NCBI GenBank assembly: GCA_964035545.1
Contig: OZ037765.1
Location: 7,264,698 to 7,328,697 of the forward strand
Direction: 5' to 3'
Source of the DNA: Bugula neritina
Lineage: Eukaryota; Animalia; Bryozoa
DNA length: 64,000 bases
Every line of letters starts with the position of its first letter. The first letter of the stretch is position 1. A program made the position numbers and the translations under genes. Under the pieces are notes generated by a model. The model saw nothing but the letters and a program-made list of their open reading frames with translations. It did not search any database and was not told the origin of the DNA. Shown here in pieces: positions 1 through 64,000 of the stretch.

Positions 1-162
1 AATTTAAACTTACTCAAATCTTTGCTGGATTTGACATTATTGTTTTGTCTAAACTGAATTGATTTGACTTGCTGCAATTTTTACTTACTTTAATTCTATA
101 CTAAAAGTAACACTTTAAGCTTATGGGTGGAAGTTATGACTATGAGTAATTTTAATACTAAC

Positions 163-475
163 CAGACACATCTGTAACAAGTTGTTTCAAATCAAACAAC
201 TCTTTTAAAGGCCCGCTTAAAATATTATTGATAACACCTTCTTCCATATCAACAAGTATAGATCGAGCCTTTAAACTGCTAATTTTTTCTCTTCCAGAGC
301 CAACACGAATTTCTCTTCCTGACTTGGCGTCCACATTTCGAAAAAATGAGTTGAATGATTCATCGAATAAACCTAATTTATTATTTGCTGCATATTCTCG
401 TAGAGCCAAATCCCAAAACCTACATCCTATTTGATTACCACACTGGCCAATTTGAAGAACAATAGACTGAGTCAT
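163..475 (-). CDS. TUBE1: Epsilon-tubulin, first coding exon (gene continues off the left edge)
   Basis: MTQSIVLQIGQCGNQIGCRFWDLALRE...ARSILVDMEEGVIN...QLVTDVSG matches the epsilon-tubulin N-terminus (MTQS start, DMEEGV). Donor GTTAGT at 162; the ORF-track stop is intronic. Confidence 0.93.
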
Positions 476-945
476 TGAATTTGATGAGCTTAACTTTAAA
501 TTTAATTTTCAACATGAAATTTAAATTAAAATAGCTTATGCGGATTTACTCATTTAGGTTAAAACGGCTAGTATTATTGAATATTGTTCAATTCAAGTAA
601 AATAATTAACTTAAACAATTATTATAAATAAATATCTACAATTATCAATTTAAAATTTAGTCGATACGGATAATTAGATTTAAATGGTCACAGCCATCAT
701 TATCATTTACATTATGATTATAACTTGAAGAAAAACTTCCATCATTGATTTGTTTTAATTTTAGCTGGTAACCAGGCATTTCTACCTTACATAGAAAAGA
801 GCACGCTATAAGGTCATTAAAATATCCTTGACCGAACCTTCATACGCCTTCCACTTCCGCTTATTATTTTAGTCTAAAAGTCAATGTTACAGTAAAACAT
901 GTTTAGTTTTGTACTTATAGTTAAACATCATCAAGGGCAAGTGAG
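476..945. promoter_or_regulatory. Putative bidirectional promoter for TUBE1 and RAB35
   Basis: Head-to-head genes; ETS-like CACTTCCG at 852-859, local CpG enrichment, candidate non-coding Rab35 exon-1 donor GTGAGA at 941. Confidence 0.5.
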
Positions 946-1109
946 AATTTTCGAACGTCGAAGTAAAAGCAAGAACACATAATTCATAAAAAATGATAAA
1001 TAATCATTTTGCTTACCTAGTCTTGTGATTAACTTAGAATTTTAGCTAAGCTTAAGTCAAAATCAAATTGACTGAACAATTTGAATTATAGTAATAATAT
1101 TTATAATAA

Positions 1110-2310
1110 AATTAAATTTATCATCATAGTCATAATCATAATGTTAATGATCATTTATAATTGTGCATAATCATGACGGAATAAAGTTAATTTTAATATT
1201 TTTATTTTAATTTAATTTTATCTTAATTTATCATATCAATAATTTATAAAAATAATCAGTATGATATTGATACTGATAGTCATAGTGAGTATGACTATGA
1301 GTATGAGTTTCAGTAATCTGTAATTCTGCTTACTTACCTTAGGCTTATCATTGTTATTATGGGCTATGCTTATGGTGATGCTGTTAGACTAAAATTTAGT
1401 GTTACTGTTAGTGTTGGCAATATGAATATATATTTATAACCTGTCCAAACAATCTACCTAAATACTAATAGATGCTTTTTATCATATTTGAACACAGATT
1501 GCAAGGAAGTTCTACCTTATCTGATCATTTGACATTTTTATTTAGTGACTTAGTATTACATTTACAGTGTATCATTTGGTCATAGTGTTAGTCACACTCG
1601 CAGTCAATGTTACACTTAGTCTTATTGACTAACACTTGCAGTTACATTTGCTCTTAGTTTTACTAACTAGCAATAACAGTGATTTATTACTAGACCTGGT
1701 GTTTAGACTTACAATTACTGATACTCATGAACTTATAGTTATAGTTAGTCAGTAATAGTAATACTAACTTGCTCTTAAAGTTACAGTGCAGCCTTAGTCA
1801 GATAGTCTTATGTCTCATCAATTACTATTACTATTAGTATCACTATCTGATTTAGCAGTAGGCCACTGTTAAAGTTAATCTTATCACTTATGATAGTCAT
1901 AGTCATATGTTTATCACTATGAGTATGAGTTATGTTTTAGTATTAGCATTATGATTATCAAATTCAATAGGAATGTAAAATTCAATGTCTTTACTCCTTA
2001 TTAATGTTATTGAAAAGTCAAACGGAACTATTGGGACTATTGGTGTGAGCAAGTACTACTAACAGCTATAGTACTTCTAACATTAATTTAAAGTAATAGT
2101 AGGTGGAACTGCAATAGTCATTATGATTATGACCATCACTAGTCTAAATCTAATTCTTAAGTGATAGTCTATTACTTTGAGCTAAAGCTTGACTTTATTC
2201 TCACTATTACTTTAGTCCCCATTCTATGATTTGTACTACAATACTGACTATGTTCCTTGATATATGTACTGTGTTTTAACTAAATGATAATAAAAATGAT
2301 TAACTATGAA
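1110..2310. repeat. Degenerate period-6 low-complexity tract (ATAGTN/ATACTN/ATGAST) in the putative Rab35 5' intron
   Basis: e.g. ATGACTATGAGTATGAGT near 1291, TTATAGTTATAGTT near 1733, ATAGTCATAGTCAT near 1893. Confidence 0.65.
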
Positions 2311-2879
2311 CATTATATATTTTGACTCGACAAATCAGATGTGGCTTGGTGGTTAGATACCTTATTTCATATGATAATGAGCTCAAGTTCTAACAGACTA
2401 ATTGATGGTGTCATAATTGTATTTGTGGCATAATATAACTCTCAATGCTACTGAACCTAATCTTCTTACTGGGTTTCTTACAAATATTGTGGTGTTAAAC
2501 AAAAAAAAGTTCTATAATATATATATATATATATTGACTTGATCAAAAACTTACCATTTAAACTAATTTTATACATTCACTAGATTTAGGCTTGCCTTGA
2601 ATTTTTTTCTAAATTGACTTGATTAACCATTGACTTGCATGACTTTCACTCACTGTAACTCCACATTTATGTTTAATTTTAAAAAAGTGTTGATGATCTT
2701 ACACTGCATGCTTGAGTTACTCGTTGCATCATTTTGCTCTATATTTAAATTGTATTATTTTTAGCTCAAGCTTTAACTAAGCTTCAAGTAAAGCTGCAAG
2801 AAAACCTGATTACCTTTGCTGTAAAGTTGTGTAATTGCAAGTGAGTGCAAGTGACATTTTTATTATTTAACAAAAAGTG

Positions 2880-6123
<3,244 letters not shown>

Positions 6124-6687
6124 TGAGCTGTTTATCAAAGGGTTTAGCTTTAGTGTCTTCACACTAAATACTGTTTGTATGAGAGCTGAACAATAAATAG
6201 TCTCTAGGAGCAAACAGTCCTATTCGAACCTCTGTTTTTATTTTAAAAATAGAAGTTCTAGGAGTTATGCTACCAATAATATGCAACTTTTTCACTACCC
6301 ACTTTTCTGAACTTTCTTCTCACAATGTTAGTGTTTTACTTAATGTAATATCTCGAGTATATTTGACTAACTACTTGTATTTTGATGACAATTTTTGGCA
6401 TACTTTTGCAAGCATCATTGATTTGTCCTCAAAACATTTTTATCTTGACTGGCGATATTATTTTACCTGTATTTAAATAGCATAAAAATGTAAAATATTT
6501 ATATTTTTATTATAAGGTTTGTACTAATTATAACAACTTAATAAACTATTAATTATGTTCAATTTATGTTTGATGTCAGTGATTCAATGTTTATATTTTA
6601 CATCATTGATCTGTCATATAAGATGATGTTGATACATTAGCTTTGCCTAAGAAATGTTGAAAGAAATTGAACTGGAAACAACTAAAA

Positions 6688-9600
6688 TCAGCATACTTTA
6701 AGTAAACCACATATCAAATCAGAATCCAAAAGCTTCTCTACTATATCAGGGAAATCTTCCTTTATTGCAGATTCACACTAAAATAAAAAGCAACTGCTAC
6801 ATTATACATGTATAGATAAGTGCTATTTGTACACATTAGATGATGTGCTTGAAAAATTGCTAGAAAGGTATATAGCTTATTAAAAAATTTTTGGCCAAAG
6901 TTATATACACAAAGATTAAAAGCACTTCTATAACGAAATTATTGAAATATTCTGAACTTCTGACTCGACAATTCAAAGAGCCATCGAGTTGGAATATTTT
7001 AATAAATTCTTAGTTTACAAAAATCCTTCTATCCTTGAATTTTTGTTTTCTTTGAACTACGTGCCAGTACCATTACATGGCTCATTAAATAATGAGTGCT
7101 AAGCATATCAATCAAAATACAAAAGAGCAGAAGATATCATTACAAATAAACATAATAGAGAGCACAAAAATGTTATAATACACAACACTAGTTTAACCCA
7201 ACAAATGCTGAAAGTCTTGCAAGATGAAATTTTTGACTAAGTATATGTGCTTGCATATAGTTTAACTTGTTGCAGGGAAAAGTGCTGAAAAATGTAGCTT
7301 ACAATAATATTTTATAGCACATTGGTTCTAATATGTCTGGACAGCAGTGTAGAGTGAACCAGAACTACTCTAGAAGAAAGTGCACAATGATCTCTTATAA
7401 TAAGCTAAACTACTTAGTCTACATAGTTATACAACTTATGTAACGGATACAATCATTACATATATTTTATACATAATTACTATAAACGATTCAACAACCA
7501 ATGATTGATAAATAAATTTATCAATCACTGGAGCTGGAGCTTTGCAAATGTGTGAGAGTATTAAACTTTTCACCTAATGTATGTTACATCAGCAATAATT
7601 TTTTACACCCAATAGCCTATTATGTTCTTGGAAAATGAAGAGTTTATGCTGGTGGAAATTGGCCAATTTCTACAAAGCTTCATTTAGTTTTTATAATATA
7701 TGCTGGCTATATGCTGCACTGGTAGGATACATAATATATATGATGTGTAAGAGTTAACCTACCGCTTTAGCAGGGTCTGATGGCAGATGGTCACAGAAAA
7801 CAGTGACAATTTCTTTCTCAATATTTCCCTATAAGATAAGGTACACAATTTTAAGTGATGGCAAGTTGTCAACAAAATCTATATAATTGTAATTAGTGAA
7901 GTAACAGGCATATCATACAAAAAATCATATACAAGTCATTTTTGAATTTCTGAAATTAGAATAGAAAGATTTTCAAGAATTTTTATGTGTATTTCTTAAA
8001 GGCAAGAGGTTAATATTGATTACAACATATTTGAAATACCTGTTCCGCTATTACTAGTAACTTTAGCGCTGAAACAGCATCTTTGCACACAGAACAGGTA
8101 AAGCTGTTATTTCCAGCTTTACTACCTCCGACCACACCTTAGGGAAGAGGAAGAATTTTTTACATCATAAGACTATTCAAGTGCTTGATTTGTAAAAATA
8201 AAATACATTTCAAAATTATTACAATGGTTACTCCTATGCAAGCATTTTTACTTTTTAAAGATTGAGCAATTTGAGGAAAAAATTCCCATCAGTTTATTCC
8301 GATAAAAGTTCAGTATAAAATTTATAATTATAGCAGTTTCACAATAAACTGGTGAGTTTTTTTTCCTTTTGCTATATTATAACATGGTGTATGCAATTGA
8401 AGTTAATGCAAACAAAACATAAAATAATAAATTCAGCTGTTGGCTCTAAGACAATCATTTAACAAGAGGAACAATTTCTCTGGAAAGCATCTGTATGGGA
8501 GTCTTGTAGACAATGCTCTGGGAAGATAATAACCAACTTTAAAATTAATAATCTTGTTGTTGCCATTGCACAAAACGGCCAATTCTTAGCTTTATAGACT
8601 TGCATGCCATTTTAAAATCAAAGCAGTTGCGTTACATTAAAATTTCTAACAATTTAACTTTTATTTTTTTTTTATTTCCAAATAACCAGGTTTTTTCTAT
8701 ATTCTATAGCCACTGCTAAGTTATAATTTGTGTACAAAACTATAAGTTTTAACACAATTATTAGACTGCCTTATCTGAATAAATAAATTAAGTTTTTTCT
8801 TGAATCTTCAAGTCAAAGTATACCATTTATTCATAAAACTAAATATTTTCTACAGTCTTAAAGCTGGCCAGTTTATTCTATTTTACGTGAATAATTCATA
8901 ATATTATTTTAATAAAACTGTATGGTTATTGTGCTTGAATTCAAATGCAACAGATTTTATATGATACCTAAATCTCAAATAGCTTGATGCACTACCAGTT
9001 TTGTAGACTATGCAGGTTCAATGTGCACTTTCAGGCGTATACACAATCAACTTTCTTATACATATAGGCTACTATATAAGCTAAAAACTAGTATTAGAAG
9101 ACAAAGTTGTAATAGTGCTTATACTAACAATCAACCATAGGATATTCACTACTAACCTTTGAGAGTTGTATTTGGGCATAAATTGAACCTTTGACAAGCT
9201 TTTTCAGGGGGAAAGTTTTTATATTTCCACAATTGCTGAGCTATGCCTATGGCAACTCCTACACACACCTATAATAATTAGTATAGTGGAAGGTTATACT
9301 TCAGTATCTAAAAAAGTATAACAACTCCAGATAACAATTCTAAGAAAAGTAAGTCAGCCCTTACATGGATGAGCCATATTTTGGCTTTATAGACATTGGC
9401 CCATAGCGCAAAGAAGAGATTCAATACTAGAACTGCAATTACCCAAATACAGAAAGTTCAGGCTCTATCTTTTACTAAGAATATTTCCAGCTGAGAATCT
9501 CTACTACTCCTATATATACTTAGTAGAAGCAACATATCTATTCTAGGGAATCTGAAAGCGCCCTAAATTGACCTACACTCTAAATTTTAAAAATCATTAT

Positions 9601-12600
9601 GCAGTAATAAGTAATGGTATATCTTGTTACAATTTAACAGCAAAACTTATAAATTGATGCTTTTGAAAAAAATCTCAATTTCTGATACTAAGCTGTGTTT
9701 ATTGTATGTCTTGAGTTAGTTTATAGTTTATCTGACCGTTATAATCAACAAATTTAGAATTCCTAGCATCTGTGTGGCTGACAATTTCACAGAATATTGG
9801 CATCAAAAATGTCAACAGAAATTAAATACATTTTTTTCCCTTTTACTTGCTTTAGTTGCTTTGTCTTTCAATCCTGGTGCATGCTGTCAAAATGGTTTAG
9901 CTATGACTAAACCACAGCCATCTCTCTTACTGAACAGTTTTATCTTGTACAACTCTATCTCTTCTGGCTAGCTACTATCAGACTACGGCTCTGGTCTGCT
10001 GAGCTTGCCATAAACTAGAAGTACTAGTGAGTACAATTCAACCTATGCTTAAGCGGCTGCAGGCTATACCAAAGTTTTGTTATTGCTGTCAGTATATGGT
10101 AAGCGTACATGACAATATTTACCTCTTTTTAAGTTGTTATACTTGTTGGTCTTGCAAAATTATAGTTTTTATATTTATACAAAATTCTTAAACCCAATTG
10201 CTTGGCACGCACAGTTCTTATTTCATCACAATTGTTTCTTGATCATTATTTTTTAAAACATTTATACGGTATTAACAAAACATGCTTAGCTTAACATTCA
10301 GTCCATTATACCCATGCACTTTATAGAAATATATTTCTTTAATAGTGATGAATACATGTTGAATAGCTTGACTGAGGAAATATTGATTTGAATCTAAACT
10401 TCGGATCATGAGGGCTTTTTACTTCCTCCTACAACGAGTTGAACTTTTGACCTCCTAAGTTTCAGAAACTTATGACTATATTGGTATGAAATAAGCCCTT
10501 ATAGTCAATTCAGTTCTTGCTCACTATACTACCAGTTGTACACCCAAAAGGTGAGACTCAGCAGTGACATAGCTCCATGATCTCCAGACCGCCTCTTAAA
10601 CCTTTCACCCGAAATTCTATATTTATACTTTTACTAAGAGTGTATGACAACATGCTACAGCTTCCTCCCCCCCCCCACCATAACATTGTCACTGACTAAT
10701 CAGACACTTACGGAGCTGCCATTTGTCAGAATTTCACACAATCCGGCTATTTCCTTGACTAGCTGCTGCTCACTAGTTGTGTTTGCCAAGAAGAACTTCT
10801 CGGCAGCCAACATCGCTGACTCACAAAACAGACAGTTCACTGGTTTGCCTCTCAGAGTTGGTTCACTATGCTGTTTACAAAAATATAATATATTATAAAG
10901 CAGTGTACTATACAATAAAGCACGATAAAGAATAAAGTAGTGGTCACTGAAATGAAATATAAGGGATAAAATAATGAATGTATTCCAATTCAACTGTAAT
11001 AATAGGTTTAGGTGGCAGTTATGAGAAGTAATGACAACTCCTAATTTTCAAGCATTTTGATCCTCAGAAAAGTAAAAGTTCACTGGTGCATTGCTCCGAA
11101 GGTGCATTGTTCCGGAGGTGCATTAGTCCGAAGGTGCATTGGTCCGACAGTTAGTAGAAACAGGATTATATCACTGAGAATATTGTAAATTTCACTCACA
11201 ATCTTGCTATATTATTGCTAGTTGTGGGTGGCATGCGTGTTGCCTACTTGTGATTGTTTAGCCTCAGATTGCTCTATGAGGCTGCCTCAATGAGGGCTGC
11301 ATCATCTATCTACATTCTGTTGTGGCTGCTCCATAAACAAAGTGCACAGTAAGCTATTCGCTAGCCTGTCAGCTAGCAAGCCTGTAATCACCATTGCGCA
11401 GCACTTCATGCAGCAGTGAACACTTAGAGATGAGAAGATACTGATGCATACAGACTACTAATTACAGGCTTGCTAGCTGACAGGCTAGTGAATAGCTTAC
11501 TGTGCACTTTGTTTATGGAGCAGCCACAACAGAATGTAGATAGATGATGCAGCCCTCATTGAGGCAGCCTCATAGAGCAATTTGAGGCTAAACAATCACA
11601 AGTAGGCAACACGCATGCCACCCACAACTAGCAATAATATAGCAAGATTGTGAGTGAAATTTATGATATTCTCAATGATATAATCCTGTTTCTACTAACT
11701 GTCGGACTAATGCACCTTCGGAACAATGGGCCTTCAGAGCAATGCACCTTCAGAATATTGCTCAGTCCCCATAGTATCTAGCTATTTCATGTGTAGAAAC
11801 TGCGATCTTGCTACTTACCAGCTTAGCTGCAGTCCTATCTTTGCCATGATTAGTTCCTACAGAATATTAGCACAATATAACTACACACTGTATGGTATGA
11901 CATTACAAGGGTTTTTTAAACTTATGTTCTTTCATGGAACGCAATTCATATTATATACGATAAACTAAAATTGTTTATTTTACTTAATATCTTACAAATA
12001 TTCCCTAAAAAAACAGTTTGCTTAGAGTCTCCATTTCTGTGAGGACCGACGGAAGATGGGTTTTTGGGCTGCCATGGACTGTGCACCTCATCCTGTTACC
12101 AGCATGATTAAAGGCCCTTCTATTTGTAAGACAGGAGTAAGTATGACTAGATGCCATCTATGGTATCTCCAATGGCTCTGCTGAGATTTGACCTTGACCT
12201 AGCACTTACTACGCCACTCCTCTAACCACTGGACAGTGGTGGCTCCCTCACATGTTCTCTAAGTTTTTTAAGATAAAAATAAGTCTAGTCCAAATGTGCT
12301 TGATACACACGCAGAGGCAAATACAAGAAGTATTTCTGATATTGCTGACATGATTGGCTGGATATGTACAAAATGTTTACTAAAATTTGGTACCTGTATA
12401 ATTATGTGTTTTACAAAGCAACTTGGACATTTAGGTATAGAGTACAATTCAAGTGCAAGTTTGAGAGTACAAGATACTAGTTACAGACCATTTATAGCAT
12501 GAAATCACACTATTGTTAGGAATCTCGCAGTCTCCATGGTGCAATGACTAGCGAGCTTGCTTGCAAGTTGCATGTCTCGGGTTCGAATCCCAGTGGGGGC

Positions 12601-12802
12601 AAAAGTTTTACACAAACCATTTTAATTTCATTTACATATTAGTACTACGGTGTCATTTCGTCTATGCCTATAGGAAAACGGTTAGATTAGGCAGTTTGAA
12701 AACTTTCACAGTGGTTCAACTAGTTCTCTTACCATGATGTACAGTATATCCAGATGACTGACTGAGACACAGCGTTGCTATTACGACTATTATCAGCTTC
12801 AT
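6688..12802 (-). CDS. Secreted saposin-like protein with two SapB domains, 210 aa, 7 coding exons
   Basis: Exons 12733-12802, 11819-11856, 10712-10870, 9157-9268, 8040-8137, 7763-7828, 6688-6777 (633 nt, GT-AG, phases match). Signal peptide MKLIIVVIATLCLSQSSG. Domain 1: CLFC...GLC...VC...PEKACQRFNLC. Domain 2: CSVC...FCDHLP...AC...LICGLLKVC-stop. Both show the six-Cys C-x2-C...C...C...C-x5-C saposin pattern. Confidence 0.9.
11085..11770. mobile_element. Foldback/MITE-like element: about 300-bp inverted arms, 72-bp spacer, 16-bp subterminal tandem repeats
   Basis: 11085-11388 is the reverse complement of 11461-11748 with few substitutions; (GGTGCATTNNTCCGAA)n repeats at both ends; the right end CTCAGTCCCC has no left counterpart. 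Confidence 0.88.
12040..12249 (-). mobile_element. Diverged SINE family A copy in saposin intron 1
   Basis: Minus strand GGAGCCACCACTGTCCAGTGGTTAGAGG...GCCATTGGAGATACCATAGATGGCATCTAG aligns with the 5221-5403 copy. Confidence 0.55.
12530..12600 (+). mobile_element. tRNA-like SINE head or tRNA pseudogene
   Basis: 7-bp acceptor stem GTCTCCA/TGGGGGC, A-box TGGTGCAATG, perfect B-box GGTTCGAATCC; D and anticodon stems do not pair properly. Confidence 0.6.
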
Positions 12803-12890
12803 GATCGTCTGCTTGCCGGCTGTGCGTGCTGTACAAATTCTGCCACAAGTAATGATAATTCTTACTAACGCGTTGGCTTTTACACTCGGC

Positions 12891-12912
12891 CCTTATCAAT
12901 CTGATCACGTGA
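12891..12912 (-). promoter_or_regulatory. CLEAR-like E-box (TCACGTGA) plus GATA site upstream of the saposin gene
   Basis: TCACGTGA at 12905-12912 and TGATAAGG (minus strand) at 12891-12898, about 100 bp upstream of the ATG. Confidence 0.4.
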
Positions 12913-14829
12913 AAGACTGTCATGCAAGTGTTATCATCAAATTCAATGCCAATAATAACAGTTGTTCAGTCACAACTCAATTATATAATACTATGCATAT
13001 TGATATTGAATTTGATAGAACTTTTAAACAGCTAGAGCACCAGACCATACGATTAGATGTTTACAAAACAATCTAACAATTGTAGTACAGTAGAAGTTGA
13101 GCCCCTTCAGAAGCTGATGAATCATTCAGCCAACTTTCTGTCATATTCATAATGATATTTACAGTACAACTTGCGGTTAGAAAAGTTTTGGGATTTATGC
13201 CATTAGCTAGTTTACTGACAAGTGATATTGTAAATGTCCTAGGACCTAGGCAATATATGTGAATTAAGTACAAATTTACTATGCCTCAGCAGAAAACAGC
13301 CCATGTGCATGGTGGTTTGGCCAAAAGTTTTTAGGCATAAACCTAAAAATTATGTTAATAAATTTAATGCCAGTGCCCAAGGCTAAGCTCAATAATTTTT
13401 AAAAGTTATTACACATTAGATTTACAGTGGCTAATGTTATATTATTATATTATATTATTATATAATTATATTATCAATTATAATGTATTCATAATTTTAG
13501 GGAGCTGTACTGAATGTTTTATCTCTATAATTTAAGCTGATGTTATTAGATGATAATAATTATCCACATTAAGCCACATTAAAATGGATGTGAGAGGAAG
13601 TTAGCATAGTTATACCTCGGGGGTTTGCAAATTTAATCTATTATCCAATCAACAATTGAAGACAGTAAAAAGAACCAATAGCATATAAGTATGAGTTGCT
13701 CACACACGTATGCAGTATGTATAAACAAATAAGGGAATATAATTCCAATACTAAGGCAATCTACCATTAATATTTGCAAGAGCTTTTTTTCAAAACCGAT
13801 ATCTTTTAGAATTCAAATAAAGGTAATCTGTTTGATAGTATTACTCACAGTGGACTTTTTTATTTAACTTGTGAATTTAATCACTGCAACAATGAAAGGT
13901 CACAAAAAAGTAGTGTGGGCAAATTTGTCCGAGTTTGTAATACTGTTGTAATACTGTGAGTTTGTAATACTGTTAAATAAAGTAAAATAAAATAAATTTA
14001 ATAATGAAATTCCAAGCTACAGCAGTAGTATGCATATGACCATGTTTATAATGTAAGTTATAAATATTGATGTTATTCATTGAATCTGAATGTTATCATA
14101 ACAGTATATATTTATAATATTGTTTGGCACCATGCAAATACATTTTAAAGCAGGCAGGTTGCAAGTCACAAGACTAGCTGTATAATATGCTGCATGAAGC
14201 ATATAATTTATATAATATTATCTGTTTTGTGGAATATCCAATCAGTAATGGTTTTAATAACTACATGCACAAATCTTGTACTTGCTCTTTAGCCTCCCAA
14301 CAAGCTGATAAAACTACAAGAAGCCTAAAATTAGCATGCACAGAAACAACTGCATACAAGTTTATCCAATAGTCTATAATCTATATCAAGTGGTGTGCTA
14401 TAGAAATTTAACTAGGCTGTTATTGTTTCAACATTACCTTCTATTATTATAACGAGGCAAGTTTAAAATCAAGATATCAACATAAGCAATTTTCTAATAT
14501 AATATTTCATACATATGATCAAGTCAACACAAATAATTCAAGTAATATTAAATATTTTTGTGGATTGTAAAATTATATTATGTATAGTCACTCCGTGCCT
14601 CATTTTATTTTATTATGGAGTTGTCATCTAAACCAAATTGTATCAATTATAGTCACGTGTCATATTATGATGACGGGTTGGTGTAGCAGACCATTTCCGG
14701 AGCTCTGACTTTTAGTCTAAACTCTAAAACTGAAAGTAATAGAAATAGTTTATATTATTGTTATCATCATTCAACATTCTGCCATAATGGTAAAGTAATA
14801 TGCCAAACTGTAACTAGTTTTAAAATATT

Positions 14830-15480
14830 ATTTATGGTCTTCAAAGTTCATCCTCATTCTGAATTGAAAATATCAATACTTATACTTGTAGTTATACTTA
14901 ATCTAAATCTTAGACTTAGAGTTGTACTAATACTAATAGTAATACTAATAGTAATAGTAACACTAATAGTAGTAGTAATACTGATACTAATACTTAACCT
15001 TATAGTTATACTTATAGTTATACTAATAGTAATACTTATACTTATAGTTATACTTAATCTTGCAGTTTTAGTTTCATACTAATGGTAATACTAAGTCCAA
15101 TCATAATCATAATGATAATACTAATACTAATAGTTATACTTATACTTATAGTTATCGTAAATCAAAATGTAATACTAATAGTTATACTTATTTACTATGA
15201 GTATGATACTTATAATAGTTATAGTAATGCTAATACTAATAATAATAGTATAACATTAACTAACACTTTTAGTAATAGTAAAACTAATAGCAATAGTAAT
15301 CGAATAATCCTAATAATTATTTACTTTTAGTACATAATTGTAATACTAATACTAATAGTAATAGTAATACTGTAATAGTAATATAAGTAAGTGTAAGAAT
15401 AATACATATAATTTACTAACTAATAATAGTACTAATAGTAATGTCTATGGTAATAGTAAAACTAATTATAATATACAAAG
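14830..15480. repeat. Degenerate hexamer tract (ATACTT/ATAGTT/ATACTA/ATAGTA)n
   Basis: Clear period-6 repeat; it generates the spurious I/L/V-rich ORFs 14834-15330. Confidence 0.85.
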
Positions 15481-15501
15481 ATATAGTAGTGCTTGTGTAG
15501 T

Positions 15502-15544
15502 CAATATGAATATTAATATCAATTTGATATTAATATTCATATTG
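15502..15544. repeat. 43-bp perfect palindrome (21-bp arms, 1-nt centre)
   Basis: CAATATGAATATTAATATCAA-T-TTGATATTAATATTCATATTG. Confidence 0.9.
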
Positions 15545-16591
15545 GTTCTATTAATAATAGTATTAACTTTAGGATTACTTTTGCAAACATCTAACAAGTT
15601 CAACTTTAAGTTCAAGTCTACATGTAAGACTAAAAGCAAAGCTTGATGTTGCAGTTGAAATCGAAGAGTAAACTATTAAATATTTTAGCTTTCTACAATT
15701 AGATTTTGTTATCATTATTGATAATAAAATTATAGACACAGTGATAGTTATTGTAAAATTAAATGTAAAATTGAATTAACAAATGCCATTTATATTCATA
15801 ATAATAAATAATGTTATCTAAAATAATAATAATAATAATAATATAATAGTAATTTAATATAAATAATTATGCTCTATTCATGTAAAAATATTAATGTAAG
15901 ATAAGGAAGTAGAACTGTACTTGTAAGAGCAATGAAGGCATAGTATGTAGGTTCAAAAAGAAAGTCTGTTTATGCCGCATGAGCTAATAAACTTTCTACA
16001 GTGATAGCAACTATGAACATCCTCTAATTTTTTTTACTATGAGCTAAAATTATATAGATAAGGATAAATATGATGACTTATGTGCTTTAAAATTTTCAAT
16101 TATTTTTAGTTTGCTGTTTTGGTTTGATTTGCTTATCTTAAGGATGGAGACCTTTTCGAGCTATTTTTACTTTAATTGATGCTGTAGAAAAATCTTAGGT
16201 TTGCTTTTACACTGACAAAAGCTATACAGGTGGGTCAGTTAAACATTAAAGTGATCTTATGATCTATAAAAAAGATAAAAATTACCACGCATATATGGTA
16301 TGAATAACATTGAAAATAAGAAAATTAAACTAAACACTTGTTATGGTGTTGCAACCAAATAATTATGAATAATTAGTGTTACAAGATAAATAAATGTAAT
16401 ATTGAAGTGACATATATAACTGGTTGGAAGCTAACTTAATTTATTAGAGAAATAATTTTGCCAATTTTTTTTGAAAGTCTAGTCAATAAAAAGACAATAT
16501 ATCAAACTCCACAAAGTTGAATTTTAGTATTCCTTATAGAGCCGCTCTTAATTTGGACTGTTGATAGCTTATTGCTGATGTGTACCAGTTT

Positions 16592-19500
16592 ATGAGTTGG
16601 CAGAAAAATACTCCAGACAGCATGGAGGATACAAAGAAAACACAATTAGCAAAGGCAATTTCTGTATTACTTGCTATTATATTAATGGTAAGCTCATGAC
16701 TCATCACCCAATATTATGCAACAAATTTAAAAACTTTTCGGTTAACAGAGTCTTTTATTCAAAATTTTATATATGCTGTGTTGCTGTAAATATTTTTTTT
16801 ATGGCAAGATATTTTACACTGGGAGTTGTATTAAACCAACGATTTCCCAGTTATGAGATGGCTATCATACTAACTGTGCAGGCCACCTTGCCACCTTGAA
16901 AATGCTTATGAAAATTAGTAAATATTCACAACTCAGTTTAATATAAAGTCTTGTGGTGATAAGAACTACAAAAATATACATTGTTTTTTCAAATGTGCAT
17001 TCAATATTTGCATGTAGATATTAATTGTGAACAGTTCATAACTCCCAGTGTAACTCCCAGTGTGACTGGCATTGTAACTCCCAGTGTTACTGGCAGTGTA
17101 ACTTCCAGTGTGACTGGCAGTGTAACTCCCAGTGTGACTGGCAGTGTAACTTCTAGTGTGACAGGCAGTGTAACTGACAGGGCACTGCCTTCTTAGTTTA
17201 TTGTGCCAGTTGATAATTTATTTACCAATTTTTCTAACATATTACGATTACTTTGCTTCCTCAGAAAAAAGGAGCTATAGCTACAAGTTCCAAGTAGATA
17301 TGGGTGCAGGGCTTCAAATACAACTCAATATAGCAAAGTTGGCATTCAGTGGTATTAACCAAATATTAAAAACCTGTTATCCTCTGCGCTGATATCTATA
17401 ATAAAAACTAAGAAAGGATGTTATGACTTATGACCGATTATTTCTAAATGTAAGTTAGTATTTAAACATAATCACCAATTACTAGTTTTTCTCTGTTGTT
17501 TTTTTTAGACAAGTGGCTTGCTACTGGCTACTGTTGGTGTTTTAATAGAGGTGACTCGACATCAGTATGCTTTAATCTGTAAAGTTTCTATGCTGCCTAC
17601 ACTGCTAAGTGCTACTATTGCATTTTATCTCTTCATGGTCGGTATTACTGGAGTTGTCGGCTTATGCACACTAAACTTGAGAATTGTAAAAATGGTGAGC
17701 ATTAACATTAAGTGTACCTATTAATTGACAACTATTATTAACTTGAAAGAAATAAAAAACTTAAATAATATATATTAATCTATTTCAGTTTAGACTAGCT
17801 GTTGGCCTTGCTATATTAGCTGAATATTCTGTTGGAGTTATGTGCTTTATGCATTCAGAAATCGTAAGTATAAAATACAATGCATGCTTTTAATTACAAG
17901 CTCAGCTTAGCTCTAATTCTACTTTATGTGTAAAATAATTAATATAGGCTGAATACCAAACTGAGTTTTTGTTATTAAGTGATGATTATGAGCATTGTAA
18001 TATAATTATAATGTTAACAGTATATATTTATTGTAGTTAATTGAAATAAAAAGTTGGAGTTTTGATCCCTTTGTTTATTTCAATAACTGATTATTCTCAT
18101 GAATTTTGTTAAATAATGATTTTCTTAATGAAAGTTTAGTCAATTTTTCTCCCCTCAAGCCATATGAACACGTAGCTAGAGTCATGACCTTTGATGTTAC
18201 TGATTATCACTCTGAGAATACTATGATGGCTAATGAAATCGACAATTTACAAACTAAAGTAAGTAAATTCATAAAGTTATTATCATTAGATTAACTAAGT
18301 AGTTCACTCTATTCCTTATGCTGCCTGCCTGGTGCTAGTGGTGAAACACATCTTTAGCTGCTGGTTATTTTTAGTGGGTCTTGTTGCATTCATTGTGTGA
18401 TGCAATTAGTTTTTATAATAAAACATGTATTTTCACAAAAGTTTAGCCAGTGCTTTTCAAATGAAATTCATAGGCATAAGGTGTCAAAATTATATATTTT
18501 TATTGTCTATAAAAATAAAATACTTTATGGCTTTTAAGATATAAATATTATTACAGAATATGTTATTTCTATTGCTAACACAAATATTATATGGTAGCTT
18601 CAATGCTGTGGATATAGCAGCTTTCAGGATTGGAGCACATTACGTAATTATACCTGTGATGAGTCATCTATCCCAACAGTATGCACTCTCCCTGATTCTT
18701 GCTGCTCCAATGTACGGGTAGGTGATATATCAAAATTGTTGGGGGAAAATACAAACAAATTGTCACCAAATAATAAATCCATACAACATATACCAAAAGG
18801 CATTTCAAACAGTTATAGATGTATATTCTAAAGTGTGTAGGAAATACCCTGAATTTTATGTAAAATTATAATTTTAATGAGATGTGAATTAAGTGTACAT
18901 ACTTTAATAACTTTTATTGAAAATAACTGTTAATTATTTTATTTTAAGATTCTTGAGCCTTTTAAATTATAACTGACTTTCACTCTCTGGTTATATGGAA
19001 TCTGTGTACAATAAAAGTTGTCATGTAATAACTGCTCTTAATTAATTTGCTCTAAATACATTTATATAATAAATGCGGCATAAATTATATACATGTGCAT
19101 TATATATGAGTATAATAACACATGGATATAATTGATGTAATAAAGGGTAGATGTTCCAAGCTCTTCATAAACTCTGAGACGTCTCTGCTGAGGTTTTGTT
19201 CATCCACTCCACTTCGTCTCAATTCCCAGCTTCATTATGCTCAAATTATAATTTTATTGTAATATTAAAACATGCATTCTATGTTGAAGAACCATATGAA
19301 AGAAAGATGCCATTACACCTTAGAAGAAAGTACTGGGGTATGTAAGCCGCATACATGTATAGGTCAGCTGTGTAATTTTCCTTGTAGTTATATGGTTTCT
19401 CATCTTGTAGAAGTTGTTCTTGACTCTTGAGTTTTTTGCATGATTTTATAGATGGCAATTCCAAGCAATGTTTACGTTATTGGATGTAATGCTCATTTAA

Positions 19501-19894
19501 AACATTGGATTGAAAAGAAAATGGATCTGATTGGATTCACTTCCTTAATCATAGTTGTGCCTCAGGTAACTGGAGCATTATCTTGTTGGTTAATATGGAA
19601 ATAGTCGTATTTGTCAATCAACTTTTTTACTACTTTGTGTATAAACCCGAGAAGTGTTCATTATCTCGGCTAGCAGCCTTCATGTTATGCTTATACTGTG
19701 CCTGCAAGTCAGCACTGATTTATATTAAATTTTAGCTCATTAAATTGCATAGTTAGAACACATTTCGATAGCATGATTGTAAAGAACCTTGGCTTAAATA
19801 TTAAATTTTACAGTCCTTTGGCGCTGTGGCACTGCACTGGCTTATACACCAAGTCCAGTTGAAGAAGCTGATGTATACTAATGAATGGAAGTAA
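16592..19894 (+). CDS. Divergent tetraspanin (TspanC8-like cysteine spacing), about 256 aa, 7 coding exons
   Basis: Exons 16592-16687, 17509-17694, 17789-17863, 18160-18258, 18598-18717, 19452-19565, 19814-19894, all phase 0 GT-AG. Four hydrophobic segments; EC2 has IDNLQTKLQCCG...DW...YTC...VCTLPDSCC...VYVIGC. A microexon between exons 5 and 6 is possible. Confidence 0.88.
17039..17180 (+). repeat. Minisatellite, 12-bp unit with 24-bp higher-order alternation
   Basis: TAACTCCCAGTG and TGACTGGCAGTG units alternate, about 12 units, in the intron after tetraspanin coding exon 1. Confidence 0.9.
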
Positions 19895-20532
19895 ACAAGA
19901 GACAAACATATTAATTATTTGTTGTATTGCTTTACAAAAATAGTGAGCTCACCAAAACAGTAGTAGAAAAGAGGCTACAAAATGTCATGTGAATTTAGCC
20001 AGCTAGTCCATAATGTGACATTACTTAATCTGAGGGTGTGAGTGTAGACTTGATCATTATGTACATAGCACCAATATTTAATGATCTGTTAGAAAATACA
20101 GTGAGGATCAATCAATACAGTGTGTGATGATTGTTTGAAAACATCTGCTGCAAAATATTATCGATAATAAAAATGCCAAGGCGAAGTAATGAAAAATTAA
20201 TGGAGATTAATCTAGTCCCATATGATTGAAACATAATCATTGGTCGTTGGAAAAGATTAAAATAAGTAGGAAAAAATATATAAGTAAAGATATTTTTCCA
20301 CCAAATTCTCTATTCATATGGAAAATTTGTTACAATATAGTATTTACATTCTAAATTACACAATAGACAACACACTTAGGGAGTTAAAATAATCTTAATA
20401 AATTAGAATAAAAATGTAGTTAAGAATGAAACTCGAAGCTTCGTTTGCTTTCATCAAACTTTTCTCTATACCATGAAAATAACTGTAGGTTGATATTGTT
20501 AGGGCGACGGTATCAAGATAACACTGAAAATG

Positions 20533-23500
20533 TTAGTTATTGGATCCAGTTTCTGTATCCAGCATTGCATCCAACTCCGACGAGAGGTTTTCCAACATAC
20601 AGCCTATGTCATTCAGCACATCTCTCTGAATCTTCTCATTTCCCATCACATTTCTCGGCCTAAAATGAAGTGTAATTCAAAATAGAGCCAGGAGTTACAT
20701 ATATTTAAAAAATACAGCGTCAAATGAATGCACATGGCAATAGTTTTACCACTCACTGCAAACAAGTGATCACTTTTCTACCAGCTTTAAAAATTAGTGA
20801 CAATTAGCAAGCAATGGTTGGGAACTAGCTAAATCTAAATAAAATACTGCAGGGATAAGCAAGAAGCCAAAGTGAAAAGCAAAATTTTATGCCCCAAGGT
20901 GTTTGAGGCTGCAATGCAATGTGGCTAAATTTTTGGCCATAATTAGTTGTTAGTGGTAGCTCAAAATGATTGTCAAGGTGCTTGTACACCTGGTGTACTC
21001 AACTTAACTGGGTGGGATCCATTAGGGTTCGGCTATTGTATCTTCTCAATAACTGATAACAAATACCAAAAAACAAACATCAATATCAGTGCAAAGGTAT
21101 CCCAATCAGATATCCTTATTAAATTGTTAAAGAACTAGTGGTCTTCTTGCACCAAAAACAACTAAAAATTTATCTGCGCTGATGTACTCTTTCACCAATA
21201 CCTATTTGATGGAAAAGTAGGGTCACACGGTGGAAATCTAAGAATTAAATTTTCTCCCATCAATTGAGGTATTAAAAACCAACATCGAAATCCAATAAAT
21301 TAGAAAAATAAATTCTAATGTAGATTCAACGTAATAACTTACTGCTCAGAGACTAGCTTAATATGGTTCTGCTCGTTGTATACAGGCTGCACGTGCATCA
21401 CTAAAATATAAAACAAACTTTATTTCATTCATAGTTAAACTCTAAGTGATAATGGTAAATTTGCAGATAAAAGGTAAAATTATACATAAAATAATTGCAT
21501 ACCTGGTTTTGGCATTCTTTTTACAGTATCAAAGTCAAATTCACCATCCTCATTATCTTCAGATTCTAATGCATCATCAAGACTATCTTCAATACAGTCA
21601 GCACTACCTCCAGTAGTAAGTGGAGGTTGACCAAACTTTTGTTTTATAGTGCCTGCATTGTCATTGGCAAATGGTATATTTTCAATACTATTTCTTGGTG
21701 TTGCTGAGTTACTTCTATCAGTTATTCTACTATTACATTGATTTGTTGGTGTTATGTCCATTTCATTGTTGTTATTGCTATTGCAATTTCTTGCCTCTTT
21801 CTCAGCTGAACTCGCCCGTCGCCTAGCAGCAAGACTCGACTCAATAACATTCTGTAGCTTCAATCCTTCTCGAAATGGCGATGTCCTACGCTCTGCAACA
21901 TGTTCATTGGTTCTAGTACCATTTTTTGGCTGATTTGCTTTCATTGCCTGGAGATTGAATGCTATTGGAGGTGGCGGTGGTGGGAATTCAGGTGTTTCCT
22001 CATCTTCATTAACCTCACAATTAACTTGCTCATCACTATTTCTTTTCATTGACATAGTTCGCTTTGGTGGAGCTGGAGGCTTTTTTGCTTTAATGTTTAC
22101 ATCATTTGATAGAGTGGCTCCCTTGGTTACCGGTGAAGAAGGCACGGAACTTGACCGGTTTTCTCCTTTACTCAATTGATTTTTAATTTCTCCACTTTGA
22201 ATTTGGGCATACGGAGAACGAAAGTTAGCAAAAGGACTAGGCAATGATCCCAGTCCAGGAGAAGTACTTGAGCCAGTTTTAGATATGGGTGATGGCGGTA
22301 ACGCCCCAAACTGCTGCAACTCTATTGACTGTGAGCTCTGTTTTCTAGAATTGGTGCGACGTAAAGTGGCATATTGAGCAACATTATTGTCCAAAGAATT
22401 CCTGAACTGTTGGTCTATAGAGTCTTGACTGGAGTGTTTGCTCATGGTAAGACCGTGTATACCTTTCATAGGACCTTTGTTACTCGACTTTCTATGCATC
22501 GAGCCACCATAAGAAGACCCAGAATCTTCAGAGGATGGTGGTGTAGAATCCCTTTCAGCTTGACCAAATGACTGACACCTTGGTAGGCCAAAGTCTGTAC
22601 TACTGTTGACAGAATTACCACTGCTGGATCTAGACATACCAGATTTTGTCATTATAGGCACTACCTCACCTCCTGAGACATGCCTACTTCTCGATCTAAA
22701 TAACAAATAGTTGAAAATGCATTTCAAAAGCAAGTAAATTATGGCTTTAATTCAACTGATAATACATTGTTTCACAGAGATTTAAGCTAACCTGTGATTC
22801 ATGATTTCCTTGAGTGAATTATTGGCTGCCACACTGTAAGGGGAACACTCTCTGACTTGTGCGGACATATTCTCTCCTGAATGAGACCTGTAAGGGACCT
22901 GTCCATTGATGGCATATCCACTATTAGCAGCCATGTCAGCTGACCACCTTGGCATTGTGCCAGTAACTGGAGTCGAATCTCTTGAACTATGAGATTGCCT
23001 TTTGTTAAATTTCTTTAAACGGTTTACAGCCAGCAATATCTTTTTTTGGTGGCCTAATGAAGCAAAAAGAAAGAATAACATAAATAATTTGATTTTAACA
23101 ACAATTAAAATAGGAACTATAGATTTTACTGTGCCAAAACATACATCAAGGGGGTGTTCATTAACCAACTTGATGATTAGTAAAAAAACACACTAGGTTT
23201 ATTTAAGGCATACGTAACTATAACCTATAGGGAAACTATTATATTATATTGGATTTAGAAACAAAAAGGTTTTAGCTTTGTGGGACTGTAACCTATTAAT
23301 GGCATTTGTCCAGGCTTGATAATTTCCGCTCTTTGCACACAACACCAAACAAGACACTAAATAAATTACCCTAGTTGTAAGTTGTAACAAGCTTTGTTTT
23401 TACATACAAAAGCCTTTACAAATTAATGGTGACACATTGAGAAAAGAGTTAAAACCTGTGGCAATTTACTCACTGAAAGTCATAAAACTTTCAAATTTTA

Positions 23501-26500
23501 GAAACATCTGTAAAATTCTCAAGAAATTGCTCAATAGGTAAATTGAGAATCTTGACCAAAGCTAGGTTATCTTTCAGTCAAGTTCAATTACTATTTCACT
23601 ATCTGGTGAAACAGTTTACATTTTATAGCACACCAGTGATTGTAGTAGGAGTAAATGCTGGCCACAAATATGCAATTATCATTTGCAACTTAAAACTATT
23701 TATTGCTAACAAAAAGTAATGGATGCTAAAAGGCCACAAACATCTTTATACACTCAAAGAAATACAAATTGTTTCAGATAGCACATGGGGTTAATTAGTA
23801 ACTCTTCTGTAAAACAAATCAATAGCAAAAAGCTCTCAATCAGAGCAACAGATAATCCAGTTGTTTCTTACCTAGGAGATTTATACCGATATCTTCCAAG
23901 TCTTCCCATGATATCTTAATTATGCTGTCTATAGTGTCATATTGCTGGCTTTGCAAAGTTTCATAGTAGATGTCGAGACCCAGGCACTGCAGCCATTCTA
24001 GTACTGAAGACTAATCAAAATAACAAAGGCGCTGATTACCTCCATGAGCTGATTAAAACTGACAGTCTAGTAGTATAATCAGTGTAAATGAAGATCAGAA
24101 CATAAACTTAGCCTGGCTAATACAATATATTTTACAACTACCCTTGGAATAAAAATTAGCAACATGTGGCGTCTGAACATATGCAACACTTCTTTGTCAA
24201 TAATCATTTTCAAAATTCAATAAAGAAAAAACAAGTACATGTCTACAGGTTTAAATTAATAAAATTTGACACTCACTGGCATGAAATCTGGAATGCCATC
24301 TCCTATATTCAGTTTAGAAATTTCTCTTTTTAACTTTTTCCTGTGAATGGGTTTAGTAATACCGATGGCAGTCAAGTCCTAAAAGAAGCACAAAAAACAA
24401 GTTTATTGCATGCAATACATTGAGAAATCTCCAGATAATCTTCTATTGACCAACACAACTGCAATTTCTTAACAAGACTAGCCAGATATGATAAATTATA
24501 TTGCTGCTCCACATTACCTACAAGTTAGGACCTTTGATCATTGTATTGAAAGACTGCTTAGGTCTAGCAGTTAAAAAGCAGGTAACTAAGACCTGACTAT
24601 CCAGGGTATTATTTATTATTTTTTATCAAAACAAAGACTTCTGCGGTAAGAGCTAATGTGTGGTTGACTGATTGAGCTTTGATTGTTTTATCAAAGCCTA
24701 AGGCCTAGGTGTTGGCATTCAATGTGCAATAATACTATATTGACTTTTAGCTTAGCAGTTTCAAAGGCTGCTAAAAACAATTGCCAGTTGGCTGTAAATT
24801 GAAAAGAGCGCCAAAGAGGAGCTCGTTCAACAGTGATAAGGTGAATGATGATCACTTTTGTTTACCAGACTGAAGGAAACAAATTTGAAAAGACAAATGA
24901 TTTATTTACATCAGTAAAACCTGCATACCTCGGGCGTCATTCGGGATATAGTTGGCATGTCATAACCTGCTTGGAGAAAGTTTTCAAAATATATGTCAAA
25001 TCTTAAATCGCTCAGCCAAGTGTAGATTATATCAGCATCCTAAAACAAACAACTATACCTGTTAGAATTGAAATTTACATGACATGCTGGCCACTCATTG
25101 CTGGCATTGCCAAAAGAACAAAGTATCTTCTTGTGCATTGTGTAACCACACTAAGAATGAACAGTTGCAACAGCCACCTGCATGATATCACTAACCCAAA
25201 GTATACTTCCAGTTATTTAACACAATTCTCTTTAGGGTCCCATTGCAAGTAAAGTCTGAAAGTTTGAAATCTCACGAAAGTCAAACAAAGATGCCATAAT
25301 GTTGTAATGCTAAACCATTGATCCAAACTAATTCAAAAAACGATCAATACACTCACTGGGGCCCTATAAAATACACATTGCAAATTAAACACTACCTACT
25401 CTTCACTCATTGATTGAGTTTCAATCAGAACTTACAGCTATATATAACTCAGGCCCGTAATGAAGAAATGCTACTTACAGACATGCCCCTTCGGTAGAGT
25501 TCAGCAACATTTACGTTGCTGGAAAAGCCAGTTTCATCCAAGATATCCAAGCTACCAATACTGGAGCTGGAGTTGCTATGGTAACTCTGTCTAGAGTCGT
25601 AGCTTTGCCGAGAAGGGTCGCTGAGGCTGTGGCTAGACAGTCTCTGGGGGTAAGTGCCAACATTCACGCTGACATTGATAGCCATTGGCTGAGTCTGTGG
25701 ATATGGCTGCTACATAACAAAAACAGTGTCAACTATGGAGTCCACAACCCCCTTGCATACAGCTAGTAGCCATGCCAAGAAATAAAATAAGAAATGCTGC
25801 ATGTTAACAAATTGTTTGCTTCCAAAACCCAGCTGGTTAATGAACTAGTTTTTATCATCAGTGCCAATAGTCAGCTTGCTGCCACTTAGACAAGACAGTG
25901 TGTGAAGGTGATGACATGCGATGCTATCTTTTATCAGCTGCAGATTTACTAACATAGCAGCTAGTGACAGTGAAATAGGAGATATGTCATCTGTCAAAGT
26001 GAATAGAGATAGAGCATCTTAATCACCAGTACGCCTTCTCATGCATACTGTATACACACATGTGTACAATACAGGCGGTATACATGGCTAACTGCAATAC
26101 AGTACGCATACAGTTGCCATGGATACGGTTAAGATACAAATACCCTGTGCAGTGGTTCATTTGCTATATTAGCACAGTCTTTGTTCTTAAGGACATGAAA
26201 GCATCCAAATATAATTAACATGTCAGTGCTAGAAACAGCCTAATTATTATAATTATTTGCTGCCCCTTTTGAAGGGAGGCTCCTACAGACTTAACCAAAT
26301 GCACAGTTAAACATTCTATAATTACTATTTTAATGAACTATAAATGATAAACAGTGACTTCTGTTAAAAGTGTTTTCCTAGCTAATAATAGAAATAAATG
26401 CCAGGTTCCCACAGTACAGTGACTTATCACTAATGCACACTTACTCTGTGATCACCACTGTTGGAACTACTTCTGCTACACGTTGATATTCTATTCTCAG

Positions 26501-29500
26501 GGATGACTGCCATTTCAGGTGCTCTGTATGATGGACTGGGTGGAGGAAAGTGATAGCTTCCATTTGTACTGTTGCAAGAATCTATAACAAAGCACATGAT
26601 GAAGCAACACAAAAATAGATACCAAGTGATTTGGGTGTAACTTCAACCTACTAACCAACCAACAGGATTTAAATTATGTTTGACACTAGACGTTACATTG
26701 TCTCTAAACCTGGCCTATGTAACCACCTCTTATCTGGCTACAGTTTGATGTTTTGTGATAATTTTTATTTGCAATATCAAATCAATCAAATAATGGCACC
26801 ACACCAAGATGCCAACAACTTTTCCTTGTACATAATAACATGAATTTATATATAGACTGATAATAATTGATCTGTTTATACATAAGGATTCAGCTGGTGT
26901 GTCTAAAATACTTTAGAGAAACCAAAACACAGCATCCACAATAATTTATTGCAGCAAGATTCAACTTGTCATACATATGCATTACAACTGGCGCTAATGT
27001 AAACTTCCCAGCACCTTAGATTACAAAAAAATTATGACACTTCAAAAATAGAAAAGCCTTTTTATTGATAAAAATTTCAAGGGTGAAACATGAGATCTCA
27101 GACTCAATGGGTTAATAATGAGCTGCGTGACTGACAAATGTCACAAGCACTTCAGTCCCATATTGTCACAAAAAGTAACTAACACGAGGTGTAAAGGAAG
27201 CTTAAATTGTAAAACTTGCACTGATTATATTGCCTAAAATTAGCATAGCAATGAATTGGTTGCACAACCTCAATAAGCTCAGATTTATCACCCATATAAA
27301 CTCAATGTTCATAGTCTCCAGCCCCCAAAAGCCCCCCCCCCCATAGTAGGGAGCTTTTTAATAAGAAATTCTTTCTATTGCGGCAAATTATGAGCAAAGA
27401 CCCCTTTAACATCACCAACAGCCTTTTATACCTGGATTAGAGCACTAAGATTATGTTTACAAGGCCAGTGCCCTAATCCATGGCTGCTCCCTCAACCTAC
27501 AAAAAACTTCTTTCAATAATCCAGAAAAACTAGGGCTTAAAAATACATACATTTGTTATATGATTGAAAAATAATTTGCTTCAATTCAAGTACAAGAGGT
27601 GTGCATAATAAACCAATCCTTCAGCCTTGTGTTGGCATAATATGTTACTAGTGAACACAGCCTACTGTGGTACAGGCAATCTCAGTGATAGTCATAGTAA
27701 TCAATTCTAAATCAAGTGAATAATGACTACAGCTATGCTCCATATAATTCGTGTCCAAGTTGTTATTGAGTGAATCACAGCTTATTCCGAATAAAATGAA
27801 AAAGAGGTTAACCAGTGTTATTGTCAGTTGCACGTGAAAAACAGATACTTGATAGTGCTGTGGATCACATCATTGTTATAAAATACATTTGGTGTTGAAT
27901 ATTCTTGGCAGTGTAAGTCAGTACAATAAAAAAAAAACCGTTTCTATTTACATTACAGTGATTCAAGGGTCGAAAGTGTAGTATAGGATTAAATAAAGGC
28001 CTTGAGTGGAGGATATACAAGTATAACAGATTGTAGATAAACATAGAGTTAGGAAATTGATAACAGGATAAAATCTATAAACAAAGAGAATAATATTTTT
28101 GTAGAATGTGTCCTTGTTTATACACCAAATATATCACTTTGTTTGTCATGGCAGATGTACAACCAGAATGATAGGTTATCCTCCCTATAAAAATACATTG
28201 ACTAGAATAGGTGGCAAGTCTCTCTCTCCTTGAGAAAATAACAAGACCATTCTGTAGTCTGGATAGGAAGCTATTGCTAGCACACAATACTTATGCTGGT
28301 GATGTTTGGCTGAATCTGATTGATATCCAAGTTTAATGGCAATAAAAGTCGAGCTTTGCCAGCAAGTAGGCTGAAAGGGCAGGTTTTCTCCAACTTATAA
28401 CTAACTATTCGCTAGTGAATATGAAGATTGCAATTAATATTATAATTATTATAATTAACAGAAACTGGAAGTTATCATACAATAAAAATTGCTTCAAGCT
28501 CAGGTCTAACCTACCTACACACTTACAGCTAGTAATAGAATTCCGATTCTCTAAAAATCAGGTGAAAAACTTAGTGTAAAATTTCAACTAGCACACAATA
28601 TTGAGATCTTCACTGCTGTGTGTTACTTCAATTTGAAATTAAGCTTATAAATCTTATTTCCAGTTCAAGCTAGAATCTTACCCAAAATGAAGAGTGAACT
28701 TTTCTCTTCAGATGAGACTTCATGCCCAGTTAATACAAACTTCATGTTTATTCTGGTGGTTCACTATTACTTGGTGCCTTGTGTGGTGAAGGTACACAAA
28801 ATTATTTGCTCACTTATAAGCTACAGCTGATAACGTACAGCGCCATGCATTAAATAATTTTATGCCTCCTAAATCTTGGCACTGCGTCTATTTACACTCT
28901 GCGTGCCAAAAAAGGCGGAGCTTAGCTTCGTTGAACTGCGCGTAGCCAGTAGAAATACAACCTCCTATACAAACGCAATGGACTGGCACGCACACACACC
29001 AAACGATATTTAACTTTTAGTTGCCCTAAGGCTAATAAAATAATTTGACACTTTTACGACAATACTATAAGTTGTATAACATCTTAAATTTTGAAAAGAG
29101 TAATAGTTTTTCAAATAGTGTCAACTATTGTATGCCTTACAAATAGTATCAGAGTTAAATGGTGATTAAAAGGTGAAATTATTCAGTAGCTGACTGTAAC
29201 ATAAGCTCAAAATATCCTCGCCAACTTGAAGCTCAAGCTACCATCAAACAAGCTGAAAGAATTGCAATTTCAGACCACATTTTAGATTTAAACATGAGGA
29301 ATATAGGTAATAAAATGTAACAGGAGCGGGTAAGATACCTGAACATTCAGTACCTCGTGCAGGATGTAACATTGATGCTATAAGGCAGTTGCTACTGGCA
29401 TTTCCTAACAGCAACTTAAAGACATGATACATGCTTGTAAGTTTTAGAGCCAACTGACTACTACTATTGTCTACTGTGCTGTAACTAACAGTTGCTATGC

Positions 29501-32500
29501 TGTCAAAACCTGACAACTTGACATTTCTCTCTAGAACTTTGCCCTCATAATCTGGTGCTACTTCTCTGTTGACTGAAATTTCTATTTACTAGTTGGAAGT
29601 TTGGGCTTGCATGTACAATATTCCACTAAATCAAGCAAGTTTTTGCACCCAAACACCCAAAGACTGTATATAATATATATTTATGAATGTATTATATGGA
29701 TGTGCACCATAGAGTATAGATTACAGAGTATAGAATACAGAGTATATACAATAGAGTATAGACTACAGAGCATAGAGTATAGACTATAAGCAATTATCTA
29801 TAGTCCATACACTATAGTCAATACTCTATAGCATATGAAGTATAAAGTGTACATGAGAAGGAGCAGGTGGAATAGTTATTGGATGTACATTCTCTAGTAG
29901 CTATTGAACAAGTGAAATGCTCAAATGTAGACTTTTGGAGAATAGGTAAACTAGAAGTTGTATAGTTTGTTCTCTCCGAATACTATTTATGATTGTCAAC
30001 TTAAATCACAGTCTCAAAGGGAGGGGAGGGTGGCCTGGGGCTGGGCATCAATGATTAAGATTCTGATTAGCATATAAGGGTATTAATAACAAGGCGCAGA
30101 TGTGCCAATTTAAATGACAGATTTCAACCCAATAACAAATGATTAATCAACATCCAGGCAATTTAGATTAAACTTTAATCCATTTATTTATATGTAGTCC
30201 ACATCCTGAGAAATAAAATATAGGCTCAACAGTTCGATGGTTCAAAGCGCTTAGCAACAAAATTAGCAGTTACTTCAAGACTATAAAAGATAGAGAAAAG
30301 AAGAACACAAACATTCTGTAACCAAGCAAATTGTACTACACTAGTCTCCATGGCAACTGTTACCAGCCTTAGTGTTGCCATGGTAACTGAATATATCAGC
30401 CTTCAAAGACAAATAAACTTTATTAGAATAATAAAGAGCAGCAGTGAACTTGATCAGTGATAGATGTGCTCATACAGCTGCCCCGAGCTCAGCATGCAGG
30501 AAGAATCAGCAATACTTCCGCTGCAGCAGTTCATACTTTCCTTGCTGTACATCTTTCAACCAATTAAATTCACACTGTGCATTGCATAAGCTCAGCATGT
30601 GATTAATTAAAAGCCAACAGCAACATCTGTATACCTACCAGCCCAACTCAAACACTGCATTTCCATTACTTGCATTATTGGAATGAATATATTTGTGGTT
30701 TCGTTTGATGCAACTGTTTCCCAACATGAATGAACAATCCATTTGCAAGTTGGAAGTGCAGTGCTTAACACAACCAACTCAAAGACAACACACATGTTGA
30801 AGGAACTAAAGTGCCAGGCCACAAGGAGGGGGGGGAAGAGGGGATTAGTCTTTCCACCATTTAGTGAAGAAGAGATATGCTGACGTCAGCACTTACCAGG
30901 AGTTAGAGGGGCAGCAAGACGCAGAGTAGGGGAAGCCAAATCACCATTTGCTAGAGTGGCAGAGCTGTACCAGGGACGAGAGGCTACAGGGGGCTCTCTG
31001 AAAATAGCACCAGGGTTGGCCGGATCTCCTTCGGTTGCGCTACTGGCTGGTAAAACATAATATAATCATGCAAAATCATAACAGAAAGGAACTGAAAAAC
31101 CATAAACATAATAGGGTTATACATAAATTAAAAAGTGGCAGATGTCACAAAATAATAATCATCAAGATGTGAGCAACTGCAGAAAAGAGCTTAGCCTGGG
31201 CTCTAGAGAGAAGATCCCAGTCTTTATTTTTAATACTCGCAACAAGAAACTATAGAAATGTAAAATTATGTTTTAGAAAGCAGAAATGAAATAATGTTTG
31301 TATTAAAATCCTTCAGCATGAGCTCTGAGCTCTCACCAAGGAGTTGCCACCTGCTAAGCCAATCACAATGTCTCTCGAAGATGGAAGCCAGTTCATGATT
31401 GGTTATCAAGCTTGTATGCATAAAAAGTGAAAGTAGATATTGGGACCAAGTTTATTCCATCACCTATTTATTACTTACTATATTGTGCAAAAATAGGTAT
31501 AGCCAATAGTTTTTAAAATTGACCTACTTTTACTTAAGAGGTCTGGAACTGCCACACAATTAGAAGGAAAATAGCCATCTGAAGATTTTCTGCCATCTTT
31601 CATGACAAACCCTCGCCACACCCCATTTGGCTTTTGGTCTATCACCTACAAACATAACACCAGCAAGCTTCAACCGCCAGTTTTCAGAGATTCAAAGTTG
31701 CATAAACTTCGCACAATTTAACAATTATCAGAATGATTACACTTGATTACATACAGGACTTAATTAAACACAACTCCTAGCCCTTGACACTAAGTCATTG
31801 TATTACCCGCTAACAAACAGGTTGTTGTTTTGGGGACGCTTACTTCATGCGCTTTTGAACAGTTGACCATTGTTTGGTTGTTTTATCTTTGAAATGCTAG
31901 CGGGTTATTTTATTTATTCACTGCAGTAGAGTGCACAACAAATGTGATCAATTTTATCGAGTGCAGGGGAGTGACTCAGCCCTGAATCACAGTATGAATC
32001 ATCAGTAACTCATTACTAAAAGCTGAGTGAAGTTTGAAACTATCACCCACATGTAACAAAAGGAAACACTAATTGTAGTAGTTTAATACAAATGTTAGTT
32101 CAAACAAAAAATCAAAGATTTTTAGTCAGCTCATGTTACCAAAAATACTTATAGTTATCAAAAGTTAGAAATCAATTTGATTGAGGGTGGATGAACATAG
32201 GAAACCACTTGAATGCAAATGTATTCATAAATTTCACATTGGTCCACAAATATCTATTGAGCTGGAAAAAATTGAGTATCCTAAATGATGTTGCCAACTT
32301 TGTTATCTAACAATCACTTTGAAATCTATTGTGCAAATGACAAAAAGATTATATAGCATAATAAGGCAAGTGCTCGTCCAGGGTTCTACTATCTCAATGT
32401 CATCTGTAATAAATCACGTGGTTGTGCACTGCCAAAAGGGTGACACTTCAACACGATAACTATGGCAAGCTGCTGCGGTGGGTTAGTAGGCCGATGGTGT

Positions 32501-35500
32501 ACCCCGATGATACACTCCGTGCCTTTATTGCGTTATGCCACTAAGTTTAATCCATTGAGACTAATCAACTCGTCCAACATTATCTTGGAATGCGTAAAAT
32601 TACCGTAATGAGATCGCCAGCAACGAAAGTGAGGCTCTGCGGATCGTTTACATTGCTGTAACTCTTCACAGCCTTGACTGTGATGGCTCTGCTCGCCTCT
32701 ACAACAGACACAATGCCACTTGACAACCTAGTGATGGCAGTTTGAGAGCAAATATAAAATAATAAAACAATACAGCTCCAGACACATGGCATCATACATT
32801 CCCATTTCCTGTCTACAGATGAGTCTTTCATCTACACACTTTTGACAGATGAATTACCAAATAAAAGGCTTTCTAGCTTGTACGAATTACCAGGGTAACG
32901 TGACAGGCAAATGGCAGATAATAATCTTTATATCTGCTGCAGTAAACTTTGTACCCAATCCAGGTGTTTTATAGTTGAGCTAAGTTTTTATACTCATCTA
33001 GATTTTTTTGTAATTTAAGCCCAGCATAAACAAATCTTCCTGAGCTGATTACTCTAAGAAGAAGGATTTAAGTTGAAATAAATTAAAAATCGTACTGCAA
33101 TGGGCATAAAGCCTGTCAGGGATGGTTAAAAAGCTATTACTATTATACTACAAAAACTGGTAAGTTTTGGCAGGTTCCCTACCACAGCTCTATCCCTTCC
33201 AGTAGGCTACAATCCTCAATATAAACTAGCCAACATCCACCTTGTTTTATCAGTACATAAACACTCTACCTAATTAACTAAATCCGTCAAGAACAGTTGT
33301 ATATCATTACGGCATGATTTATTAGAATGGGCACCCAATGTTGTGCAATATATCCTCTATAAATCAACCTAATATACTTTTTATCAAACCAATCCCAGAA
33401 AGTCTTAAACCTTTTAACATTTCATTGCTGCTAGTGTTATTGTATAATTATACTGATACCTGCTTATAACCCACTCTAAGCCTAATCTGGACTTGATTAA
33501 TTACCCAAATGCTAAAAATAATCTGAATGATGAGCGAAACCCAAGTATAAATCATGTTATAATTTGCTATAATACTCCAGATGAAGATGCAATAACATTT
33601 ATAAGATGATCATTAATATATCAAGTGTCAAAATGTAGGAAATATTTAAGTAACCAACCAAACTGGTGATAGTAAGCTGCTCTTATTAGGGGTTGAAGGT
33701 GCCATGAGCAAAAAATTGACCAGGGTCACAGCCGAGGTTTCAAATTCTCCTCAATGATGAAGAGTTATAAACTCAAGTCAGATATAGTGAAATCACAAAT
33801 TGACTGAATAACTGTACGCCAAGGTTAATTAACCGACTGTTGCTATCAATTTAGCATTTTTACGCCTAATGTTAATGAAGTTTGGCTCATTGGTGAACAG
33901 CCCACCATGAATAAGACCAACTTTAGTTAAAGGATTTATCTCTGTAGAACCAGTTCTCTGAAACTACTAGCAAACATTATCAATCTTATATGTCAAAGAT
34001 CAAAAAGATCAGCCAAGATTTATATTGGACAATTTGTGAGAAATAGTAACTTGTGCACACCGGTTTCTTATACAAGAGGTGCCAATATCCTTGCTATCCC
34101 CTATAACCAACACTAGCATGTCAGCCTTTAGTAGGTCTCTTGCAGAGTTGTGGCTACATTTCTGCAGCTTTAAATGTCAAAAACAGTCCAATGTTTACCC
34201 AGTTATCAAATAACAGTATATACTAATTACAACTAGCAGTTTGCTAGGCAATAAAAATAAATATTATCTTTTTGGTCACAGCAGTTGTTGCCCTTCTACT
34301 GGTGTCGTCTGTCTACTACTAAATATATAACAAAATAAATGGCATACGACTGACTGTCTAACACTTCCCAGTAAGACACCAGTTGTACGTATAATTTCCA
34401 GTCACTTTCTATTTTGGAGAAAAAAAAGAGCAATTTCTCAGCCTAACTTTCTAAATGAATTGAAGAGCTAATAGGAATTACAACAGCACTAAAAATTGCC
34501 CTCTGTCTCTGAGATAACCTAGTATGCTTATTCCCACTCTCACAATAGGCTAATCACGCACTATAGGTTAGGAGAGCTCGCAACTAATCAGCTACCAAGT
34601 TTTATTCATTAGCAGCCAATTTCTGTGTCAATCCATTTGGCTGAGTGGAAATGAAATTCTAACTAAATGAAGATTACGTGGCTGTAAGCAAGCAAATGCA
34701 GGTAATTCTAGCTAAGCAAAGTGTCCCACTCAAAAATGAATGAGAGAAATTGAGAAAACATTAATTGGAGATCCGATGCAGGAAGACAACTGTTTAACTA
34801 AACTAATAGCAGGTGGAACATATTGCCAAGAATAAAATGGCTATGTCAATAAACTTAGGGTTAAATTATTACAAAACAAACAGAGAATCTGAAACCTATA
34901 TCTGCTAAATGTCTCCTGTTTAACACTTTTCACTTAGTATCTTTGAATATACCACATGGCATGTCAACTGCGATCAACAAACAAAAATGGAAATTGGCAT
35001 CACATTTCTGGATATTAATTTTCAAATCTATAAAAAGAATCATCATGACTATATCAAAATACAACTAATAGCCTTAAGAGTTATGTACCCAAATCTTCAT
35101 CGCATTACATAAAATAAAAACACTGCAACTGTAAGAAGACCTTAAGGTCTACAATAACTGCTCTTTGATCATGTAAAAACTCCACCTGGGAGATTGAGTA
35201 ACTGTCTCCCATATGACCTGGTGATGGTGTCAGACAGCGTTATGGCAGACAAACACAGGTCATCTAAAGCTTACTTTCAGTTCAATGGATCTAGCAATAC
35301 ATGAAACTGCCCTTCTATATAACTCTTCCACTTAGTATACCGTCCTATTAACCTACGCTAAGTTAACTTAGAATTTAGTTATGCCTCCAGCTACAAGAGC
35401 TATAATATTACAGAAATTAAGTTTGTCTGTAACAACCTGCAGGACTGGTTACTATCCTTTCAAAAACAAGCTGTGAACAAATATCAGTTTTTACTAAATA

Positions 35501-38500
35501 CAAACATCGATTTTGCAAGAGATAAATAGTTTCCAAACAACACCAACTCAATTTTATAATAGGAAGTTTGGCGCAGTTTTATGAAAACAGATAATAAACT
35601 GTTGCAAAATACCCAATCATAATTAATTGCCACGTGCTGTCCAGAAATCTCGATTCCCTTCTTTTTAGTGTAAACTGAAAATTTGAAACCTGCCATAAAC
35701 CAGGGGTTCAAATTTTTGACCCCCCTCAGCTTTTCAACTGCCTAGGAAAACTACTTACATCAACATGATAATACAATGACATACAATAAGCTAAGTAAAG
35801 CATGATGAGACTTTGTTTATTAGAAGTAATGATGTTTGTTGATTCCAACTTCGAAAAACAGGATGAAATATAAACAACAATCAAGCACGTCATTCTTTCA
35901 AGCTAAGTTTCTTCACTTAAATTACATCGTACTTGAATTTCGAGCCCTTCTAATGCTAAAATAAGTAGGACATTATTTTTTGTGGTCTTACACTGTATAC
36001 AATGCAAATAGTTGAACAAGCTAATAATGGCTCTAATGCTGGCTTTTAAGATCAACTGAAAAAAGACCATAGTTTTACTGGAAACCAAGTATAAAGGATA
36101 TTTTAAATTTTAATTAAAGTCATCACTAATGAGATTATTTCTAAAAACTATGTTTAAAGTAGTAAGTTGGTAGTAACCCGGAAAATCCGAGCAGTTAGCT
36201 GTGACTGAAGTTACATAAGTACAGGAGATAAGCTACTCTATTATCTATTCTAGTACCCAACTACAAAGCAGCAGTGTAGTTTGGCAGCAATTACAGATCT
36301 ACGTAAAACTGTGATTCATCATTACTTTTGAATGATATTAGGCTATTAGATTTGAAGGAAATAGATTTAATTCAACAAAGATAATATTTATAAACATTTA
36401 GTAAGATGTATACTTCTTAGGGGGTGGGGTGGGGGGGTGGTAGATTATCTGACATAAAAGCACAACTGCAGACATTTTGTGTGTGTACACCTTAACCTCT
36501 CTGACAAACGTGACAGTGGTGATAACTTGTTGATAAGTGGCATACATCACGCAGGTGGCAAGCTATTGCTTATATACCAGTTATTTCAGCTCAGTCTTTA
36601 CTATCTGAACAGCTGCAGTACTTATATACTATTTCAATTACTGAATATTAAAACCCAGATGCACCATTACACACTAGTAACTGGTAACAGAGTACAGTCC
36701 AAGCTTACATGTAGGCATTCTAGCACAGATTGCACAGACTGTTAACTTAATGTATACATATTTAAGTAAATGCATTAATAGAGAAGTACTGTGCTTTAGA
36801 TGAGAAATGTGGCAAAAGCAGTTACGTTCTCTGAAAATTTTCAACACACGTAAAGGTTTTCATCCAAATATAAGTTATTACAAATAACCTTCTTAGATAT
36901 TATAGTGTTATTATAATTATTGCGATATCTAAAGCTCAGCCTAATCTAATCCAACAGAGCTCATAACCTTATTTAGACACCTGACTGGATTTTAATCACT
37001 CGTCTATTAAGTGTGATGGCTGCACTAGGCTGAAGACTGTGTAATCAATATTGAAGTTTGCGTGCAACCAGCGTGTGCTAAGTAAAGTATTTAATGCCAA
37101 CTCTTTGAGTATGACTGGCACCAAAAATAATGAAATAAGATAATCTTGTTTACAGTCTGCTAAAAAACTGAGAATCACCCATGCAGAAGGCTGATCACCA
37201 GAGCATAAGTGGAAACAAATTATTATATAATTGCTGTGCTAAAGGGGTACTAAACTTTAGGGGTGATTTTTAAGTTTGGCCATAATAAAAATAGAAATTC
37301 GTCCAGTTTTCAATGATTACACTAGCAATGAGTACTCAATGAAGCAACTAACCCCATAGACTAGCTGGTTATATAGAGTAACAGTTCAACTTTGTATAAG
37401 CCTATATTCCTTGCCTATATTCCTTACTATTTCTGTACATTGTATTGCAATATCAAGTTGTACTAAATATGTTTAAATAATAAATTGCATATATAAGTTG
37501 GATAAAATTTGATCAATAATGCAAAAGGGACATTATTGTTAGCAATTTGATGCCTAAAAAAAATTTAATGTGGGCTTTCATTTTTTCCTAATAGTAGATG
37601 ATAGCTGTTGCCCTATTTTAGAAATAACTGTTGGATTAGAAATGAAACAAGGAGTTGTATGCCCAAGTACCATGCCAGGAGGATACAATTCCAACTAAGT
37701 AAAAAGATGGTTTCACATTATTGGTTGTCAAGTCAAAGTTAAAAGTTCACTGTTTCCCGCTAGGATTAGGCTAACATACCTTCAAGAACTGCTTTAAGTT
37801 CTTTTGCACCAGCCTTCCTTGTAAATTTATGTACAATATCTAAGGCAGTCTGTTCATAGGAATTTGGAATATTCACATCTATGCCAGCCTGCGTTGGAAA
37901 GAATAATCACAACATTGATGTCTAGGTGTAACAAGGTTTAGCAAAAAATAAAAAATTAAAAAGTACAAATTCAGAGTAAAACTGTTCGAAAGTTTTTGTG
38001 TGTTACTCCTATTAAGAGTTTTAATATACCTCCTGATTTTTTTCTAAAATGTAATATTAAACAGTATTTGCATAGTTTGTTAGGTTTTAAAAAAAATTGA
38101 AATATGGAGCAAAACTGAAATTGCAACATTAGCATATGTGTGCAAAAATATTCAGTGGTGACAGCAGGTTTAGGATTTACATAGAATAACGTAACATGAA
38201 TAGAAGTGAAGCAGTATAGATTCAAGAGCAAACAACTCTAAAATATAGCAGCTTGACACCAGACATGAAAGTATATAATAATCAGGTAGGATTTAGCTGT
38301 CAAGCAGTGTTTGCACAATGTGCAAGAATATAGAAGATAAACTTCTCAGATGACAAGTTAACTGACCAGAGAGTGCTGTGTACACAACGTAAAGAAGGGA
38401 TTTGATGAAATAATGTTCTTAATATAGTGGAAGAATGCGTAACGCTTGATAATGGCACACACATACAATAGGTCCTACCAGCCGTTAACAAACTGAAGAA

Positions 38501-41500
38501 GGTCTTATTTTGCAAGCAATAAATTCTCCAGACTGCCTGTCAAATATGTCAGGTATTCAGCAGCAATTATATAATATAGTGCTGCCACCACCAGCTTATG
38601 GAGCTGAATGGGTAATAGCTGCTTGCAACTAAGCAAAACATTGGCAGCTTGAAAATGTTTGGAATGAATTATAACACTTTTGTTTATATTCTGCTTTACT
38701 CTGATTCATTGGGTTAAAACAAATCCTGGAAAGATTTAACATTATCATTAGGTACCTGGCTGCGTTTACCTAAATATTGACGTGGTGATAACTCCTAAGT
38801 GAATGCCAAAAGAGTCTTGGCAGATATTACATATAATGGAAGGAGAGAAAGAAAAAAACTCATGCTTTACTTGATTATGTAAGCCTGTACAGGATGTAAT
38901 CAACTTTTTTCAAAAATTATCATATGGCAGCAGCCCCAGTGACCGACAACTATTGTAAAAAAATCTAAATTAATTTGTTTGTGCTATTGACTTTTTACTC
39001 AAGAATACTATTACAAAATCTACTCCTTCATTTCACTTGGAGGTAAAACAAATGCAAGCAGACACAAGCATAGAGGGATATCAAGTTAAGATAAACACTA
39101 CTCATGCTAACAACAATACACAGTATTACATTCCTACTCTAAGCTAAAGAAACATATAATATAGCTTTATAGTTAAAACATTCAACTCACATTAATGAGA
39201 AACTTGACAGCATTGATTTTGCCACAAAGAGCAGCTTCATGAAGTGCTGTCCCTTGATGAGTCTGCCTCGTGATGTCTATGTTAGTCTCCATGAGCAGCC
39301 TGTAAGTAAAGCCATATTAAAACTGCACCATAAACGACCAGTGAAATTTTAAACTCTTCATGTACAAAAACGAATTTTATGAGAAGACAACTTTTAAAAT
39401 AGATAAAAGACCGGCCTAAATTATTATTAGCTGGTAGATAATCTATTATATTTTTCAGTGATAAAATACAGTAAAAAAACAAAATCATGTCAAGTATAAT
39501 TTGTTTACTTTTTTGTAAAAGTAAAAATCGCTACTTTTTTGTGAAACTGCTGACACAAAATTGCCAGGTATATCTATCACACATTAACCAGGAAGGAGTC
39601 TAGGTAACTCAAAAACAAGATGAGGTGGTGGTGCTGATGGTTGTAGCAGTCTATACATAATTGCTGTAGAAATAAACCCCCCCCCCCCCCCCCCCGTGTA
39701 TATGACCACAGCTAACAACTTAAGTGTATAATTTGGAAGCACTGCTAAGACACTAAGGTGCAATTCTCTTCAATCTAGTTTACTTAGCCAAATCAGAAAA
39801 AAAAACAAAAAAATCAACATTTTCTGCATTAAGCAGTTATCAACAGAATATAAAAGTAAAATTTCCAAGTCATTTGTAGATATAATCAATATATACCCAA
39901 TAAATAACATTATACAGTGAGAATAATTAGCTTATTAGCTTTCCCTGGTGACCTTCCGACTACGGAGTGTAATCAACAGAAACTACTCTGCAATTACCAC
40001 ACTTGGTAGGTTAGGGGGCCTTTTGTAATAACACCAACTTCCCTCAACCTGAGCAGATTACTCCTAGATTTAATGCATGTCACATGCAGACGTATTACCA
40101 ATAGACCATGTAAGATTGGTACATTTAGTACCTTGAACCAATTCTAGATACTCACCACTATAACTTATATAAACTTCTGCAAGTTCAAATGCAAAATGCA
40201 TACTTCTAGGAAATAGCTGTGCAACTTTTATTACATGCATTATTTTATTTCATATCTTAAATTTATGAATCATGAGTTCATTTTTCAAAATGTTTAAATT
40301 AAGTGCTTAAAAAATGCATTTAAAGAATGTATTCCTGAAAAATTACCCTGGAGCAGTTTGACCACAACCCCAGCTGTTTTGGCAAAACACATTTAATGAC
40401 ATTTTCATCGACATAGTGGTAAATTGGCTGGTTGTTTTTGGCAGATGAGTAGCACGCTGGCTGGCTGCAACTTTATACAATTCTGATTGGCTGGACTCTA
40501 CATGACCAGCTAATGATTGTATCTGATTGGCCTAATAATGTAGAGTTTTATATAAGTTATAGTGGTGATATTTTAGAGTTGGTACACACCCCTTTTTTGG
40601 TTGAGTTTTATAATCTGATCACGCTGTAGTCATCTACAACACTTCAGTGTATGGGGAAATTATTAGTATTGCGAAATCTGTTTTGGCTTATATTGCTATG
40701 CCAGTTTTCTGACTTGGTTTGTAATAAACCATAGGCAGCTATATAACTTAGGTGATTTCATCAAAGGTAGACATTACTTAGACCTTAGAACATCAAATCA
40801 ACCAGTGCTGCTGTTACTTGGTTTTATTGCAAAGCAGTAGTGAGAGCATAGCACACTAGCACAGTCACCTAGCTGCAATGGCAGTGGCCACACTAAACTC
40901 ACCAGTTTTATTAAAATATCTTATGTAAGGCACTTAAATACACTAGCCTAGTCTGTTAGTATGTAGAGCAGTAACACAGTTACAGCAGTCACATCACCCC
41001 TCTCTATCTTGTCTACCAAGTACAGAGGTTGCAAAAATGATAATCATTTCATGATTTAGTTTTAAATCAATGCATATTACTGAATACATTCTCATAGTCT
41101 GATTATTTTGCGCTTCAGTTTACTTTAATGTGATAATTTAAAAAATTGCTTCACATGCATATTACAAATGCATGAACCTACGCTAACCATAAATTATTTG
41201 CTTGTGTACTCACTACTGTTTTATTTTAAATTTATATAGCAGTAGCTTTTTTAATCAATCACATATTAATCTGCAAGAGTTTAATTGCACAGATAATGTA
41301 GACATTTTGTATAAAAATTAGTATTAACATGTAATGCCTTGCATGTGGGTCTATATTGCCAGTTGGTATCATCACCTATAATACCATGTTGATAACCCTT
41401 TCTTGTATACGATTTACTTAGCGAAACAGCATGATTATCTTACAAATGTAATGACATCAGCCGTGGGACAATATAGTCTAGAATCTAGACTCTAGATTCT

Positions 41501-44500
41501 TTTAACTGTGAAGTAATCAGCCTCAAACCATTGCTGGATGAAGTGCCTACACTTAGCTGTGAAGCTACTGCAATAACATCAACAATTTTACTAATGAGTT
41601 TTCAATACATGTTTTAGTCAGTTGGGTAAAATACAAAGGTTCTCTGGTATATGCTAGAATAAATGATGATTAAACATTGGATTTGATGAACATTTTTTCA
41701 TGTTGTGTGATGCAACATGATAGTTACAGAGAAAACGCTGATCCCACTAAAACTGTAATGAAGGCATTATATTTCAACACTGACTGCATACAACATTGTT
41801 ACCAACAGAATATTATCCATATATGAGTTTGTATTTTGCAAAATAAGCATCGAGTCTGAGCTGCCATTTTCTTTCACCCAAAAACCATTAATATCAGACT
41901 TTAGCTTACAAAGCATAGTGGTATAGCACATGCATATACAATAGCACACCAAAAAAAATATTATTAAGTGCTACACTTTATTGGTTACCAAGGGTGGCTG
42001 CAGAAAGCACAGCAGACTATTATAATCTTTTCTAAAAGAGGTGCAAACAGTAAGCTCCAGGACTATTTAGGATATCAAGTCCTTTATGGGTTGATTGCTC
42101 TTTTAACCTGGATTCTAAGAATAGCAATTAATTTAGTTTAGAGTTACTGCATTCTAGTCAGTTGAAAATGGCCTTTCTTTCCAGGTGGCATGGCCAGGAA
42201 ATAAGTAAATACTGTAAGAGGATCGCCATGTAGTAGAAATAGGTGTGCTCCGGAAGCACTATAGTGAAGTTTTAATGGCTGGCATATGGTATTGGATACT
42301 AGCCCTCAGAATGTTTTTGTCATCTTCCTGCCTCAATGGTGGTTGATGATTACTTTGAGTGAGGAAAAACATGTATTGAAAACTCATTAGTATAGCTTCA
42401 GAGCTAGGTGCAGATATTTCCTCGAACAATGACTTGAGACTGAGAAGCTCACGTTAAAATGAAGCAAGCTGCTAACAAAATTACTTCATAGTTGAAAAAA
42501 CTGGACTATATTGTCCTATGGCTGATGGCATTGCATTTGTGGGATAAACATGCTGTTTCACTAAGGAAATCATGTACAAATTGGTGATGATACCAAGTAA
42601 CAGTATAGACTAGCATGCCAAGCACTACAGGTTAAAGCTCATTTTTATATAAATCGTCTATGTTTTCTGTTGCTAAAAGCTGTGCATTTTAACTCCTGCA
42701 AATAAATATGCAACCAAGTCAAAAAAATTACTGTTGTAATTTTTTTAAGTAAAATAATGGTGGGCACATAAGCAACTATAATTTATGCTTAGCACATGCT
42801 TATACATGTGTTTGTCAGTGTGCTGTAAATATATGCTAGTGATGATAAATATGGTGCAGCACTGCCATTACAGTTTGCTGACTGTGCTATGCTATTGCTA
42901 CTGTTTTGCAATAGTAACAACAGTGTTTGATTCGCTGCACCTAAACAGTGTCTACCTTCGATGAAATCACCTAAGTTATATAGCTGCCTATGGTTTATTA
43001 CAAACCAAGTCAGAAAACTGGCATAGCAATATAAGCCAAAACAGATTTCGCAATACTAATAATTTCCCCATACACTGAAGTGTTGTAGATGACTACAGCG
43101 TGATCAGATTATAAAACTCAACCAAAAAAGGGGTGTGTACCAACTCTAAAATATCACCACTATAACTTATATAAAACTCTACATTATTAGGCCAATCAGA
43201 TACAATCATTAGCTGGTCATGTAGAGTCCAGCCAATCAGAATTGTATAAAGTTGCAGCCAGCCAGCGTGCTACTCATCTGCCAAAAACAACCAGCCAATT
43301 TACCACTATGTCGATGAAAATGTCATTAAATGTGTTTTGCCAAAACAGCTGGGGTTGTGGTCAAACTGCTCCAGGGTAATTTTTCAGGAATACATTCTTT
43401 AAATGCATTTTTTAAGCACTTAATTTAAACATTTTGAAAAATGAACTCATGATTCATAAATTTAAGATATGAAATAAAATAATGCATGTAATAAAAGTTG
43501 CACAGCTATTTCCTAGAAGTATGCATTTTGCATTTGAACTTGCAGAAGTTTATATAAGTTATAGTGGTGAGTATCTAGAATTGGTTCAAGGTACTAAATG
43601 TACCAATCTTACATGGTCTATTACAGAATTACAATAATTTTCAAGCATAAACTGATAATTATTTATAAATCAAAACAAAGGATGGCATTCGCATAATTAA
43701 AAACGCAAATAAACTACATAGAAGTTTTATCTTTGAGTTAAACTAGCAGTGGCAGCTTATTCAGCAGAAGATAAACATAAGGCCTCTAAGAAATCATTAA
43801 AGGTCAGATAGAAATACAGCAGTCAACTTACTGGAGTATGTCTGTAAAGCCCCCTCTTGCTGCCAGGTGAAGAGGTGTAGACCTCTTAGTGTCAGCACTG
43901 AGATCAGACCTGTCCAGTAATAGGCCGGCACATAGAGTGCTCTTGACGAGTAGGTCTACAACCTGGTAATATACAATGTGTAATAATAGAGTGCTATAAT
44001 TAGTAGCAATCAACTGCTACCAGGTTACTACACCACAGGGTGCTGTTACATTCAACTAGATACATTTCAATGTAGAAGTGAATATGATTTGTGGCCAGCC
44101 TTTTTAACTGAAGGTTTACTGCTCGCTGTAAACACAATACATCCATTTCTCAGAGGTAGGTGCAGTAATGGAGAAATTGAGAAAAGGCTGTGTTCTAGAT
44201 TAAAAATGTAGCAAAAGAAGTTATGTTCTTGCGAGAATTTCAACCTGCACCCCAAACCAAAATTTTACAATAAAATTAAAAAACTTAAGTATTAAGCTAT
44301 TTCAATTTTTCCACTACTGCTCCTAAATGATTTTTCAGTGCTGCTATTTGTTTTGACCCACTTGGTATTCTACTATTTCAATATACAACAACTTTAAAAA
44401 GTTCTAACTATTAAACAGTTACTACAAAGTAGACTACCAACAAAATATAAGTCATTTAAGGCTTTGAACTACAACAAGATTCTTAGATGGGCAGACATTT

Positions 44501-45845
44501 CAACAAAACCATATACCATCACTACCTTGTAAAATATCAAAATCATTTGTTATTAGCTGGACAGTTAAACAATGCCTAGCATACTGCTATCAAAACACAC
44601 CATACTCCACACCATTTATCCATCAATGTTATAAAATCAGCTGTTAGTTACAGGAGAAGTTTGAGTATCAAACAAGTATTTGTTGAGTAAGATTGAAGTG
44701 TACAAGTTGATGGCAGATCTATGATTATGGGACATGAGTTTAATTGGTAGCAGGTGCTTGGGTAATAAAAACTCCACTCATAGAAGACAGGTTAGCAAGT
44801 AGAGCCAGGGTGGGTGACTGAGAAGAGATGGCTGAGAATATCCTGATTAGTATTGACCAAAAAAGGTAGCTCTGCTAAGGATATTAGGCTGTGGTGAAGG
44901 TGACAGAAATCAGGGGCAAGATTCACCACAAACAAACAAGATTTGGGGAGCTGAGGAGGTAATTTATTACTGAACTAGTGGACTGTGCTTTACAGATAGT
45001 GATGTAGGCTGAGCAGAAGAGAAGTGCAAGAAAACCACTTCCAAAATAAGGTTTGCCGCACAAAACTGAGGTTAAAGGTATAAAACTGGTCAGGCAGCAT
45101 GGCCAAAACACTGGCTGGCAGCATTGCACCCAGAACTGGAATAGCATAAGGTCAGTGGGTACTCACGTGATATTTGCCAAACTCGCAGGCCAAGTCTAGA
45201 GAGGTTTTGTATGCATGACTTTCGACAGTTGGGTCTGCCTTGTACTTCAACAGCAGCAGCACCTAATGCCAACAAATAGAATATTAGAGTGAGAGAGAAG
45301 ACTGCTAAATGTAAATGTACAGTAAAATATTGTTATTACAGGGAGGGGGTGGGGGTGAAAAGTACTTCCTTCTACAGAGTGTTGCAATGAGAAGGTCAAG
45401 GGTACAACTCTACAATACATAAATACATGCAATAGTGTACTAAAGTCAGTCACTGCCAAATATTAAGCATTTATCATATGAGTTTTTCAATTCCCTGTGA
45501 TGATTGCCTCTTCAAAGCGAATGTCAAGTATATTGCCCAATAGAGATAGCATATCTATAGAATATGAGTTCACCAACAGTCAACTACAGCTACCAGGACC
45601 CAACTTCAACCATGAAACTTAGGAAAAGTACCCGATAGCATTATTTGCTCCAGGTGCAGTGAGTATCAACATAACCAACTCCCCTATGCAATCTTCCTAT
45701 TTTATGTAAATTATCTAAACTTTCAATTTACTACAGGCAGTGCAGGTGGAGATAATATTACTACTTATCAACATTGCTGCTACCACTTTTACTCCCACCA
45801 ACACTATTCTGCTACCACTCCTACCATTACTACTACCACTACCCT

Positions 45846-45884
<39 letters not shown>

Positions 45885-48800
45885 ACCTACCCGACTACTA
45901 CTACTACACCAACTACTAATACAGTGTTTATTATACTGAGGCTATACTATAGCCTAGTACCGCCATTACTTTTAACTATCAACATTGTTTTCATCATCTT
46001 AAACACTCTTTCTCTAGAACGTTGCAAGATACGTACCACTTCCACATGTCCATGCTGACATGCAAAGTGTATTGGAGTTTCTCCATTGTTTGAAGGCTCT
46101 ACAGGTGATGCCCCAGCTTGTAGTAGCAATGTAACAGGCTCCATCAGCCCCTGCCAAGCTGCATAGTGCAGGGGCCTCATACCTGCAGAGAGACATACAC
46201 ACCTGGTGAGGTGACACTCAAACACATCATCCAGTGAGTTCACCAGTAAACTTTACCAGTAATTCACTTTCAATATATCGAGTTTAAGAAATGTAAAATA
46301 TATTTTTTCATACAACAGAGAGCTTTCCATGACTATAAAGTAAACAATTTTAGTGACAGAAGAATTATAAGTGACTCACATAGACTAAAGGAGGTGAAAG
46401 TTGTCAAAAGTATATAAGGGAGACAACTTGCAATATGAGAACATAATGACTCTTTTGTAAGCCTTACAATAAACTAAGTTGAGACAACAAAAAATAAAGA
46501 ATTGAAACTAATAGCTGCGACTTTTGATCTAATCTTTTTTCTATTCAACATTGACTAGCCTGTTGAGACAACATTATGGCACAAAAGACTAATGTGCTAT
46601 GAAAACATAATTCCCAGGGAAGGAGCCAGTCTTACACTTAATTCTTACAGATCAACATCAAAGACTTGGGCTTATCTTCCTTGTCTATTTACAATAAGAT
46701 ATAACTTTTTACAAAAAAATATCCCTTTCAAAAGATATTACAAAATTGAATAAAACTGAAGGCAAGTGGTTAAAAGTTCAACAAATTGATGATAGTTTAT
46801 AAAGAAGGGCCTCGCTTTTACTAAAATATATGAAGCATGGCAATTCTGAAACTAAATGCATTATATACTTAGGCAAAGGAAACAACATCTAAATGGGAAA
46901 AGACTATTGTAACCATGGCAACAGCTTACTATTACACTATTGGAAGCGATAGCAAGTTAGTAAACAGCTGATTCAACTAGTATAACACGAAAATTTGCTC
47001 TTGATATGTTCTGACACTCAGAACCTGTATGCCACGCAAAATAGCTATTAAAATTTTGTGCCAAGATCATATATTAATGTTAACTAAATCATACATAGTT
47101 ACAAGTTAGCTGACTATTTAGTAGACGCTGCTGTACATTAACCCTACATGAGACTAGTGAAAGTCTAGCAGAGTGTGTTCAGCCCAGACTGCACTTACTT
47201 ATATTTCATTAATTTACCTTTATTATCCTTTATATCTGCCTGAGCTCCATTGTTTATCAACAGGTTTATACAGGCAGCATTACCTTGCAATGCTGCCTGG
47301 TGAATGGCTGCCATTCTACAAGAGGTGAACACCATTAATTGTTTATTATGGGAATAATTATACTTCAGAGTAATTAAACTGCAATGCAAGTAAACCATAA
47401 AATAGTATTAGTAAATCCATATGTCGGCTGGTAACCAAAACCAACTGCAGTGAGTACTTTTGTCCACCTGCAACTACTACTGACAAACAATAAGCTGATG
47501 TAAGTAGTGCTGCATAGTCTTCACTAATAGACTTATAGGTGAGTAAGTACCAGGCACCAAATACTCACTATCTCAGAGCACCTCTGGCCCAACTATCTAA
47601 ATTAGCTGATTAGAAATGTTTAACTTAACATCTTTAGGAGTAGAGAATGTTTAAAAAGCCTCAATCACAGCACAGCAGATGGAACAAAACTGCTTGCAAA
47701 GTCAGAAAAGTTACTCGAAGTAAAAATAAATCATTAAGAGACTTTTGCAAAATCACAGTCACTTTTACAATCAGAGATTATTCTACAGACCAGCTGGGCA
47801 GGGTTCTAGAACCAGTGAACTCAGAGTTACGTGACTGGAGGGAATAAGTGCGGTGATGGGACATGACCATATTTTATATTGTATTTAGCCAGTGTGCCAA
47901 GTCTAAGTAAGAGTAAACACGTTGTATGGGAGGCTACCACGTACTGGGCAGAGTGGCTGAGCATGTGGTATATTATACTGTGTGGTTATAAACTAGACTG
48001 TTAAGAGTAGAAAGCCGAAGCTCTTAAGACTGGAGTGTAAAGGTTCAAGTGTTGGGTCAAGAGTCTTTTGTATTTTTCCACAACTACAACTAATAGGCAG
48101 TATCAGGTTTCTATTCAAATGTTTTAATCATGTGCTGCTACACTGCACTGAAAACTTCTGCAGGGGGTTGTTATAAAATAAACACGAATCAACAGTAACA
48201 GTATTATTTTTTGAGCAATAGCCAATTCCCAATTTCACTCTTACAAACAGCTTTACTTGCTCTGAAAACATGGGGACACATATGAGTAGTGACAGCATAG
48301 AGGGGCGACACAATGAAATCCATAACATAATAATATATAATTCGATACACATTGCAACTAATTACAATAGAATGGTAAGCAATTTAAAATTGACAATACT
48401 GTTAAATGGCCATCAACTGCATCCACTTGTAGAGGCAGGTAATTGTTCAACAGGTGCTGACAATTGAAACTGTTCCCTTGCAGTTGACATTGGTCAAAGG
48501 AAATGGAGTGGTGGTAACAATTATTGCTCACAAAAGACTGGATTTTGGCTAGTTGCCAGTAAATCTAGGCATACAAGTATAGTCCCAGTAAATACTCACC
48601 CCTCTTCATCTTGGTAATTTATGTTCAACTTCTTTGAGGAGGCCAAGAGTTCTGCAAAAGACAGCATATAGATATACTTAGAGCAGCAGCAATCATAAAG
48701 TACATTAAACTCTAAAGGCAAGGGCTGTTATATATACTTAACCGTTGGTATAAAAATTAAAAAATTAGTTTTTCCTCTCCATCAGGCGGAAAGTTGGCAG

Positions 48801-50414
48801 GCAAGTGCTGAAACAGTGGTCAAGTGTTAAAGTGTATTAATAAAGATATATTATATTATTTTAATGCTTCAGACTTGACAATGTCTATTCAGCAACAACC
48901 AGGCTCGGTTTCACTTCTTCCAGGAAAGAATAGAGCTGAACCCATGGAAAGGCCAGCTGAATACAGCTGTTGGGTTATCAAATTCTCCACCCCCAATATT
49001 GGCACACATTCAACATGAGCTAAGGTTAGGCTTGAGAGGCATGGGCTAGTTTGAATAGCTTACTTCATATCACCAATGGTGAATAACTACACAAAACATT
49101 CAGAAAGAAAAAAACGATCCCAAAACTTAACACAATACCTTGGCAAACAATGCTAAGTTAGCTGATATAGAGCCAAGCGCTTAACCCATAAGCACTGACT
49201 ATAGTCTTGTCAATTAGGCAAATACTAACTTATAAGCAAACATTAACAAAATAACTGCCTAGCTATATCAACAATGACTAAACATTGACCAGCTCAAATT
49301 GATAACAGCAATAAGTAATAACTAATAATGGTCACACCAAACCATTTCCCAAGTTGTCACCAAATGAATCAACACTGATAGTCCATTTAGCCATTTCAAA
49401 AATCAACAACAATCTCTTCTTTATCTCATTGATCAGATGAGGACAGAGATTAATGTTAGTGCTGAGGCTATAACATAAATGTTATACTCAACTGAAGCTC
49501 AAACAAGCTAGGATGCGTGTCAAAACACACCCAGTCAATCAGGCCTGCATCTAGTACTCGTGTTACTGCAGATCTCACATTAATATTGAATTCTTGACAG
49601 TAGCCTGCCTGCCATCAATTTTAATAACTACTGAATAACACGAACAAGCATAGATTTTACAGCCTGTATCAAAAGGGAGACACAATCTAACTAAGTTAAA
49701 ACACTTGCAATATGAAACAGGGTTAGTTACTTTTGAAATACTATATTGAGGTACATGTAGGTGCAGTAATGGAGAGATAGAGAAAAGCCTATGTTCTAGA
49801 TTAGAAAAGTAGCAAGAGAAGTTAAGTTATCACAAGAATTTCTACCAAACCGAAATTAAATAAAAAAAAAATCAAAGAATTTTGGGCTAGCTCAATTTCT
49901 CTACTAGTACTGCTCCTAAGTGACTATATTGTTAGTCATTACCGAAATGTAGAAAAAGCACTATGAATGCAACAAGGTAAAAGTTATATAGAATTTTGGC
50001 AGTTTGAGAAAGTGACTTATTCTGACATCAGTTGCCTGTTTTTAAAATTGGTTGACTGACATAAACTGCACTCCAAGTCAAGAAACATAAATTTATTTAA
50101 ACAGTCAAGTAACCCTAAAACTGTCAAAACTGTATATAAATTGCAATAAAAAACTTGACATTTAGAAACCTGCACAATCTGCTAAAAATACTTTGATTAA
50201 TTACTATATTTTCACATAAATGTGTTTAAATAGGTAGTAGTTAAGATAATATTATATCAAAACATTTTCAAGGTGGCAACATTAGAATTAGACCATTTAG
50301 TAAATACCAGAAATGAAACTTACTTTTGCCATTTTTAGTTTTCTGAAGAAGTTTGCTTAAGTTATCAATATTCCGCTCTCGCACAGCTTGAAGGATATCG
50401 TTATCTTTCACCAT
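20533..50414 (-). CDS. CASKIN: Caskin (ankyrin repeats - SH3 - 2x SAM - Pro-rich tail), about 1184 aa, 20 coding exons
   Basis: Exons 50324-50414, 48600-48651, 47218-47315, 46037-46182, 45167-45262, 43832-43962, 39191-39299, 37780-37888, 32604-32698, 31528-31645, 30897-31046, 26445-26581, 25479-25709, 24929-25039, 24277-24378, 23872-24010, 22792-23053, 21503-22695, 21343-21400, 20533-20659 (3555 nt in frame). Caskin-like peptides: [78 protein letters not shown]-terminal [20 protein letters not shown]. Confidence 0.95.
29708..29831. repeat. Period-7 tandem repeat (AGAGTAT/AGACTAC) followed by inverted units
   Basis: About 11 heptamers at 29708-29788, then reverse-oriented units (CTATAGT, ATACTCT) at 29798-29831. 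Confidence 0.75.
40152..40568. mobile_element. 417-bp MITE nested in the left arm
   Basis: 22-bp TIR TCACCACTATAACTTATATAAA (40152-40173) / TTTATATAAGTTATAGTGGTGA (40547-40568); internal ATTGG (CCAAT-box) motifs. Confidence 0.75.
43154..43570. mobile_element. Identical mirror copy of the nested MITE in the right arm
   Basis: Reverse complement of 40152-40568 at the mirror position. Confidence 0.75.
44157..44325. mobile_element. Small MITE, family B, copy 1
   Basis: TIR TAGGTGCAGTAATGGAGAAATTGA...TCAATTTTTCCACTACTGCTCCTA; homologous to 49758-49918. Confidence 0.75.
45775..45920 (+). repeat. (TAC/CAC)n microsatellite
   Basis: Pure TAC run near 45849-45883 with degenerate flanks. Confidence 0.9.
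49758..49918. mobile_element. Small MITE, family B, copy 2
   Basis: TAGGTGCAGTAATGGAGAGATAGAG...CTCAATTTCTCTACTAGTACTGCTCCTA; interior alignable with 44157-44325 (TGTTCTAGATTA...TAGCAA.AGAAGTTA). Confidence 0.75.
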
Positions 50415-51929
50415 AGTTGATAAGTGCAGTACTAGTGGCACTGTTAGTAGACATTGAACTGCATATGTGCAAGTTTGACTATCACTTGGGATACAGATGG
50501 TGGGAATTCACAGTTCTACATACTTGGTAATTAGTAGTCTAAGTTTGTTTCACTACCCAACTTCTAGCTTTTCTACAACTACAATAATCAAAGGCTATAA
50601 ATAGCTACATTTCACTATGACCACCAAGCTCACTGTGATAGTGGTGAAAAACTTGCAAACGCACCCTACTTAGGCATGGGGTATTTCAGAAACTTGGGAA
50701 GAAAAGTAAAATCGTGAATCTATTTGGTACTGTTTGTGTTGAAAATACGATTTACAATTTTTAACTTTCAGCTAGATTTACAGCAGCAGCAGCTAGGTTG
50801 TTTAGCTATAATATAAACAGTTCATCAGTTGCAAAAACTGGAAATAGTCATCAAGTAGTTTGAGAATTAGGAATTTCTGTATTCAAAACTGCTAGTCAAA
50901 ATTACCTAGTAAAAAATTAATTTACTACGTATGGCTTTAGAAGCTTTTCCATGTTTATTGGAGCATGTGTATTGATTCACACTACATTACACAATTAATT
51001 AACTTAAGGTTTCAAAGGTGCCACTATGAAAATGACCTTAATAAAGACTGTCAGCTTATCAAGCGTTACAGCCTAGTGAATACAGTGAATATACCAAATA
51101 GCAACACACTGGCAACCTACCATACTACAATAAATTACAATAAAATTAACTGAATTAAGCTAATATCTAGACCGAATTTCAAAGCCAAATATGTTAATAT
51201 AATCAAAAAATACATTAATTAAATTTACATCATTAACATAGTGAAAAATACCAAATACAACATTTAAAAAAATGAAAGTTTTAAACATGAATATATGAAA
51301 TTTGATTGAATAAATATTAGCATTCCATTTTCATGAGAAAATATGCTACTATGTATTTTAAATAATTATTTTATGAGTCTGTTTTAGACACACAGTACAG
51401 CATAGTCAATTTTGTAAATAATCGATTATGAACATTTTGAAATTTTACAAAAATTAAAAATATTTCTGTGAAAATCACTAGTTACTGTTGAGAAGAAATC
51501 GAAAATGCATTTAAACATTAAATAAAAACGAAGTAAACATTCACCTGCCCTGAGAACTTGAACAAGCCTATAAGTTCGTTTATATTATGTACAACTATTA
51601 GTATGAAATTTAACTTGCCTAATTATTATTAAAATACCAATAGTGAACTCAAAACAGATAGGCAAGTTGAAGAGTGCATACATATACCTATGCTAAATTT
51701 AAGCAACTCACTTTTCATTTACTGTAAAAATTTAATATGAATTAAAATATTGTCAACAAATATACATGCTATTATTATATTTATAGTCAATATTGAAAAA
51801 TCTAAAATCAAAATAAATAATAAGACACTATTTGTAGACGTTGAGTGATCTTATAATTAGGAATGATAGATTTTAACACTTGTGGCCATCTTTGAAATTG
51901 ATATCTAATCAGCTAATGATTATATTGAC

Positions 51930-52500
51930 TAATCACTTTAGACTAATGAGTTTCCAATATACATACATTAATAGTACAATCACTAACAGACATAATAATT
52001 ACAGCAAGACTCTATACTCTATAGAATATACTTATAGTTGCAGTAAAAGTACAATGTCTGCTACGAATAACACTTTACTAGTACTAGCTAGCACTGTCTA
52101 CTACTGGTTTTAGTCTTATAGTTAGAATTAGTATAAATATTATTATTACACTTACAGTGATAGTCTAGGACTATAACCGTATAACTGTATAACTATAACA
52201 TTAACTATAACTATAAGTATAAGTATAAACCTAGAGTTAATGTTTAAGTGTAAGATTTTAGTTATAATCACAATAGACTGTAATACTTATCAAGTAGTAG
52301 CTACTGTTGATGCTAGGTACATACATTATGATTATACATAACCATCATGATCATCAACTCATCATCATCATGATGATGATGATGATCATGATCATGATGG
52401 TTATGATCACTCACTCTCAGTCTCACTCTCATTCTGATCCACTTGCAGCAAAGTGACTTTGTGTTTAACTCACAATTACACTTACAAAGTTACAGTTGGT
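51930..52500. repeat. Degenerate hexamer/trimer tract in the putative Caskin 5' intron
   Basis: ATAACTATAACTATAAGTATAAGT near 52200, (ATC)n/(GAT)n at 52340-52400, ACTCTCAGTCTCACTCTCATTCTG near 52413. Confidence 0.7.
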
Positions 52501-52599
52501 AAGATTTAAAAAGCCAAGAATATTAATTTTTCCTTTAGAACTTTTGAATAGTAAACTTTAGTTGCACAACTGTTTTACAATTCCAGCATTTGAGTATTC

Positions 52600-52680
52600 G
52601 CCTGCAACGTTTGAAACACGCACCTTGGCAATAGCACAACTCGCCGGAAGTCAGATCACCCAATTATGTGCAAGGTGTAC
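52600..52680 (-). promoter_or_regulatory. Putative Caskin promoter
   Basis: Canonical ETS site CCGGAAGT at 52644-52651 in a CpG-containing patch between the Caskin ATG and the ABCB8 3' end. Confidence 0.4.
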
Positions 52681-53679
52681 TAGCTCTTAAATGGGTACAC
52701 AACTTTCAATAACTACTTTGAACCAACTACCCCTGAAGTTTATGGAAGATGACAACTCTAAATCTATTTATAGTGACGTTATGTAGTTATTATATAAAGT
52801 AGTAATGGTTACAGTCAATGAAATAAAAAGTAGTTTGATTTTAACACAGCACTAATTTTATTTATCTAAGTTAGGAGAAATTAAAATTTGAACTTTTATT
52901 ACCATAATCTTTATTATACAACTATGGTAAACATTACAATTGGCAATAATGTTCTTCACATTTATGATGCCTCTATAATTATTATTTTCATTGTATGATA
53001 TATTACGAACTTATATAAAGCCTGTATGGATGGTAAACTGTGAAATCACTATCAAAATTAAATAATTATTGCCATTGTACAAAATACAAAGCAGAAATAA
53101 TAAAGAATGGATTCTTTATCATTCTCACCTCCAATTTACAGTGTATTTCTAATCTTCTAGAATCTAGACTGTGATAGTAAAATATAAATGCTAGCAAAAA
53201 CCTTAGCAAACTATGATTAGTCCTAGAAAAGTAAAATTTATAAAACATCTAGTAGACACATTAACATCAGGCAAAAATTAAAAAAACCATGAAAAACAGC
53301 TTAATGAATATAATAAATGAACAATGCAAAAGATGTGTCTAGATTTGAGCACACACAGTCAAAATTGAGCTAGCATATTGCAGACAAATTCAGGTTTACA
53401 AATGAAAAGTTATTAAATAAACAATAAAAACATGCTGTAATCTATTTAAACTCTGAAGACATGCAGGTACTTGTTACAGCTCTTCAAACTCTACCTGTCA
53501 ACATATCTGCAATATTTGTTTTATTACCAAAGAGTAGACTCCTCTCAGAAATTAGTTGTGAAAGTTTAATAATAAAAAATATTAACAGAACTGTTTGCGT
53601 CCGCAAAGCAACTGGTAATCATCTTCCTAAACAATTTCTTCGATAATTTTGTTGGTTGTTTCAACCAAGAAGTTGGATG

Positions 53680-56600
53680 TTAAATATTTTCTGGGGTTTG
53701 CTGATGTGTAATTAGTTTCCAATAGGCTCCTTTCTTTTTTGACAATGCATCATGACTTCCCACCTGTAGAAAATAAGAAGATCCACTTGATATTGAAAAT
53801 TACTTTAAATCTGCTGTAACATTCTTATATAATAACATAAATATAACATGTAGATAGTTGATTTATAATAAATATGTATTTCCAGCCCCAGAAGTATAGC
53901 AGAAAACTGTAAATAAAATAAGAAAAAGTTATTACATAAAAGAAAATGCTGAGATCAACACACACCCAGTTATTAACGACCCACAATATAAAAGCAGTAG
54001 AGGGAAAGAGGTATTTTGGAAATAAATAAAGGTGTAGATCAATAGAACAAACAATCATAAAGTTTGTGCAATACTATCTCAGTCTAATATCATCACACAT
54101 GTCCTTCTTATGACCTATTCACATATATTAAGTGTTGAAGTTGCTAGCCCGTTTACCACAATAATTTTAGTCTTTATTTACTTCTGATCACATTCAAAAA
54201 TATCAGAAATATAGCATGGACTTATTAACATTTCAGCTTAAAATAATGGGGCACTTTAAAATGTGTATCTCAAAATGTCACACTAGCTTGTCCCAGTACA
54301 GTTCAGCCTGTTGCAAGCATTGAACAATTCATTAGAGTCACACAAAAATTACATGATACAATTTTACTTCCATTTAAGAAAATAATGCTGAAATGTACTA
54401 TTTTGGGCACAAATATAAAATGGTTTTAGCAGAAAAGAAAATTTCTTAAAATAATTTTGAGGATAGCCAAAGATGTTTTGTCCCAATACACCTCTCTTTC
54501 TTTCACACTGAGTATAATATTTTAATAACAAACCTCCACTACATTGCCGTGGTCCATGACAGCAATACAATCAGCATTTTTAATAGTGCTTAGCCTGTGA
54601 GCTATCACAATTACCGTACGACCTTGTATAGCTCGATCTAAGGCTTCCTGGACAACTTTCTCGGACTCAGCATCCAATGCACTAAAACCAAAGGAAAGTA
54701 TTTAATACTTTACCTTCACAATATACATAACATAGGTTTATGAGCAAAACTCAAACGACAATTACAAAATATTTATCATCAAATAAAAAAAGTAAAAATT
54801 AACTTGAGATGCAGTATAGAAGACATAGCAAACATCTAATAAGTAGAATGGCTACACAATTATAATAATGTACACTCATACCTGGTTGCTTCATCTAATA
54901 TCATGACGGATGGATTCTTCAATAAAGCTCTAGCTATGGCTATACGCTGTTTCTGGCCACCGGACACTGTTACACCTCTCTCACCCAAGACTGTGTCATA
55001 GCCATCAGGGAATGTGTTTATAAAGTCATTAGCATTAGCCAATATGGCAGCTTCTTTTACCTACAGAGAGATTTTCTCGCAAAATAAAATGGCTGCAACA
55101 TCGTTTGTAATCAATGCTTATGATCAAACATCAGCAGCAGCGACACAATCAGTACACTCGGAATATTTACCTCAGCATCGGTTGCTTCTGGCCGCCCATA
55201 TCTTATGTTCTCCATAACTGACGTAGCAAACAGCACTGGCTCCTATAATACCAATTAGAAGAGTAACAATACACACAGCTCTTTTCCTTAACACAATAAC
55301 CAGTTGCTGGGCAGATTCAACATAAGCAGACGTTAATAACTATACCTGACTAATGAATCCAATACAACGACCTCTTAGCCATTTAGGACTGCACTTGCTG
55401 ATGTCTACACCATCTATACTTATTTCTCCACCATCTAACTCATAAAATCTTTCCAATAACATGGCCACTGTACTTTTACCTGCAACAAAATACCAGCTTA
55501 CGAATACAGTAGTGAATAGTTTTAACTGAATGGTATAAAAATGTGAGTGTTTATTAAATCTTTCAGCAGTGTATGATATAATATGATATAAAATATTATA
55601 ATATATAATGTTATATATATATGTCACAAAATATTCTAATGTTGTAAAATATTATTATATAAAAATATATCAAAAGAAGAAGAGCCATAGTAGAGTTACT
55701 TTCAAGTACATAATGTATTATATTTTATTACTAGATACTATATTAACACAATAGAAGCAAACATCTACAGTATGAGTGATTTAAAAGAGGACATGTCTAT
55801 CTAATGTAATTATGTAATATATTACCTCCTCCAGAAAGCCCGACAAGAGCAGTAACTTTTCCACCAGGAATCTTAAGGTTGAGATTGGACATCACTGGCT
55901 GTAAACAGGTTAAACATCACATGTAATATATATCTTCAGTGTTACGGCACAATTACATTAATTTTTAAATATTTATCCAAATTTATCAATTGAAAAAAAA
56001 TAATATAACTATAATAACACATGATAAATCAGACTCCAAAGACAACTAATCAACTTTTGCACACGTTTAATTATGCTGACATAATACTATATATCATTCT
56101 TAATGTAACTTTGCTTGTAGTGGTTTGAAACATAAAATGGAAAAAGAGTACCGGCTCGTAACATGATTATGATTGAGGAGGCAACTTACATGATCTTTAC
56201 GAGTTGGATAAGAAAATTTAACATTTCTAAACTCTATATCACCGTGCAATGCATAATAGGGTATCGTGAGACCCTTGTCTGAGGTAGAGAGAGATGCAAC
56301 AAGCTTCATATACTGTAAAAGAAAACAAAAATAACAAAGTTTGTCAGCAATGGTTACTGTAGAGTAAAATAACAATGAACAAATGAGGAAAATTAATTAT
56401 GTAAAACATTACATATAAAAATATTATGTAATAGAAAAACAATATAGGTGCAAAGTAAAAGTAAACTCTACAAAACAATAGTCCCTAAATTGTAGCTTGG
56501 TAACAAAAAATTTGATATAAAAATTAACAATGCTTTAGACATAACGAATAACTCAACAGCATGACACACAGTACTGTTTCAAACATACTATTTGATTTTT

Positions 56601-59600
56601 AAAGAGTAGCTTTCAAAAACTAACTAAAAATAGAATCAATACTATTATCAAGGATTATACATTCTGATCAGCCTTAAAGTAAGGTAAGAACATCTTGTGA
56701 ATTTATTATAAATAATAAAAAAAATGTCATTTTGAAGAAATTAATTAAAGATATAGTAACATAAATTCTTTGAGTGCTAATAGTAATATAATTTTTATAA
56801 TATTAGCACTTGCGGTCGATACTAATATTGTTAATAGCAATGTCCAAAATCAAGTGTGCAAAGAAAAGCTGATTTTCATTATTAGCACTTAAAAATGATG
56901 AGAGAATTTCTATCATTCAAAGCATTCAAACACTAATAAAATGACTCACTAACCACCGTGACTAGAACTAGTCTACTATTAGGTATAGTTGTCTTTTTAT
57001 TGTTGGAATGACTTTAATAAGTTCAAAATTAGACTTATCATCAACCAAACAAATTAATTTCTCTCACAGGCTTTATTGCTTCAATTTTATCAACTACAAA
57101 ACTTTAAAGCCATTTTTTCAAGAGTTGCTATCTCGTCATATGACTTCTTGGAGTGAATAAATTGTGTATATACATAGTGCCAAGTGATCGGCAAAAAATA
57201 CACAATATTCTGCTTCAGTCCATCTCTAAAACTACTAGGCTGTGTATCTACACTTCTATGTCTAAATTGCACTGAAATGTACAGCAAGCAAGCATTGCTA
57301 GTGAAATATAAGTTTCTCACCTCAAATACTCGAGAGCCAGAAGACATTCCCCGGATTGCCAGTCCATATAGTAGAGATAGTTGACCTAGAGACCTAAGGC
57401 AATACAGAATGTTACTATGTCTATAGCTTACCACAAAGGTCTACTGGTGACACTATGATTATGACTATGATAATCTCTAGTATAAATACCAAATCTCAAA
57501 ACCATATATTAGACACATTTAAAGGGGACTGTTGAAAAAAATGACATTACAATATTTGAAACCTGTACACTTTTTATAGTGTTTTTAAAGTTTACCAGTT
57601 ACTACTTGTAAACAACGTAAAGCTGAAAACAACATACTTTTGTATGGTTTGTGTGGAGACAAGAAATGACATAAGATCTCCTGCAGTAAGTTGGTTGCCG
57701 GCCATTAAACTTCCACCAGCCACCAGCACTCCTAGTACCATACCTACCATACCATGATACATTAACACACAGCCATGTAACACACATAGCAAGCACAGAC
57801 ACTTTAATACAGAGCTCCTTCCATATCTCACTAAGCTGCGGGCCCCTAAACCTCAATTCGTGACATATTAGAATACCAGATTTAACTCACGAATCTGATA
57901 AATTCGGCCATTTTGTCCTTATACACACATACACAAGCTACAAAATTGGGATCCAAGCCCTTCTTGTGATTTATGGAATTTCATGAGAAATGGACCTGTG
58001 AGATGTGGAGGGAGCACTGTATATATGTTTAATACAAAATGACATTGTATTACAACATAAACAGAGCAGGACTATAAAACATAAAGTCCTTATTACTCAG
58101 AAATACAGTAACAAAAAGCAACTCGGCGCAATGCAATTTAACACAATACAACAGAATTGGTGATACCAAAATACAAGTAATTTGTAACCTTATTCTCACC
58201 ATTTAAGCAAAAATTCGTAAGCCCTTGAAACACTCCAATAGCATATCCTAACCTTTGGTTGAGAATACACGACTTTGTTATTTCTTTATTGAATAACCTG
58301 CAACACGCATGAAAAATTTTGAGTAAAAAAAACCATAAAAATAATGAACTTCTATACAAAAAGTATTACAAAAAACCAATAAAACTCTGCTAATAAGCAT
58401 CACTATAGTCTTATCACACAATAATATGATCAACTAACTCTGTTTCTTTATCTTCCATAGCAAAAGCTCTGACAGTTCTAACATTGCCCACTGCTTCATC
58501 AGCTACCCCTGTAGCTAAGGCCAACTGAAAAACACATACACTGAAATGGTTACTCTGTTGAATGATTAGATTAAAAAAAATATTTACAGTAAATCCAGTG
58601 TAAATATCTGACTAACCTGTTCCTGAGATCGGCGACTCAACGCCCTTAGCCCAGCTCCCATAACCCAGCCACAGCCGACTAGTGCGGGCACTAGTACTAA
58701 CAACACTGAGGTTAATCCAGGTGACACATAGACTAGAGCTATACTTGAGCCTGCAATCTGCATGAAAATTTTTATGTAATGTTTGTCATTGCAACAACAA
58801 TAGAATTAACAGCTTTATACAACGATAAAACTTAGACTAATAGACAATGTAATATTAAGAGAGGTTGAGAGCTTGCGTACTGCTAACACCCAATAATCAT
58901 TTGTCTCCTTGCCACACATTATATACTTGTACAAGTATAATCATTTGCACCGCTACAAAATTGTAAGTTTAAAATACCAATGACCTCTCAATGTATTCAA
59001 ACACAAATAAACAAGTGTTTCATTACAGAGCTCTATTTTTTAAATACGTAATGCTCATTAAAATATCCAACTAACTTATCAACAACTTAGACTTAATTCA
59101 ATGAGCAGAAATAAATTACAAAATAATAGTTCCCAAGTTTTTTTTAATAAAATTAATATTTTCATGTAACAATAGTCTGCCCATTATTGCTACTATTTAT
59201 TCATTGTAAAAACGTTTCAATGTATATTCAAACCATAAGATTTTCAGTTGCAAGTTATAATGATTTTTTAGTGACTTGAAAAATATTTAAACGAAATTCT
59301 TTATATTATATAGAAATATTATTTTTCACATAGTATTTTGACTTAAACATAGATCAATTTTGCACACAATGCAAATGCAATTTTAGCAGATAACTTAGAA
59401 AGCAGGCCAAAAACACCATCTTTCCAAATTGTTTGCAAACACATATCTAGCCGAAAAATCTTTATGCGAAACAAAATTTTCTACTCACACAAATTTATCT
59501 TCACGTATTCGAGAAATCAGCATAAATCAGCACACTTTCTCTCCGTTATGATTTACAGTCTAACACTCTAATACATTACATTACAACTTTTTTAAACTGT

Positions 59601-62003
59601 GTTACAACTTGAAAATTCCTTTGACATCAGTTAATTACCAATGAACAACTTGTTAACTCATAATGAAATTAAATGTAACTTCTAATTTTGTATTTATTTT
59701 CAACTCTTTACCTGTGTCACAGCCCGTAGACCTTGAGATATGCACATTTTAAATGAACTTTTGAATTCCTGAACATCCCCTGTTAATCTACAAACATAAT
59801 ATAATTTCTAAGCGACGAGGTTAAAAAACAGATGTGATCGAAATGCTGCAGATTTTCCAAAATCAGAACTTTTGCCATCACGGTAACCTTTTTACAACAA
59901 TTGCTATGCATAGAGCATGCACTTTTACAGACAAAATATTGTGACATTCAAGAAAAACACATCTAAGAATTTTGATAATCTATTTTCTGAGATTCATAAA
60001 AATAAAAGATATAACATGACAAAATTCGGAAAGCAAATGCTTTTTTGTAAAGGGAATCTTTCTCCAACTTATAGCATGCTAGCTACGGACTATTTAACCC
60101 AATACTGCTGTGATGCAATAAAACAAGAAATCTTTAAATACTGGTCAGGTAACCTATAAACTTTTTACCTGTGTATAATAGCACCAGTCTTATTCTTGTC
60201 GAAAAAAGCAATATCTTGTCTGATGATGTTGTTAAATAGATTTTTTCTCATCCTAGCAGCTAGTCTTTCTCCACTGTGTGACAGCAATGCGATGTAGGAA
60301 AATGTAAATAATGCCTAAAATAATACAGCAAGGTGTATGTTTAACTAAAATTAAAACTAAATAAAATTCTGTAGAATGAGGTGCACAGTAAAGAAAAAAA
60401 CTATGTCAGGGAAGAGTGAATAATGACAAAATTTATAGAACTTTTCAAAACTAAATTAGGGCGGTTAAAACTTGATTTAAATAGTATAAATTAAAGCTTT
60501 GCCTTCTAACATTATTTGGTATAAAACAATAAGCAGAATCAACAATTGAAGCATACTAACATCAAATCATATACATTAAATTATTGTCTAATTTATGAAC
60601 AGGGAAAGATGGAAATAAAATGATACATAAATCGTTATACATGAGCTGCATGTGGACAAATAATATTTAAATTCACCTGAAGAGAGTAGGTAACGAGTAT
60701 TTTGAAAACAGGTTCTTTCATTTGACTCCAGAAGTTGTCTCCCTGATTGTTGGCTGTGAATTTAGTCAAGTTATTAACAATAACTCCAAGTTGCAGGGGT
60801 ATTTGTATATTAGCGAATGCCACTACCATCGCACTCTAAAACATAATAAATCATGCAAAATACATTTTAACCAATAAACTCACTTTAAACACCCTTCAGA
60901 ATGTTTCGAAAAGAGTTGCTGTTTACTTCATTTAGAAATATTGATAAATACAATGAGTCGCAAATATTATCGATATAAAAATCTGCATGCTTACCGCAAT
61001 AGCTGCCAAAATATACCACAATTCTGGCCATAGCAGCTTTAACAACGTTTTCCAGCAAAATGTGAGCGCAGCCTTTTTTATAACTGGTTTTTTGATTGCA
61101 TCGGAGCGTTTGAGTTGTTCACATTTAGCAGTGGGTAAGCAGTAATAAGTGGATGGTATAGCCAGAGTACATAACACTGTATTTCGTAATACCTGCAAGC
61201 AATATAAATGAGTGAATATTAAAACGATATTACATAACACAAAATTTTTAAAATCAAACTTAGTTTTTACAACTGCTTAGAGCAATATAATACAGCTGAA
61301 AAATTGAACAAAAATTTTATTAAAACTCTTGAAACACGATCGAAATGTGTGACTATTATTGCATAGCATATAAATTGGCATCTTTATATACTGTATATTA
61401 TATTGTAAACTCTAAAATAAACAGGAGTTTGAATAAAAGAAAACTGTTTCCATCTATCAGTTTAATCTCTTATTTCAATAAGAATTGCAATTACTTTGAA
61501 AAATAAAATACTATCAGATTATTGTTAAAGAAGGCTTTGGCTAATAATTAAAAGAATTTTGTTTATACTAGATAAAATATCTCTAATCAAGCATTAGCTT
61601 TCTACTCATAAACTTTTCTTTAGGAAACAATAGGCTAATGTAGCTTTTACAAACAATGCATACAAACCTGTTTAAATCGACATTGAGGTTTCTTACTTTG
61701 TAAAAACTTCCAATAATCTTTTCTTAGCACATTGAAGTTGTGCTTCCACTGGCAACCAAGTTGTTGTGAAAACCTAGAGTGTAGTATAAGCCCTTGCACC
61801 AGATTCAATCTATATAATAAAATGTGACATAGTAAAGACGAAAAACATGTGTAAGTGTAGACTACAAAGACGCAGAAAATTTAGAAACATGCCTGAAAGA
61901 ACCCACTTATGTAAGAACAATATGCATTATGTAAATATACTTAAGACAACTGAATCACTTGAAGTCTTTGCTTGCACAGAAACATTTCATACCTGATAAG
62001 CAT
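53680..62003 (-). CDS. ABCB8: Mitochondrial ABC half-transporter ABCB8 (MITOSUR), about 670 aa, 18 coding exons
   Basis: Exons 61993-62003, 61668-61773, 60995-61192, 60677-60835, 60169-60314, 59712-59787, 58617-58757, 58439-58524, 58200-58297, 57638-57743, 57321-57393, 56190-56312, 55826-55898, 55346-55479, 55171-55242, 54882-55060, 54534-54681, 53680-53763 (2013 nt). [30 protein letters not shown] and [14 protein letters not shown] are ABCB8-type; Walker A GLSGGGKST, signature VSGGQKQR, Walker B ILDEATSALD. Confidence 0.94.
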
Positions 62004-62790
62004 TCTTGATCCTATACTTGTTCACACTACAGCCTACAATGAATTGGTTGAACATTGAAAAAATATGTTACTTACATGTGGTGTATAGACAATTTACATA
62101 ATTTATGCCCTCTTATGATAAGTCATATGCTACTTTATAGCATCAAAAAGTTGTGCAGAAATCCAGCTTCATTAGCAGTTGAACAAGGCTATAATTGTAA
62201 AAACATTGCTCTCAGACTAGGTTTGTTAAATAAAAGTTTATAATTTATATTGTTGAAACTGCACATTTAAAACCTCATAAACAAAAAATGTTTTTGGGGC
62301 ACTTATAGATATAACAACTCAAAACACATCCTTACAACAATGATCATTATGAGTGGAGGTTCAATTTAAAAGATCATATTAAAACAGTTGTAATTTTAAT
62401 GTTTATGGTAATTTTGGTGTCCATATAAAAACTGATAATAATTGTAGTAGATATAGTATTGATCCAAACCAAACAAGCCAACCTGTACAGAATATGGGAA
62501 TAGTAATAATTAACAAAATTAGTAGCTTATAGCTTTGGCTACAGTAAGACTATGTGACCGCGTAGTCGTGCGATCGTGTGTGTTGAAATTCAACATGAAC
62601 ATGCCAATGGGCCATGGCCTATGGTGATGGGGCTAAGCCCAAAATACAACATCAACTACCCCTATCCTACTAAAATAAAAGCCATCACAATATGAATAAT
62701 GAATAAAATAAAATATATTTAATGTTTTAAAATTCAAATCAACTCTAATAACCTCTAAACTCTGAAGTCAACAATGTTTAGCCATTTAGG

Positions 62791-62971
62791 TCGAGAGCAG
62801 CTGTGGTCTAGTGATCAAAACACTAACAGTGAATAGTAATACCAATAACTAATAAGTATAACTAAATAGTAAAAGAAATGCAATTAAAAGGTCAGTGCAC
62901 GTGGTTTCAATTCCAGCAAAGACTATTAGTATTACTATTAGTGATTGGTGATGATGGAAAGGACATTCTGG
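62791..62971 (+). mobile_element. Eroded SINE family A copy interrupted by hexamer-type insertions
   Basis: GAGAGCAGCTGTGGTCTAGTG (A box)...GGTTTCAATTCC (B box)...GATTGGTGATGATGGAAAGGACATTCTGG; alignable with 5221-5403 except for inserted low-complexity blocks. Confidence 0.55.
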
Positions 62972-64000
62972 TTTACTTTTAGCATTTCAGTTTACTGATA
63001 GTGATTTACATTTAGTCATAATTGTCCCTTTACCATTGCGATTATCATTATGATTATCAAATTGAAATATCATTACCATTATGATTACACTTACAGAAAA
63101 CGAGTCCTTAGCACACTTAAAAAAATCCTTTCCACCAGGGATTGGCACAGCAATGGCGACTATTTTATTACTACGACTATGAGACCAACTAGTACCAGTA
63201 TGAAGTTTGAGTTGAAATCCACTGTAAGTGCATGAACTTTTTTAAATTTATAAAATTAACTCTGAAACTGCAAGTGAATACTGAATATAATAACAAAAAG
63301 TTGAAAATAGATATAGTTGTAACGCAGTAAATTTGGCTTCATATATATGAAAGCAAAATATAAAAATATTTGCTATTAATAACCACAACAATAATCAATA
63401 AACAAATGAATGTCAATATAAAGAGTAGAAAAATAATAATAAAATTGCAATCCGATGATTACGATAACGATGGTGAAAATCATGAAAAAATTAATAAGTA
63501 AATAATGCAAAACTTGTTATAGCCTGAATTCTCAACTCTTACCTTGACCGTAGCAACTGTTCTCGTGAATGATGTACTCCGTCATTATATTAGAGTTGTC
63601 TTACTCATCACTTTAGTTTGCCACTGAGAGCTATTATCTTGCTAAAGGATTAAATAATATGAGTCTATACTGTTACTCTGCCTAGAACAGGAATGGGTAA
63701 CCTTTTAAGCATCATAAGGGCCAACTTAAAACAATAAATTTCTTGAGAGACTTCGTTGTATAAATATAATTTTTCCTGTATTTAATATAAACTACAAAAT
63801 ATTACATGCATGGTATTCAACAGATGTTGTATCTTGTTGCAATAACAATTGATATAGAATAAATAAAACTAAAGATGTTCTTTTTAGTCATATAGGAGAA
63901 TAAAAATCATATGATACTATTGAGGTTTGAGCCCTTCTGGTATCAATTCCATTGGCATTGTAGAAGGAGTCTTTATACACTGCTAATCTCATAAGCTATT

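Follow-up and report, generated by a model that had tools for sequence, protein, structure and literature searches.

A 3.5-kb intronic foldback in Bugula neritina as a probable young, non-autonomous ISL2EU element with arms homogenised along its lineage

The 3.5-kb foldback lying in the 64,000-nucleotide stretch of Bugula neritina DNA analyzed here (the window) is most probably, at nearly nine chances in ten, a young non-autonomous element of the ISL2EU group that inherited its structure, with the copying between its arms placed at the level of the lineage. A striking local event would thus give way to an ordinary cause, the recent insertion of a transposon that was already built in this way.

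As determined concordantly by a repeat search, blastn and a global alignment, the outer arms of the foldback (40100-40762 versus 43622-42960) are identical as reverse complements at 663 of 663 positions, and the first mismatch is an A/G pair at 40763/42959. Inward of this pair the identity, scored per 50 columns of the global alignment, falls to 72% and then to 60% and lower with many indels. The inner inverted arms reach 41615/42366, with best blocks of about 65-85% (77% for the pair 41289-41379/42580-42670 and 85% for the pair 41403-41481/42501-42579) and an exact 27-mer pair at 41589-41615/42366-42392, and they are separated by a 750-bp core (Table 1). The preliminary description had reported the outer 663 bp as free of mismatches and indels and the inner arms as inverted but diverged around a core of about 750 bp, and both observations were borne out, the latter by the sliding 50-column identity. 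A perfect inverted repeat of 663 bp cannot have arisen by chance. Each arm also contains a 48-nt inverted repeat pair, which is a module of the TIR. The 21-nt core motif of this pair has 231 matches in the genome, and 100 of the 100 matches listed fall in the arms of this family; a free MITE inside the arms was rejected on this ground and because no TSD flanks the motif. Tandem repeats in the arms amounted, according to TRF, to three trivial arrays of 2-3 copies.

Table 1. Features of the foldback and of its putative host gene, in positions of the window
Feature	Position	Strand	Basis
Left target residue A and AT duplication	A 40100, AT 40101-40102		Pre-insertion site read as AATT; 57 ends, two empty sites, ISL2EU A|AT|T target (PMC4482050)
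Element proper, AGACC...GGTCT, 3517 bp, putative non-autonomous ISL2EU derivative	40103..43619		26 or more full-length copies, each in unrelated flanking DNA; terminus pattern 127 times in genome, control 0
Right AT duplication (43620-43621) and target residue T (43622)	43620..43622		Copy flanks, empty sites, end survey
Left outer arm, perfect TIR, 660 bp counted from the first base of the element	40103..40762	+	Repeat search, blastn, global alignment
Right outer arm, perfect TIR	42960..43619	-	Repeat search, blastn, global alignment
Probable conversion tract in left arm, right-arm-type bases	40709..40762	+	Alignment and diagnostic-site typing
Left inner arm, collinear with the TIR-to-transposase-3'-end region of transposase-carrying elements	40763..41615	+	DNA match to L030
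Unique core	41616..42365		Repeat search, global alignment; homology to L030
Decayed DDE_Tnp_4 C-terminal relic, approximate limits	41970..42196	-	L030 DNA match; homology ends at inner position 1423
Right inner arm, probably duplicated long ago, in inverted orientation, from the left (transposase-3'-side) interior	42366..42959	-	Three-way comparison; inverted cross-match
48-nt inverted repeat pair within arm	40134-40181 / 40539-40586 (span 40134..40586), mirrored at 43136-43588		Repeat search
Ankyrin-repeat exon of host gene, upstream of element	45947..46243	-	Pfam Ank, E 2.9e-13
SH3-like exon of host gene (possibly Caskin-like), downstream of element	32580..32831	-	Solved-structure matches, weak

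The terminus of the element reads AGACCATG and its target (C)AATT(G). The letters AAT|AGAC(C) are shared by all 57 unique ends, with C before AAT in 34 of them, and the two paralogous empty sites are AATT, the filled sites being AAT[AGACC..GGTCT]ATT. These letters fit a hidden 2-bp duplication of AT, itself a palindrome, within the AATT target when read by the ISL2EU convention, and they fit a duplication-free insertion equally well. Direct repeats of 3-4 bp flanking the element and a 9-bp TSD were both absent among 26 copies. Boundaries AATAG...CTATT lacking a TSD, as well as a TA duplication of the Tc1/mariner type, were ruled out by the AATT empty sites. A 9-kb copy on C7 (8920621-8929613) has ~5.4 kb of additional sequence that consists of other repeats, and these repeats were the source of the empty sites; the search of this copy for a transposase gave no ORF of note in its parts L008 and L054. 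The terminus pattern has 127 matches in the genome, compared with 0 for a control, and the matches pair as elements of ~3.5 kb, ~2.07 kb, 5.9 kb and 9.25 kb. The 3.5-kb class is put at some 35 copies or more and the 2.07-kb class at 16 or more.

The best DDE_Tnp_4 matches in the genome (E ~1e-44, open frames of 271-276 aa, no stops) sit within long elements, and the best THAP matches of the genome lie on that strand too, in an upstream position. Matches to YqaJ (E ~4e-17, 334-aa open frames) lie within the 9.25-kb class (C1:21302301-21311551 and C1:14654817-14671567) and also adjoin DDE matches on C7 and C8; none was found in the 5.9-kb class. This partner gene set was read from six-frame domain matches and their coordinates, with no gene models. 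The published ISL2EU signature consists of an A|AT|T target, a 2-bp AT duplication and a two-ORF gene set (PMC4482050). Membership of the family in the ISL2EU group of the PHIS/PIF-Harbinger superfamily is indicated by its termini, its AATT target and the THAP-DDE transposase and YqaJ exonuclease genes of the partners. The Academ-type termini tentatively proposed in the preliminary description were thus wrong, and its statement that no clean TSD exists gave way to the 2-bp AT duplication in the AATT target to which the empty sites point; the absence of a transposase holds for the window copy, which retains a decayed relic only.

An alternative that concerns the insertion chemistry only is that TAGACC...GGTCTA was inserted precisely between AA and TT with no duplication, as in Spy, a member of the same superfamily that inserts in AAA|TTT without a TSD and has TIRs of up to 1474 bp (PMC4122938). 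Although AATT empty sites are also predicted by such an AA|TT insertion, we regard it as unlikely, because partners that combine a THAP-DDE transposase with a YqaJ second gene are the ISL2EU set whereas Spy has a single ORF, the target is AATT after C and not AAATTT, the Spy terminal motif GGANNNNG is absent from the termini, and the A|AT|T pattern is exactly that published for ISL2EU (PMC4482050).

Searches of the Bugula neritina genome with its own element yielded at least 26 full-length copies, which were aligned (84-100% identity, unrelated flanks each), and 24 of them were analyzed column by column. Two copies at unlinked sites with other flanks (C2:17758524-17762046 and C1:13066097-13069619) each differ from the window copy by 1 nt in 3523, pairwise differences among the three being 1-2 nt, and both show the 663-bp perfect arms and the step as in the window copy. 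The step in arm identity, located at ~610-675, was present in 24 of 24 typed copies. This shared step, together with the near-identical copies, suggests that the window copy is a very recent insertion of an element already built this way. The preliminary description had envisaged an old long-TIR element, resident at the site, with outer arms recently homogenised in place by gene conversion or template switching, a reading that agrees with the perfect outer versus diverged inner arms and with the conversion tract visible at 40709-40762. Its old inner arms and its arm-to-arm copying are retained here; its placing of the event at this locus is not and is very improbable, because the equal arms, the tract and the step are found in the two unlinked copies, which would make the tract older than the insertion at the window site. 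A structure common to all family copies had been named in the same description as pointing to a young element rather than to local conversion, and such a structure is what the typed copies have.

The comparison between copies also indicates how the arms came to be alike. Over the outer 600 bp, the left/right distance inside copies averages 0.5%, versus 3.5% (maximum 6.9%) among copies. Derived bases common to both arms were found in 74 columns (316 cells), against 68 cells for those in one arm only, and the 71 variants common to at least two copies are always in both arms; private variants were counted in one arm 49 times and in both arms 40 times, although the both-arm ones could stem from unsampled sister copies. 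In the ML tree the arms pair by copy (100/96-99 support), and the side label needs 15 changes, which is no better than shuffled labels. At the boundary, the left arm of the window copy is right-type at 12 diagnostic sites (element positions 617-644) and left-type from position 664, whereas 19 of the 24 copies are pure left-type/right-type from position 617, their identity ending near 610, and L038 and L041 carry the converse, left-to-right tract. These data point to a right-to-left tract at ~611-663 that would have shifted the step from ~610 to 663 in the window subfamily only, and they argue that arm-to-arm conversion is real and took place in the lineage of the element, not at the window site. 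The youngest copies show zero arm differences over 600 bp and the older ones 1-1.5%; given these differences in older copies, resident copies can at best be homogenised slowly.

The same gradation with age is what simple decay expects, and the arms could in principle be identical merely through a founding foldback and the youth of the copies, with no homogenisation. This explanation is, however, highly unlikely, since subfamilies up to 6.9% apart in their arms have near-identical arms within each, the 74 columns carry paired derived states and left/right sister pairs reach 100% support, mosaic tracts at the boundary run in opposite directions, and the inner arms, products of the same ancient duplication, share only ~80% identity; independent foldbacks in each subfamily do not rescue it, because the inner arms are not near-identical within subfamilies. 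Assemblers are known to have difficulty with long, perfect inverted repeats, and the identity is known here from the assembly alone. Nevertheless, a polishing artefact, by which consensus building collapsed differing arms to identity, is scarcely credible in view of the zero differences in several young subfamilies at many loci, the 1-1.5% in older copies and the single arm difference that L048-L051 all inherit, as a collapse would neither grade with age nor preserve such a difference.

The origin of the two tiers can be traced in part to transposase-carrying elements. Element positions 1-1382 match positions 1501-2879 of one of them (L030) at 86.8%, and positions 1790-2017 match L030 3361-3608 at 81%, so that collinearity with the transposase-carrying element extends over positions 1-2017, as far as the DDE C-terminus; L030:3450-3608(-) in turn matches DDE_Tnp_4 positions 117-158 (E 1.1e-8). 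The window frames over the transposase relic gave no open frame and no Pfam match. In a three-way comparison (311 shared columns), the left inner arm is 91.3% identical to L030, and the right inner arm, which shares 79.7% with the left inner arm and 83.0% with L030, is the outgroup. The right inner arm cross-matches transposase-carrying elements in inverted orientation at 71-73%, on the transposase-3' side only and never on the other side, which suggests that it arose long ago as an inverted copy of the former side. A DIRS-like retroelement, to which long inverted terminal repeats and a lack of TSD would point, was considered and discarded, the interior having given only chance-level matches of 8-27 nt to the joined ends and the DDE partner having made the idea unnecessary.

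The intronic position given in the preliminary description is supported by a minus-strand gene with an ankyrin-repeat exon upstream and an SH3-like exon downstream of the element. The two best solved-structure matches of the latter are the SH3 domains of Caskin-2 (E 0.009) and Caskin-1 (E 0.08), both weak, and a Pfam search of the short exon ORFs found neither an SH3 nor a SAM domain; domain order and these matches weakly suggest a Caskin-like gene. Formation of dsRNA and inversion of the core are physically reasonable. An interior flipped between perfect arms would look identical to the whole element in the opposite orientation. A perfect 660-bp hairpin inside this intron of a neuronal scaffold gene might, for the host, give rise to dsRNA, to editing or small RNAs and to fragile replication.

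According to the explanation that we favor, relatives of about 9.25 kb that encode the THAP-DDE transposase and the YqaJ-type exonuclease would mobilise the element in trans, as the common termini and arms suggest, and the window copy would have entered AATT in an intron of the Caskin-like gene with duplication of the central AT. An autonomous element would have contributed its transposase-3' end, made up of the TIR, the region downstream and the C-terminal relic, and this end would have been joined to an old inverted duplicate of itself, which yields the two tiers of inverted repeats. The outer ~610-690 bp would then have been kept near-identical by repeated arm-to-arm copying along the active lineage, presumably through gene conversion or template switching while breaks or gaps were repaired, and the sharp step would persist because the inner tier is too diverged for copying. 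One right-to-left tract in the window subfamily probably preceded its spread to at least three sites. More speculatively, and with the odds clearly against it, the identity of the ends might be maintained by the transposon's own machinery, with transposase breaks, resection by YqaJ (lambda-Exo-like) and repair from the other arm. If so, ISL2EU elements would possess a recombination system of their own by which each end is proofread against the other, and tracts starting at the terminus and fading 610-675 bp inward would explain a sharp and slowly moving step. Long self-correcting ends beside an encoded recombination exonuclease would suggest a role for the YqaJ gene, in a poorly studied group with little literature on this exonuclease. 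The family constitutes a natural data set of a few dozen dated copies, in which the boundary between homogenised and freely drifting sequence can be read per base and tracts run in both directions.

With regard to known systems, Academ elements have a 3-4-bp TSD and an Academ-type transposase; the element resembles them loosely in its terminal letters, but it lacks a 3-4-bp TSD and its partner transposase is DDE_Tnp_4 with THAP, not Academ-type. PIF/Harbinger elements sensu stricto have a 3-bp TWA TSD and a Myb/SANT second ORF, and this assignment was rejected because the flanks preclude a 3-bp direct repeat and the second gene is YqaJ. Galileo (P superfamily), FB and Tetris of Drosophila are similar in that their arms, which range from several hundred bp up to about 1.2-1.7 kb, flank a short middle, their structure is prone to form stem-loops and their copies are mostly non-autonomous, but they belong to another transposase superfamily, Galileo and FB have TSDs of 7 bp and 9 bp, respectively, and the arms of FB and Tetris consist of tandem subrepeats, which the arms described here do not have (PMC2775673, PMC4079207). 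A Drosophila-type Foldback (FB) was rejected in view of the TRF result and the missing 9-bp TSD. Spy belongs to the same superfamily and, like the element, has a palindromic A/T target without visible direct repeats at the flanks and, in some families, very long TIRs, an expansion that is unexplained; it differs in its target, in its single ORF without YqaJ and in its terminal motif (PMC4122938). The closest likeness is with ISL2EU, which shows the same A|AT|T target, THAP plus DDE_Tnp_4 transposase (here in the partners) and YqaJ second gene, occurs in animal hosts and has non-autonomous deletion derivatives (PMC4482050). In contrast to the ISL2EU TIRs catalogued at 6-259 bp and usually starting with GG, a range that is descriptive and not a defining mechanism, the TIRs of this family start with AG and measure 610-690 bp, 2.5 times the catalogued maximum; its two-gene partner is 9.25 kb long versus a catalogued average of ~4.8 kb (PMC4482050), and its non-autonomous form carries a second, diverged tier of inverted repeats that makes it a foldback.

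The foldback at window positions 40100-43622 is a young non-autonomous ISL2EU insertion. The preliminary description of this feature was correct as to its structure, but not as to the time and place at which its arms were homogenised. The outer arms (40100-40762 against 43622-42960) paired over 663 bp with no mismatch and no gap in a repeat search, in blastn with one half as query and the reverse-complemented second half as subject, and in a global alignment scored per 50 columns, the three methods being concordant. The sharp step described at the inner limit of these perfect arms was likewise real; the first mismatch fell at 40763/42959, and identity dropped to 60% or less within about 100 bp, with numerous indels. 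The inner arms enclose a core of 750 bp. No tandem subrepeats were found inside the outer arms, each of which contains an inverted repeat pair of its own, 48 nt long and 357 bp apart (40134-40181 with 40539-40586 in the left arm). The 21-nt core of this pair had 231 matches in the genome, and a free MITE was rejected because 100 of the 100 matches listed sit within arms of the family, at distances of about 54 and about 465 bp from a terminus. The 2.07-kb and 9.25-kb size classes carry the outer copy only, and the pair looks like a TIR-internal module.

Features of the window (plain positions) and of other contigs of the genome (C1 to C9)
Feature	Position	Strand	Remark
Element proper	40103-43619		
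AT duplication	40101-40102 and 43620-43621		
Inner inverted block	41289-41379 with 42580-42670		77%
Inner inverted block	41403-41481 with 42501-42579		85%
Inner inverted block	41589-41615 with 42366-42392		exact 27-mer
Arm-internal inverted repeat pair, full spans	40134-40586 (left) and 43136-43588 (right)		
Ankyrin exon	45947-46243	minus	
SH3-like exon	32580-32831	minus	two best solved-structure matches, weak: Caskin-2 and Caskin-1 SH3 domains
Long Ser/Pro-rich C-terminal exon	21480-22733	minus	
DDE_Tnp_4	C2:15411464-15411949		
DDE_Tnp_4	C3:28656062-28656547		
DDE_Tnp_4	C1:21309044-21309529		
DDE_Tnp_4	C1:14664349-14664834		
DDE_Tnp_4	C7, C8, C9		further matches
2.07-2.09-kb class	C1:4934594-4936686		example
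2.07-2.09-kb class	C1:6035787-6037873		example
2.07-2.09-kb class	C5:14619038-14621123		example

The window occupies C1:7264698-7328697. When the 216-Mb genome was searched with the arm and the interior of the window element, many full-length matches were obtained, and 26 of them (3.03-3.59 kb, 84-100% identical to the window copy) were aligned. Because the flanking DNA of all aligned copies differs on both sides, they represent separate insertions and not segmental duplications. Two copies, C2:17758524-17762046 and C1:13066097-13069619, are each 1 base off the window copy in 3523. A 22-nt terminus pattern occurred 127 times in the genome, and its reversed control 0 times; paired termini defined size classes of about 3.5 kb, about 2.07 kb (at least 16 pairs among the matches listed), 5.9 kb and 9.25 kb (one among the paired termini), together with one pair spanning 16.7 kb. 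The class of about 2.07-2.09 kb is a second non-autonomous one, with the same termini in the variant AATAGACGATGTAAAKTTGGTA and an arm match of about 85%. In a 9-kb copy on C7 (covered in part by locus L008, C7:8919121-8922812), the extra 5.4 kb or so is another repeat.

The outer arms were 97-100% identical over about 600 bp in every copy, after which identity collapsed, so that the step proved to be family-wide. Over the outer 600 bp, the distance between left and right arms within a copy averaged 0.5% (zero in eight copies), and that between copies averaged 3.5%, with a maximum of 6.9%. The same derived base was present in both arms in 74 alignment columns (316 cells), one-arm-only changes amounted to 68 cells, and each of the 71 variants common to at least two copies occurred in both arms without exception. 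The 48 arms paired by copy or subfamily in a maximum-likelihood tree (support 100/96-99 for the copies L040, L041 and L055, for instance), on which the left/right label required 15 changes, no better than shuffled labels. The terminal 22-mers also co-varied between the two arms (AAGATTGG, AAGTTTGG, ATGTTTGG and AAATTTGG). This pattern could not have arisen if the arms had simply been identical at first and then decayed independently; sequence has been copied repeatedly between them, and the family provides unusually clean evidence for arm-to-arm conversion. Since the arms of older copies differ by 1-1.5%, homogenisation in resident copies is slow or absent; this fits copying tied to the active lineage, which might take place at excision, gap repair or replication.

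From position 617 inward the two arms of most copies differ in sequence type (left-type against right-type), and the ancestral limit of identity is placed near position 610 because 19 of 24 copies combine a pure left-type left arm with a pure right-type right arm. In the window subfamily (three copies), the left arm has right-type bases at 12 of 12 diagnostic sites between 617 and 644, and is left-type at 664. This right-to-left tract, whose length lies between 28 bp and about 55 bp, shifts the step to 663, and the sharp step is therefore the end of a conversion tract. The opposite direction was observed in L038 and L041, whose right arms have left-type bases at 617-664. Tract and step are common to three near-identical copies at unlinked sites, which indicates that the step arose in a common source element before the window insertion, and not, as previously proposed, by recent homogenisation at the window locus.

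Over its positions 1-2017 the element aligns collinearly, at 80-87%, to the left end of L030, a 5.9-kb transposase-carrying element, and the match reaches into the C-terminal end of the DDE domain (L030:3450-3608, minus strand, matches DDE_Tnp_4 positions 117-158 in Pfam). The corresponding stretch of the core (about 41970-42196, minus strand) is no longer in frame, with no Pfam match among the window frames searched. The core, previously considered unique, is therefore the transposase-downstream region plus a relic of the last transposase codons. The right inner arm cross-matched transposase-carrying and two-gene elements on the transposase-3' side only, in inverted orientation (71-73%), with no match on their other side. 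Over 311 shared columns, the left inner arm was 91.3% and the right 83.0% identical to L030, and left and right were 79.7% identical to each other. These identities and the inverted-only cross-match indicate that the left interior was duplicated long ago in inverted orientation to give the right inner arm, in agreement with the age and divergence originally ascribed to the inner arms; the right inner arm either predates the split of the family from the 5.9-kb lineage or evolves faster.

An intronic site in a Caskin-like gene is reasonable, because the element sits between the ankyrin exon and the weakly Caskin-like SH3 exon of a minus-strand gene. A transcript through the element would hold two stretches of 660 nt that are perfectly complementary and separated by 2.2 kb, and may fairly be expected to form dsRNA. 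Inversion of the interior via the perfect arms would give the exact reverse complement of the element with unchanged palindromic flanks, and would thus be indistinguishable from the opposite insertion orientation. Elsewhere in the window, periodic simple sequence probably accounts for two long low-complexity open frames, one Ile/Leu/Val-rich (14834-15330) and one Tyr/Thr/Pro-rich (45774-46058, antisense to the ankyrin exon), and an exon-like ORF at 158-475 (minus strand), starting MTQSIVLQIGQCGNQIG, presumably resembles a tubulin-family N-terminus.

Six-frame Pfam searches of the genome placed the best DDE_Tnp_4 matches (E about 1e-44, open frames of 271-276 aa, 0 stops) within long elements with family termini. 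The genome-best THAP matches lie 1.2-1.9 kb upstream of these on the same strand, and the 9.25-kb class has YqaJ exonuclease matches in 334-aa open frames (e.g. C1:21303958-21304434), divergent from the transposase. Published ISL2EU elements combine a THAP-DDE transposase with a YqaJ gene (PMC4482050). In the 5.9-kb elements C2:15409485-15415435 and C3:28652588-28658521, the THAP and DDE frames are open and a YqaJ match is absent; if YqaJ is needed for movement, this class would be a transposase-only intermediate dependent on 9.25-kb elements.

The ISL2EU target is A|AT|T, with a 2-bp AT duplication, a conserved A before and a conserved T after it (PMC4482050). AAT followed by AGAC was found at 57 of 57 unique ends among loci L001-L060, and C preceded AAT in 34 of the 57 (about 17% expected from the window GC of 33%), which suggests an extended palindromic target preference, CAATTG. 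For two insertions, L038 and L040, the filled site has the form ...AAT[AGACC...GGTCT]ATT..., and the empty site, ...AATT..., is seen in an uninterrupted repeat copy in L008. Both insertions lie in paralogues of this C7 repeat (L008 positions 1-70 and 3461-3524), which was thus targeted by the family at least twice and may be a favoured landing pad. The AATT empty sites are formally compatible both with AT duplication and with a Spy-like event (cf. PMC4122938) in which an element with T...A ends enters precisely at the AA/TT junction, but the THAP-DDE and YqaJ gene content of the long elements decides for ISL2EU. The same empty sites ruled out three other readings, namely element ends AATAG...CTATT without duplication, duplication of TA, and duplications of 3 bp or longer, and the Academ affiliation suggested earlier fails on both target-site duplication and transposase type.

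The family thus shows all the mechanistic hallmarks of ISL2EU testable here, although it departs from the catalogue in two descriptive traits, its TIRs being 610-690 bp rather than 6-259 bp long and starting with AG rather than the usual GG (PMC4482050). Very long TIRs are also known in the sister group Spy (PMC4122938) and in unrelated elements of foldback-like structure, Galileo and Tetris among them.
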